A DNA stretch of 62,000 bases from Octopus vulgaris (Eukaryota): positions 117,820,001 to 117,882,000 of the forward strand of contig OX597817.1 of assembly GCA_951406725.2 (NCBI GenBank), read 5' to 3'. Shown here piece after piece: positions 1 through 62,000 of this stretch; position 1 is the first letter of the stretch; every line of letters begins with the position of its first letter. The notes below the pieces were generated by a model. That model made no database searches. It saw only the letters and a list, made by a program, of their open reading frames with translations, and was not told the origin of the DNA. The translations under genes were made by a program, and so were the position numbers.

Positions 1-59
1 CTCACATACACAGAGGCAAGTGCACCTTCATTGCGGGATCACCAGCATTTTATTATTTC

Positions 60-230
60 CCCTTCTTCCTAGCTCTCCTATTCAACTAGCATTTTCCAAC
101 CAGTAGTTATGATTGACCTCTAAATCGACAAGTTTGTTTCTATTCTCTTTTTGTTCCTTTCTCCTCATGTTCCTTTCTGTTGAAGAGCGTTGGCTCGAAA
201 TGTAAAAGACTTTCTCAATTCCAGAGCTTA
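60..230 (+). mobile_element. Short PLE pseudo-LTR-like fragment carrying a hammerhead-like motif, followed by (TA)n
   Basis: Pyrimidine-rich tract, then the HHR-like motif at 173-208, then (TA)n at ~229-248. Same layout as the PLE 3' ends elsewhere in the window. Confidence 0.5.
173..208 (+). ncRNA. Minimal type-I hammerhead-like motif, A6U core variant
   Basis: CTTT-CTGTTGA-A-GAGC(gttg)GCTC-GAA-ATGT-A-AAAG: 4-bp stem I, 4-bp stem II, quasi-palindromic mini stem III. Core reads CUGUUGA instead of CUGANGA. Confidence 0.55.
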
Positions 231-522
231 TATATATATATATATATAACTTTTTATAAAACTGTGCATCATTAGAAAGCATTTTAAGTCTGCTTATAAT
301 TTGACTTTAAATTTCATAGAACTCACTCCTAATACTTCATGAGGATAGTCAAACTCGCTAGGATGTCTGGAAAACATATATGTGATTTCGCTGATGACTA
401 CTGGACATTTGTATTTGCTGCAATATTTGCAGCTTTAAATAAAATTGTTCTTAGTATGAAACAATTGTACTAAACTACTAATCCATTCTTGTTGCTTTTT
501 TCTTGGTTATATACATATATGA

Positions 523-572
<50 letters not shown>

Positions 573-1403
573 ATGTATGTACATGTACATGTATATGTAA
601 ATATACATGTATCTATGTATGTATGTTTCGCTACATGAAGCTGCTTACTTAACAATTGTTATTTTCTCATTCATATAAAAATGTATAATTTGGCCCTGTA
701 ATTACCTTAAGATCATATAAGAACGCTGTGCGGTGTACTACTGGAGGTTAGAAATAGTGCTCATTAATAAGTACAAATATATTTACTTTTAACAACTGGT
801 CCTTGGATATGCCCTGGTAATGCAAATCGTTACGTGTATGCATTACATATGTGTTTGTGAGTGGGTGTGTATATATACTAAATTCAAATTTAAATTCCAC
901 TTGCTATAAATAGAGCCATCATTCCAAAACCAATAATACCCACTATTAAAACTCACTATGCACTGAACATAACATAACACTATGCACTGAACATAACAGA
1001 AGCAGGCTTACATTGAGTGGAATACAGAAGTAAGGAATGTGTATATCTCAGGATGAATTGATTGCACTTCTTATATGAAAATTCATACTCTGAGCTCATC
1101 AGCTGAAAATAACACTTTAACATCTATTTCTGAACTATTTGTCACATTACGTCGTGTACCTTCTTTAATTTTAAATGTCACCGCGACATTTAAAAAAAAC
1201 TTATCGTTTGCCAGTATAAATTTAAATTAAGTTTTGTTGTCTGTTTCGGTTATATTCATTGCATTGGCCGTGTATATTTTAATAGTGAGTATTGGTGGTT
1301 TCAGATCGATGAGCAAGTTTATAACAAGTGGTATTTAAGTACCCTATGGAATTTGAATTTAGTTTATATTTTACCTGTCAATGTGTAAACTTGCAAGACA
1401 CTA

Positions 1404-1482
<79 letters not shown>

Positions 1483-1514
1483 GATCATAATAATACTAAT
1501 TTAATTTGTATATA

Positions 1515-1606
<92 letters not shown>

Positions 1607-1739
1607 AATAAATGGTGGGGTTGTGTTGACCGCACGTGGAGAAATGATAAGCAAGGAAAAATTGCAAAAATGCAGAATGCTCGATTGAAAGAAAAATTTT
1701 ATGAAATGAGAAAATGAAAAAATATATAAATATATATTT

Positions 1740-1779
1740 ATTCAAACCGGTTTTCGTCATAGTTTGACTTATCAAGAAT
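1740..1779 (-). ncRNA. Minimal type-I hammerhead ribozyme, U3-A8 variant, in PLE copy 1 3' UTR
   Basis: Minus strand ATTC-TTGATAA-GTCA(aacta)TGAC-GAA-AACCGGTT-T-GAAT: 4-bp stem I, 4-bp stem II, palindromic 8-nt stem III. Confidence 0.8.
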
Positions 1780-2454
1780 GAAAAGGTTTTTTAAAAATGA
1801 GAAAGGGGAAAAAAGTTGCATTGTTTTTTGCAAAAGAATAATAATAAATATGTATAAAAATTTTAAAATAAGTACTCCGATACATTGTGAGTTGGTTGTG
1901 TATCTTGAGTTTAATGAATGTTCACGAAAAAATTACCTTGAGGTATTAGGATCCAATGGGATTAAGGCCATGTGTTGTTTGGTTTAATTTAGGATGTTGG
2001 CAAAACAGGAAGTAGTAGTAATTGTGGTTCTTCAGTTCCTGTGTTGTGAATAAGGGGAGACAACTCTTTTGGGTTCTTCAATAAAGGCTGCTGATAAAAT
2101 CCCAAATTATAGAATTGACATTTTAGCTTCATTTGCATTATCTTTTTTATGTAATTGTTTGTTAATTTAACTTTCAGATTTTAACACTTTGTTTATATTA
2201 TTTTCTAATTATATAAATTTGCATAGACAATTGCATTTCAGATTGTTATATCATAAATAATAAAGATGATGGTAATAACAACAATAGTAAAAATGATATT
2301 TAAAGAATATAAGTTTTTGCTGGAAGTGATGAATCTATGGTATCCTTATATATTTGTGTGAGTCCATCCATGAAGAATGAGGTAGAAAAGGGAAGTTTGA
2401 TCAACGAGTAGTTTGTATATTAAGTTCTGTTTGGAATTTTTCAATAAAGATATT

Positions 2455-3468
2455 CTACTTGTTAATTCTCTCCTGTGTGGTGATGCCGTCTTTACATTGG
2501 TAGAAGGGGAATATATAGAATTTGGGGTTTAAGTCTTTAGCGCATGAGTCTATGTGGTCACTCAGTGGAATTTGTCGGTATTCCGGGAGATTTATTTGTT
2601 CTTTATGCACCGCTACCCGTTTACGTAACGGGAGACTCGTTTGTCCAACATAATTATGTTGGCAACCAGCGCATGTGAGAACGTAGATAAGGTTCTCGGA
2701 GGAACAGGAGAAATTAGTCTTGATTTTAAACTTCGTACCTTGTTTGAAGGTAAATTCAGAACTTTCAAGTAGGAGAGGGTATGTCCCACAGTTTGGGCGT
2801 GCACATTTTTTTACTGCTGGGGGTGGATGTGGTGTGTGAAGTTTGGCATTTGTCAAGATTTTTTTTAAAGATTTGTATTGCCTTTTACATTTGAGGATTT
2901 TGTGTGTATTTATAATGTTTTTCATTTTTGGGTCTGTTGACAGTAGACTGAGGTTTTGTATGATTGTGGGGTATGCTTCGATATTTTTGGGGTTGTGGGT
3001 GGAAATGTATGGAAGTATTTTGAGGTTGTGTATGGTGTTAGGTTGGGTAGTTTTCGGTGTAATGTTATCCAGTTCTTTGGCGCGTTTTATTCCATACTCT
3101 ATAACGGTGGAGGGATATTGGCGTTGTAATAGTGTTTTTTTGAGGTCTTGAAGGCGTATTTCTCGTGTATTTGGATCCAAGACGATGGTACATACCCTTT
3201 TAGCCAAATTGAAAGGGATATTTGTCTTGGTGTGTTTTGGGTGGCATGAACTAAAGAGGAGGTATTGTTGTGAGTCTGTGGGTTTGTGGTAGATGTCTGT
3301 TATGATTTGGTTCTTAGGTGCTTTTATAATTAGGAGATCAAGGAATGGTAGATGATGTTTGCTTAATTCCATAGTGAATTGGATGTTGGGATGTATGTTG
3401 TTTAGTAAGGTTTTGAATTCCAGGAGTTTTTCATAAGGTTCTTTCCATATGATGAAACAATAATCCAA
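2455..3468 (-). pseudogene. PLE RT C-terminal half + thumb + GIY-YIG endonuclease (337 aa open frame)
   Basis: IQFTME, LPFLDLLI, TDIYHKPTDSQQYL (PLE RT 6/7/thumb); CARPNCGT Cys motif; LIYVLTCAGCQHNYVGQT (GIY-YIG with CxxC); VH...DH completing CCHH. Catalytic YLDD is mutated to YLDY just upstream and there is a premature TAA near the C-terminus. Confidence 0.9.
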
Positions 3469-3550
3469 ATACCTTTTCCAGTTTTCCTTTATGTAGGTGT
3501 GGAAAACATGTCCAAATTTCTGGCGTGATATTTCATAGAGTATATATAGA

Positions 3551-3614
<64 letters not shown>

Positions 3615-3616
<2 letters not shown>

Positions 3617-3673
3617 TTTTACTCCTTATTCCTTTTTGCAGTCATTTGACTGCGGCTATCCTGGTGCACCACC
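3615..3673 (-). mobile_element. 3' tail fragment of SINE family 1
   Basis: Matches the cagtcatttgactgcggc end of the full copies at 11535 and 21580. Confidence 0.6.
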
Positions 3674-4518
3674 TGTATGTTAATATACATACGCGTGTGT
3701 GTGTGTACACACGCATATGAGACGAACCTGAATTAACGAATTATTTTCAATACTCTAATTATATTCAAAGCATGGTAAATCCATTTTATAATCACTGTTC
3801 TTAAGAAATATGTGTTAATAAATATATGAATATTTATGATATTTATGATACAGTATATGAATTAATAGCTACAAAAGCTGTAACCAAACCAAATAGTAAT
3901 CTTGATCACTACCTTAACGTGGAGGTTCTGTTAAACCACAACCTACTGTGTACATTAGCATGGGAGTATCTCACAGAACTCTTGGTAATTCCTAGTTGTT
4001 AATGTCACTCGCAATTATATAACTGCCATACGTGAATCATCTCCTTCGACCCTGGAACTGCCAGCTCACAAGATTTCACCCTGCTATATATTTCTTAGAG
4101 GGAGATCTCCAGCAGTACAAAGACACCTGAGTGTCCAGTCCGAGAAATATAGAATCTCATTCTCTATTTAGGTACTGGTGTCGCAAATACCCAAAATGTT
4201 TATTGACATATAATTAATACCGATAGAAATAACATTGATTTGTAATGTAATCCAGATCTCCAAATTACGATGGAGGTTTTGTACGAACACAGAATACTGT
4301 GTTATTTACCACAAGAATAATTTACATTTGTACCCATGGTGTAAAAAGCACTTGTTATTATATGGTTGATAGACGAGAATTGTCTGTATTATATTAAATA
4401 CTTTCAATACACTGGTAAATATCTAATTCAGAATGATTCAATGATGCTTATATGTTATATGCAAGGAATGCATACATACAATTCACACTTGTATACATAT
4501 ACATATACATACACATAA

Positions 4519-4572
<54 letters not shown>

Positions 4573-4578
<6 letters not shown>

Positions 4579-4690
4579 ATCACGTGACCGACCAGACCAT
4601 TAGATGTTGCTACACATCGCTGGTCACAATGCGTTCGCATTGTTTTAGCCTTCAAATAACTTCACCCCGCTGGCTAAGCAAGCAGGCCAT
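4573..4690. repeat. Short interspersed repeat fragment between (TA)n tracts (probable LINE/SINE tail)
   Basis: GC-richer 115-nt island starting at cacgtgaccgacc, embedded in microsatellite. Family assignment is recollection only. Confidence 0.35.
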
Positions 4691-4713
4691 ATATATATAT
4701 AAATATATATATG

Positions 4714-4786
<73 letters not shown>

Positions 4787-5374
4787 AATTACTCATGGAT
4801 GAATGGGATTGACAATATTAATTTTATTAAATTGTTTGCAATCCTTTTAACTATTCACATTTGAAATAGTCTTGCGTCATGTCTATCGACGGCAATTATG
4901 CCTTTAATCATATACACTACGAATATCAGCTGGGATTAAATCAAAACAGCGGAACAAAATAATATGCACACTAATTCGACAATTTCGCTAATACACAGTA
5001 TACTCATCACCTTTCAAAAGTGCGCAGTTCTAAATAATATCTCTGTACGAATGGAAACTTAGGCAAAAAAGGTAAAAGAATATAGAAGAAAAATATGATG
5101 ACATTCTGTTCCATTCCACCTTCGTTACTTCGTTCTTAATTATATCCCCAACTGCGCTGTCGTCCATAAATGAAGTGGCTGGATGTCTCCGTGTGATAAG
5201 GACTGTCATGTTATCGTTGTTATGTATTGTCACCAGAACAACGGGCTTAACCTCTCAACCTCACAATTTTCACAATTATTCAGAGCAATTTACACACGCG
5301 TACGTTATTAGATACATGTGCATATATTGGGATAAGTATATGTATGCATATACACACATTTGTATATGTATGTG

Positions 5375-5444
<70 letters not shown>

Positions 5445-6155
5445 ATACTTAGGGTTCAGTAAAGATTTGCTTTACCGCATACCGAACCCTAATTATTAAA
5501 TATTACGTAAGTTTACCATGAAATGGTCCCTTTTACATGCCGAATTCTACTTGGTGAAATTATTGATTACTTCTTAATTAATTAATTTTACCCTTTGTTA
5601 TATGTAGATATATATATATATATACTGGGGCAACTCAGAAATAATGCAGTTTTTTCAATTGCTTTCATCAAAAGTCGGAGGAGACGGGATAAACTATATG
5701 TATCAACTTGCTATAAAAGCAGGTAGTAATTTTACCTAATACTTGTTCTTAGTGCTGAAGGGTACATTTCCAGTGTGATCCTGACTGAACATCCTTGTAT
5801 ATAATTTATTTTTGAAATTTTGATTTTTGATTTAAGATCTTCTTCGATCTCACGTAATACGATTTTAAACCTATCATCATTGATTAGAAAAAAGTGTTAG
5901 TCGAAAGGACCAATGAAAAGGAAGCAATTTCAAATGTGTATCTGTTAGTGTAAATTTCATATTTTATACATACACTCTTTATTTTGTTCCATTTTCAATT
6001 TAAACTGTCCGACGAACGGGAACGTGAAATTCTGTGCAGCAGTTTATTGCGAATTTTCTTCTATGTTTTTGCAGCTTTAATAATAATAATAAAGCATATT
6101 ACTCTACCTCCGGTATAGGAGTCCTTGTTTCACATTTGCTTACGTTTGTGTGTGC

Positions 6156-6189
<34 letters not shown>

Positions 6190-6196
<7 letters not shown>

Positions 6197-6370
6197 ATCC
6201 AAACAAGAAAGCATAAAAAAACACAACAACGCGAGGACGTAACAGATATAGTATTATTAGAGGCTCAGGAAAGAAAGAAAGAAGGAGGGTTTAAGGTTTC
6301 GACCGGAACTCTTAGTCGGAAGCATAGGAAAAGGAAAGATCCAGAGAAGGGAAGACACAGGAAATACATA
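6190..6370 (-). mobile_element. Short non-coding HHR-bearing repeat (family A), decayed copy
   Basis: Colinear with 16125-16330 (aatccaaa.aagaaagca...aaggaaagatccagagaagggaagaca); flanked by (TA)n. HHR core degraded (CCGACTA, ACCT) at 6289-6323. Confidence 0.8.
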
Positions 6371-6393
6371 TATATATTTAGAGAGAGAGGGAG

Positions 6394-6443
<50 letters not shown>

Positions 6444-6458
6444 TTATTATATAGAAGG

Positions 6459-6509
6459 AGCTTCTACAGGACTAGTACTGTTTCATTCAAGAGAAATCTT
6501 CAGGAAGCT
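6459..6509 (-). ncRNA. Type-I hammerhead ribozyme, mirror copy in the left palindrome arm
   Basis: Exact reverse complement of 6506-6556. Confidence 0.75.
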
Positions 6510-6556
6510 TCCTGAAGATTTCTCTTGAATGAAACAGTACTAGTCCTGTAGAAGCT
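6506..6556 (+). ncRNA. Type-I hammerhead ribozyme with canonical core, right palindrome arm
   Basis: AGCTTC-CTGAAGA-tTTC(tctt)GAAt-GAA-ACAG(tactagtc)CTGT-A-GAAGCT: 6-bp stem I, 3-bp stem II above a U.U mismatch, 4-bp stem III, GUA cleavage triplet ending at 6550. Confidence 0.78.
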
Positions 6557-6639
6557 CCTTCTATATAATAAATTAATTTTACTCTGCTATGTATTGAGTA
6601 CCTTACTTACTGTGGTTAACCCCGAATCAACCCGGGACC

Positions 6640-6679
<40 letters not shown>

Positions 6680-8560
6680 TATGCAGACATAAATATACAT
6701 ATATATATACGCACATATATATATACACACATATACACAGATATATATGTATGTGCGCCAGCGCGTGTGTTATAAATACGAAATTCTCTCTGTTTGGGAG
6801 CCCGGTATTTCAGTCTAAATTTGCTTTAGATAGACATATACCTTCAAGATGATTTCAGGATTGCCCCTCATTTTTATTCTTGAACATCTAGCATTGGAAT
6901 CTAATTTTAAAGCATTTGAGTTACTATTTAGCCCACCGTAGGAGTCAACTCAAAAGTCTGCACGGAGTGCGGTATGTATGCGTGTAAGTGTGTGTGTGTG
7001 TGCATATTTATATATATATTTATATATATAGATGTGTATGCGCATGTTTGTAACCATGCGTGTGTGCATGAGTATCTGCATCAGAAATGGAAGGCTTTTG
7101 ATCTGCTTAGAATAAAAACTTCGCTGCAAATGATAGTCGATATAAATTTGTGTTAACACTGATTTGTATATTATAAATATACTTATTACATTTCTATTTG
7201 TACGCTTTTGTATTATATTTACTCTTGATATTCTACTGATTACTGATGAAAAGAATATATCATTATGATTAAATCTGTAAAAATACTACTTCAATCAAAT
7301 CAATATTACATTTACAGAGGTCACCTAATTGAATGTTAATATGAAATGTCTTCTTATTTGTATATATCAGATATATTTGCATTTAAAATCATTCAAATAA
7401 ACAACACTTAGAAACATGCATATATTTATATATTATATATTAGATAATAAAGCGAATGATTTATACCTTGTAGTTTATTAGTAATGCAAGGTCACTTTCA
7501 TACTGTTCGTTATGTATCTGGTTAATGAAATACGGGAGTTTTTATTAATCACTACAATTGTTTCGAAACCTCTTGCACGCGTGGGATACTTAACAACTGG
7601 AACTGGAGCATCCCACGGTTCAAATGTGTCTCTTCTGTTGATTAGCAGATACAACTTTTTAAAATAACAGTTCCGAAATGTATCTTCTTAGTTCTGTCGA
7701 AGAAAGGCAACAAATTAAAAGATGTTGCTTCATTTATGTAGAAGATCAATAGTAAAATAAAATAGCAGATTTAAAAAAGAAAGCAACACTCAATACAGCG
7801 AAAAACGTTCGTGTTGGAACAATTATTGTAGTATAATAAACTCACGCATCTTTCATCTTCCACCTCAAATTACCCAGATACTATATATACATACTCACGT
7901 GTATATATACGCTCATATATACGTGCTCATCCACGCACATATACAACATATTGAAACAATTAGACGTACACCCTGCCCACAGAATGATGCCTTACAATAT
8001 GTCCTTAGTTCAATAGTCATTCCCTTAAACAGTCATTACTAAGGCTAAAAAATACTAAGTCATTTAATAATATGGTGGATGGTCCTCAACTCTATCTTAC
8101 ATTAATATATTCTCAGAAACATTCGCAGGATTACATGCATGCTCTTTCAGACTTATATATCGTATAAGAAATTTTATGGGCTATATATATTGCAACTTTT
8201 TAATCGTTGAAAAGAATTCATTCAAAAATCATATCTTCAATTATTTATTTGCATTTTCCAATATTATTTTTGGTGGAACGTAATTTATTTTTTATTGTTT
8301 CATATTTATATTAGGTTATTTTGCAAAACATTTATGATATTATAAATTATGATCTTGGCTGAAAAAGAAATGTTTTGACCATTGAAATATATATGACATA
8401 TCTGTCTGGATTTCAACTACTTTCAAATAACTTAAATTTTTTAAAGATTTTTCGCAAGAAAACAACAGTGTTATATTTAAACATACACCAGAAGGTTTAT
8501 TATTTAGCTTGTTCTTTTGTGTCCCTACTCGTAAAGGATCAAATTTTGCACGATGAAATT

Positions 8561-9202
8561 GAGACATCGGATCTTTACTTTTTGACAGGCAGATTTTAAA
8601 TATAATTTTTTGTAACTAAACACTTTCAAACTTCGGACACTGGTAGAATGCGTCATATAAAACATATTTTACTCTTAGCGTTTTGAGAAACCATTATATT
8701 TAGGAGGTTATTTCACGATAAAGTTGTAGTATTTCGGTAATTTCAACCAATGATTGACGTGTATTCAGCTGAATAAAAGTACTGCCGTTGTTTGTCAACG
8801 ATAACTTCCGGCGGTGTATATTTCGTTTGTCAATGTTATTTATGACACCCCTAATCCTAAAACACTAAACCTAACCCTAAAACCTTAAAGCTAAAGTACA
8901 AACGCACGAACAATGTCATAAATAACAGTGTCAAACGAAAAATACACCGCCGATAGTTATTGTTGACAAACAACAATAGTAATTTTATTCAGCTGAACAC
9001 ACGTCATTCATTGGTTGAAATTACCAAAATATGACAACATTAACGTGAAATAACTTCCTAAATATAAGGTTTTCTCAAAATCACTAAGAGTAAAAGATGT
9101 TTTTATGACACAATCTGACAGTGTCCGAAGTTTGAAAGTGCTTAGTTACAAAAAATTATTTTTAAATTCTATCTGTCAAAAGGTAACGATCCACGATATC
9201 TT
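8561..9202. mobile_element. Foldback/MITE-like element with ~285-bp imperfect inverted arms and a telomere-like spacer
   Basis: 8561-8847 is the reverse complement of 8914-9202 (e.g. cactttcaaacttcggacactg / cagtgtccgaagtttgaaagtg). Centre has ccctaatcctaa...cctaaccctaa. No ORF. Confidence 0.9.
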
Positions 9203-9289
9203 GGTTAGTATCTGACAACTGAACAAAAGTTATCAGCTATGAATTTTAGCCGCGAAATATTGAAATATTTGTTAGCATTATTACTTACT

Positions 9290-9465
9290 GGTTTTTAGCA
9301 CGCCGTGCAGAATATTTAGCAGTATATCCTTCGTTTTACGTTCTGAGCTTAAATTCCGCCGATGCCGAATTTGCCTTTCATAATTTCGGAGTCAATTAAA
9401 TAAGTACCAGTGCCGCTCTGAGCGGCAAATTTCAGTCCATGTGTTTACGATAGAAAAAAATATTA
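9290..9465 (+). mobile_element. SINE family 2 copy
   Basis: aaattccgccg...tttgcctttcat...tttcgg.gtc.a.taaataagtacc core shared with 57.4, 57.6, 60.4 and 60.8 kb copies. Confidence 0.7.
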
Positions 9466-9805
9466 CTTATTGGTTCGTATTCCTTCGATTTTCATTCATA
9501 TTTTGACAAATATTTTTGCATTGCCCTTTTAAATCTCTGCAAGTGCACGGGCGTGTGTGTGTGTGTGTTTCGATCCGTGTCTGCTTATATCGATGTTTGG
9601 CAATTAAAACTGACATTGGAAAAGAAATTGTTTTGAAAGGGTAGTTTTAATAACAAAATATCAATTATTTTAATGCTCAGAAACGTATTTTAGCCCTTTA
9701 TTCTCTTTAATTAGTATATCAATACAAAACTATTAAACAAACAAAAATACATACGTTCATACATACATACATAATACATACATACATACCTACATTCATA
9801 CATAC

Positions 9806-9864
<59 letters not shown>

Positions 9865-10189
9865 ACATTTCTATATGCTCTATGGATATATGGTGTTCGC
9901 ATGGTATGTATAAATATTCATAATCATGTACTTTTGGAAATGTGATACTCAGGATGTTAAAGTATATGGTAAATCGATCTATGGCTAAACTTTAAAACGA
10001 AAAAATAATATTTCATTCCCTTGCTTTTAACCTTTGTCTATGAAATAAATTAGATAATTTTAGACCCGTTCGGCATCTTCTTCTAGCTTGTGGCATCACT
10101 CAGTAGTTTCCATTATTATAATTTTATATAATTAAGCACTTCCTATATATATATATATATTTATGTAACATATGGTATAATTGTAAACA

Positions 10190-10445
10190 GGGCAAAGTTT
10201 ATCTATTCCACTGCAGACTGAATAAAATGACGAACAACCTTAATGGATTTTCGAACCTTATTGGGAACTCAACAGAGGCGTCTGCACAATTCTGATGATC
10301 TCCAGAGAAATAAACAGTCAAACTGTTTATATACTCAACAATGCAGCCAGTTGCTCTCTGAATGAGTCCCTAATTTGCATATAAAATTGTTTAACACTCT
10401 ATAAATACCACTGGCAAGTCAACGGGGATTTTAGTTCACACAGTA
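10190..10445. mobile_element. Solo PLE pseudo-LTR-like fragment with two degenerate HHR-like motifs
   Basis: Island between (TA)n tracts. Minus-strand CTGTTGA...GAAA motif at 10237-10279 and plus-strand CTGATGA...GAAA plus 9-bp hairpin at 10292-10331. Confidence 0.5.
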
Positions 10446-10477
10446 TCAACGTATATACATGCATATATATGTATATA

Positions 10478-10581
<104 letters not shown>

Positions 10582-10647
10582 TATCTACATATACACACAT
10601 ATATATACATACACATACACAGACACACACACACACATATACACACA

Positions 10648-10705
<58 letters not shown>

Positions 10706-10864
10706 GCATATGCTCACGCGCATGCACATACACACGCGCACACACGTATATATATGTACTTATATGTACTTTTGGAAAGTATACAGCTTAATGACTTAAC
10801 AGATGTAGCAATTAAGCCAAGGTCTGCAACTTCGGGAGTAGGAAATACGCTGATTATATAGACA

Positions 10865-11010
10865 CTAGTACCCCACTTATTTCATTCATAATAAAAACAT
10901 TAATGGTGAGCTTGTCATCGATGGTACTCTAACTCAGAATGTAAAGACAGACGAAATGCATCTAAGCATTGTGTTCGGTACGCTAATTGTTCAGCCAGCT
11001 GACCGCTCTA
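10865..11010 (-). mobile_element. SINE family 2, old copy
   Basis: Degenerate reverse-complement match (tactaccc..ttatt...actcagaatgtaaagacagacgaaat). Confidence 0.5.
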
Positions 11011-11534
11011 GCAACAATATTAATATATTTCAGCTTTAAAACCATTCTTACGTTCATAACCAATTGAATCCTCCTGAGAGAGTCCTTATGACGTGTGTTT
11101 GACTCTTCTTTATAGCACAAACTCCATTTTAAGAACAACTGTTTTTAAAACTAAATACTATAAAATTATATCCCAAATTCGGACTACATAAATACTGCAC
11201 GGTAAAGTACACACTAAGAAAACTTATTAAAAAATTGTTCATGAGTCCAGAGATGATTGTATGCGCGTGGACACATACAAACTTACACATACATAAACAC
11301 ACGCGTACACACACACATATTGAATATACTTGTAAAATAGGGATGCGTCTTATTCGAGAATGAGTCATATACATTTGCATCTATGTTTATTGTAGCTATG
11401 TCGGGTTCAAGAATAAAACTGAAGCCGTTTAACGATCTATAGTTTTTGCCTTGATGAGACAATATATATAAAGATACATTGTACATCAACTGTGAATAGA
11501 ATGTAAAGCTAGTTGAACAACATTATTTGATATT

Positions 11535-11741
11535 ACTCTTTTAATTGTTTCAGTCATTTGAGTGTGGCCATGGTGGAGTACTGCCTTTAGTCGAGCGAAT
11601 CGACCCCAGGACACATTCTTTGTAAGTCTAGTACTTATCGGTCTCTTTTGTCGAACTACTAGATTACGGGGGCGTAAAAACACCACCATCGGTTGTCAAG
11701 CAATGTTGGGGGGACAAACACAAACACATAAACACATACAC

Positions 11742-11799
<58 letters not shown>

Positions 11800-11981
11800 A
11801 TATGTATATATATATACACGACGGACTCAATGGGCTTCTTTCAGTTTCCGTCTACCAAATCCGCTCACAAGGCTTTGGTCGGCCCGAGGCTATAGTAAAA
11901 GAGACTAACCCAAGGTGTCACGCAGTGGGGATGAACCCGGAACCATGTAGTTGGTAAGCAAGCTACTTACCACACAGCCAC
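11535..11981 (-). mobile_element. tRNA-derived SINE family 1, full length
   Basis: Minus-strand head GTGGCTGTGTGG (A-box-like) and GGTTCATCC (B-box-like); internal (CA)/(TA) microsatellite; colinear with 12138-12561 and 21580-21986. Confidence 0.9.
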
Positions 11982-12137
11982 TAATGTTAATTTTTTTCAC
12001 CTATTCCATTAACCAAACAGAACAAATTTAGCTAATAACCGTATACAAATCCTATGCCCATTTTAACAGACTCGCACACAAACACAAACACACATGTTGT
12101 CGCACACGTACAAAGCTCTATATATGGGCATATCTGT

Positions 12138-12357
12138 TCTTTTACTCTTTTACTTGCTTCAGTCTTTTTACTTCGGCCGTACTGGAGTACCACCTTTAGT
12201 CCAGGAAATCGACCCCAGGACTTATTCTTTGTAAGCCTAGTACTTATTCTATCGGTCTCTTTTGCCGAACCGCTAAGTTACGGGGACGTAAACACACCAG
12301 CATCGGTTGTCAAGCGATGTTAGGTTTGGGGCAAACACAGACACACAAACATAAACA

Positions 12358-12405
<48 letters not shown>

Positions 12406-12561
12406 TATGACGGGCTTTTTTCAGTTTCCGTCTACCAAATCCACTCACAACGCTTTAATCGGCCCGATGCTATAGCAGAAGACACTTGCCCAAGTTGCCA
12501 CGTAGTGGGACTGATCCCGGAATCATGTGGTTCGTAAGCAAGCTACTTACAACAAAGCCAC
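12138..12561 (-). mobile_element. tRNA-derived SINE family 1, full length
   Basis: Same body as the neighbouring copy, same orientation, ~160 bp apart. Confidence 0.9.
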
Positions 12562-12588
12562 GTTGTTATATAATGTGTGTGTGTGTGT

Positions 12589-12630
<42 letters not shown>

Positions 12631-13652
12631 CTGTGTGTGTGTGTACTATTGCTATATCTAATGCGTTTCATATTACTTCCATTTCAGAGCTCCTATACAC
12701 CCAATCCTGAGATGCTTGTTCTTTAATTTTGTAGTGATTTATGAGATCTGCAATCTAAATAAGGATAACAAAATAGGTGTATCATATAGACTATATGTGT
12801 TTCGTAGCGACATCGGAAAAATTTTTCTACCATATTTTGTTATATTATATATTTGAAAGGGCGGATTGCAATATTTTTCAATAAATATTAACGCATTTCA
12901 ACAATGTAGTTATTAAATGTATGTTTATTAAGATATAATACAAATTATATTTATGCATACAATGTGATGTACAGAGTGCACATTCTAAAAGTACCAGGTA
13001 CAATTCTCAGAAATTCCTTATGTTCAAAGGTTATGCATTAGATAGTGCAGTCACAGATAGCATAACTCGAGTACTTCTGATAATGGATTTCCTTGATAAT
13101 AGTTCTTCTGAAGTTAAACAAGATTAGCAGCATATTACATAAGAATATTTGGTTGCACGTGAAAATATAAGTAACATCAGCTACATAGTTAATAAAAAAG
13201 AAAGTGATGTATAAGGTGATTATCATAACGGCAACACCAGCAGGAATGGATTTATTTACTCAAGGGACTTCAAAGGAGGAAAAGACAATGAGTAAAACTA
13301 TTACTTTCTCTATTTTCTTTAACAGTAAATAGTGCAGTAGTATTCGGTTTAAACAGTATATTACGTCGGAACCATTTTATATGATATATTTCAAACCGAA
13401 AAAAAATGTGATTCATTATAAATTTATCATATCAAATAGGATAATTAAATTTTATAAGATTATTATTCGCGTTTGTTTTATTTCTTAATCATATATTCTC
13501 AATTTCTAAGGCATCTAATCCGAAACTTTCTACAGTGAAACAAGAAATACGCTCACTACCAAACATATTATACCAGATTATATAGATATCTGTAGCAGAT
13601 GATATACACACACTCAAACACACCCGTACACACAGATACACACACATATATA

Positions 13653-13683
<31 letters not shown>

Positions 13684-13702
13684 GAGAGAGAGAGAGAGAT
13701 AT

Positions 13703-13740
<38 letters not shown>

Positions 13741-13954
13741 TAATTTTATTACATATATATATATCAAATTAATTTATTTGTTCATTAATACAGAAACTTG
13801 AGATTGGGTTTAACTGTACATATTTGTTGTTTTCATTCTCTTTGGAATTACTTTTTTCGTGGTCTGTGTTTGGCTGCCCTATCTAGCATGTAAGACGTCC
13901 TGTAAAGTGTCATCTCTTTTATGTATAAATGCTATACACATTTTAAATATGAAC

Positions 13955-13999
<45 letters not shown>

Positions 14000-14825
14000 C
14001 ACATATACACTCACACACACACACATATATATGGCGATCAAATCATCGCGATTCGAAACAGCCGTAAAACAACCTAGCTCTGTTAAAAATTAGAACACAG
14101 ATGCATTAGTTTTATCCCTTTTATATACATTGAAAATAGCTTGGCAATATTTTGCCTGACATTCTTCGTAGTTCTTGACTGACACTCACCAATAAAGTGA
14201 CTTCTTGCGTTATCTATCTATACATGAAACCAGTTAGCTAGTATAAATCATGTTACCAATGTAGTGGATACCTTAATTCACATATTTGTGGATTAACCAA
14301 ACGATATCAGCTTTACATGTCAATAAATTTAAGTAATACAAGACCTAGAAGCGGATGAAATGTGAAGAAGGACACAATATTTACATGTGTTTGACAGGTG
14401 TAGTATATGATGTGGAAATGTCTCTAGACGGAAATTTTCACGTCTTGTTCACTGCTCCTTTGAGAAACCTTACCTTGTGTTGTTCCCCAATAAATAGCAG
14501 AAGTAAATTATCAAGCTGTTAACTGTATCGCTAGCGTTAGTTATGAATGTGTTATAGAATAGCTACAATACTCTACAGTAATGGATGCAGAGTGAAACCA
14601 GCTGCGAATTTTCTGAATAGCTGTCAAGATACTCTGAAACGACCATCAGTAAAATTTAAAGGGATAAAAGTATTGTTATATTCCGTTTTTAATTCGCATT
14701 CCACACACCGCTAAACTTTGTAATATTTAAATACGCATACATATCATACGCATATGTATATATATATATTATATATGCTGTTTGCATGTATGTATGTATG
14801 AGTAAGTGTATATGTGTGTATTCAT

Positions 14826-15676
14826 GTGTGTGTTTGTATCAAAAAGTTCTTGGACTATTTATGTTCAATAAAAAAAAAATCATATATACCTGAGTTTAAC
14901 ATCATCTCCTTAGAAATATTCACGTCGGGAGCGTTCCTGCGTTTTGCTGTGGATCTTAACAACGGTGTTAAAACAGTGACCTTTGAGCTGCATTTTCATC
15001 TTGGGGATGAGATAGAGGTCCTCAAGTGCTAAAAATGGCGGCGAATAGGGCGGGTACAGAAGTGATACCATGTTGTTTAATGCGAGAAACTCACGAGTGA
15101 GAAGAGCATGGCGACAGGTGGCACTAGTCATCATAAAGAATCCTATTTTTTGCCATCCACAGTCCCGGTCACTTTTGCCGAATATCCCTTACACGCTTCA
15201 AAGTGTGACTGTAGAACTCTCGATGGACGGCCCAGCCCTGGAGGGCGAATACTCGATGCAAAGAACCACATTTACAGGGGTGATCAACGTGGCATATCTT
15301 CCAGACCGCTCATCGTCTTCCAGGGACACTCTTCATTTTTTGAAGCGCTCGTGCCTCTCGAAACTTTGCGTACAACCTACCGCTTCGTCGCCATACGCTT
15401 GCCTAAGCATACGCAATGTCTCTGTAGCTGATTTTACAAGTTTAACGCAAAATTTCACGTTGGATATTGGTCCCTGTCCATGACAAATTCGCAGACTTCA
15501 TCATACGCATAATCACAAAAACACAAACTTAGCAACTTGCGAAGTTAACACAGCAATATCACTCGGTACTCCGCCTAATAAAGGTCACTGCCGGCTCTCA
15601 CTGCGTACACAACATTGTGCTGCCATCTGTTGGCGCGCTACAGAATGAGTCCGGAATGTTTTAATACCATCTCGTA
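14826..15676 (-). mobile_element. Internally deleted mariner transposon relic
   Basis: Minus frame ATCRHALLTREFLALNNMVSLLYPPYSP...LIPKMKMQLKGHCFNTV resembles the HHDNA...HPPYSPDLAP...FLFPKMK mariner C-terminus. Degenerate TIRs gtatcaaaaagttcttggact / agtccggaatgttttaatac ending in TA. Confidence 0.85.
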
Positions 15677-16124
15677 GTTACATGCTGGAGAATGTTTTAA
15701 AAAATAAAGATTCAGTAAGAAACTATATTTGAGGCTTTGTTTTATATACTAATATTGAAAGCCTGTGCATATACTCAGTATATATCTTACGACAGCTTCA
15801 AATTAGTATTTGAATATTTTTCTCGTTTCAGTGATTTTTTGTTAAGACAGCACATGTCTTAATTATGAGCAGGATTCAGACTCCCTGTGCCATACAGTAT
15901 TGGATATATATGATACTTAGAATGGTAAAATATTGATTCCCACAGAAAATTGTGATAGTTTCATCAATAATTCACGACAAACTGTTATCATTGCAAAATC
16001 TCACCTCAAATGTATTTTCCGACGTATCGATGCTGATTCATAGTTTCATATGTAGGTGACTCTCCTTGTATGTGTTTGTGTGTGTATGTACTTATGTACT
16101 TATATATATATATATATATATATA

Positions 16125-16330
16125 AAGTTAATCCAAATAAGAAAGCACAAAACACACAACAACGCGAGGACGTGGAACAAATATAGTATTATTGGACGCT
16201 CAGGAAAGTAGGAAGGAAGGAGGGTTTAACGTTTCGAGTGGAGCTCTTCGTCGGAAACATAGGAAAAGGAAAGATCCAGAGAAGGGAAGACAAAGGAAAT
16301 AATCGCCAACGGTACACATGCGGTCACATT
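16125..16330 (-). mobile_element. Short non-coding HHR-bearing repeat (family A), better-preserved copy
   Basis: Colinear with 6190-6370, between two (TA)n tracts, contains the HHR at 16224-16258. Confidence 0.8.
16224..16258 (-). ncRNA. Minimal type-I hammerhead ribozyme, U4C core variant
   Basis: Minus strand GTTT-CCGACGA-A-GAG(ctcca)CTC-GAA-ACGT-T-AAAC: 4-bp stem I, 3-bp stem II, palindromic ACGT stem III, GUU triplet. Confidence 0.75.
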
Positions 16331-16332
16331 TA

Positions 16333-16409
<77 letters not shown>

Positions 16410-16622
16410 GAGAGAGAGAGATAGATAAATGTGACAGCGTGTGTACCGTGTGTACCGCGTGTGTACCGAAAGGGATTATATCACCAACTTCAAATGCGAG
16501 CCTAGCCTTTTTTTGGCTTTCCTAAAATCCATAAAAACAAATACATCACCGAAGCCTGCAAACTCTCTTCTGGCATCCACATCAACATCAAAACACCGGA
16601 GGACCTAAAACTAAGGCCCATC

Positions 16623-17762
16623 GTGGCTGGAACCTCCTGTGAAACACACCGCCTGACTAATTTCCTAGACATCCTTTTGCAACCTTTCCTTACCCACATC
16701 AAATGTTTCATTAGGGATGATCTGGACATGCTCAAACACCTCCCGAAAACAGTTAATGAGGAGGCGCTCCTGGTATCCTTTGATGTCATCAACCTCTACA
16801 CCAACATCCCACATGAATATGGTATTGAGGCAATTGATTTCTGGCTAGAAAAACACCCAGAGACATTCCCTGACCGCATTCACAAGACCTTTATTACGGA
16901 CTCACTCAAGTTCATTCTGACTAACAATTATTTCCTCTTCGACAACACACACTACCGTCAAAACTCTGGTATTGCGATGGGTACCAAGGCTGCACCAGTC
17001 CTTGCGAACCTCGTAATGGGTTTCTTCGAACTATCACTCTATGAGATATCACGCCAGAAATTTGGACATGTTTTCCACACCTACCTAATGGAAAACTGGA
17101 AAAGGTATTTGGATGATTGTTTCATCATATGGAAAGAACCTTATGAAAAACTTCTGGAATTCAACACCATACTGAACAACATACATCCCAACATCCAATT
17201 CACTATGGAATTAAGCAAACATCATCTTCCTTTCCTTGACCTCCTAATTATAAAAACACCTAAGAACCAAATCAAAACAGACATCTACCACAAACCTACA
17301 GACTCACACCAATACCTCCTCTTTAGTTCATGCCACCCAAAACACACCAAGACAAATATCCCTTTCAACTTAGCTAAAAGGGTATGCACCGTTGTCTCTG
17401 ATCCAAAAACTCAAGAAATACGCCTTCAAGACCTCAAAAAAAAAACACTATTACAACGCCAATATCCCTCCACCCTTATAGAACATGGAATAAAACGCGC
17501 CAAAGAACTAGACAACATTACACTGAAAACCACCCAAGCCAACACCACACACAACCCCAAAATACTTCCATACATTTCCACCCACAACCCTAAAAATATC
17601 GAAGCATACACCACAATCATACAAAACATCAGTCTACTGTCAACAGACCCAAAAATGAAAAACATTATAAATACACACAAAATCCTCAAATGTAAAAGGC
17701 AACACAAATCTTTAAAAAAACTCTTGACAAATGCCAAACTTCACACACCACACCACCCCTAG
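16623..17762 (+). pseudogene. PLE reverse transcriptase (379 aa open segment)
   Basis: LVSFDVINLYTNIP, YRQNSGIAMGTKAAPVLANLVM, WKRYLDDCF, IQFTME, LPFLDLLI, TDIYHKPTDSHQYL. A 1-nt deletion relative to copy 1 near 17755 breaks the frame before the EN. Confidence 0.95.
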
Positions 17763-18178
17763 CAGTTAAAAAATGTGCACGCCCAAACTGTGGCACCTGC
17801 CCCTTCCTACTTGAAGGCTCTGAATTTAACTTCAAATAAGGAACGAAGTTTAAAATCAAGACCAACTTCTCCTGTTCCTCCGAGAACCTTATCTACGTTC
17901 TCACATGAGCTGGTTGCCAACATAATTATGTTGGACAAACGAGCCTCCCGTTACGTAAACGAGTAGCGGTGCATAAAGAACAAATAAACCTCCCGGAATA
18001 CCGGCAAATCCCACTGAGTGACCACATAGACTCATGCGCTAAAGACAAAAATCCCAAATTCTACACATTCCCCTTCTACCAATGTAAAGACGGAATCACC
18101 ACACAGGAGAGAATTAAGAAGGAGAATCTCTTTATTGAAAAATTCAAAACGCATCTTAATATGCAAACTCCTCGTTGA
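17760..18178 (+). pseudogene. PLE GIY-YIG endonuclease, disrupted
   Basis: KKCARPNCGTCPFLL...NLIYVLT*AGCQHNYVGQT...VHKEQI...DHIDSC; stops at 17837-17839 (TAA) and 17906-17908 (TGA). Confidence 0.9.
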
Positions 18179-18857
18179 TCATACTTCTTCTTTTTTCTAC
18201 CACATTCTCCATGGATGGACTAACACAAATATATAAGGATACCATGCAGTCATCACCTCAAGCTAAAACTTATATTCTTTAAATATCATTATTATTACTG
18301 TTGTTATTATTATTATTTTTTATTATATATGACATAAGAATCTGAAATGTAATTATAAATTGGTTTATGCAAATTTATATAATTAGAAAACAATATGAAT
18401 AAAGTGTTAAAATCAGAATGTTAAGTTAACAAACAAATTATATAAAAAAGATAATGCAAATGAAGCTAAAATGATAATTTTATAATTTAAGTTTTATCAA
18501 CACCCTTTATTACAAAAAATTGATAAACACAAATTGAAGAGCTTAAAACCCATAGAGTTGTCTCCCCTTATTCACAACACAGGAACGGGACTACCACTAC
18601 TTCCTGTTTTGCCAGGCACTTAAGAGACACTCTTAATTAAATTAAACAACACATGGATTTAATCCCATTGGATCTCAATGCTTCAAGGTAATATTTTCGT
18701 GAACAATCATTAAACTCAAGATACACAAAGACCTTATAATGTATCGGAGTACCTAATTTTTAGTGTTTGTATATATTTATTTTTATTTCTCTGCAAAAAA
18801 CAATTTAATTTTCTTTTTTCCCCCTCCTCACATTTAAAAAAAAAATCTTTTCTTTAC

Positions 18858-18899
18858 AATTCTTGAAAAGTCACATTATGACGAAAACCGGTTTGAATT
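18858..18899 (+). ncRNA. Minimal type-I hammerhead ribozyme, U3-A8 variant, in PLE copy 2 3' UTR
   Basis: AATTC-TTGAAAA-GTCA(catta)TGAC-GAA-AACCGGTT-T-GAATT: 5-bp stem I, 4-bp stem II, palindromic stem III; predicted cut after 18894; sense to the RT ORF. Confidence 0.82.
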
Positions 18900-19053
18900 A
18901 ATATATATATATATTTTATAAAATTTTTCAAAAACGTTTCCATACACCCATTTTCATTAAAATTTTCTTTCAATTTAGCATTCTGCCTTTTTACAATTTT
19001 TCCTTGCTTATCATTTCTCCACGTGCGGTCAACACAACCCCATCATTTATTGA

Positions 19054-19126
<73 letters not shown>

Positions 19127-19128
19127 GA

Positions 19129-19163
<35 letters not shown>

Positions 19164-19265
19164 CATACATACATACATATATAAGTAATGTTCGTAGCCA
19201 CTTCATCGTGGTTTCATATATTACGAGCAGAGGCAAGCTACTGCCATCTCTAGCAGATGAGGCGT

Positions 19266-19314
19266 CTAGTACTGAAGAGAGACGAAATAGCCCCAAACCA
19301 GGCTGGTCTGCTAG
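19266..19314 (+). ncRNA. Hammerhead-like motif with canonical core and vestigial stem II
   Basis: CTAGTA-CTGAAGA-G(aga)C-GAA-ATAGCC(ccaaacca)GGCTG-g-T-C-TGCTAG: 6-bp stem I with one G.U, GUC triplet. Confidence 0.55.
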
Positions 19315-20130
19315 TCCTGTTGCTAAAAGGTAGTGGGAGTTCAGGAGTTATCCACTCTAGGTTCAGAAATTGCACTAAAATCTGTAGGAACGGGCAGCCA
19401 TGTTGAAGTGATTACGAACATTACTAGTTAGTACAACTACTGCGTTGATCTCTTATTGAGATTTTGGAACTAGCATTGTTGCCTTTGCACACACACACAC
19501 ATACAGGATGTGACGCACGGACAACAGTGGGAATCAAAGCAATAACACGTGTTCAATCGTAATATGTTATAGCAGACTCCACGTGAACGTGACTGTGCCC
19601 CCCTGTTGCCCGCATCGTGCCTGCTACCGATAGCACCCTGTGCACTGGAACGAAATCCCGTTTGCCGCCTTCTGGAAGCTTGCGAGTCACCGGAGTAGGA
19701 ACAACCATGCTCTAGGCCAGTGTACCACAAACAGGCATGCTGAGGCACACTGGTTTTCCACCAGACGATATTAGGTGTATTGCAGCGTAACATGAATATA
19801 ATTGTTTTCCCTATAGTTTTTGTTTTATTGTTACTTCGTGTATGCCGCAAGTGAAAAAAAGGTTTCAGAGCACTGCTCGTGGTGACCGTCGAACTCTAAG
19901 GGATCTCCGACCACTATGACGCTTGCTCTATGAAAGTTGCGAACAGGTCCAAACCGAACGTCTGATCGTTTTTGTTTTTCGTCATCGGGGAACAACTTTT
20001 CCCATTTAGATGATACAACACCAGTGCTGTTTTGAATGCGTTGTGTTTGTTCATCCAAAATAATCCCGCAGAGTTTCTCAAAAGCACGAGACCTTGTTTA
20101 TAAGAATCACTCCTACTACTACTACTAATG

Positions 20131-20165
<35 letters not shown>

Positions 20166-20294
20166 ACTACTACTACTACTACTAATAATAATAATAATAA
20201 TAATAATAACAACAACAACAACAATGATAATAACAACAACAACAATAACAGTAACAACTGTCAGAACAATAATAATAATATCAATAATAATAAA

Positions 20295-20895
20295 CGACTG
20301 CAGCATGAAATCTAATAAACCAGATGTTCTTGTGAAAGACCAAAATAATAAAATTTGTTTATTGACTGACAGGAGCGTACCTTGTGATCATAATATCTCG
20401 GTAAAAGAATTTGGTAAGCTTAGAAAAATACAAAGATTTGTTGATTGAAATCGAAGTAAATGTGGCATCTCAAGGCATTTAAAACACCAGTGATTGTAGG
20501 AGTATTTTGAATGAACAAAAAAGGAACTGAAAATTACTTGAGCATGATCCCTGGCATGCCGTCCATGCGAGAAATGCAAAAGATTGTCTTAACTGGTACA
20601 TCACTCGTATTGTGAAGAGCATTGGGGCTGTGAATTTTCTTTCCTTTTTTCCTTTCACTTTCTTAGTTTTTTCTTACTTTTTTAATTTGTTTTTTTTTTC
20701 TTGTATCTTTCTTATCTCTGTCTTTTTTCCATCACATGCCTTTGTAAATGGACCATCTGATGTCATTATTTTAATGTGCCCATTAATGTATACATTAAAA
20801 AGTATACAGTGAGTGTGCCAATGTATACAGTTTTTGCTCCCGGTGTCGGGAAGACACTCAGCAAGAAATGGAAACAAAACTGAAATAAGAAGATA
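20295..20895 (+). mobile_element. R4/Dong-type non-LTR retrotransposon 3' end (restriction-like endonuclease + 3' UTR)
   Basis: NKPDVLVKDQNNKICLLTDRSVPCDHNISVKEFGKL/KYKDL (RPD...D...K motif), PVIVG and terminal IVLTGTS. Begins inside an (AAT)n/(AAC)n array and ends in AAT/GAT-type repeats. Confidence 0.88.
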
Positions 20896-21579
20896 ATGGT
20901 AACAATTATAATAATAATGGTGACGCTGACGATGAAGATGATGACCAAGATGATGACAAGGACTATGATGACGTTAATGATGATGATGATGTCGATGATG
21001 ACGATGTCGATAATGATGATAACGATGATGGTGATGATAAAAATAAGTGATATTGGGGCAAATGAAATCAAGAAAATGTGGATTAAGCTTTTTGTGATAT
21101 GACAGAGTTAAGAATTTAATTAAAAATATGATAATCATAATCTAAATAGCATTTAGTCGTGTGACCCTCTCACCCACCCCATATTAAGGTTTGTCACGAC
21201 AATTGTTCTCCTGGGTATATTTTTGTTAAGTAGATAGTAAAACTTCAACGGCCTTAAATGCTCATTGCATGCATATCAGGAATTTTCTCTTAATCTATCC
21301 TCTTCAATAAATAATTCGTGTTTCTAGATTAATTTGTCATCAGGACGTAGCTTCATTAAAATATAATATGGTCATCAGCTCTCCGCTACTCAACTTTACG
21401 ACTGAATTTGTTCCATTTTGAAGTGTCTCAACTCATCTGAGTGTCGTTCTTTTATTTGATGTTTACGCCTTTCGCACAATCTGTTATATTTTGAAAGTTT
21501 TCTCGTTCACCTTCGTTTCCTCCCTTGTTTCACAAAATAATGGTGTAATGTTTCTTTTTAGTGGGGAGCACAAGTGTAC

Positions 21580-21986
21580 ACTCTTTACTCTTTACTCTTT
21601 ACTTGTTTCAGTCCTTTGACTGCGGCCAGGCTGGAGCGCCGCCTTTAGTCGAGCAAATCGACCCCGGGACTTATTCTTTGGAAGCCTAGTACTTATTCTA
21701 TCGGTCTCTTTTGCCGAACCGCTAAGTGAAGGGGACGCAAACACACCAGCATCGGTTGTCAAGCAATGCTAGAGGACAAACTCAGACAAACATGTACACA
21801 CACATGCATATATATATACATAGGACAGGCTCCTTTCAGTTTCCGTCTACCAAATCCACTCACAAGGCTTTGGTCGTCACGAGGCTATAGAAGAAAACAC
21901 TTGCCCAAGATGCCACGCAGTGGGACTGAACCCGGAACCATGTGGCTGGTTAGCAAGCTACATACTACACAGCCACTCCTGCGCCT
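21580..21986 (-). mobile_element. tRNA-derived SINE family 1, full length
   Basis: B-box-like GGTTCAGTCC on the minus strand; body matches the 11.5 and 12.1 kb copies. Confidence 0.9.
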
Positions 21987-22875
21987 ATTGTTGCTTTAAC
22001 ATGGACGCAACTTCCTCACCTTTTTTTCACAATTTACACACAGGTATACAGATATATGTACGTATGCATGTATATATGTGAGTATGCGCTTATGTGTGTG
22101 TGGGATGCATGTGTGTGCGTTCCTGTGTGCGTAAAGTTGACCAGAAAATACTCATAAACAGGAGGTTATCCTAGTAATTCCAATTCAGAAATAAGTGTAT
22201 TTGTTTTCTCCGTAAAATTTATAATCATATACTCTCGCTGAAAATTTCATATTTAAGAAACCTGTGATTAATTGTACCGCTCTACTATCTTGATCATAAA
22301 TGAAACCAAGGAAATAGACTCAGTCAATAGAGCGAATTAATAAGTAAAATAAGTGTAACTGCTTAACAATTTTGTGATGATAAATGCGTTAAAAACAATA
22401 CAAAACGAAATGGAATGCAAAATAATCAGTAGACCATTTATTAAGGACCAAAACAAACAAAAGCAAAACAAAATACGCACAGAACTTCGTAAAAACAACA
22501 GCACCTACGTCATTTATAAAGATACGTCAGAGAGAATGATTTTCGCAGCAAAATACTGCTTTCTATGATCAAACATTACCACAGACTTTTCAGTTTCTAT
22601 ATTTTTCCTCTCTTTAAACATCAAAATATAAATATAATCTTTATTTGGAATATAGTGTGACAAACTTTATACAACAATATGTCAGTAACTAAATTCAAAT
22701 CTAAAGATCATAGAAAATGTGTCAGACACTGTTGCCAACCATAATGGTTATTGATTTTTACGCTGACGACGAATAATTTCATTATTATTTATTTTATTTC
22801 TTCCTGCTCACAGGCCTATGATGTTCTGACGTTGTTTCCATGACATTTGTTCAGGTTATAACTTGTTAAATTACA

Positions 22876-22973
<98 letters not shown>

Positions 22974-23418
22974 TCATTTATATACATATATGTATGTATA
23001 TATATATATATACACATACATATATGTGTATATATATACATACAAAGATATGTATATATATATATATATATATATACAGACACATATATATATATATATG
23101 TATATATACGTATGTGCATATGTATATATGTTCAAATATATTACGCACTCAAAGGAATGAGGAGGAGCGTATTACACTTATTAATTAGTTACGATCGTTT
23201 GATAATTAGTGAAATTGTTACGTCAATTAACACAGTGATATATATACAAATAAAAATATTATGCAAATACTTACAATATTAAAGAAATAAATGAAAATTC
23301 CATCACTTCTTCAGACTGGACATTAGACTAATATCTGTATTATTTGATTAATGAAATATAATGAAATATAATGGAACATCACCCCACACACACACATACA
23401 CACACACATATCTATCTA

Positions 23419-23515
<97 letters not shown>

Positions 23516-26500
23516 AAACACTATCGGTTGCCGACAATGGTTGATATACGATATCTCATCATTGTGGTTTATCAATACCAGAGAAAGGTAGAAGCATATA
23601 TGTGCGCGCGCGTACGTTTGCGTGTGTGTGCGCGTTTTGTGTGTGTGTGTGTGTCATACATTTGATAACATTGATTGGCTGTTAAAAAAGCCAATAATAA
23701 CAATAACGAAAGGGATTAGAGACAGCTAATCCGAAATATCTTACATCATTTGCGGTAACAGGAAATTTAACAACGTATATGCTCTTAAAGTTTAACAAAC
23801 AGTTTAGCTGACAGCAACTTACGAGAGTATCGAGAAACAATGTTTCGTTTAGATGTTCATATAATTGAAACATTTTATTAGCAACAAACGAAGTGCCGCG
23901 TCTTGGTCTTCTGAAATTATTTTGAGTGTTTATTTTCTGTTAGAGACTAGCTTGTAATGGAGATTATATCGTAATGATATCTAAGCTATATAACAGAAGT
24001 TCTATATATCCACCCGAAGGATGTTCTGTAATAATCATATAAATCTCATTAAGTACAAAGTCTTTAACTTTGAAGGTGCCATTAACTTAACTGAGGACTA
24101 ATTTTGAGGAACATCCATAGACCTAGAGTTCAATACATGAGAGCCAAATTTTCATTTCTTTAATTAAATAAAATTATATAGAGCAATAATCTCACTGCCA
24201 TTGCTTTACTAATGACTGATATATAATATTAGAATTATAATCTGCTATCTACCCCATTCAAATCAGATTTTCGATAAGAAGACACTTTAGTAAATTAAGC
24301 TGAATAAGTAGCTGTAAGCAATCGTAATCCAGGAACATAAAGTTAATACGGGTAATAGGAAATTTATTACCCATGAATGTGATAAGGCTTACAGTCCCTT
24401 CTATGTGGATATTAAAATTAATATAGTAAGCTTATTTCATATGAAGTTAATATGGGTCATCTCCGCCATCCTTCTGAATATTAAGAGAGTTATTGGATAA
24501 AACGCTTGGCCCTTCAAGATAAGTATTTCCTTAATACACGTATGTTAAAAGAAAACGAAAATTCAATCGGTGCTGCTGTTATAACCTGTTGCTTGTATGC
24601 AGCATGACGCTGATCAACGTACGTAAATCTAACGAAGTGGGGTACCCAAAATCTGTCATGCGCGAAGCTGACTTTTTTGCAGTATGTCAAAACACCCGCA
24701 TTAATATTCCAGATGGCACTATTCACTCACACGGCCGATAGAATAGTTATACACTTGTATCTAAAGGTCACACGCAGATATATTATAAATGTAAGTCATG
24801 TTTTTACACACACTGGCTAGAGTAATCTCATATAGATAACCAACTACTTGGTTGATATAACAGCACAGATTATCGACTACACTAGCAAATCGATGGTGTT
24901 CAACTGGATAAAATCATATATGAAGGCATCAAGAAACCGTAAAGTTTGTAAGGAGAAAAGAACAACTCCCCTGCTTCAATCAAAATTAATCAGTGAACTG
25001 CCAAGCTCTCAAAAATATATATTTGCTTGGGACCTGCAAGTATAGGTTCGTTCTATTCTCTTAGAATATTCCCGAAATAATTGAGCGGTTATAGGCATTT
25101 TTCTTGGACTAACTGGAGTATTCTCCTCCATTATACTCCCTTACTCTCTTCTTTTGTCCTCAACATAGTTTTACACATAATTACACACTAACAACACAGC
25201 ACTCTCCCCTATATATAGCAAGGCTGCCTACTCGTGAAAAGTTATAACACTCCTAGACATAATATTCCTAGTGTTATATCTAATAACTTGTCATAAGTGC
25301 TTTATGTGGTCCAAAGAAATAAATCTAATAATAAACTTCCTAGCTTTTCCCTTCCTCATACTTAACATTCCACCTTCCATCTTACGTACATTTCCAGACA
25401 GAGTTTGACACAATTTTAATATAAATTTTTATAGTTAATCCAAGGACATGTGCCGCAAAACTTAATAGATTATTGATGACATTCGTAAAGACGAATGCTA
25501 TCTCCCAATAAATACACATTTACAAAGAACTTTATTCTCGTGTTTTAGAGACTAAACTACTTTTCTGAAACACATACCTTCACACAAATTTTAACCTACT
25601 GCTGATATCCAGACACATGTATACATGCATTTATATGCGCGCACACATAACTATATACACATTTGTATATCTCTATCTCTACTAACACACACGCACATGC
25701 GTGTATGTGTGTAAAGAGAGACAGAGTAGCAGCCTAGATACCTATATTTATGACTATATAATATGTTCTATTACATACTGCCGTATATGTCCACATGAGA
25801 CATTTAACGACACAAATGTTATTGCATAAAGGGAAGAATTATAAAAAATTATTCGTGCATTTTACTTAATAAAATTTTTTTCTTTCTTCAATTAGTGTCG
25901 TGCACTATACAGATTCCAATTAGTATATCTATATTCTTAATAACCAACATAATGTACTTTTATCCAATAAAACGTAAAATTGATTATCTTGTGCATGTAT
26001 ACATGGTCTTTTACTTTGTAAGGTTGAAATGGTATGGCGTAAAAGTACAACTCTCATTTTCAGCCAGACCACGCTGAATAAACTAGCGCTTTAACGAAGA
26101 TATTCTTCAAATTATGAACACAAAGGCGTCTTGAATATTAAAGCAAAATAATTATTGAAAGACGGTGTTTCTTTGAAGCAAGTATTGCAACTGTAGAAAG
26201 TAATCAGTACGATATAACAAAAAGTCACTGTCATTTATTTCACATTCAAATTCATTTTAGAATATATAATTACAAAACATGCTTCACATTCACGCTAGTC
26301 TATAGATGACTTGGTGACAACTTCATCGAATTCTTTAATTTCCTGGCATTTATAGATGCTAGCGCTGTAATATTCTAAAAGTAGTGACCGACCAATACTA
26401 CTAAAATGTGATGTGCATGCTCAATATTTTTGTAGATTATTCTTCCAATGTTACGCCGTGAAGTGCAACATAACAGCATAAGAATAACGCCCACAAAATG

Positions 26501-26609
26501 TTTTTCGGTCGTTCCAGTTATCACTAATAACGTGTCAAATGCCTAATGTCATTCGCCTAATTGTAATTAACTGCATTGTAGATAGTTACATTTGTTTCAT
26601 CTTTTTTCC

Positions 26610-26740
26610 TTTTCTTCTTCTTCTTCTTCTTCTTCTTCTTCTTCTTCTTCTTCTTCTTCTTCTTCTTCTTCTTCTTCTTCTTCTTCTTCTTCTTCTTCTT
26701 CTTCTTCTTCTTCTTCTTCTTCTTCTTCTTCTTCTTCTTT

Positions 26741-26805
<65 letters not shown>

Positions 26806-26812
26806 TGACTAC
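26610..26812. repeat. Compound microsatellite (CTT)n(ACT)n
   Basis: Directly visible; source of the poly-L/S/T/E/V ORFs in the track. Confidence 0.97.
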
Positions 26813-27066
26813 AATATTACTGTAGGATTCATTTTCCCATGGACAAAATACTTGGTGGCATTTCACGTTCAAATACCGGTAAGGTCAAGTTTGCCTCCCA
26901 GCTATTCGGAGTTGATAAAATGAGTGTCATTTCAGCACTTTATCGATGTGCACAACGTCTCCTTCCTCTCAAACTTGCTGGTCTTGTGCGAACATTTGTA
27001 ATCATCATCATCATAAACATTTTACTTCGCTGAACCCATGATTATACTTGTTCCGATTAATTCTTT

Positions 27067-27390
27067 AAGACCGGAAAGCAGCTTATTGTCAAAGGGCTAA
27101 AAGTATCTTTCCAAGATACATAGCATCCAAGTGTCTATCTCAAAGTTCTCGTTATCCTCAACAGAGCAATTTTCTGAGCATTTTCTTCCCCCATGTCACT
27201 TTCCAATTTCCATTATACTTGCTTCAAATAATTCATTAAGACAGGACAGCAAATTATTATCGAAGGGCTAAAAGTATCTCTTTCCAAGATATTTACCATC
27301 AAGGTACCAATCTCAAAATTTTCGTTATCCCCAAAAGAGCAATTTTCTTAGTATATTCTTCTTTCATGTCAATTACAATTTCTCCGACTC
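27067..27390 (+). repeat. Two-copy tandem duplication, unit ~171 bp, diverged
   Basis: aagggctaaaagtatct...ccaagata...tctcaaa.tt.tcgttatcc...agagcaattttct occurs twice, units starting ~27067 and ~27238. Confidence 0.85.
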
Positions 27391-28037
27391 ATTTCTTAAA
27401 CCTAGTCGTTAGTGTTGTCAGTGCCCCTACAAATACTCGGATTACAGTTATTCCGTTCATTGCCAACATTCATGCAGTTTGGTCTTTTGGTAGCTTGTAC
27501 ATTTCAGTATTTTCCAGCATTATTATTATTGCTGTTATTATTATTACTTTTAATCTGCATGTTTGTTACAATCACTCTCCGAGACACACTCAGCGTCTTG
27601 GGGCGAGTGAAGGATAAGAGATATTACAGTCTGAGAGAAAGCTTGGGTAGGGGTGGTAGAGGATACAACACAAAAGTTTAAATGAACAGGGTCTTTTCTA
27701 AAGATATGGGCAGTACAAAATGCAGTATATTTAAGAGACCAAAAAAGTAAATGCAAAAAAGATATTTTCTTCAAACTTGGCATGAAGGAAAGAAAGATTA
27801 TTTGGTTTCTCAAGAAGTATTTTTTTGGCTTAACTTCGTTTAACAAAACCAAAAATTTTATTGAAATAAAGGCATGCTTAATTATTTTTTAACGAAAAGA
27901 AAACACGTTTCGTTCCTGCCACGCTTACTTTTTAAACCATGTTTGTGTTCTCCCGAATATAATCGTTTTTCTTTGAAATGGAAAAAAGTGTATCTTTATT
28001 TCTTTTTTTTTGCTGGTGTCTCAAATTTAGATTAAAT

Positions 28038-28140
28038 CAGTGTTTCTCAAAGGGGAGGCATATGCGACGGCCGGACAAGTTGGTTTGAGAAAATTTGATT
28101 TAAATATCTGACAACCTAGCACCGTCCATTGGATGGAGGG
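28038..28140 (+). mobile_element. hAT-like MITE end
   Basis: CAGTGTTTCTCAA terminus, also present at 53636; partner TIR not found. Confidence 0.35.
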
Positions 28141-28151
28141 CGTTTTGCTCG

Positions 28152-28212
<61 letters not shown>

Positions 28213-28215
28213 TTA

Positions 28216-28252
<37 letters not shown>

Positions 28253-28844
28253 ATATACATACATATGTATGTATACATGATTAACAAGTGTTTCCTAATA
28301 TAAAATAAATTTCTTTTAGATTGATATGCTAGATCGAGAATACAATAGGAAATATTTGTATATTATTAATAGGTTTGAAAACAATGTAACATAAAAGATA
28401 AATGGAAACTATAGTTTCACACCTGTATGATTGCGAAATATTAGATAATTTGATATCGTGTTCGCTACTTGTATATTAAGGATGCAAATTGATACTTGTC
28501 AATGTAAAACATATATACCACGCAGGATCGACTGCTACAGTTATGAAAGAAACTATCTGTACACAAACCAGCTGTGGAGCAGGAACGCTCATTTAGAGAC
28601 CGGAAATATTGAAGCACTTATGTATATGTTATATCATGATATGTCATTAAAATTATTTGCCAGCCACATAAAGTTCGGAAATTGAAGTCTCGAAACTAAT
28701 CATTTCCTTCTAGTCGCGAATATCAAAGTGTTTACTCTTATGTTTCTAAATGTTAAAATTCAAATTTATTCGTTAATCCAACTCAATGAACATTAATGGT
28801 TGTAAGCAAGAAGGAAAATATCTACGACATACACATTTAGCTAC

Positions 28845-28877
<33 letters not shown>

Positions 28878-28974
28878 ATGTACATATATACACATATATG
28901 TTTCTGCCTATATGTGTGTATGTGTGTGTGTGTTTGTGTGACTGTGTGTATCTGTGTGTGCATCGCTTAGCTTG

Positions 28975-29146
28975 ATTTTGACGCGTTGCTGCGTGGTAAG
29001 AAATTTGTTACCCTGCTGCTTGCTCCAAGTTCATTTCCACCGCGTTGCATCTTAGACAAGTATTTTCTGTGAAAGTCTTTGGACGGCCAATGCTCTGGGA
29101 ATGGATTTCTTGGAAGAAAATTGAAAGACGCCCGCCTAACACATAC

Positions 29147-29150
<4 letters not shown>
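28975..29150 (+). mobile_element. Old SINE family 1 head, degenerate
   Basis: gctgcgtggtaagaa...ccaagttcatttccac.gcg..gca.ctt.g.caagt...ggattt...gaaa.tgaaagacgcccg resembles the family 1 5' half. Confidence 0.55.
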
Positions 29151-29184
<34 letters not shown>

Positions 29185-29394
29185 CGTGAAGTATATTTGC
29201 CAGGTATGTGGCTAACCCTTAAAGGTGGATGCTAGTTGTAGCTCCAGTAAAACACCTCCAGTTGGCAACTGACACACCTTCGGTGCCCCTAAGACAGTGT
29301 GCCAATAGCCAGCTGGAGGGGGTGTCTTCTTGGGGCTACAAGCTACAGGGTCATCCACCCTTAAGTGTTAGCCATATTTCAGTGGCAATTACAC

Positions 29395-29560
29395 TTCACG
29401 GTCTCGTGCAGCTGTTTGAACATCTAGATACCTGTGCAAATGGGAAATTTAAAATATTAAAATTTTACAAAAATGAAAACTATAAAAAGTTCCAACTACG
29501 AAAGATAAAAGAAGAATACTTTATAAGAATTCTAAATTCGAAATTAAACACGAAATATCT
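29395..29560 (+). mobile_element. PLE GIY-YIG C-terminal remnant (different family)
   Basis: LFEHLDTCANGKFKILKFYK...LRKIKEEYFIRILNSKLN parallels LSDHIDSCAKD...FPFYQ...RIKKENLFIEKFKTHLN of the large PLE. Confidence 0.75.
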
Positions 29561-29599
29561 AATACTGCATTTTATTACCAAATTCGTAATATGCACTTG

Positions 29600-29830
29600 A
29601 AAAGATGCATCACTGCAATTCCTCCCGAGCCAGTGTACCCTATTTGTATGTCGTTCAGTTTTAAGTGCTGGTAGCACAGTACTTGGAATTTTCCTGCATT
29701 AAACTGCATGTTGTTGTACTCAGCCCTCTTGTATATTGCCTCCAAATCCCGTTGCAGATGTTCAATATTTCCAGGATTTTGTATTTTCTGAGACTTTTGT
29801 GTCATCTGCATACCGATTTATATTGTTAAT
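29600..29830 (-). mobile_element. CR1/L2-type LINE RT fragment
   Basis: Minus strand YADDTK, then (frameshift) LQRDLEAIYKRAEYNNMQFNAGKFQVL. Confidence 0.8.
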
Positions 29831-29849
29831 AGATAATAATATCAAATAT

Positions 29850-30070
29850 TCTCCGTACAGAATGCTTGTAAAAATCCCTAGGTTGGATTGGGTTAATCTT
29901 TCTAGACGTACCTAAGAATTGCTTATCCATGAATGTTATCTATAAGTAGTGCTCAACCGAATAAATGGTATATTGTTCATAGATGAGGTTCAAATATTCA
30001 CCGTATAGAATACACTTCGTAGCGCTCAAGACAGTATAGTTTGTATATTGACCTGCCTAAATTGCTTATC
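29850..30070 (-). mobile_element. Very decayed LINE (RTE-like) C-terminal fragment
   Basis: Stop-interrupted translation resembling KLYC...LRY..V.RL....ILYGE of RTE ORF ends. Confidence 0.35.
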
Positions 30071-30479
30071 CTTACATTTACCTCTATATGTGTGTGTGTG
30101 TATGTGTGTTTTCGGGTGCGTGTGAGAAACTTGTTATATGACATTTTCCTATCACAAATAAACAAGCAAAATACATCATTCCTTTAGTATTATACTGTAT
30201 AACAGTCTGTAGACTGCCGCCATGTTGCAAGTCTTCTGCGAAAGTCGCTGTTGATCACATCGACATTTGCTAACTTTCAGTCTAGTTCTATCGGGGTTTT
30301 TTCTATCGAAGCACTGAGTTGCGGGAACATGAATAGAAAAAATATCACCTGGTAACAGTAGAAGACAAACTCATAAATGTAACCGTCTTGCACAGGAACA
30401 CACATGTAAATGCATATATTCACACATATGTATGTATGCCATTGTTCAGTTTTATTTCAAGACATTTTTGCCAATAGAG

Positions 30480-30830
30480 AAACAGCCGGTTTCTAACCTC
30501 GATTCAAGGCACCTTCAACGGAATTTCAACATCAACAACAGGGTGTACGTAAGTGAGCTACACAATCAGACAGAAATACACGATACTACGCACAGGTTTA
30601 CATTTACTTATTAAACTTGCTTCCTTCTGACCCACTTGAAATCACTCCAGCTTACGTTCAATTTCAAACTACATAAACAAATTTCCTTTTTGTCTCCTCT
30701 CCTTAACAGGCTTTCCTTTTTGATAGTCTGACGATGAGACTTGTCCCGAAATATCACTCACTGTCCGTACAACACACTTCATTTTCTCTCAATATTGATA
30801 AATATATTTTGTTGTGATTAAAATTTACGT
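30480..30830 (+). mobile_element. PLE-like 3' end/pseudo-LTR fragment
   Basis: Pyrimidine tract followed by a canonical-core HHR, ending before (CA)n. Confidence 0.5.
30725..30758 (+). ncRNA. Minimal type-I hammerhead ribozyme, canonical core
   Basis: AGT-CTGACGA-T-GaGAC(tt)GTCcC-GAA-ATAT-C-ACT: canonical CUGACGA, extra U after A9, palindromic ATAT stem III, AUC triplet; one A.C mismatch in stem II. Confidence 0.7.
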
Positions 30831-31370
30831 TGTATCATTCTTGTCATTATGTTGAGCATACCGCAAATACATCCATGCTTATGCGTAGGTTGACTTTTAT
30901 AGACTCACATACACACAACACACACACACACACACACACACATACACACACGCACACTCACATAATGTACGTATGCATAATGTGTATGTATTAGTGGGAA
31001 TTTAAATAAAGCACATTATCGTGCGGTTGCGCGCATGTTTCTGAAGCCAGAATACTGATAGAAATAATGTACTTTGATAAAATGCGTAACAAAGAATATA
31101 CTATAAAAGTTTGACCGCAATTACTAATTAGTTATTCATAGAAATAAAGAAATATATACATTTTTATAATGTTTTAATAATAATTATAATGGCATCAGTG
31201 AACTAGAAGAAAGAAAGGAAAATGAGAAGTAATAGAGATCACAGATTTTGCTTATTAACGACATTAATACCCGCACACCTACAGCTTACTATTTCCTGCA
31301 CACTTCCTTAGATCTTCATGAACTCACATATGATATTATATAGAAGTAGTTTACAACAAAGATTGGAAGA

Positions 31371-31441
<71 letters not shown>

Positions 31442-31703
31442 ATATATATATATATACGTGAAATAATGAATATACATAAAGAGAGGTATGTACACACACC
31501 ACGACGTAAACACGCACATACGAGCATACATTCTTATTAAGATACGCAGACGTATAATTATTACTTTACAGACCTGTTCACATATTTGCAAACATTTAAG
31601 CGTAGACACAAAATATGCACCTTTCGTTTTCATTTCTTTCTTTTTCTCTCAGTCTCACTGTGTACACACACATATATATATATGTATATATATATATACA
31701 CGC

Positions 31704-31816
<113 letters not shown>

Positions 31817-32861
31817 TGGCGTCTATATTTCATACATGTTACAGTGCTTCATTAAATATGTATATGTATGATATTTCTGTGTATGCGTGTCTATTTTAAA
31901 TATATGTTACCTCTGAACATAATATTGCAGCATTAGTTAAAAGCTTATTGCTCGGAGCCGTTCTTTGTAAATAAAACGCAACAGTCTAGCAACACGTTGT
32001 GTATATGTGCATGCATAATAGCGCGCCTAGATTCTACTTTTGTTTCATTAACTCACGTATTTATTCATATATATTCACATACAGGATGTGCATATGTGCA
32101 ATAGTCGTATTTCGCAGCATACACACACATACACACACATGCACACAAACATACACATTTAAGTATATATACATATATATCAATTTGTGTGGAAATATAT
32201 ATATATATATATATATATACGTATTTGTGTTTGTGTTTGTGTGTGCACATTCGAAAAGAGCATTTAGTACATGATGCAAAGTTTTATTTTTGCATTAACA
32301 ATTCATTATTCACTCTCTTACTGGAATATTTACACGTAGAAATTGTTCACATAATTAACCAAGCAATGTCTGAAGAATGCAGTTTTTTAAACAACGCATT
32401 AGTTATGTCGATTCTTGTCGTTCAAAGAGTTTGGCGAATCGAAAGTTCAAAATCTGCCTCAGTTACTTAAATATCATGCAGATTACTCATGCTTACTGCT
32501 TTCAATGTATCTTCACGCTGTTTTAATACCTAGAATTCTCTATCAAATTTTGGGTATCGTCTTTTATTGAAATTTCATTTAGCATTATCAACAATTTTTC
32601 GTGATTACGGAAGAGGATCATTCAGAGTCTACGGATAAATTCCTAGAGTATATCTGTATTTTTTCAAACGTCCATCTCAGCCAAATTAATATTTCAATTC
32701 ATTCTTCCCCTTTTCGTGATGTTGGGTTTTGTTTGGCTCCATGAGACATGTCGTAAATAATATAAATTACTTGGATAATATTACTTGAGGCTGTCACAAA
32801 GTTTCAGCATTCAGATGACGTCTGGATTAATGAGCATATGGGCAAATTGCCATTAAGAATG

Positions 32862-32924
<63 letters not shown>

Positions 32925-33124
32925 AATATATAAATACAAACATGCATACATGCATATATACATGCATAAATATATATATATGTCTACATATATACAGACA
33001 TGAATATATATTTGTGTTTGTATGTATATACATCGTCTTCGACGACAAATTACATCATACATACATGTATGCATTAAGTGTCTGTCTTTCTATCTATCTG
33101 TCTATCTATCTATGTATCTATCCA

Positions 33125-33428
33125 TCTATTTATGCAGGCATAGTGGAATCTGCCGTCCAAGTCGACGGATGAGTGTTTAGTTTTTGCTGAGTGACCTGCA
33201 CAAATGTATTCTAAGAATATCTATGTATATATTAGCTCACTCCTTCCTTCAATTCGTTGTTGCTTGAACAGGTGCACGGTATATTATACGCCAGGTGTGA
33301 AAGTGATCGCAGAGCAAGGTGAGAAAAAAATTTCCCCAAGAATACAACGCACTACCAGGTTCAAGAATTGAAATGACGATCTCACGCTCGAGAGCTGAAC
33401 ACCCTAACAAATTACACATTCGCCCTCA
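33125..33428 (-). mobile_element. tRNA-derived SINE, third family, old
   Basis: Minus head gagggcgaatgtgt..tt.gttagggtgttcagctc...gtcatttcaattc followed by gcgttgtattcttgggg. Confidence 0.55.
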
Positions 33429-33469
33429 TATCCACGTCACTGTATCATACTAAATGTGCACATACCGTT

Positions 33470-33760
33470 AGAATGCAATTTGCCATGGAAATATGTGAAA
33501 TTAAACCTCTTCATAGATCTGTGTTAAGTCATGATATACCGGAGTATGAAGAAAATTGAATCACGAGAACGAGCGATACATTTCGCCATTCGTGGGGTTT
33601 GTGAAAGCGGTGCACTCGATTTCCAGCTGCTTGAACACATCCCCCGATGGCTTAGAGCCCTTGGGTGCAATTGTTTGAAATTTTGTACAAATGGAATCTA
33701 ATATAGGAACATTTGTTTGGACTATTTTTTCACGCTTGTACCACTAGCACTAATCTATAT
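33470..33760 (+). mobile_element. Mariner-derived short relic
   Basis: atgaagaaaattgaatcacgag (mariner-like N-terminus) fused to cagctgcttgaacacatccc (LLEHPP-like motif). Confidence 0.35.
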
Positions 33761-36163
33761 GCTTGGAGTCACTGGATTTTAATCCGAAACTCCCTAGTCA
33801 CAACTGTATAATATTTAGAATGTCTTGTTAAGCAGATTTCCATCTATCCTCCAAACTTAACGAAATATTTAGCCTGAAACTTTACAATCAACATGAAGTA
33901 CATGTAAATTAAAATGAAGTACATGTAAATAAAGGGCTTCGAAGATTTTTGTTACACTCCCTGTAAAATCACTAGAAATTGAACTAGTATTTTGAAACAT
34001 AAGTTATAGTAATATAGAAGTTATCAATTAGTCTAAAATGTCTTTCTTTTTCCTCAACAATATACTTTCTAAAAATTCTATCGATGATCTTTTTAGACAG
34101 TATCGGGCTTTCTGCTGGATATATCATTCGTGTTACATATCGATGAAAGAATGAGTAAAATCTCAAATAGAGATCAGAACGGCGACAATAGATTTACTAT
34201 TACAAACAATATTTGGAGGAGTTGAAGCAGTTTTAGAAATATCTCCATCTGTTACATTACTGAATTTCGAATTAGCATAAAAAGAAACACGAATAAAAGT
34301 ATTGTCTACATTTTAGATGCCATCTGACATATAGCATTTGTATTTTCTAGGCCATCTAAAAATCCCAAGGTGGTGCATATGTACATCAAACATAAATTAA
34401 CACAGCACTCTTATGATTATCATGGAATGGATTAACGATGAAAATATGCGAATAAATTGGTATCTTTTGAAAGACGTAACATTCAATAGAGTAGCCATTT
34501 ACTCCAATGTGGTATTAGAAATTTCAGTTAAATACAATTCTGTTTTCATAATTACTATTGTGCTATTATGATAAATAAATAAACACAATATATTGTATCT
34601 TATCGATCTATCCGTTATAATGTCAAATTTGTTATTGATGAAACTTCCCCGAATTTAATCCCAAATTTTTACCTTGGTGACGGAAGTCTACGGAAGCTAA
34701 AGAAGCACCAAGACTTTGAAGAAACGAAGTTCTTTCCTTAACTTAAGTAACAATCGGAATAAGTAACATTCCTAAACAGTGACTAAGCCGAAACCATACC
34801 CTTATCAAAAATATTGAAGAGGCAAGGTCGATAAAATGTAAGATATTGTGTATATCTATAATGTTGATAGCACATTAGTATGAAACAGAATTCTTTAAAA
34901 CTGAAAACCACCTTGGTGTAAATCGCTACTCTATCGAAAGTTACCTTTTTCGAAACTCTACCTCTTAACAACAGCACGGCAACTATCTATCCTCAGCCGT
35001 TAATCATCCAAAGGATAAGTCTGATATCCATACATTTTAGAACAACTAAATTACGACACATACACTTCAGAAGCAATTGATTGTTCGCCAAGCTTTTATC
35101 TTATGCTACAAAATATATGCGAACCTATGAGAGTCTCCAGTCGAGTAAATATTTACGTTTAAATGAGCAAGTTGAATAAGAACACTTTCAACTCGCGTTT
35201 GCAACTCCAGGAGGAGCAGAGTAGTTTTAAAATTCCATAGTATATTTAGCACAAACCAATGAATAAAATTGCAGATGTTTGCGTAATATCTTTAGTTAGG
35301 AAAAAACTCAATACTGCCCAAAGCAGTAAGTTTGAAAGAACATATGTGATTTTATATTCAGTATCATTATGAGAATTTAAATAAAATTCTTAATTATAAC
35401 ACCCACCCAACAATAATCCAATCGGTAGTTGTTTTGTATTTTTGTTTGTTCTTTGTGTGTTTTGAGTTTGTTTTGTTTTATTGTTTTTCAGTTTCTCATT
35501 TGTGGTTTAGAAAATCAGACGCTGACTGTAGCCAACAAGATTCCAGCAACAATCCCACAAAAAATTAGTGACATATTTCGAAATTTCTTGAGCTCTTAGC
35601 AGTAAAAAAATTTGTGAGGTATTTTTCCTGTATATGAGAATCTATGTGAAAAAAGAATTGAGATTATATAAACATTAAATTTACTTGTGCCACATATTAA
35701 ATTCACTTAATATTTCTTAACTACTTTTGTAAGTGTCTATTCCTAAAAGTCCGGGTGTTTTATATATACAAGGAATCACGCACACGCTCTCCTCCCAAAA
35801 TACACATATGCACATACAAACATATTTATGTACGTGTGTGTTGTGCGCACGTGTACATATCTACTTCACCATTTCTCTCTCTCTCTCTCTCGATATATAT
35901 ATATATATATAATATACATATATACATACATTCATACATACATACATACATACATACATACATACATACATACATACATACATACATACATACGTATAAA
36001 AGCAACTGAATTAGTGCTAAGTGGAGTTTTTCGCTAAAACATTTAATCCGTACGATATAGATATCTGCTTAGCAGATATTTTTGTGACCTGTTTTTATTT
36101 CCAATCGTTTTTATATCTGAATCAAGATTTTCATTTGTACACACACAGATATACATGAATACC

Positions 36164-36206
<43 letters not shown>

Positions 36207-36243
36207 GTATATAAATATGTATGTTTGTATATATATATGTGCG

Positions 36244-36274
<31 letters not shown>

Positions 36275-36312
36275 GTATATATATATATGCGTATACATAC
36301 ATACACACACAC

Positions 36313-36360
<48 letters not shown>

Positions 36361-36685
36361 AAGTGAGTGCGATAGAGAGAGAGAGATGGCTATATAAATA
36401 TGTGTAAATTCAAATTGGCTCGGGTTAGAAAGACTAACTGCATAGCCTGTCAGACACCGTTATAGAGCGAAAGTCGATCGTATTACACAAAGTACATTTT
36501 GAAGTCCCTGAATATTCGTAGACTATATATACAAAAATAAACGAAAAAAAAATCGTACTAACGTTGCAGTATTTCAAAGCAAAGGCAAAAGATATAACTC
36601 AACTCTAACCAACCTAATATGGACACTCACGGAAAAGACAATGCAACACAGCTACTGGTCTCTGATAAAGATTGCGCACCGCACA

Positions 36686-36732
<47 letters not shown>

Positions 36733-37686
36733 CAGACAAATATATATAAAGATATAGAGAGATGGACAGGGTGATAGATAGATAAACGCATATATATATA
36801 TATATATATGCATATGTATGTGCATGTAAATAAATATGAATGGATATGCACTTCGTCAAATTATTTGATTATGGAATGCTCATCGTTGTATCAGACGCCC
36901 TCTCTATTCGCTGATGGGACTATATTTTCACACGTTCCATTATACATCGTAATTTTTACACGCTGCCTGTGTAAAGAATATCATCTCACAGAAAACCACA
37001 CTATATTGCCTTCAACGAAGCTTATACGTGAATTATGACGTATAGATGTGCATTTTAGTCTAATATTGCTACAACTGATGGCTATTACAATGTGATACTG
37101 CTTCAAGTTTATTAAACTGTAGATATATATGATCGATTTCTGCTGACACTTTATTTAAAGTTCTATACATCGCCATTTCGTATTCGCTACAAAATCTGAG
37201 CAGAATGTATGTGCCGAATGGATTCACACAAAATACTTTGTGGTATTTGTCCCAACGGTATACCTCTTTTGCTCTAATCCTTACAAGGATGAGTTTGCCT
37301 TTCAAACCACCAGAAAAGGCAAAATATAGCACCAGCCAAGTAGTGATTGCGTTATAGTCGATTAACTCCTCTTCCAGCCCATTCCACTCCTGCCCTCCTC
37401 TAAGTTATGCTCTGTTGTTCCTGTTGTAAGAAATTTAAAAAATAAGTTACACCCGTATACTGATAACATAGCCAAATAAATTTACCTTCTCTAACATATA
37501 TCATATAACTATGTATATGAATTTATGTGTAATTATTTGTGCTTGAGTTCTCAGTTTCTGATAGGATATATCGCCATTTTTAAATATGTGCATCAACATA
37601 GAGTATATATAAACGTAACAAAATATTTTTTTTTAATTTATCATGTAGCTGAATTTCAATAAGCTATTTGAAAAGACAAATGTCAT

Positions 37687-38570
37687 CCTTAATTCCGATT
37701 TTCATACATTCATTAATTAGCGCTCGACGGATTTTGTAAACTTGCTCATTTAATTTCTTTCCCTCCTTATATAATACGTACTGAGATCTCATCACATTCT
37801 GTCTCTATTTAACATCCTGTTTTTTTTTTTTTACTTCATATGTAGCTAACCTAATCTCTGTAGCTCGAAAATAATTGTCATCGAAAGATGACCATCAGTA
37901 ATATAATACTTAGGAAAAATGTATAAAATAAATTACTGAATCTGATTGTGACGCTCAATGATGCTTATTGCACCCACATCCAAAGAGAGAGTATAAAGAA
38001 GGTATTAGTATTCTTATTATTATTATTATCGCCATTATTTTATTATTATTATATTGCATTATTATTATTATTAGTATTATATTATTATTATTACGTAACA
38101 TTTTTATAGCGTTTTTTCACTACCGAGCGCAGCTTTATCATGTATGTGCTGATTTGTTTGATGCTCTGATGGATATTGTATGGAAAGTGACGTAGGAATG
38201 TGCAGTGCCTTAATTCCGATTTTTATTCATTCAGTAATTAGTCCTCGACGGATTTTGTATGTATTTGTCTGAATTTTTTTTATCCTCCTTATGCATATAA
38301 TACGTACTTAGATCTCAGGTTCACATTCTGTCTCTATTTAACATCCTTTGTTTTTTACTTCATATGTAGCTAACCTAATCTCTAGCTCGAAAATAATTGT
38401 CATGGAAAGATGACCATCAGTAATGATAATACTTAGGAAAAAATGTATAAAATAAATTACTGAAACTGATTGTGACGCTCAATGATGCTTATTGCACCCA
38501 CATCCAAAGAGAAGGTATAAAGAAGGTATTATTATTGTTATTATTATTATTATTATTATCATTATTATTA
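37687..38570 (+). repeat. Tandem duplication, period ~521 bp
   Basis: ccttaattccgatttt...cacattctgtctctatttaacatcct...gacgctcaatgatgcttattgcacccacatccaaagag present at 37687 and 38208. Confidence 0.93.
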
Positions 38571-39949
38571 ATTTGTACAAGAGAATGCAGTATTCCACAA
38601 ACAAGATAATTAAAATCATTCGCATAAAGTAAGGACACTTGAAATAAGAAGGGATATCAATAGTACTTTGCAAATCGTAAGAAATTCATCCATATGTATT
38701 GGTAACAGACAATTCGGTTAAATATTCTTGAGTATAATTTGAAATATTCAGTCGGGCGTACTGAAATCTAGCATGTTTACTTCTACAGCAAAGAGCATAT
38801 TTTATTCATGAGTTACGTTTCACATTATGTGTATTGAACCCTAAATCTGAACAATGCTTAGCAATCATGCATGCATATTTCAGCCATTACATATACATTT
38901 GATCAAATATACATATGAATTAAAATAAAATAGAATTGTAGACACAAACAGTCAATATAAATATTATATTGTATAGAAAATACTATTTAAATTAATTTCT
39001 TTGAGATTGTAATAGATATTGAACTACAATTGACCAATGGAACTGTGGAATTGGAACTTCATGTTGATTATATTTTTTGGCTGAGTGAATTCAAATCACA
39101 TTTACAGATACATGTCCTACATTGAGATCTACATTTTATGTATCTTCGCTGAGAATTCTATTACGTAAAAGAGAATTAGATTTATTAGCATAATAATTAT
39201 AATATAATTGACAGAGATAGGATTTAGTGAATATATCTTGATTAAAGTAACGCAAATAAAGTCACCAACATTAACCATCGTCGATCTAAGACTTCATTAA
39301 GTCATAATAGTGTATGCTACACGAAAACACCAATGCATTGAACACGGTTTCTAGTAGAACTTATCTTCCACCAATAGTATATAGACGAATGTTAATTGCT
39401 CCACTTTAATTACACATATTTTTCTGTATTGTAGCCATAGTTAATATAACGCTGATTTCTTTGATCGTAGTTGATAAATAGTTTGATTTTATTTAACATA
39501 TAATAATTAAGAGGATGACTAGTAATTTGCCTTTGAAAATAGTCGCATCTATTAGTATCTCATGATTTCTTTTGATTATAATTTAGTATCTGGGAAGTTA
39601 AATATTAAGCATCTAACACGCCGTGCTATGTATCTCAATAAGATCATTGGTGGTTAATAAGATTGTAATTTTCCGGACCATTAACCTCATCATTAGAGTT
39701 TATATTTACAACAACTTCAGCTACACGTTTGACCAGTTTTGATATTCAGTGTCACCTTGTGTCATATCAATGGATGAGTACATGCGACAGTAGCCTTGTG
39801 GAAGAGAAAACTATATCCAGATACTAAACATAACATTCTATACTTCTAGTCCACGCCGAGAATATTAAAGCTGCTGGCAATCGGATATTAATTAGGAAAT
39901 TAGTAGTTCAAATACATAATGCATGATATATACATATACATATACTTAT

Positions 39950-39976
39950 GGTAATAATAACAACAACAATTGTAAC

Positions 39977-40049
<73 letters not shown>

Positions 40050-40057
40050 TAACAATG

Positions 40058-40136
<79 letters not shown>

Positions 40137-40146
40137 TAATAACAAT
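39950..40146. repeat. (AAT)n array immediately upstream of the R4/Dong-type element
   Basis: Directly visible. Confidence 0.97.
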
Positions 40147-40149
40147 ATG

Positions 40150-42530
40150 AGAGCTCTACACTTAATAAAAACATGGATGTGCTACGCCGGCCTATCCATT
40201 CAAGAACAAATCTAATATAATAACATCAGCGAAATGGGATCAAGGAAGCTGTGGAAGACTTGAAGGCGATTGTCTTTTAACGAGAATAATCACAAAAACG
40301 ATTATTCTCATATGCACGATGTCCCTGTGAAACATGTGCAAAATGCACACGCGAAATCAACACCGGATTGTTTGCAAATTATAATATAAATGTGACAAAA
40401 TAGTAAGTACATAAATTGAGTAATTATGCATACACTCGAATGTCTACACAATCATATATACATTTTAATACCCATAGGACCACGTATACATTTCAACGTT
40501 TACACAACTACGTGAAATTTACTGGACACGCAAACACACATTTGAAAACACGTATCACAAACAAAACAAAATAAAACAAAACACAAAACAAAGCAATTTC
40601 TTTATTCTTTCGAACTCACACACAGAGTGCGAACAAATCATTAGTTTAAAAACAACAGAAAAAACTATGCCCGGAAATGAATCTATCAACAAAAAATACA
40701 GTCGAATACAGGTCTGTTAGCCTTAACAAGCTACGTTTACATGCAGAGAACTCGGAGGCGGTGTTGTGTCAAAACATTAACCCTAAAAAGACAGATCCTT
40801 CTCCTAAAGTTAACGTACAAGCTCGGCATGCTTCATTTAAAAATTACAATGCGGATTTGTCATCAGCCGGAACACCAAAGATCGCGTAATCGAATGTTGA
40901 ACGAGATTGGAACGTCAGTTATTGGTTCAAATTTTCCCAGAACAAGGACCTGGAAGTATTCGACAACAAGAATATTCAAACAAATGGCCATCCATACTCG
41001 TCATCAAATAACTGAAAGAAAAAAAATGAAACATGGTCTATTGGAGATAATAAAGAAGTTCTTACGGCTTTCTATCATGACTTATATTTCCCCAACAAAT
41101 ACATTTAATATTGTACAAACTTACTTAGACTGGAGACAGAAACACATTGAAGTAAGCCCCTACAAAGACAGTAACAAACGTGCCAACGTCAGAAGAAACA
41201 TGATGTAAAAAGAATTACTAAATAAATTAGAGATTGACCAAATTAAACAATCAGTAAGGGATCAACGGAACGAAACTTTATCTAAAGAAGATAGTGCAGA
41301 GGAAATAATCATAGACCAGCCCAGGGCTGATGAAAATGCAATAATGACTGAAAGAGTTAATGTAACTGATAAGCGAAGTGAAGTACACTCTGAAACAACC
41401 ATATATACTAAAGCAGATGAAAATCAAAGAAATGAAGAAAGTCACACAGAAATTCACACAACAGGACTACATGATCTAAAAATTCAAATCATGATTAAAT
41501 GGCTGAAAATTAAAGAAACCAATATGAATGGTAAAATCCGCCTTGCACTTAAGGATATATGTACTATGCATCCGCGAAAATCGCAACGATTCTATGTGGT
41601 AGACAAAACATCTACTTGGCTGGAGCGAATTGAACATCAAATTCAACTACTTAAGTATGACATAGGATGTTTAAAAAACCTTAAGTTTTACAAGACAATC
41701 AAACCAACAAAAATTCAAACATTATAGGAAAATATAAAATAGAAACCATATTTGTCATCGAAGCCACCATAGAAATGATCAAACAATGTGTGCTAAAGCT
41801 GCCCGCATAGCAATGTATGAAAAGCGCATTAGATTCGTCAAGGACAACATATTAAAACATAACCCAAAACATTTTTGCAGGAAGATAGGGAAAATACCAA
41901 TTACAGTAGAGTCTGTCCCATCAAAAGAAGAGGTGCAGGAATTTTGGTATAAAATTTGGGCAGAAGAAAAAACACAATCAAAGGGCCCCGTGGATTGATA
42001 CAATATCTACAGATTTAGATTCCTTAGAAGAGCAGATGTGGTAGTGGTGGTGGTGGGGTATCAAGTTAGAGAACGTAAGAACTGCTCTCGGGACGTCAAG
42101 CAAATGGAAGTCTCCAGGAGAGGATAAAATTCCTAACTTGTGGCTGAATGACTTCCCAGAGAGCCATGAACTGCTATAAAAACTGTACAACAATGTTTTG
42201 TAACAATATAGTATGATTCCCTCTTCGTTAGTTAATGGTGTAACATTCCTACTGCCAAAAAAGGAAGAAACAAACGAACCAAAAAATTAGAGGCATAACC
42301 TGCTTAACAACAATGTATAAAATGCTAACATTTGTGTTGACTGAATATACCTTTAGCTTTTTGATTTTAAATTAAAATATACCCTAATGTGTTAGAAAAG
42401 GATGTAAACTTATGTAAACTCAAGACAGAGCTGAATACAAGAAACAGGATCGAGGCGATCAGTATTGTAGCCATACCAGTCGTGACTTACAGTTTCAATA
42501 TCATTAAGTGGTCAAATACTGAAATATGTA
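40150..42530 (+). mobile_element. R4/Dong-type non-LTR retrotransposon, 5' half, with RT core deleted
   Basis: Frameshifted ORF pieces: KHFCRKIG...EEVQEFWYKIW, KWKSPGEDKIPNLWL, GVTFLLPKKEETNEPKN.R.ITCL.TMYKMLT (RT 0-2), RKGCK, then directly KTELNTRNRIEAI...AIPVVTYSFNIIKW (thumb). Confidence 0.88.
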
Positions 42531-42815
42531 ATCTTGACAGAAAAATAAACTGATGATGATGAGGAGGAGGAGGAGGAGGGGGACGACGAGGGGGAAGACG
42601 GGTGGGAGGAGGGGAAGATGGTGATGAGCAGGAGGAGGTGGAGGAGGTGGAAGAGGAGGAGGAGGACGATGATGATATATAGTAACGAATTTATTGACTG
42701 GATATCTTGCAGATTTTCTTTTGAATACCTATAGCTCATAACGTGCACTGAAACACAATCGCGATTATTTTATAAAACGTTATTTACAGTACATAATTAT
42801 AAATAAATACTATTT

Positions 42816-44029
42816 TATTGTGTTGGCCAAATTGTTTGTTCGTTTTGTGCTGACCGTAAAATTCAAGGCCTCTGACATATAGCTAACGTCAACATGCCCC
42901 TTGCGAATGCGAAACCGTTTGATACTTGACACTGCAACGTAGTTCGACACTAAGTTTTTATAATTCAAATCGAAGTTTGTATGATTCAGATCACCCTGGA
43001 AACGATGAACCAAAAGCAACATTATCGACTCCACACGCTTTTATATTTTAAAATGCAAAAAACCAGCAGGAATCTAAAAGAGGATATGTGCTGTGTAAGG
43101 AGGAGATCCGGTTGCGGAAAGCGTGTGCCAGAACATGTTGTCCAGATTACAGGTGGGGAAATATTTCGGCTGAAGATACACCTCGCTCTGACCGGTTAAG
43201 TGAAATTAACTGTGACATCAATATCTCTTATACGACCAGGAATATAGCAAATGTTTCCCACATATTCAGAGGTGTATTTGAAAGCCATTTCCATCTACTT
43301 AGTTACTTCAGAAGACTCGGTGTTTTGATTGCGCATGAGCTGAATGAGGCTAAGCTTGACCAATGGATTTTCATCTAACGTTCGTAGCAGAAATGTAAAG
43401 AAAAGGAACTTTTTTGAAAACTACTGTAACAGGAGACGAAAAATTGATCACCTAACAACGTGAAGTGCAATGCACAATTGATTAAGGGAGAAGTGCGGGG
43501 AACCATTAAAAAAATTCTGCAAAGCTCCAAGAAGGCTTTCATTCGGAAGGATGGTTTCAACAATTTAAGAGTTATTTCCTCCACGGATATGATCTCTAAT
43601 TTGTATCTGTAGACACTAACTGGACAAATTAAACGCAGTGATCCACTAGAAGCTTGTAACGCTTGCTAATCATTCATCACGACAAGAGCGAGGCGCGGAT
43701 TTCTTTGTAGATGTGGCAGAAGTTACTTCAGCTTGGCTGAGAACTTTTGCCGCAACTTCCATATTCGCTGAAACGTGCGCCACATAATTCATTTAATGGA
43801 CATATTTTCAATTCTGAAGAATACAAAATTCATCTGAAAGAGTTTTCCGCCACTAACGACTGGAAATTCTTGAGTAGGAAATAACACATCTACCCACAAG
43901 ATTGTAGAAAATACGGGAACGAAAAGAAAGTTAAATCATTGATTGAATGTACTCCCTTGTATTTAACAATAACAATTCTATCTGATTTACGTTTAAAAAG
44001 AGCAAGTGGAATGTCTGACTAACCCGATA
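42816..44029 (+). mobile_element. Near full-length decayed mariner element (~1.2 kb)
   Basis: TIR-like ends tattgtgttggccaaattg... / ...gtctgactaacccgata. Decayed transposase: QKQHYRLHTLLYFK, AHELNEA, VTGDEK, QLDKLNA, HHDK...QKLLQLG.ELLP.LPYS. Confidence 0.85.
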
Positions 44030-46714
44030 TATTGACAAATGCTGAATATTTTAACGTCACTGATATAACGAATGAAACTGGCAATATTACTTTGTAGCTT
44101 ATCTAAACGCAAAGTCAACGCCACTTTAAAATAAAACATTTGTAAAAAATTCTGCAGAAAGTAAAATTATATTTCATCCTACATTCTACCGCCGTGTCTT
44201 TCGCTTCTTTGGAATATATACATTTGAAAATAAAAGAACAATCCTGTACATATTTCTACAATATTATCCTAAAGTACACATGGCAAAGCATTATGTTGAT
44301 TTTATTCATGAAAATGTGGTATAACTAACATTATAAAACCTCGATACTCTTTGATGTATAAACATACACATACGTAAGTACACACTTATATTTGTGCGTT
44401 CACCTGTATATTTACAAACATACATATAAATACACACACATACAGACATATTGTTTGAATTCGCCTTTTTTAAAATTAAGGATAGGTCACATTTATTTAT
44501 TAAAACTTTAAGTTCAGTTTGAAATATACACTATGAATTCAATCTTTTTTAAAAAGAATTTATTTGATTTGTGCATTCAGTTAGTGTTCCTAAATCTATT
44601 AATTTCTTAATGCTTTCTTTTCTCCATCATAAAAATGAAGTAATTATATAACGATCTGCTCTTGTCTGCGCGTGAACTTGCAAATGATCCTGGGGGGTGT
44701 TGGTGATGTTTTGTTTCCAGCATCTGCTTTTATGGGTATTATTGAACGGTTATGTAGATTTTGTATTTATCCCATCTGTAGCTTATTTCTCTGTTAATTT
44801 TCAGTCCATATTTCACTATTAGTGTCATCTCTCTTAATCCCTTCAAACTTTGTGCCAGTAAATTGTGGACCAAGTAAATTTTGTTATTTATTCTCTTTTT
44901 ATTGATTTTTGTTTCGACTACTGGATGTCAGTTTACTGACATGGGTTACTATTTAAAATGCATCGTCAACGGGAAGAAAGTTGCACTTGCATGACCGATG
45001 TTACAATTCAATTCAAGGAGATTTTAATTTTTATATATGCATTAAAACTACATTAGTTATATAGAATAAGCACTGTGGTGTAATTCATTGTGGTTAAATC
45101 CTAGAAAACTAGCATGAGCTGAATAATGACCCACATATCATGATCCTCATATGCGCCATCAGTAAACTGCTTGCATTTTGGGACAAGCATACAAATATTC
45201 CAAAAATAAACAACATACTATTATGCAGCACTAAGTGCGAAGACATTTAAAAAAACTACACAGCACGATTATACATTAATTGGACGCATTCTGCCTCTGT
45301 ACATGCAATTTAGCTTCTCATACATGTACAATAATATTAAGGCACAAAAACAAACGATCGCCTCCTCATCATTATCTCCCTAAACAACACATTTGCAAAC
45401 TGAATATAACACAACAAAATAAAAAATATATAACAGAAAGTTCCAGAGCCATCTTCTGATAAAGATACTGAAATCCTACGTTACGAATGGGGACATTTCA
45501 AACAGAGAGTTTGAATGTCGATTTAGGAACGATAAGGATCAAACTGAAACACATTAATGCATTTAATACAGTATGTGATTCTCACGACACATATACGGTC
45601 CTAACTTTCACCTTGAGCGGAAATAACATGACAATAACTAAAACTTTGAATTCCATATACTCTACTGCATACTGAATTCCATATACTCTACTTGAAAATA
45701 TAAAAAAAAACAAACGTAACATGTTAAAAACAGTTTTAGGAAACTTAAGACAGATAATACCTCCTAAATTAAAACTTACATAAGAAATTTTATTCTATAC
45801 CCTCGAATACGGTCGTACACTTCCAATACTTAGGAGACAAAGTTGAAAGAAACACAATAAACATCTCCAACTCAATCTCGCAAATCAACACGCTCTGAAA
45901 TAGAATCACCAAAATATTCGACCCTACGATAAGAAATATGCGATCATCTAATGAGTTCTATGAATTCTGCAGAAAACCAAGAAATATGGTAGAATTGTCA
46001 ATGTAGATGTCGAAATCTGTATCGCTACCGTCCTGATATTAGAAACTGTAAATGTAGTAGCTGATAGCATATGCAGTTTATAAAACATTATGATTTTTTT
46101 CTGGTGCCCTGGCCAACCAAAGTTATCATCCGCTTCTCTACTCAAAGTAATTTAAATGTGCAAAAGGATGAAGCAGCTAATGAAACTTTCTTGAGTGACT
46201 CATATTGATTGCATTATACATGACAACATAGAAAACAACGTCGTTTGTATGCATAGCAATAATATTTATTCAAGAATTGTTCATGATATATTAATAAGAT
46301 ACTTATAGTCTGATATAAAACTGAAATGGTATATATCTCAAAACTACAATTGAATGGGTATGCGTTTCAAACCAAACCCATAAGGAAATAAGTAAAAGAC
46401 GTATTGAAAAATCAAACTTGAAAATTGATGAGATTTTTGCTGCAACAGACCAGAAAGAAAACAAAGGTTGTACCCTCTACACACACACACACACACACAC
46501 AGACATACACACACACACAGACAAACAGACACACGCAGATGCAAGCGCACAAAACATACATGCACACATAAATATGCATACACATGCTTGTATGTTTATA
46601 TATGTATACACACACGGGTGCACTTTCACACACATATAGATACACAAACACATGCATACCTGTATACATATATATAGAAAGCGATAGATAGATAGATAGA
46701 GATTAATAGATAGA

Positions 46715-46748
<34 letters not shown>

Positions 46749-46903
46749 TACAGACAGGCAGATATATAGATAGACAGATAGATAGATAGATAGAGTTAGA
46801 GAGGGAAAACATTTTGCAAGAGATTAAAACTTTTGCCCATATTTGAGTTCTTAATATATATACATAATACATGCATAAATACATACATAAATATATAGAT
46901 ATA

Positions 46904-47250
46904 TACTAGCAGTACAGCCCGGCGTCGCTCGGGTTTGTTTCGACCTTTTAGAATAGGAATTTTTGAAAAGTAAAACTTTTGCATGATGTAGCTTGTTATT
47001 TTCTTTAAGTGAACATTTTCTGGTTGAAATAAACCGTAAAATAGCGACACAGCAGTCAACAAATCGTAAAAGAATAGGGATTTTCATAGAAAAAAAGTAC
47101 CTTTTTGATATAAATAATTTTTCATCTTAACATGGTCCGATTTGAATCTTTTCTTCTACGGAATGAAGAGCAATTCTTTGTCTATGATACTCTCAATGTT
47201 GATCAACTTGCGCCGCAGGGTCTCGAAGAAGATTATGTTAGTTAAAGGCT
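46904..47250 (+). mobile_element. Helitron/Helentron-like non-autonomous element 5' part
   Basis: TACTAGCAGTACAGCCCGGCGTCGCTCGGG terminal hairpin-type start after (TA)n; a related start occurs at 53406. Confidence 0.45.
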
Positions 47251-47292
47251 ACCAAACCTGCCTCACACACACAGACAACTTCAGCTTTATAC

Positions 47293-47365
<73 letters not shown>

Positions 47366-47368
47366 TAT

Positions 47369-47418
<50 letters not shown>

Positions 47419-47742
47419 GTGTGTGTGCGTGTTTGATTGCTTGAGTGGCGTCTATGTCGAGTTCGAAGTGGTAAAGCATGAAGTTTGCGATTTAAATTTA
47501 GTGGCACGTTCATCTGCGTGGCTTTCAAATCTCAGGCGTATTGTAGCATGTAAAGTTTCAGCACCCGAAATACCGCGATATTACAAACCTCAGCAAATAC
47601 CTTCCACAGTTTGAATTACCTTAGTCACGTGACGTTTGCCCTGCAATTTTTTTTTATGAGCTATGTCCACTTTATTGCAGCAACGCTAGTTGCAGAAAAT
47701 GCTATTTCACTCTCTCTCACACACACACACTCTCTCTCTCTC

Positions 47743-47821
<79 letters not shown>

Positions 47822-47941
47822 TTTTTCTTTTTTGATAATGATAACGTAATTGCTGCAATAACTTGGAAATTTAATTTCGATGTTAAAGGGTTAGAATTAC
47901 TTCACAACAGAATGCTATTGTTTTTAACCTCCAAAGTAGGT

Positions 47942-47999
<58 letters not shown>

Positions 48000-48199
48000 T
48001 GCACTAGATTGATAATAACTTATTACATATCTTTAAACTACTAATATTTACATAACGACACCTTCCTCTTTGCTTCACCTCTCTTCGCATTCGACTCTTC
48101 GAACCTTGTATTCTACGTATATTTTAACTAAACTTCACCTTTGAACTTCCATACCTTCTCTCGTACGTCAACTCTGTTGTCTCTATACATTAACCGTGA

Positions 48200-48600
48200 T
48201 ATTTATCCATTGGCAGTTTTTTTACCGACGTCACTCCATTTAAGCATTTTACGTCTACACCAGCACCAAGTACCTATATCTCTTACGTTACCTGAAAATA
48301 GAAATATAGATGTAAACATTATCGACTACACACCCTCAATCTATATGTTTCATGTGTTCACCGGTTGACTGCGGAATAATACTTGGGAGACGATGTTTTC
48401 ATAAGACTGAGTATTATAAGCGCAAGAAAGTTATAGACAGGCAAAACAACTCACTTCCGACGGAATTTAGGCGTGATGGACTTAGATATTTCACCATTTT
48501 GAGGCTATCAATATTACCTATCTGAAGCGAAACGGTGACGATTCGAATCGCCAGTCTATAGCTGTATATATAGTGCAAGAACTAGTTGCTGGTATGCCAT
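48200..48600 (+). mobile_element. Very old PLE GIY-YIG 3' remnant
   Basis: LRLHQHQVPISLTLPENRNIDVNIID and downstream ESY.QAKQLTSDGI resemble PLE EN C-termini. Confidence 0.4.
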
Positions 48601-49227
48601 GGCGATGCATACCTATGATTCAATTCGTTAGAAATATAGATATAGTTTCTGTTATTCCAATTAACAGATGTCAGAAGTATAAAAAATATATAAATATTCA
48701 AGCACATTGACGCTGCTTGAAAACATTAAATTATATAATATGGAAAGTAAATATAATTATTTTACTTATTATTTCACCGCAAAACTTTAAATAAGTCGTT
48801 CACAAATTATCGACATCTCCTACTATCAAAACGCTAATCTTCACTAGACACCGACTGCTAGTCATGAAGAAATCGCATTCATTATGTTTGGATAATCTTA
48901 TGTTGTAACAAGTTGCTATCATGTCTCTTTAGATCTCACAAACGCCAGTGGAATAAATATCTTTGTTGTGCGAAATACATGTGCTGTTTGAACTATTTTA
49001 GATTTAAATAACTACACATCACAGAATAAAATTACAAATTCACAATTAATGTAATACTTTCAAGTTATTTTTGCAATTCATTGTCTGTTTTAAAATATTT
49101 GCTGTGTTGATATTTATAATTTTATATCCACAATTTTTATTCTGTACTTACTTTACCGCACATTTTGTTTATTCTTTATTTTGCATACTTTATTTAGTGT
49201 ATGGTGCGAGTATATATATATATATGC

Positions 49228-49290
<63 letters not shown>

Positions 49291-50012
49291 TGTGTGTGTG
49301 TGTGTGTGTGCTTTATGAAAATATTTCCTCATTCTTTCGTTGTTTCAATACAAAACCATTTTAAAATTGTACACTAATGTCGGGTATTTCACCTTTGAAA
49401 GCCCATGATACCAATTTTGATAACATTTCAAATATTCAAGCATATTATCTTATTTTCAGATACTGTATTTAATAGAAATATATATTTAGTAACAATCTAA
49501 TCTTTATTCCAAATACTCACAATTAAAATAAGTTCATAAATAGAATAAACAAAATGAAATGCAATAATCTCATATAAATGTCATTGAAAAATTATATTAA
49601 TTTCATTGATTTTCTGATTAAGTAGAAAATTTATTTTATCAGACTTGGGTACAATATGACGTTTGTGTTATTGTCAAAGAGGAATGGAATCCAACATTGG
49701 TGCCTCGACAAGTTTCCAGTTCGAAAATACTTGCAGAAACCTTTAAAATGCCAGTTAATTTGATCTAAATCTGTCTTAGATTAATCTATTTCCTTCTTTT
49801 TAATTAGTTTTGGATCTTCATTAAAGTGCCTTTGGTGTGCTATTAGTACTTATTTTAACGATAAAGACGCACTACAATGAACTTGATTTTCCAAATTGCC
49901 GGCACAAATTAGCAATTTTATCTCAAAATACGTGACCCATTTATATATTATTGTAGTAGTTATCTTACTCAGGCGAATAAATTTATCAATCTAAGCAATT
50001 GAGTATATTACG

Positions 50013-50090
<78 letters not shown>

Positions 50091-50638
50091 TATATGTATA
50101 TGTTTTGAATTTAAATTGAAAATATCGGCAAAATATGTTGTGTCATTTTTATGTCTGACTGCAACCGTGAAAAATAATCATGCATTCATTCCAATACTGT
50201 ATATATTCGCTAAACTGAAATATGCAATAATATAAATATTGTCAATTTACAGATATGCTGATGCATATCTGTAAATTACTTATCTGTTTTGAATTTATAC
50301 ATTGTTATATATTATTTACGTTGTTTTTATGATATATTAACATATTTGATATTGTAATATGCCAGAGCAAATATTTATGTTTTTGGAGCAAATGATAATA
50401 GGTGACCTGTATGTAACTCAATAAGTGATACATAAATTGATACAGCAGCGATAGTGGTAAAACAAAAGAAGACTTAAAAGCATTTTACTTCCGCAGGAAT
50501 GACACCTAAAATCATAGTTCACATTCTATTACATACACTATAGTTGTGCATTTACCATCCGTGAAAAATAAACCAGCTTGAAATTATAGGATACTTTTAT
50601 GAAGGAAAACGTACCCCCATGAATATCTTAGTATATAC

Positions 50639-50684
<46 letters not shown>

Positions 50685-50849
50685 ATGATAATTGCTCTGT
50701 CGTTTTTCTTCCCTTAGCTGAGTATGACAAAGAAGTAATTCTCCCACACATATTGATATCCTAGTAAGCATCCAAATAAAAGAAACCCGATTGATTTACA
50801 TAAATCCCCTTAGACATACGTTGTCTCCTCTGGCGCAGAGGTTTACTGT

Positions 50850-51080
50850 TGTTTCATCTGTTTATTTTATAAAAACTTCACGCCCTCTACTCGACACCGG
50901 CATGCCACGAGTTGCCTCAATGTAAGCTTTATTTTTTAACACATGTGTCTTCCTTTCACGTTCGACGTTGCCCACAACTCTAAGCAAATACACTGACCAC
51001 TCCGAATTATTGCCACCTGGAACCCATTCTATTTTTAAGGATATCTTGCGGGTTTTATTGTTTAACAGAATAGTGAACCT
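50850..51080 (-). mobile_element. Tc1/mariner-superfamily transposase C-terminal relic
   Basis: YLLRVVGNVERERKTH...GREVFIK* resembles the LDYYVWG.VERE...GG.FE* ending of maT/rosa-type transposases. Confidence 0.4.
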
Positions 51081-51139
51081 CACTGGCTGCGGTGAGAAAG
51101 CATGTGTATGTGACATGGTGGAAATATGAAAGCAAGTGT

Positions 51140-52420
51140 ACCTGAAAACGGTTATAAACAGCTGGAAACAATTGAGGCAGGTTGAATTCAATACCAAAAT
51201 ATGAAAGAAAAGACAAAGAAAGAGTACCTGCAGTGATTGAGAAAAATACTACCTTCAAAGCAGAATGCCAGCAACATGATTGTGGTAGTAAATTCACGCA
51301 GTCACAGTAGTCAGATATGGCCCTGGAATCTTGAAGTGAACAGAGGAGGAGCTAAAGTACTTAAACAGGAAGACAAGAAAGCTCCTACCTAAGGATGCGT
51401 GGAGTCCATCACCCACGTGCATACCTTGAAGAAGAGGACAAATGAAGAGGTCAAATAGAGGAAGAGGAATGGCATGATGAGGACAAATACAGGAAAGGTA
51501 CTGGCAAGTGTGGAAGACTGCGTATGTATCGAACTCGAGAGCTTAACCAGATACCTAGCCCAAAGTAAGGAAACTTTTCTAGAGTGAGTTAGGAATGAGA
51601 GTATTGAAAGCAGAGAAAAAATGAAAAAAAGAAGTAGGAAAAGGACGAAGAAGAAGTACGCAACAAGGGACTACACAATTAATTCAATGTAGCCTCAACT
51701 GAATTTGCTAGAAAACATAGTTGGGATTGGCTAAAGTAAGGAAGACTGAAAAAAGAAACCGAGAGCACTATACTGGCAACGCAAAACCAGGCTTTGATCC
51801 TGAATTGGAGGGTGAACCTTAGGAATGAAGAAGTATATTCACTGGTTTCAATGTACTGCAGGTGTAATAGAGTGGGCGAGACCTTTGCCCATATCACGAA
51901 CGAGTGGTGACACGATGAGGTAGCGAAAGTCTTACACTGTAAACTGTGCGAAAAATGGGGATTAGAGAGAGCTACGACGTGATATGAACACAAACCGCAG
52001 AGTGTTGGAGTCGGAGACTCGCAAACTCCGCTGAGATTTTCCAATCCAAACAAATCAGGTGCTAGACATAACAAACCAGACTAAATAGTAGTCGGCAAGG
52101 TGTACCACATATGCTATATAGTTGATGTTGCGAGCCCCTTTGGCCCACGAGTAGTCAAGAAGGAAATCGATAAAGTAAATATATACAATTCTCTTAAGTA
52201 CGAAATTGACCGGCTATGGAAAATGAAGTAAGTGAAGATAGTGCCATTAATTGTTGAGTCCTTCGGAAGTGTATCAGAATACATCAAGAGGTATATAAAG
52301 GAAATCAGAATTGAGTGTCCAGTAGAACTATCACAAAAGGTTTGCCTCCTTGGCAAGGCCAGGATAATCAGGTAAGTATTGGATAGTTGGAAAGATCAGA
52401 TAGCATACTACCGTAAGATG
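51140..52420 (+). mobile_element. R4/Dong-type non-LTR retrotransposon 3' half (RT7, thumb, CCHC, RLE)
   Basis: GYKQL...MKEKTKKEYL, RYGPGILK.TEEELKYLNRKTRKLL, LKKETESTILATQNQAL, CRC...ETFAHI, HDEVAKVLH, HNKPD.IVV...IVDVASP, LKYEIDRLW, KVCLLG.ARIIR.VL. Confidence 0.9.
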
Positions 52421-52479
52421 CAGGCAGTAAGCTCACCACACATGTAAGACTGCGGGTCTTACAACAGAGCCTAAGATAA

Positions 52480-52526
52480 AAAGAGTAACATTAGCAGCAA
52501 CAGCATCAGCTGCAGTAGCATCAGCT

Positions 52527-52599
<73 letters not shown>

Positions 52600-52642
52600 C
52601 AGCAGCAGTAGTAGTAGTAGTAGTAGTAGTAGTCGTAGTATC

Positions 52643-52707
<65 letters not shown>

Positions 52708-52712
52708 GTGGA
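52480..52712. repeat. (AGT)n/(AGC)n array between two RLE-element fragments
   Basis: Directly visible. Confidence 0.97.
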
Positions 52713-52729
52713 GGAGGAGGAGGGAGTAA

Positions 52730-53390
52730 ATTATACTGGGAATTTGGCAAAATTAAGATGGAAGTAGAAGAAACACCTAAGACATTATTGTGAAAGAGTT
52801 CTGGAAGAAAACATGGAGTGACGAAACAGTATAAGGTTGAAGTTGACTGAAGGGAACATGAGATAGAGAGACTTCTGAAGTTGAAGAACAGAAGTGGGAG
52901 GAAATAGGATTAGAATAACTAAGATGCGTTTTTAGAAAGTCTCACAAATTGAAAACCCCAGGACCATATCGAATCTCAAACTTTTGGCGAAATTGTTTGG
53001 CACAAGTGCAGGAAAATCTTGTTGTATCTCTCACTGACATCATTGAGGACTCAGAGCAAGTACCTGTCTGGCAGACTTGAGGAATTACATAACCATATAC
53101 TAATGGCATAAAAAACCGAAGAATTACTGAACAATAACATATCTCAATACCACTTACAATATTCACACATCTATAACAATTGAAGGAATGTACGCCTTCC
53201 TTGAATGTACGCCTTCCTGTCCGCAAGATCAAAAAGTTTGTTGAAGAAATTTCTAGGTGAACAAAGACCAATTGCTCATAAATAGATTGATTTTAGGAAA
53301 TTGCCAGAACCAAAGTACTTGAGTTTGGCATGGAAGACTAAAAGAAAGCGTTTGATAATATCCTTCAGACATGGATACGCAAGGCCCTTG
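52730..53390 (+). mobile_element. R4/Dong-type RT domains 0-3 fragment
   Basis: EFWKKTWS, PGPYRISNFWRNCL, SLAWKD.KKAFDNILQTWIRKALD; ends at (TA)n next to the Helitron-like start. Confidence 0.8.
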
Positions 53391-53635
53391 ATACATATAT
53401 ATATATACTAGCAGTATTGCCCGGCTCGTGCGCTCGTGCGTTCTATGCACGCATGAATTAAGCTAAACTTGGATGAAGTTCAATCAAAATTCAGTTATTT
53501 GGGTTTTAAAATCAAGCATTTAATGCCCTCTATTTTTGCGCTCATATGTTCCATTTCCTCAATAGAAAGTACGTAGAAGCTTTTCATAAATTTTTGTCGA
53601 GCATATAATTGCATTGTTGAATTATTCTTTTAGAT

Positions 53636-53900
53636 CAGTGTTTCTCAACGGGGATTTCAGGGAAGAGTTTCAGGGAGTCGCTGGCGATGTATCGTGATGA
53701 TAAAAAGTCCGGCCTGCTAAAATTTGGTTCAAGTGATTCAAACTGCAGACTCAACGCAAAAGACTCACATTTAATTCAAAGCGTCAAAAATGTTATGAAA
53801 GCAATTGCTATGTGTTCACAAAGTCCAAACGATTAATACGAAAAAACCCTTCAGGCTACATCCCGAAAATTCATTTTTTTATCGAATCTCTACAATGTTT
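53636..53900 (+). mobile_element. hAT-like element end
   Basis: CAGTGTTTCTCAAC terminus; extent uncertain. Confidence 0.3.
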
Positions 53901-55218
53901 ACGGCGATTCGTTTTTATATCTTGATTTTTTATTTTTCATGCAATTTACGCATGCTTGCACGCGTGGTGCACGCAAATCACGTCAAACAGCTGACTGAGT
54001 AAAGTTCACTATTCAATGCATGGAATAAGGCCTAAACAAACACATTTTCGAGTTTTGCACTTGCGAGATGAATTTCGGAACAGATATAGCGCAGTTCAAT
54101 TTTCATTCGCCTAAAATTTAAGTGAGCCATTTTTTGTGGTTCTACTATTTGTTGGCTAGGAGGAGATGTGCCGGGAAGTTAAACACACAGACACATAAGT
54201 TGAGTTATATATATATATATATATGATTTCTCGTCATCTCCAAATTCTTATGAGTTAGAATGGCCAATAATATGGTGTGCGAATCCAACAACATCAGCAT
54301 CAAATGAGGCAACTTCCAAGGTGACCCCCCACTCCATTACTTTTCACATAACACTGATGTCAGTCTCAAATGAATTGTAAAACATTGGCTTTCGGTACAA
54401 CATTCTCCGCACGATAAGACACCATGGGCGATCTAAAGTTGTTTGAAAAGAATGACCAAGAGCTATAAGAGACCATGGGAGATCTAACCAAGAGCTAGAT
54501 GGGCTGCTGTACATTCTAAACATATGCACGAAATTACAGAAACTTTGTTAGCTAGTATTATTCGTAGATTTATCTCCAATACAAATCTTTAAGCTTATGA
54601 TGCCGATATGCGTAATGTTTATGTAACATTGACGGATCGACACTATTTCCCTTTGTGAAACTACACAGATTCTTACAGCGTTTCAAACCAAATTTAATTT
54701 CGTCAGAGAACGCACAAGATCAATGACTATCTTTAATGCCGGTGATACTTTGCTAAAAAGAAATATGAGTCATAATTGGGCACTGATCGCCCGTTGAAGT
54801 TCATTATTAATACAGATTTCCTAAAGGGATAGAATGAAAATATATGCAAGAGATGAATCATAATTTTCTACTACGTGGATCAAGGAGTGGAGTCCACACA
54901 AGTACAATGAATTCTTAGTTATATTAACCGGATTAAACAGAATTTACATACTGAGTGGCAGTTCGGAGAAAGCATGCCACTAGGAAACAATCGAAGACAA
55001 CATCTGCATTAATAACCCAAATCAATTCATACCTGAAGAATACTTTGATAAGCTCATATGTTAGATAAATTTACATGATTAGTGAAGAGAGAGAAGAGAG
55101 AGAAGAGAGGGAGAAGGAGATTAAGTAAGAGAGAGCATGTGCTTTGGGTCGTAAGACATATGAATATGAGTATATATACATATATACATATATATACATA
55201 CATACATACATATATAGA

Positions 55219-55254
<36 letters not shown>

Positions 55255-55779
55255 TTAATAAAGGAATGCCGTTCGACGTTAATGAGATAGTTCATTTGAA
55301 AATTAGTTATCATTCTCACGGAAATAGTGTATTGTTATAAGGTCAATATATATAATCAATTGTTCCTTCTTCAGAAGATTAATAATACGTAATCACCCAT
55401 GGGATCAAATCCCTTGTGGGAGATGAACACAAATCATTAAATGAAAGAAATTAATGACTAAGTATATGAACATTACTTTCATAATAAATCAGTCATCTTC
55501 ATCATGTAGCGTGCAGTTATTTAGAACTATTTATCCTTTCAAAAGGCAGTGATTCTGTAGGATAGCGAACAAAATCTGAAGTTATATTTCATTGAGTGTC
55601 TTAAATGTTGAGTTTTAATTCTCCCTAAGCTGAAACATATTTTCCTCTTTTTGAGGTACCAATTGTCTGTATGTACTTAGATACAAATTCTGATGCTCTA
55701 GTGTAAGCAGCAATGTAACTGATAGTCTATACTAACTAACTTAATCTTACATATACCAGAGTCATGCGAAGTAAAGTAT

Positions 55780-55965
55780 TGGTCGCACATTTTGTCTCAG
55801 TGCCAGAAATATCGGGACAGGAGACAGCCGATTACATCGGTTTTTGTACTCATCTGCTATTCTATCGACTCCCAAAGGATGTAAGGCAATATCAACTTCG
55901 GTGGAATTTGAAATCAGAATACAAAGATGTACGAATTGCCGCTTAGAATTACAACGCCTTCGCCT
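55780..55965 (-). mobile_element. SINE family 2 copy
   Basis: Reverse complement has ttcaaattccaccgaagttgatattgccttacatcct.tgggagtcgata. Confidence 0.7.
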
Positions 55966-56439
55966 CAAGCAAAATATTATCAACTAGAATGTTCTTCAGG
56001 AGCGAAAACTACTAGGTCATTTTTCTTGGATTAATTCTCAGCATGATGTACACTGCCTTCCATTTTTCTAGGCCCACAGAAATAAAATACCAATTTGATA
56101 GTAGATTATACATAATCGACTTTTATCTACTATCCAAATTTAGGAATTCGTGTGAAGTTTCAATTTCATTTCACACAAACCCTACTCAGAAACTGCACTC
56201 AACTTTGCAGTGCGTAGGTTCTTACTTTCATTGTCGGTATATTTCGAGTCATCTCCACTGAGGCATCGAGTAGGGTCAGTCTCAGTCCCATATTTGCGAA
56301 ATGACACCTAATAGCTATGTGACATATATTTGACAAACACGAGCTGCCCACCTAACCAGAACCTCTGTAACGAGAACACAGTAAGCAGGATCTACCTCGG
56401 AAAAAAGATAGTAGCTTTGTACACCGGAACACTCAGTGC

Positions 56440-56900
56440 AGTTCGGTATCGGTGTTTTAGATCTGATTTTTTGCTGGTTAGCTCTGGAATCTCTCAGAAG
56501 TTTTTTGTCTTTGCTCCTACTTGTTCAATACTATCATTGATTGGATACGTGGCCAACTGGTGGCATGATCGAGTTGTGGTGCACTCATAATCTAGGATGA
56601 AAGACCTTGGGTTTGATGGTGAGATTTATTCTTGCTAATTCTCTGTATGACTTAAGAGGCGCTTTTCCTTAACTGAGAGAGAGACAGAAAGCGGAGTCGT
56701 TTGACCTTGGAATCTCTCGGAGCAAAACAAAGATGAAGCTCTTTGTTAGCTTCTTTGCGGACTCCACCACAGTTGTTCTTGTGGGTGATAATGTCGAGGT
56801 TGCTAGCCACGTCACTTATCTCGATAGTAAGATTAATAGTGGAATTACCTGCGAATCAGAAGTCTTAAGCAATTTGGTGGAGCTGGTGCAATTGTTGACT
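56440..56900 (+). mobile_element. RTE-type LINE RT fragment (domains 4-7)
   Basis: SG....FAPT.FNTIIDW, DLGFDG (degenerate DLDFADD), SKTK, VEVASHVTYLDSKI. Confidence 0.7.
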
Positions 56901-57329
56901 TAGTGGACAGCTATGTTGACGGCATCTAATCAATCTACAAATATTAATCTATCACTAGATCTATACATACGCTATTTGCTGGATGAGAACTATAGGCGGA
57001 GACAGAATATTTACTCGTTAAGAATATACAAAAGAGATTAGTAATAATATTTGAAATATTTGAAATTGGAAATACTGTGAGCGTTTATGTATTATTAAAA
57101 ATAAGAGATCTGAGTATTTGATAATAATAAATAACCCAACATTACATTTATCGAAAAGCTGCGTTTAAATCCAGCAATGTATGTGTGAACCGTTTATATA
57201 TTAGCAGGGCAGAAGCTCGTGTAAAACAATCTCCGATAAATAGTAATTCTGCGAAACAGAAATGAATATTATGATACAAGGAGTATTGCACTAATTTCGC
57301 TGATACTCATTAAGTTGTGGCCTCGATGA

Positions 57330-57790
57330 TATCAAGTAATCCCTACACTCAAATGTGCTCGTAAAATTGTTTGTGCGCCGGCAAAAATGCAAAGCGGTCT
57401 TTCTTCCGTCTCCTCGCGTCCTAAACGCAAATTCCGCCGAGGATGGCTTTGCTTTGCATTCTCTTGGGGTCGATAGATAACTACCAGTCAAGTATTGGGG
57501 TTGATGAGATCGACCTGCTCTTTCCTCAAAGTTTCAATCTTTGCGCCTATAGTCGAAATGATTAATATTATTTTGAAGACGGTGACCTGGAAGGATCTTC
57601 AGTGCACTGGGGAAAATACATAGCGTTATTTCGTCCGACTTTGTCTTCTGAGTTCAAATTTCATCATGGTGGACTTTGCCTTTTAACCTTTCGTGGTCGA
57701 TAAAACAAATATCAGTCAAGTACTAGTGTGAATATAATCTCCTAGCACAAAATTTCCACCCTATGACTATAATACAAGGGTTTATTTTCC
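57330..57790 (+). mobile_element. Two tandem SINE family 2 copies
   Basis: aaattccgccgagg...ggggtcgata at ~57430-57480 and gttcaaatttcatc.tggtggactttgcc...ggtcgataa at ~57653-57705. Confidence 0.75.
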
Positions 57791-58669
57791 TCTTCCCCCT
57801 CATCATCATCGTCATCGCCATCATCTTCATCACCGCCATCATCATCATCAAGGTTATTATGGAGCCTATTACTTCTCATCACGCCTTAATATCCTAAAAT
57901 CACGCAATATTAATGTAATCCAGTTTTCTTGTGAGCAAGAAGGTAAGCTATGGCTAGAATGCCATTCTGTGTATGTATACTCCATGAAATCCAAGTTGTG
58001 GCTAAATCACATAAAGAAACAAATAACATAAAAGGAAATCTGATAGAATGCATTTATTTAGCATGCACTAGTGTGATGTGTACGTTGGAAGCAGAAATAT
58101 GAATAAGTTTAGTATTGCTTAACGACGCATTTCGTTATTCCACAAATATGCAATTCATAGTTTTTACCAAACAAATGACACCTCACTGTCAAGATTGATA
58201 CTCTAAAATACTATTTAACGTCAAAACAAAGGTAATAATACATACATGAATGAGATCTTCGTACACAGTACAGGTTAAAGAATAAGTAAGACTTTTAAAC
58301 AATTCACATTATGCAAATGATATTGATTTCAAAGTTTGGACCAAAGCAAGTAACTCCAGGGAAACAAGTCGATTACATCGACCCTAATACTCAACTGCTG
58401 CTTCCTTTATCGACCCTGAAAGTTCGACGGGCAAAATTGCTGGCCCTGTGCCAAAATTTGAAACCAATATTAATAAAATGTTTAATATCACTATTGCCGG
58501 GTGCAACATTGTCATCCTCAATGGCATCAGTTTCATTACCACCGTTATTCACAATATTCTGTTTCCATTGTCACTCATATGGGGTAGCGATTACCAGTGT
58601 TTTTATTGTGACACCACGAATAGATGTATCATAAATCAGGACATAGGGAGATTCCACCTGCTTCCTTTC

Positions 58670-58703
58670 ATTATTATTATTATTGTTATTATTATTATTG
58701 TTG

Positions 58704-58762
<59 letters not shown>

Positions 58763-58780
58763 AATAATAATAATAATAAT

Positions 58781-58811
<31 letters not shown>

Positions 58812-58842
58812 ATAATAATAATATTAATAATAATAATAATAT
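58670..58842. repeat. Inverted microsatellite (ATT/GTT)n-(AAT/AAC)n
   Basis: Strand switch exactly at 58759/58760. Confidence 0.9.
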
Positions 58843-59311
58843 CATCACTGATATCACTGGTATTACTCTTTTATTTTATTTTTTACCCCATTTGTCATTG
58901 TTTTATCAACAGACTCAGAGGTTACACAGGTATGCAGGTCAAGGTTGGTACCAATTTCCAGCGCTGTTCACATGGACAACAAGATAGAAAATGACACTAT
59001 TTGATCTGGCCTTCCTCAGCCATGTTCTGTCATGCAGAATGAATTTCCAGGGAGTCCATTGCTGCCTTGTAAACTTCTTCGAGGAATAGGCTCTCGTCAG
59101 GCTTCTATCGCGCTTGTCATTTACTGCCTTTCCTTTGTTTTTGTAATTGTTGTATCTATGTGTAGTAGCAGCAGTATTGGCAGCAACAGCAACAATAGTA
59201 GGGGTGGAGTTAGTGGTAAAAGTGGTAGTTGGGCCTCAGATTCCTGTTATCAGAATAGTAGTAGTTGCAGCATATTATCTTTATTTTTATTTATTATTAT
59301 TATTATTATTG

Positions 59312-59370
<59 letters not shown>

Positions 59371-59375
59371 AACAA

Positions 59376-59416
<41 letters not shown>

Positions 59417-59417
59417 G

Positions 59418-59456
<39 letters not shown>

Positions 59457-60153
59457 TATCTTCTTTCAATTTCGTCTCCGTAGTCTCCTCTGCAACTTAT
59501 GTCGAATCAAAAATCAAAGTCTTAATTTTCATTTGAACCGAGACTCTTGTGTTTTCTCTCTGTAGTACTGTGGTAAAATGTTATAGATAGGTGTGCATCA
59601 TAGCTACTCGACTTATTTGTTTGCTTTCTTCTCATTTCTAAAATCTAGATAGTTAAAGACACACATTGAGTGATCCAATTTAAGTAGTAGTCTTAATAGC
59701 ATCAATTTCACGTAAAATAAAAGACCCAGTACTGAAGGCGGGGTATACACATTGATTTTCTTTTATTCGAAGTTTTTTTAATAATTCGGGGGATGGAGGA
59801 AAAAAGGCATCCATCTTTCTTTAAAAAAAAAACTATGACAAACTAAGCTTCTCTGTACTAATTCACCTACTTTGAATTTGTATGAGATATCAGCGGCAAT
59901 ACAAGAAGAAAAGACATGAAAACTAAATTGCTTTTATTGCTAATAAGGTTATGGTTTTTTCAATAATTTTCTTTTCTTGTTTGTCTCCTGACAAAGGAAG
60001 AATTTTCATTAACCGACACTTTGTTCAGAATATCCTACTTTTTATTAGGTCAAATGAGATAAAACAGCATGTTCATTTAATTTGAACTGTAAAAATTTGC
60101 TACGGTGTTCGACTTGCCAGGAGCACCAAAACAAGCGACTTAACATCAATCAT

Positions 60154-60226
<73 letters not shown>

Positions 60227-60261
60227 TATCAATAGTAATAATAATGATGATGATGATGATG

Positions 60262-60977
<716 letters not shown>

Positions 60978-60984
60978 GTTGATA

Positions 60985-61250
60985 CGCCAGGGTGTGCTAC
61001 ATTTATTGGTAATTATTCTATTTTGGTTTTACGTGAAAACATGTCTCCTCCAATCTCAAGATTCTACCTCAGGATTCTTGTAGAATATAGGAGAGTACTT
61101 TCCTGCAGGTCTGCAACCCGAGTTATAGTTTCAATTTCTTTCAGGATTTTAGGTAGTATTCAAACTCATTTTGTGCTATTATACTGCACTCATTCAAAAG
61201 GTGATCGATACATTTGTTTTCTTTCCAGCAGATTCTGCGTTTGTTGTGCG
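60985..61250 (-). mobile_element. Internally deleted R4/Dong-type 3' fragment
   Basis: Minus strand RICWKENKCIDHLLNECSIIAQNE (CCHC knuckle) joined to DLQESTLLYSTRILR.NLEI (ORF end); abuts ATT repeats. Confidence 0.65.
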
Positions 61251-62000
61251 AGTGACCTCGGTGGGGAATATTCTAATAATTAAGTTACTGAACCCGGCAT
61301 ACTTATAAAAAGAGAGCAGCAGTAAAATACTAAAGGCAGTAAGAGTCCTATGAATCTGTGACATGCACTTTATCTATTCTATATATGAGTACAGGAGCAA
61401 GAACTGCATATAAAAACACACGGTAAAAGTTGAAATAGCTAAATTATGCGAAATGAAGTCGAACGCCAGCTGTAATGTAAATATATTTCAAGTTATGTAA
61501 ACATGATTGCTTTGATAGGGTAGGAGCTTGTAGAAATATCGTTTAAATTCCCTCAAAATATATGGTTTTATTTTCAAAATTAAAAAAAAAAAAAAACGTA
61601 TCCTAGATTTCCAAAAGGAGAGAAAATCAAAGAATGTCTTTAGTCATAGACCAGCTCTATCGTGTATGTTCTGGTGAATGTATTCCTAAACAGCAACATG
61701 TGAAAAAGCAGGTCTGAAAGAAATAGTCTCAAGGTAAAATATATAAATTCGTGGAATATTATTATTCAAGGAAATAATCTATATAAAGAAATTAAAATTT
61801 GTATAACAACGTTTGTGAAAAGAAATGCACCATTATATCTTTATAAAATTATGAACGGGCCAAATAGTACAGTAATATTAGCCGAATTATCAGGATTTGT
61901 AACGAATTTTGAGGAAGATAAAGTAAACATTTTAGCAACTGTCTAAGAATATTGAAATAATTTTGAATTCTTACAAAGAGAGAAACAGGCATAACACTGA

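What the first reader, a model, noticed from the sequence alone, without database searches (positions are those of the whole stretch)
6442..6573. Perfect 132-bp palindrome encoding one hammerhead ribozyme on each strand
Seen: a zero-mismatch, zero-spacer palindrome. Each arm holds a complete canonical-core HHR (+6506-6556, -6459-6509), and the two overlap at the AAGCTT centre, which is part of stem I of both. Predicted cuts lie after 6550 (+) and 6465 (-). The right arm continues into unique element sequence (to ~6642) while the left arm stops at (TA)n, consistent with a foldback/template switch nucleated in the self-complementary stem-I sequence. Inference: a transcript from either strand can fold as a 66-bp perfect hairpin (Dicer/ADAR substrate, ribozyme off) or as an HHR (cleavage), i.e. 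a potential conformational switch. Ribozymes in both polarities recall viroid-like ambisense replicons, though here they arise by inversion. Spacerless palindromes are cruciform-prone, so perfect identity implies a very recent event or ongoing conversion.
Basis: partly seen in the sequence, partly recalled or inferred. Interest (0 to 1): 0.9.

Follow-up and report, generated by a model that had tools for sequence, protein, structure and literature searches.

The report
Young palindrome carrying mirrored hammerhead-like motif
A perfect 132-bp inverted duplication sits inside a TA microsatellite in an invertebrate genome and carries one hammerhead-ribozyme-like motif plus its mirror image; it is most likely the snapped-back end of a small Penelope-type retroelement fragment, not a ribozyme switch.

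Summary
The palindrome is real in the sequence. Positions 6442-6573 are 66+66 bp with no mismatch and no spacer. The motif at 6506-6556 (+) has every hammerhead core nucleotide, a 6-bp helix I and a near-palindromic helix III. The motif at 6509-6459 (-) is its mirror copy, so there is one motif, not two. Its helix II is only three A-U/G-C pairs closed by a U.U mismatch. No Rfam hammerhead model matches it, and no second copy could be found anywhere, so covariation cannot be tested. A motif this good is expected about 6.5e-4 times per window by chance.

The window is dense in simple repeats and holds two truncated Penelope-like elements (PLEs). Each carries its own PLE-style minimal hammerhead and is bounded by (TA)n, as the 201-bp unit is. 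PLE insertions are known to target microsatellites, to be 5'-truncated, and to carry an inverted copy at the 5' end.

The best reading is a very young snap-back at the 5' end of a short PLE-type fragment. The proposed hairpin/ribozyme switch fails: the hairpin is about 77 kcal/mol more stable, and the ribozyme fold has an equilibrium fraction near 1e-55. The viroid analogy is not supported. An assembly artefact is not excluded.

The parts
6394..6441 (.). Left (TA)n tract that the unit abuts
   Evidence: Sequence and Tandem Repeats Finder rows 6394-6453
6442..6507 (.). Left arm: inverted copy of 6508-6573
   Evidence: Perfect reverse complement of the right arm; inverted repeat I1
6503..6512 (.). 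Palindrome centre GGAAGCTTCC. It contains the self-complementary AAGCTT where the strand switch or junction lies.
   Evidence: Read from the sequence
6508..6573 (+). Right arm: first 66 bp of the 135-bp unique unit
6506..6556 (+). Hammerhead-like type-I motif. Helix I 6506-6511/6551-6556; core 6512-6518; helix II 6520-6522/6527-6529 with U.U at 6519/6530; GAAA 6531-6534; helix III 6534-6537/6546-6549; predicted cut after A6550.
   Evidence: Descriptor scans. MFE of the isolated 51-mer is a three-way junction at -8.5 kcal/mol, z = -0.17. No Rfam hammerhead hit.
6459..6509 (-). Mirror image of the same motif on the minus strand; predicted cut after 6465
   Evidence: identical sequence by symmetry
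6574..6642 (+). Unique 69-bp continuation of the right arm (putative 3' part of the inserted unit). It has no counterpart on the left.
   Evidence: No other copy in the window and none in the external collections.
6643..6752 (.). Right (TA)n / (TA/CA)n tract that the unit abuts
   Evidence: Tandem Repeats Finder rows 6640-6752; sequence

Best explanation
The 201-bp unit 6442-6642 is a discrete insertion lodged in a (TA)n microsatellite. Its 135-bp body (6508-6642) is most likely a heavily 5'-truncated copy of the hammerhead-bearing 3' region (pseudo-LTR) of a Penelope-like element, or of a non-autonomous element mobilised by one. The 66-bp left arm was made in the same event. At the 5' truncation point the nascent cDNA either snapped back on itself, or two cDNAs primed on opposite target strands annealed through the self-complementary AAGCTT. 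The first 66 nt were copied in reverse, which gives a spacerless perfect palindrome. The 'two ribozymes' are therefore one PLE-style type-I hammerhead motif and its mirror. In this context neither can fold: any transcript spanning both arms becomes a 66-bp perfect hairpin, at most a dsRNA or small-RNA substrate. The palindrome, the motif geometry, the (TA)n embedding and the energetics are shown. The retroelement origin, the mechanism of the inversion and any ribozyme activity are inferred.
For: 1. The palindrome is perfect and spacerless, and its centre is a self-complementary hexamer, as a switch primed by palindromic microhomology predicts.
2. The unit is bounded on both sides by (TA)n. The same holds for both truncated PLE copies in this window: A 1509-3541 (-) and B about 16480-19155 (+).
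3. Published PLE biology fits. Insertions are strongly 5'-truncated, often have an inverted 5'-truncated copy directly at the 5' end, show microsatellite/(TA)n insertion bias, and carry HHRs in the pLTR (PMC8557442). A PLE protein cleaves and extends both target strands in vitro and has two RT start sites, which explains one-sided 'tails' (PMC11167929). Paired min-HHRs on opposite strands 100-700 bp apart were seen in Schistosoma (PMC4209133).
4. PLE B in this window has a 25-nt inverted repeat (2 mismatches) across the (TA)n at its 5' junction, 16310-16334 / 16424-16448.
5. Under a first-order Markov null, the motif's core plus three helices is expected about 6.5e-4 times per 62-kb window (1 hit in 191 Mb).
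6. Helix III is a near-palindromic 16-mer (7 of 8 pairs, CUAG tetraloop). Palindromic helix III is a hallmark of metazoan type-I and PLE HHRs.
7. PLE relatives fetched here carry HHRs of the same layout, two with the same CUGAAGA core (L004 5078-5119, L005 1449-1489; also L002 3010-3048). Helix I covaries fully between lineages.
8. A U.U at the base of helix II occurs in the self-cleaving axolotl HHR_Amex2 family (PMC7229834).
Against: 1. No sequence similarity links 6508-6642 to either PLE copy in the window or to eight fetched PLE loci.
2. No second copy of the unit was found anywhere, so it is not shown to be a repeat family and no covariation test is possible.
3. A classical inverted 5'-truncated PLE copy should keep the element's 3' end, whereas the left arm lacks the 69-bp extension. 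That fits a snap-back better than two independent cDNAs.
4. [quoted passage not shown]
5. Helix II is three weak pairs, and AAGA of the core pairs with the UCUU loop in the MFE fold.
6. No Rfam hammerhead model matches.
7. Two nucleotides of helix I (6506-6507) belong to the left arm, so part of helix I may have been created by the inversion itself.
Confidence: 0.45

Rival explanations
1. A DNA-level fold-back with no retroelement involved. A stalled fork or break in the hairpin-prone (TA)n tract led to an intra- or inter-strand template switch at the short palindrome AAGCTT. This inverted and duplicated 66 bp of ordinary local sequence. The hammerhead resemblance is then a coincidence.
For: Fold-back structures are common in this window, and three of four touch simple repeats: 16310-16448 around (TA)n, 60334-60977 around (TAA)n/(TTA)n, and 8569-9192. 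The unit has no detectable repeat family. The motif has a weak helix II, is not the favoured fold, and is unseen by Rfam. The relaxed form of the descriptor has about 0.026 chance hits per window, which means hundreds per gigabase.
Against: A motif as good as this one is expected only about 6.5e-4 times per window. It also has a near-palindromic helix III and the CUGAAGA core found in related PLE HHRs. It lies in a window that holds two PLE-type minimal hammerhead-like motifs. The 201-bp unit is cleanly bounded by (TA)n on both sides, like the PLE fragments nearby.
Confidence: 0.25
2. An assembly or sequencing artefact. A chimeric fold-back read, or a mis-join in a region flanked by self-complementary (TA)n, introduced a false 66-bp inverted copy.
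For: Perfect identity and zero spacer are what an artefact gives. Spacerless palindromes are unstable in vivo. (TA)n flanks are hard to assemble, and PLE tandem/inverted structures are reported to cause assembly problems (PMC8557442).
Against: The palindrome is internal. Unique, non-palindromic sequence continues on both sides. The arm is far shorter than typical long-read fold-back chimeras. Older, diverged inverted repeats of similar build exist nearby, so such structures are real in this genome.
Confidence: 0.1
3. A palindromic non-autonomous DNA transposon (MITE-like) or a hairpin-RNA/miRNA-like gene whose function is the hairpin itself.
For: A perfect 66-bp stem would be a Dicer substrate. 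Rfam miRNA-precursor models give generic sub-threshold hits (mir-3199 64.6 bits against a gathering score of 100; MIR8001 43.3 against 90). The flanks are TA-rich, as at TA target sites.
Against: All miRNA hits are below the gathering scores and reflect only hairpin shape. No other copy exists in the window or in the collections. There are no recognisable terminal inverted repeat ends or target-site duplication. The asymmetric 69-bp extension is not explained.
Confidence: 0.07
4. One reading: a bistable RNA that toggles between a 66-bp hairpin (ribozyme off) and an active hammerhead on either strand, akin to ambisense viroid-like replicons.
For: The core nucleotides are complete on both strands.
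Against: The hairpin ensemble is about 77 kcal/mol more stable, and the HHR-competent fraction is about 6e-55. Co-transcriptional zipping starts at the centre. The minus-strand motif is a mirror copy produced by DNA inversion. There is no tandem or circular organisation.
Confidence: 0.03

Closest known systems
Penelope-like element (PLE) insertion architecture: 5'-truncated copy with an adjacent inverted 5'-truncated copy, microsatellite target, HHR in the pseudo-LTR (PMC8557442; PMC4209133; PMC11167929)
   Same: The unit is embedded in (TA)n. It has a head-to-head inverted structure at the 5' end and a one-sided extension. It carries a hammerhead-type motif close to the 3' end. Motifs on opposite strands have been reported for truncated PLEs. 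Real PLE fragments with the same (TA)n boundaries lie in the same window.
   Different: There is no RT/GIY-YIG coding sequence. There is no sequence similarity to any PLE examined. The inverted copy lacks the 3' end, so it looks like a snap-back rather than a second insertion. There is zero spacer, so the two motifs overlap in helix I, an arrangement not described in the papers read here.
Metazoan type-I hammerhead ribozymes and PLE minimal HHRs (Cervera and de la Pena 2014; 2020)
   Same: CUGANGA...GAAA...UH core, helix I of 6 bp, helix II of nominal 4 bp, and a near-palindromic helix III. A U.U at the base of helix II also occurs in axolotl HHR_Amex2. The CUGAAGA core is shared with PLE HHRs in L004 and L005.
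   Different: There is no G10.1-C11.1 pair and no extra nucleotide after A9. Helix III is longer (4 bp plus an 8-nt loop) than the usual 1-2 bp. H17 is A rather than the U seen in related PLE motifs. No family and no covariation are available. The motif is not detected by Rfam models. The HHR fold is a minor conformer.
Non-LTR retrozymes (tandem 170-400 bp repeats with type-I HHRs, proposed non-autonomous PLE derivatives; PMC7229834; bioRxiv 10.64898/2026.07.22.740005)
   Same: Short, AT-rich, non-coding unit with a type-I HHR-like motif in a PLE-bearing invertebrate genome.
   Different: The unit is not tandemly repeated. Only 135 bp is unique. The fold of 6508-6642 is not unusually stable (z = -1.2), so it is not rod-like.
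Fold-back inversions / quasipalindrome template switching at short inverted repeats (replication or repair; general knowledge)
   Same: A perfect inverted duplication centred on a short pre-existing palindrome, next to a hairpin-prone repeat.
   Different: That mechanism needs no mobile element and does not predict a ribozyme motif or clean (TA)n boundaries on both sides.

Membership tests
Hammerhead ribozyme (type I) | Conserved core C3 U4 G5 A6 N7 G8 A9 / G12 A13 A14 / A15.1-U16.1 / H17 not G | tested here: met
   CUGAAGA 6512-6518, GAAA 6531-6534, U6549, A6550
Hammerhead ribozyme (type I) | Three helices around the core, including a stable helix II with the usually conserved G10.1-C11.1 pair | tested here: not met
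   Helix I has 6 bp and helix III has 4 bp. Helix II has only U-A, U-A and C-G, closed by U6519.U6530. The literature lists G10.1-C11.1 as highly conserved, although a self-cleaving family with a U.U base exists.
Hammerhead ribozyme (type I) | Match to the curated covariance models (Rfam Hammerhead_1, _3, _II, HH9, HH10) | tested here: not met
   No hammerhead hit at the gathering threshold, at E<=10 on 601 nt, or on 67 nt. Caveat: the PLE min-HHR-like motif at 18858-18899 is also missed.
Hammerhead ribozyme (type I) | The HHR secondary structure is an accessible, favoured fold of the transcript | tested here: not met
   The HHR-competent fraction is 2.5% in the isolated 51-mer, 1e-4 in the right arm plus extension, and 6e-55 with both arms
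Hammerhead ribozyme (type I) | A family of copies with compensatory changes in the helices | not testable with these tools
   No other copy in the window, metagenome, genome or viral collections, the protein-word search or the literature. The source genome is not searchable here.
Hammerhead ribozyme (type I) | Site-specific self-cleavage | not testable with these tools
   Needs in vitro transcription
Penelope-like element insertion | RT plus GIY-YIG ORF, or sequence homology to a PLE pseudo-LTR | tested here: not met
   There is no coding similarity in 3614-6144 or 6442-6760. There is no nucleotide similarity of the unit to PLE A or B or to loci L002-L008.
Penelope-like element insertion | 5' truncation with an inverted copy directly at the 5' end | tested here: met
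   Left arm 6442-6507 is the inverted copy of 6508-6573 with zero spacer. The feature is described in PMC8557442. The inverted copy lacks the 3' end.
Penelope-like element insertion | Microsatellite, especially (TA)n, target | tested here: met
   (TA)n lies directly on both sides, as for PLE copies A and B
Non-LTR retrozyme | Tandem repeats of 170-400 bp, each with a type-I HHR | tested here: not met
   Tandem Repeats Finder shows no tandem array of the unit, and there is a single copy in the window
Viroid-like ambisense replicon | Circular RNA with distinct ribozymes in each polarity | tested here: not met
   The minus-strand motif is the exact mirror produced by the DNA palindrome. There is no repeat or circular signature.
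miRNA / hairpin-RNA gene | Match to a curated precursor family, or small-RNA evidence | tested here: not met
   Only sub-threshold generic hairpin hits were found (mir-3199 64.6 against 100 bits, and others). Expression is not testable here.

The most novel reading that the evidence does not exclude
The locus may be a frozen joint of PLE retrotransposition. Under this reading, cDNAs primed on both target strands (or one cDNA snapping back) were joined through a self-complementary hexamer inside the ribozyme's helix I. The result is a spacerless palindrome. When transcribed it would yield a perfect hairpin whose small RNAs target the ribozyme-bearing pseudo-LTR of its own family, that is, a self-made silencing trigger.
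Probability: 0.1. Interest if true: 0.55.

Novelty: new member of a known kind. Interest (0 to 1): 0.3.

Why it matters
If the retroelement reading is right, the locus is a clean, very young example of how Penelope-type insertions create inverted 5' copies. The junction is preserved to the nucleotide at a self-complementary hexamer. That mechanism is still undefined, and the papers read here call for in vitro work on it. The locus also shows how a ribozyme motif can be silenced structurally by its own inverted copy. If the motif is instead a coincidence in an ordinary fold-back, the lesson is methodological: a complete hammerhead core with weak helices needs family-level covariation or a cleavage assay before it is called a ribozyme. 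Under either reading it is not a new kind of system.

Tried and rejected
1. Rfam at the gathering threshold on the whole window, then at E<=10 on 601 nt and on 67 nt. No hammerhead family appeared, only generic miRNA-hairpin hits.

2. Search for other copies of the arm or extension.
- BLAST within the window found none.
- A metagenome pattern scan gave one hit whose flanks are unrelated, so it is a chance match.
- Two genome-contig scans and one viral scan found none.
- Full-text sequence strings in the paper library found none.
- A protein-word search with the open frame over the extension found none.

3. Similarity of the unit to PLE copies A and B and to PLE loci L002-L008: none.

4. A possible tRNA/SINE-core resemblance of 6574-6642 (minus strand) to the SINE-like inverted pair at 60.3-60.9 kb. 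The local alignment score was 29 against a shuffle mean of 22.7 (sd 3.8), which is not significant. The idea was dropped. ARAGORN finds no tRNA.

5. A hammerhead reading of the 170-bp repeat (6190-6362 / 16127-16315) was examined by eye and rejected. It lacks G5 and has no helix I.

6. An alternative cut after GUC 6545 with a 2-bp helix III was rejected because position 1.1/2.1 would be a C.C mismatch.

7. A covariance model built from the five PLE HHRs was abandoned. MAFFT could not align the core and GAAA consistently.

8. Hairpin-forming DNA transposase footprints, Helitron 3' hairpins and Foldback elements were considered and rejected on arm length and structure.

9. The supplement of PMC4209133 is not held as text.

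Full report
OBSERVATION

Positions 6442-6573 are their own reverse complement: 132 bp, 66+66, with no mismatch and no spacer, centred on GGAAGCTTCC. With one mismatch the arms reach 70 nt, 6438-6577. As RNA the stretch is a single hairpin of -109.4 kcal/mol, z = -25.7. As DNA each strand folds at -71.5 kcal/mol.

The left arm abuts a (TA)n tract (6394-6441). The right arm runs on into 69 bp of unique sequence (6574-6642) and then into (TA)n (6643-6752).

- helix I AGCUUC/GAAGCU, 6 bp
- core CUGAAGA
- helix II UUC/GAA with loop UCUU
- GAAA
- helix III ACAG/CUGU
- GUA, with cuts after 6550 (+) and 6465 (-)

First, the pair that closes helix II (10.1-11.1) is U.U instead of the usual G-C. Second, the minus-strand motif is simply the mirror of the plus-strand one.

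IS THE MOTIF MORE THAN CHANCE?

I scanned 191 Mb of first-order Markov sequence with the window's dinucleotide make-up. The relaxed descriptor gives 0.026 hits per 62-kb window on both strands. A motif at least as good as this one (helix I >=6, II >=3, III >=4) gives about 6.5e-4 per window. In addition, the 16 nt of helix III (ACAGUACUAGUCCUGU) are palindromic in 7 of 8 pairs with a CUAG tetraloop. That is the style of metazoan type-I and PLE hammerheads (PMC4209133).

Several results count against it:
- No Rfam hammerhead model matches at the gathering threshold, or at E<=10 on 601 nt or 67 nt.
- The isolated 51-mer is no more stable than shuffles (z = -0.17).
- In the MFE fold the core's AAGA pairs with the UCUU loop.
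- The HHR-competent secondary structure accounts for only 2.5% of the ensemble of the isolated motif, and 1e-4 of the right arm plus extension.

The Rfam negative is weakened because Rfam also misses the PLE minimal hammerhead-like motif in this window. The U.U is not disqualifying either: the self-cleaving axolotl HHR_Amex2 family has a U.U at the base of helix II (PMC7229834).

CONTEXT

The window is eukaryotic and 33% G+C. It has 63 (TA)n tracts of six units or more, and 8% of it is perfect simple repeats.

It holds two truncated copies of a Penelope-like element (RT plus C-terminal GIY-YIG). Copy A is at 1509-3541 (-) and copy B at about 16480-19155 (+), 86% identical over 2.1 kb. The best named protein relatives are molluscan (oyster, octopus, mussel) at about 50-58% identity, and the best unnamed ones reach 58-67%. 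Both copies are bounded by (TA)n at both ends.

About 700-750 nt downstream of its ORF, each copy carries a minimal hammerhead-like motif with the U3-A8 core variant, G10.1-C11.1 and an 8-nt palindromic helix III AACCGGUU:
- B 18858-18899 (+)
- A 1779-1740 (-)

The three differences between the two copies fall on N7 and loop 2.

Related PLE loci fetched by protein identity carry motifs of the same layout. In L002 and L004 the motif lies downstream of the ORF; in L005 it lies upstream of the PLE ORF:
- L002 3010-3048: CGCUAA-CUGACGA-...-GAAA-CCGG-UU-UUAGCG
- L004 5078-5119: AUUCUGU-CUGAAGA-...-GAAA-GCGC-UU-ACAGAAU
- L005 1449-1489: CUGAAGA core

Helix I is completely different in sequence between lineages yet always complementary. 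Hammerhead-like motifs of the PLE type are therefore present in this window, and they give a picture of what they look like in this lineage.

WHAT THE PALINDROME MOST LIKELY IS

The literature read here describes PLE insertions as follows:
- They are strongly 5'-truncated.
- They often carry an inverted 5'-truncated copy directly at the 5' end.
- They carry an optional one-sided 'tail'.
- They are biased towards microsatellites, including (TA)n.
- They hold HHRs in the pseudo-LTR (PMC8557442).

A purified PLE protein cleaves and extends both target strands and starts reverse transcription at two sites (PMC11167929). Pairs of min-HHRs on opposite strands 100-700 bp apart were reported in Schistosoma and attributed to truncated PLEs (PMC4209133).

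The 201-bp unit here has the same outline. It is an island in (TA)n with an inverted copy at the 5' end of a 135-bp body. A hammerhead-type motif lies near the 3' end, and one side has an extension. PLE B in the same window also has a 25-nt inverted repeat (two mismatches) across the (TA)n at its 5' junction.

I therefore favour a single retro-insertion event. At the truncation point the cDNA snapped back, or two cDNAs annealed through the self-complementary AAGCTT, and 66 nt were copied in reverse. The centre being a palindromic hexamer is what such a microhomology-primed switch predicts.

This is an inference, for four reasons:
- The unit has no sequence similarity to any PLE examined.
- No second copy could be found in any collection open to me.
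- The left arm lacks the 3' extension that an independent inverted insertion would keep.
- Two nucleotides of helix I come from the left arm.

RIVALS

A DNA-level fold-back at the hairpin-prone (TA)n, with a coincidental motif, is the main rival. Four fold-back structures occur in this 62-kb window, and three touch simple repeats.

An assembly artefact cannot be excluded without reads. However, the palindrome is internal, unique sequence continues on both sides, and older diverged inverted repeats nearby show that such structures are real in this genome.

A MITE or miRNA-like hairpin gene has only generic, sub-threshold support.

FUNCTION

The proposed hairpin/ribozyme switch is not supported. 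With the HHR pairs enforced and the core unpaired, the ensemble energy of the 132-mer is -32.9 against -109.8 kcal/mol, a fraction of about 6e-55. The same fraction is obtained with longer flanks. The hairpin nucleates at the centre as soon as the second arm is transcribed.

A transcript across both arms is a 66-bp perfect duplex and, at most, a substrate for dsRNA pathways. Only a transcript that starts at or after the centre could fold as a hammerhead, and then poorly.

The viroid analogy fails because the second polarity is a mirror made by DNA inversion.

AGE

Zero mismatches in 66 pairs bounds arm divergence below 4.4% at 95%. The other inverted repeats in the window are 7-18% diverged, and at those divergences the probability of zero mismatches is 8e-3 to 2e-6. 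The event is the youngest such structure here, or the arms are being homogenised, or it is an artefact.

VERDICT

The thing is best filed as a new example of a known kind: a PLE-style head-to-head insertion or fold-back carrying hammerhead-type motifs on opposite strands. Its unusual feature is the zero-spacer overlap. Membership in the hammerhead family is unproven: the core is met, but the helix II/G10.1-C11.1 test, the curated-model test and the fold test are not met, and covariation and cleavage are untestable here. Interest is modest.

Noticed in passing
window 18858-18899 (+) and 1779-1740 (-); loci L002 3010-3048, L004 5078-5119, L005 1449-1489: The two truncated Penelope-like elements each carry a minimal hammerhead-like motif with the U3-A8 core covariation, G10.1-C11.1 and an 8-nt palindromic helix III (AACCGGUU). 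Related PLEs from ENA contigs have motifs of the same layout with C3-G8 cores and fully covarying helix I. Rfam does not detect them.
   Followed up: partly
window 1509-3541 (-) and about 16480-19155 (+); fragment 29421-29549: Two 5'-truncated copies of one PLE family (RT plus C-terminal GIY-YIG, 86% identical), both bounded by (TA)n tracts. The closest named relatives are molluscan proteins at about 50-58% identity. A small GIY-YIG-like fragment lies at 29.4 kb.
   Followed up: partly
window 6190-6362 and 16127-16315: A repeat of about 170 bp (81% identical, same orientation) is flanked by (TG)n(TA)n on the left and (TA)n on the right in both copies. One copy lies just left of the palindrome and the other just upstream of PLE copy B. 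Its nature is unknown. It has no hammerhead.
   Followed up: partly
window 16310-16334 / 16424-16448: A 25-nt inverted repeat (2 mismatches) brackets the (TA)n(GA)n tract at the 5' junction of PLE copy B. It is followed by three tandem GTGTGTACCG units before PLE coding similarity begins.
   Followed up: partly
window 8569-9192: A fold-back of about 620 bp (82% self-complementary, arms of about 280 bp) whose centre is a degenerate telomere-like CCTAA/CCCTAA run. It may be a MITE or Foldback-type element.
   Followed up: no
window 60334-60977: Two inverted copies (93% complementary, 253-nt arms) of a SINE-like element of about 190 bp, separated by (TTA)n and flanked by (TAA)n. The element has a B-box-like GTTTTCAAATCC and a TTCGGGGTCAAC...GAGTACC core.
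   Followed up: no
window 11533-11981, 12142-12561, 21591-21976; 37687-38048 / 38208-38570; 27041-27382: Further uncharacterised repeat families: a 420-450-bp repeat in three copies (72-79%), a 362-bp direct repeat pair (87%), and a 173-bp two-copy tandem (80%). None has a hammerhead motif under my descriptors.
   Followed up: no
whole window: Simple-repeat density is extreme. There are 63 (TA)n tracts of at least 6 units in 62 kb, plus long (TAA)n, (TTC)n, (TAC)n, (GTA)n and (CAT)n arrays. Transposable-element fragment boundaries tend to coincide with (TA)n.
   Followed up: partly

What the first reader, a model, noticed from the sequence alone, without database searches (positions are those of the whole stretch)
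18858..18899. U3-A8 covariant hammerhead conserved between two diverged PLE copies
Seen: both copies read UUGA-N-AA instead of CUGA-N-GA. Between them (1740-1779 vs 18858-18899) the differences within the motif fall on N7 (U vs A) and loop II (aacua vs cauua), while stem II, GAAA and the palindrome AACCGGTT are invariant in an otherwise diverged AT-rich UTR. Established: C3 and G8 form a Watson-Crick pair in the active HHR, N7 is the free core position, and a U3-A8 swap can retain activity. Inference: a selected, functional ribozyme that standard CUGANGA searches miss, likely acting as a dimer through the 8-nt palindromic stem III to process element RNA ~160 nt from its 3' end.
Basis: partly seen in the sequence, partly recalled or inferred. 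Interest (0 to 1): 0.8.

Follow-up and report, generated by a model that had tools for sequence, protein, structure and literature searches.

The report
Variant hammerhead ribozyme in Penelope-like retrotransposon
The motif is real: it is the small self-cleaving-RNA (hammerhead) motif that Penelope-like retrotransposons carry near their 3' end, here with a compensated U-A swap in the catalytic core that was first described in 2014, so it is a new example of a known thing and its activity is still untested.

Summary
The sequence is exactly as described. Window 18858-18899 (+) and 1780-1739 (-) read stem I / UUGANAA / GUCA-loop-UGAC / GAA / AACCGGUU / U / stem I. Both lie about 160 nt from the 3' end of 5'-truncated Penelope-like elements (PLEs; RT plus C-terminal GIY-YIG) inserted in (TA)n.

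It is not chance. Shuffled windows gave no hits, and the 2.8-Gb genome holds 847 exact copies against 0 for the control pattern.

Related PLEs (ORF 44-55% identical; Argonauta hians and other assemblies) have 3' UTRs that cannot be aligned to this one. Each still carries a minimal hammerhead at the same place. Six read CUGAUGA (C3-G8), one reads U3.G8, and helix III is always a palindrome (ACCGGU or ACUAGU). This supports shared descent, a true 3-8 covariation and the dimer model.

Three caveats apply:
- The U3-A8 PLE hammerhead was published in 2014 (Cervera and de la Peña, Schistosoma Cercyon, about 1,300 hits).
- Within this family the motif is no better conserved than the rest of the UTR.
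- 70% of intact motifs, including the youngest copies with intact ORFs, have lost one U. They have no free cleavage-site nucleotide unless an A bulges.

Catalysis is untested. Verdict: new member of a known kind, modest interest.

The parts
18858..18899 (+). Minimal type I hammerhead motif of PLE copy B: stem I AAUUC/GAAUU (18858-62 / 18895-99), core UUGAAAA (18863-69; U3 = 18863, A8 = 18868, N7 = 18867), stem II GUCA-CAUUA-UGAC (18870-82), G12 A13 A14 (18883-85), helix III palindrome AACCGGUU (18886-93), U17 (18894). The predicted scissile bond lies between 18894 and 18895.
1739..1780 (-). The same motif in PLE copy A, read on the minus strand: (C)AUUC 1780-1776, core UUGAUAA 1775-1769, stem II GUCA-AACUA-UGAC 1768-1756, GAA 1755-1753, AACCGGUU 1752-1745, U17 1744, GAAU(A) 1743-1739. 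The outermost stem I pair is a C.A mismatch in this copy.
16468..19055 (+). PLE copy B, 5'-truncated. It matches positions ~2088-4614 of the 4614-bp full-length unit. The RT and GIY-YIG ORF is broken by a stop or frameshift near 17762. It is flanked by (TA)n/(GA)n on both sides.
1603..3541 (-). PLE copy A, 5'-truncated and in inverted orientation. The C-terminal ORF with GIY-YIG is at 2455-3468. It belongs to a different subfamily (N7 = U, loop AACUA). It is flanked by (TA)n and (GA)n.
18994..19055 (+). 3'-terminal block of the element, with one mismatch between the two copies (counterpart 1603-1664 on the minus strand). It contains the AC-rich stretch CAACACAACCCCA and ends ...AUUUAUUGAUC directly before (TA)n. 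It is a candidate site for initiation of reverse transcription, by analogy only.
   Evidence: analogy to PMC11167929; no stable fold predicted
19056..19190 (.). (TA)n microsatellite at the 3' junction of copy B, the target-site type of this PLE family.

Best explanation
The motif is the minimal, dimer-type hammerhead ribozyme (HHR) motif that Penelope-like retrotransposons carry in their pseudo-LTR. Here the pseudo-LTR is the last ~330 nt of a 4.6-kb element with two ORFs that targets (TA)n.

What it is:
- In this genome (probably an octopod's) the core pair C3-G8 is replaced by the isosteric pair U3-A8.
- Helix III has no loop. It is an 8-nt palindrome that can form only between two copies of the motif.

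Proposed mechanism (inferred, not shown):
- In transcripts that run through a pseudo-LTR plus a full-length unit, or through tandem units, two motifs lie 4614 nt apart. Two element RNAs could also pair in trans.
- The palindromes pair. Each half then folds with its own stem I (5 AU-rich bp) and stem II (GUCA/UGAC). The RNA is cut after U17 (window 18894/18895), giving a 5'-OH and a 2',3'-cyclic phosphate.
- Activity is probably slow and may need the element's protein, as in other PLE hammerheads.

Steps that are shown: identity as a PLE; position in the pseudo-LTR; descent from or equivalence to canonical hammerheads of related PLEs; covariation at 3-8, in stem I and in the helix III palindrome.

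Steps that are inferred: catalysis, dimerisation in vivo, and any role in the transposition cycle. Cleavage is evidently not indispensable for amplification, because the youngest and most abundant subfamilies lack a free N17.
For: - PLE identity: RVT_1 and GIY-YIG hits. The zinc-finger linker CX5CxxC and a CCHH-type endonuclease domain are read directly from the translation.
- Full-length architecture: (TA)n | 334-bp 3' fragment with HHR | 4614-bp unit with ORF1, ORF2 and a second HHR 176 nt from the end | (TA)n. Three loci show tandem HHR spacing of 4613-4616 bp.
- All hammerhead rules are met in both window copies once U3-A8 is allowed.
- 847 genomic copies against 0 for the control.
- Among subfamilies, N7 is A, U or C and loop II has five versions. 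The core, stem II and palindrome are fixed. Stem I pair 2.5/1.5 switches A-U to U-A.
- All seven loci of related PLEs carry a min-HHR between the stop codon and the (TA)n end. Six have CUGAUGA and one has U3.G8. L085 also has a second, upstream motif with U3-A8. Helix III is ACCGGU or ACUAGU, and stem I differs in each.
- Their UTRs share no blastn-detectable similarity with the window's UTR.
- A second, older repeat family in this genome has the same U3-A8 core with a different 10-nt palindrome (ACAUCGAUGU) and a GC-rich stem I with compensatory changes.
- RNAcofold: monomer -2.5 kcal/mol, dimer -19.1 kcal/mol, with an intermolecular helix over the palindrome.
- Literature: U3-A8 min-HHRs in PLE pseudo-LTRs, dimer model, weak activity (PMC4209133). 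C3/G8 compensatory mutants restore activity in the Anolis PLE hammerhead, which is protein-assisted (PMC11167929).
Against: - No cleavage data exist for this motif.
- Within family 1 the motif is not a conservation peak.
- 587 of 847 intact motifs (nearly all of them in the N7 = C subfamilies) read GAAAACCGGUU-GAAU. Either N17 is missing or an extra A sits between A14 and A15.1. These subfamilies are the youngest, 91-98% identical within a subfamily, and have intact ORF2.
- Stem I is thermodynamically marginal, costing +1.2 kcal/mol on top of stem II.
- The MFE dimer extends the palindrome to AAACCGGUUU, pairing A14 with U17. That would compete with the active core.
- Rfam hammerhead models give no hit even at E <= 10.
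- In the window both copies are solo, 5'-truncated and on opposite strands, so neither has a partner in cis.
- HHR mutants do not impair PLE insertion in vitro. Naiad PLEs thrive without HHRs (PMC8557442).
Confidence: 0.7

Rival explanations
1. Catalytically dead relic. The motif descends from a PLE hammerhead but no longer cleaves. It persists because the family is young, or because the hairpin plus palindrome serves another RNA-level role, such as dimerisation of element RNAs or protein binding in the pseudo-LTR.
For: - The dominant, youngest subfamilies lack a free N17.
- There is no conservation excess within the family.
- Stem I is weak, and the extended AAACCGGUUU pairing sequesters A14 and U17.
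- HHR cleavage is dispensable for insertion in vitro. PLEs without HHRs proliferate.
- Metazoan min-HHRs cleave poorly in vitro.
Against: - Both core changes are exactly compensatory.
- U3-A8 recurs in an independent repeat family in this genome, in a PLE from another assembly (L085, upstream motif) and in Schistosoma.
- U4, G5, A6, A9 and G12-A14 are all intact.
- Variation among subfamilies is confined to N7, loop II and a compensated stem I pair.
- Single mutants are at the ~1% level expected for post-insertion decay and form no subfamily.
Confidence: 0.25
2. A DNA-level or protein-binding element. The conserved AACCGGTT palindrome and the adjacent hairpin are a binding site, for example for the element's endonuclease or RT or for a host factor. 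The hammerhead likeness is incidental.
For: The palindrome and stem II are invariant in 847 copies. No direct evidence was found.
Against: - Relatives keep the palindromic character but not the sequence (ACCGGU, ACUAGU, ACAUCGAUGU). They always keep it together with the UGA...GAAA core boxes, a stem II and a matching stem I.
- That pattern is what RNA structure predicts, not a sequence-specific DNA site.
Confidence: 0.04
3. Chance resemblance in AT-rich sequence, made to fit by relaxing two core positions after the fact.
For: The region is AT-rich, and Rfam does not recognise it.
Against: - 0 hits in 30 shuffled windows.
- 847 genomic copies against 0 for the control.
- A canonical hammerhead sits at the homologous position in all related PLEs examined.
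Confidence: 0.01

Closest known systems
U3-A8 minimal hammerheads of Cercyon PLEs in Schistosoma mansoni (Cervera and de la Peña 2014, Mol Biol Evol 31:2941; PMC4209133)
   Same: - Type I minimal hammerhead in the pseudo-LTR of a Penelope-like element.
- U3-A8 in place of C3-G8.
- G10.1-C11.1 kept.
- Palindromic helix III with no stable monomeric hairpin, so a dimeric active form is proposed.
- Hundreds to thousands of copies per genome.
   Different: - The host is a probable octopod mollusc rather than a flatworm, and the PLE lineage differs.
- There is no extra nucleotide between A9 and G10.1 in the window's family.
- Helix III is an 8-nt palindrome, AACCGGUU.
- Most family members have lost N17.
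- No activity data exist here.
Hammerhead of the Poseidon PLE of Anolis carolinensis (PAc; Frangieh et al. 2024, Mob DNA 15:12; PMC11167929)
   Same: - A PLE-borne hammerhead in the repeated terminal region.
- The 3-8 pair is shown to be a functional Watson-Crick pair: single mutants kill activity and the double mutant partly restores it.
- AT-rich target DNA and an AC-rich 3' region.
   Different: - PAc has the canonical C3-G8 pair, and its motif overlaps the ORF start.
- Cleavage there needed the element's protein and was not required for insertion in vitro.
- Nothing comparable was tested for the present motif.
Double-hammerhead (dimeric) ribozymes of newt satellite 2 and avocado sunblotch viroid (Forster et al. 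1988, cited in PMC4209133), and the PLE-associated dimeric variants of Lünse et al. 2017 (title seen only as a citation; content from memory)
   Same: Helix III is too short or has no loop, so only two motifs together form an extended helix III and an active core.
   Different: Those motifs have canonical C3-G8 cores and a short hairpin with a small palindromic loop. Here helix III has no loop at all, and the core pair is swapped.
Metazoan non-LTR retrozymes, small tandem repeats with type I hammerheads (de la Peña and co-workers 2020, PMC7229834; Li et al. 2026 bioRxiv 10.64898/2026.07.22.740005)
   Same: This genome also holds a short (~250-350 bp) repeat, in tandem or inverted arrays, with a U3-A8 hammerhead that shares stem II with the PLE motif. 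That fits the idea that such repeats derive from PLE pseudo-LTRs.
   Different: The finding itself lies in an autonomous PLE, not in a retrozyme. Circular RNAs were not examined.

Membership tests
Hammerhead ribozyme (type I, PLE minimal or dimeric form) | Invariant core nucleotides U4 G5 A6, A9, G12 A13 A14 and the A15.1-U16.1 pair | tested here: met
   All are present in both window copies and in all five subfamilies.
Hammerhead ribozyme (type I, PLE minimal or dimeric form) | C3 and G8, which form a Watson-Crick pair in the active fold | tested here: inconclusive
   The identities are not met (U3, A8), but a Watson-Crick pair is kept. Relatives at the homologous site have C3-G8. The U3-A8 variant is documented in PLEs (PMC4209133). 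Whether this version is active was not testable.
Hammerhead ribozyme (type I, PLE minimal or dimeric form) | A non-G nucleotide at the cleavage site (H17) after U16.1 | tested here: met
   U17 is present in both window copies (18894; 1744 on the minus strand). It is not met in 587 of 847 family members, which read AACCGGUU-G.
Hammerhead ribozyme (type I, PLE minimal or dimeric form) | Three helices around the core, supported by covariation | tested here: met
   - Stem II is 4 bp with G10.1-C11.1.
- Stem I is 5 bp, with an A-U to U-A switch among subfamilies and different sequences in relatives.
- Helix III is a palindrome that differs between lineages.
- Stem I is thermodynamically marginal.
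Hammerhead ribozyme (type I, PLE minimal or dimeric form) | Match to the curated covariance model (Rfam RF00163 or other hammerhead models) | tested here: not met
   No hammerhead hit at gathering score, or at E <= 10 on 201 nt. This is expected for a helix III with no loop and a swapped core pair. Canonical hits do exist elsewhere in the genome.
Hammerhead ribozyme (type I, PLE minimal or dimeric form) | Site-specific self-cleavage giving 2',3'-cyclic phosphate and 5'-OH ends | not testable with these tools
   No transcript or biochemical data are available.
Penelope-like element (canonical, C-terminal endonuclease) | Single polyprotein with RT followed by a GIY-YIG endonuclease, with a Cys linker and a CCHH motif | tested here: met
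   RVT_1 and GIY-YIG in ORF2. CARPNCGTC linker and C..C/H..H in the endonuclease domain are read from the translation. The CCHH motif argues against the Hydra clade.
Penelope-like element (canonical, C-terminal endonuclease) | Pseudo-LTR, partial tandem and head-to-head inverted 5'-truncated insertions, with a hammerhead inside the pseudo-LTR | tested here: met
   - L090-L092: a 334-bp 3' fragment directly precedes a full-length 4614-bp unit.
- There are many minus/plus motif pairs 0.1-4.6 kb apart.
- L068 shows an inverted junction inside the motif.
- This matches the description in PMC8557442.

The most novel reading that the evidence does not exclude
The youngest and most prolific subfamilies have intact ORF2 and 587 exact motif copies. 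They carry UUGACAA...GAAAACCGGUU-GAAU, a U3-A8 core with one U fewer. Two readings are open.

(a) This is a still-active hammerhead with a core topology not described before: an A bulged between A14 and A15.1, a 6-bp ACCGGU helix III and U17.

(b) It is a natural knock-out of the cleavage site in an actively amplifying PLE lineage. That would be in vivo evidence that hammerhead cleavage is dispensable for PLE retrotransposition, while the dimer-forming palindrome is retained.

The probability given is for reading (a).
Probability: 0.2. Interest if true: 0.55.

Novelty: new member of a known kind. Interest (0 to 1): 0.3.

Why it matters
The role of hammerheads in Penelope-like elements is still unknown. 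This genome offers a compact natural series inside one PLE clade:
- canonical C3-G8 motifs in relatives;
- a U3.G8 intermediate in one Argonauta copy;
- fixed U3-A8 in about 850 copies here;
- a very successful sub-lineage that has lost the cleavage-site nucleotide but kept the palindrome.

That series makes two questions directly testable with a handful of transcripts. Is U3-A8 fully functional in a minimal dimeric hammerhead? Is cleavage, as opposed to RNA dimerisation, needed by the element?

It also shows concretely that descriptor or Rfam searches tied to CUGANGA and a helix III hairpin undercount these motifs. As a discovery it is incremental, because the variant and the dimer model were published in 2014.

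Tried and rejected
- Rfam at gathering score on the whole window, and at E <= 10 on 18780-18980: no hammerhead hit. This is uninformative for this motif type.
- A within-family test of 3-8 covariation by exhaustive pattern counts. Family 1 has 7 copies with C3 (all C3.A8; two of the seven, both in locus L068, sit at the junction of an inverted, 5'-truncated copy and are not point mutants) and 0 with C3-G8. For all motifs with a GUCA stem II there are 3 C3-G8 (control 2) and 9 U3.G8. U3-A8 was therefore fixed before the family expanded, and these counts show only neutral decay. Covariation had to come from other lineages.
- A conservation profile over five subfamilies: the motif is not a peak.
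- A search for an ancestral version with three A's (GAAACCGGT) and the same stem II: only 6 sporadic copies.
- A G17 register for the 2-T variant, prompted by PMC3884650. Rejected because stem I would then be out of register.
- The Hydra clade of PLEs, which also targets (TA)n. Rejected because the endonuclease domain keeps CCHH and the linker is CX5CxxC.
- The idea that the two window copies are one head-to-head insertion. Rejected because they belong to different subfamilies and lie 12.9 kb apart, each with its own (TA)n flanks.
- A fold of the conserved 3'-terminal block: no structure beyond shuffles, z = 0.21.
- Przybilski and Hammann 2007 on the tolerance of C3-G8 exchanges is not held in the library. 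It is cited only through reference lists and from memory.

Full report
**1. What is in the sequence**

Window 18858-18899 (+) reads AAUUC UUGAAAA GUCA-CAUUA-UGAC GAA AACCGGUU U GAAUU. The reverse complement of 1739-1780 reads (C)AUUC UUGAUAA GUCA-AACUA-UGAC GAA AACCGGUU U GAAU(A).

In hammerhead numbering this gives:
- stem I, 5 bp in copy B and 4 bp in copy A
- U3 U4 G5 A6 N7 A8 A9
- stem II, 4 bp with G10.1-C11.1
- G12 A13 A14
- helix III, A15.1...U16.1, an 8-nt palindrome with no loop
- U17
- the 3' strand of stem I

It found only these two sites in the 62 kb. Thirty Markov shuffles gave none that also had a palindrome of at least 8 nt, a stem II of at least 4 bp and a stem I of at least 4 bp, as both real sites do. 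Rfam reports no hammerhead at gathering score, and none at E <= 10 on the 201 nt around the site.

**2. Context**

The two sites lie in two inverted copies of one retrotransposon family.
- Copy B spans 16468-19055 (+).
- Copy A spans 3541-1603 (-).
- The ORFs give RVT_1 and a weak, sub-threshold GIY-YIG match. The GIY-YIG match recurs in the intact ORF2 of a full-length copy.
- The translation shows PKIHK, a CX5CxxC linker and a CCHH-type GIY-YIG domain.

This is a canonical Penelope-like element (PLE) with a C-terminal endonuclease. It is not the Hydra clade.

Both copies are 5'-truncated and sit in (TA)n/(GA)n microsatellites. They belong to different subfamilies and are not one insertion.

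The window comes from a 2.8-Gb assembly of 227 contigs. The closest named homologues of the ORF are from Argonauta hians at 52-55% identity. The host is therefore probably an octopod. This is an inference.

**3. The family in the genome**

The exact pattern YTGANRAGTCA-N4-6-TGACGAAAACCGGTT occurs 847 times, against 0 for the reversed control.

Subfamilies differ at N7 (A, U or C) and in loop II (CAUUA, AACUA, CACUA, UACAA, UACAU). The core, stem II and palindrome are constant. Stem I pair 2.5/1.5 is A-U in one subfamily and U-A in the others.

Full-length copies show the typical PLE layout (locus L090):
- (TA)n;
- a 334-bp 3' fragment (the pseudo-LTR) that carries the motif;
- directly after it, a 4614-bp unit with ORF1 (378 aa), ORF2 (714-752 aa, RT plus GIY-YIG, intact) and a second motif 176 nt from the end;
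- (TA)n.

Three loci have tandem motifs 4613-4616 bp apart. Many motif pairs are head-to-head. The motif therefore lies in the pseudo-LTR, where PLE hammerheads are known to lie (PMC8557442). Read-through transcripts would carry two motifs.

**4. Is it selected?**

*Within the family the evidence is weak.*
- The five subfamilies are close relatives.
- The 42-nt motif window is 83% invariant, against a UTR mean of 76 +/- 16%. It ranks 216 of 686 windows. Several other blocks and the 3'-terminal ~62 nt are better conserved.
- Single mutants are rare and look like neutral decay: 7 copies with C3, two of which, both in locus L068, sit at the junction of an inverted, 5'-truncated copy, and 8 U3.G8. 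There is no C3-G8 copy.

*The strong evidence comes from outside the family.*
- I fetched seven loci that encode ORF homologues of 44-55% identity. They come from Argonauta hians and five ENA assemblies of unknown organisms.
- Every one has a minimal hammerhead between the stop codon and the 3' end. Where a (TA)n run follows, the motif starts 76-201 nt before it.
- Six read CUGAUGA (C3-G8). One Argonauta copy reads UUGAUGA (U3.G8).
- L085 also carries an upstream motif with UUGAAAA (U3-A8), a good stem I (GGCU/AGCC) and a good stem II.
- Helix III is always a palindrome (ACCGGU or ACUAGU). Stem I and stem II differ in sequence.
- The relatives' UTRs show no blastn similarity to the window's UTR at word size 7 and E <= 1.

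The hammerhead architecture is thus the only recognisable feature that survives in these UTRs. The 3-8 pair, stem I and the helix III palindrome all covary.

A second, older repeat family in this genome (65-80% identity, 250-350-bp units in tandem or inverted arrays, no PLE ORF nearby) has the same U3-A8 core and stem II. Its palindrome is 10 nt (ACAUCGAUGU), and its 6-bp GC-rich stem I shows compensatory changes.

Canonical C3-G8 type I hammerheads also exist in the genome.

**5. The complication**

587 of the 847 intact motifs read GAAAACCGGUU-GAAU, with two U's instead of three. These are nearly all in the N7 = C subfamilies. Those subfamilies are the youngest, 91-98% identical within a subfamily, and include the full-length copies with intact ORF2.

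The alternative register is the relatives' ACCGGU helix III followed by U17. It needs an extra A between A14 and A15.1.

Either the recently active lineage has lost cleavage, or it uses a core variant that has not been described. The two window copies are of the older 3-T type and do obey all the rules.

**6. Energetics**

RNAcofold gives -2.5 kcal/mol for the monomer, which forms stem II only. The dimer gives -19.1 kcal/mol, with both stem II hairpins and an intermolecular helix.

That helix extends to AAACCGGUUU, so it includes A14 and U17. This would compete with the active core. Adding stem I to stem II costs +1.2 kcal/mol. The motif should therefore dimerise readily. Its catalytic fold would need tertiary or protein help. 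That is consistent with the low activity of metazoan PLE min-HHRs and with the protein-assisted hammerhead of the Anolis PLE.

**7. Comparison with what is known**

Cervera and de la Peña (2014, PMC4209133) described all of the following:
- minimal hammerheads in the pseudo-LTRs of all PLEs they examined;
- the palindromic helix III and the dimer model;
- low cleavage in vitro;

Frangieh et al. (2024, PMC11167929) showed compensatory rescue at C3/G8 in an Anolis PLE hammerhead. They also showed that cleavage was not needed for insertion in vitro.

Craig et al. (2021, PMC8557442) note that the function of PLE hammerheads is unclear and that PLEs lacking them proliferate.

The finding is therefore a correct rediscovery in a new host and a new PLE lineage. 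I found no paper in the library that links hammerheads, Penelope and octopus beyond Craig et al..

**8. Verdict**

- It is a genuine hammerhead-type motif under architectural selection in this PLE clade, with a true U3-A8 covariation and a dimer-type helix III.
- Catalysis is untested.
- The within-family conservation argument fails.
- The dominant young subfamily lacks the cleavage-site nucleotide.
- The phenomenon is already published.

Novelty: new member of a known kind. Interest: 0.3. The 2-T lineage is the one aspect that could be more than incremental.

Noticed in passing
G000 genome-wide; e.g. L031-L040, L090-L092 (not in the window): 70% of intact motifs (587 of 847) have GAAAACCGGUU-GAAU, one U fewer than the window copies. 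These are nearly all in the N7 = C subfamilies, which are the youngest and have intact ORF2. Either there is no free N17, or an A is bulged after A14.
   Followed up: partly
L051-L067; the nearest copy is G000:C4:117747491-117747524, ~72 kb upstream of the window: A second, older repeat family of 250-350-bp units in tandem or inverted arrays, 65-80% identical, with no PLE ORF within 3 kb upstream of the motif. It carries a U3-A8 hammerhead: UUGAYAA GUCA-N6-UGAC GAA ACAUCGAUGU H, with a GC-rich 6-bp stem I that shows compensatory changes. It looks like a retrozyme or a non-autonomous derivative of a pseudo-LTR. Its C3.A8 copies mostly have N7 = C, which suggests a route through CpG decay.
   Followed up: partly
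L090:1247-2380 (also L091, L092); relatives L084:886-1935 and L088:4806-6173: This PLE clade has a conserved upstream ORF1 (~380 aa, no Pfam hit). It is 35% identical over 187 aa to the ORFs upstream of the RT-EN ORF in related elements from other assemblies (E 1e-35 to 1e-38). PLEs are usually described as single-ORF elements.
   Followed up: partly
window 18994-19055 (+) and 1603-1664 (-): The last ~62 nt of the element are the best-conserved part between the two copies, with one mismatch. The block contains an AC-rich stretch (CAACACAACCCCA) just before (TA)n. It may be the site where reverse transcription starts, by analogy with the Anolis PLE. No stable fold is predicted (z = 0.21).
   Followed up: partly
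L085:2185-2235 and L085:4663-4700 (ENA assembly ERZ25069870): In a related PLE from another organism, the motif upstream of the ORFs has U3-A8 (UUGAAAA) and the one downstream has C3-G8 (CUGAUGA). Both have the ACCGGU palindrome. One Argonauta hians copy (L086) has U3.G8.
   Followed up: no
L068 (G000:C1:94342412-94343030): Very short inverted 5'-truncated copies are joined inside the hammerhead itself. The reverse complement of the motif abuts ACAAGUC..., with CTG at the junction. These copies mimic C3 point mutants in pattern counts.
   Followed up: partly
window 11533-12561 and 21591-21976: Another dispersed repeat: three copies of a ~450-nt unit, 81-89% identical, containing ...TATCGGTCTCTTTTGCCGAAC...GGGGACGTAAACACACCAGCATCGGTTGTCAAGC.... 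It is unrelated to the PLE and was not identified.
   Followed up: no
L071-L082 (G000, several chromosomes): Canonical type I hammerheads reach Rfam's gathering score in this genome. One example is CUGAAGA GACCC-AGAACA-GGGUC GAA ACAUGUGU U GUAC, a third family with a C3-G8 core. Only 73 of 263,122 first-look candidates were scored, so the true number is unknown.
   Followed up: no
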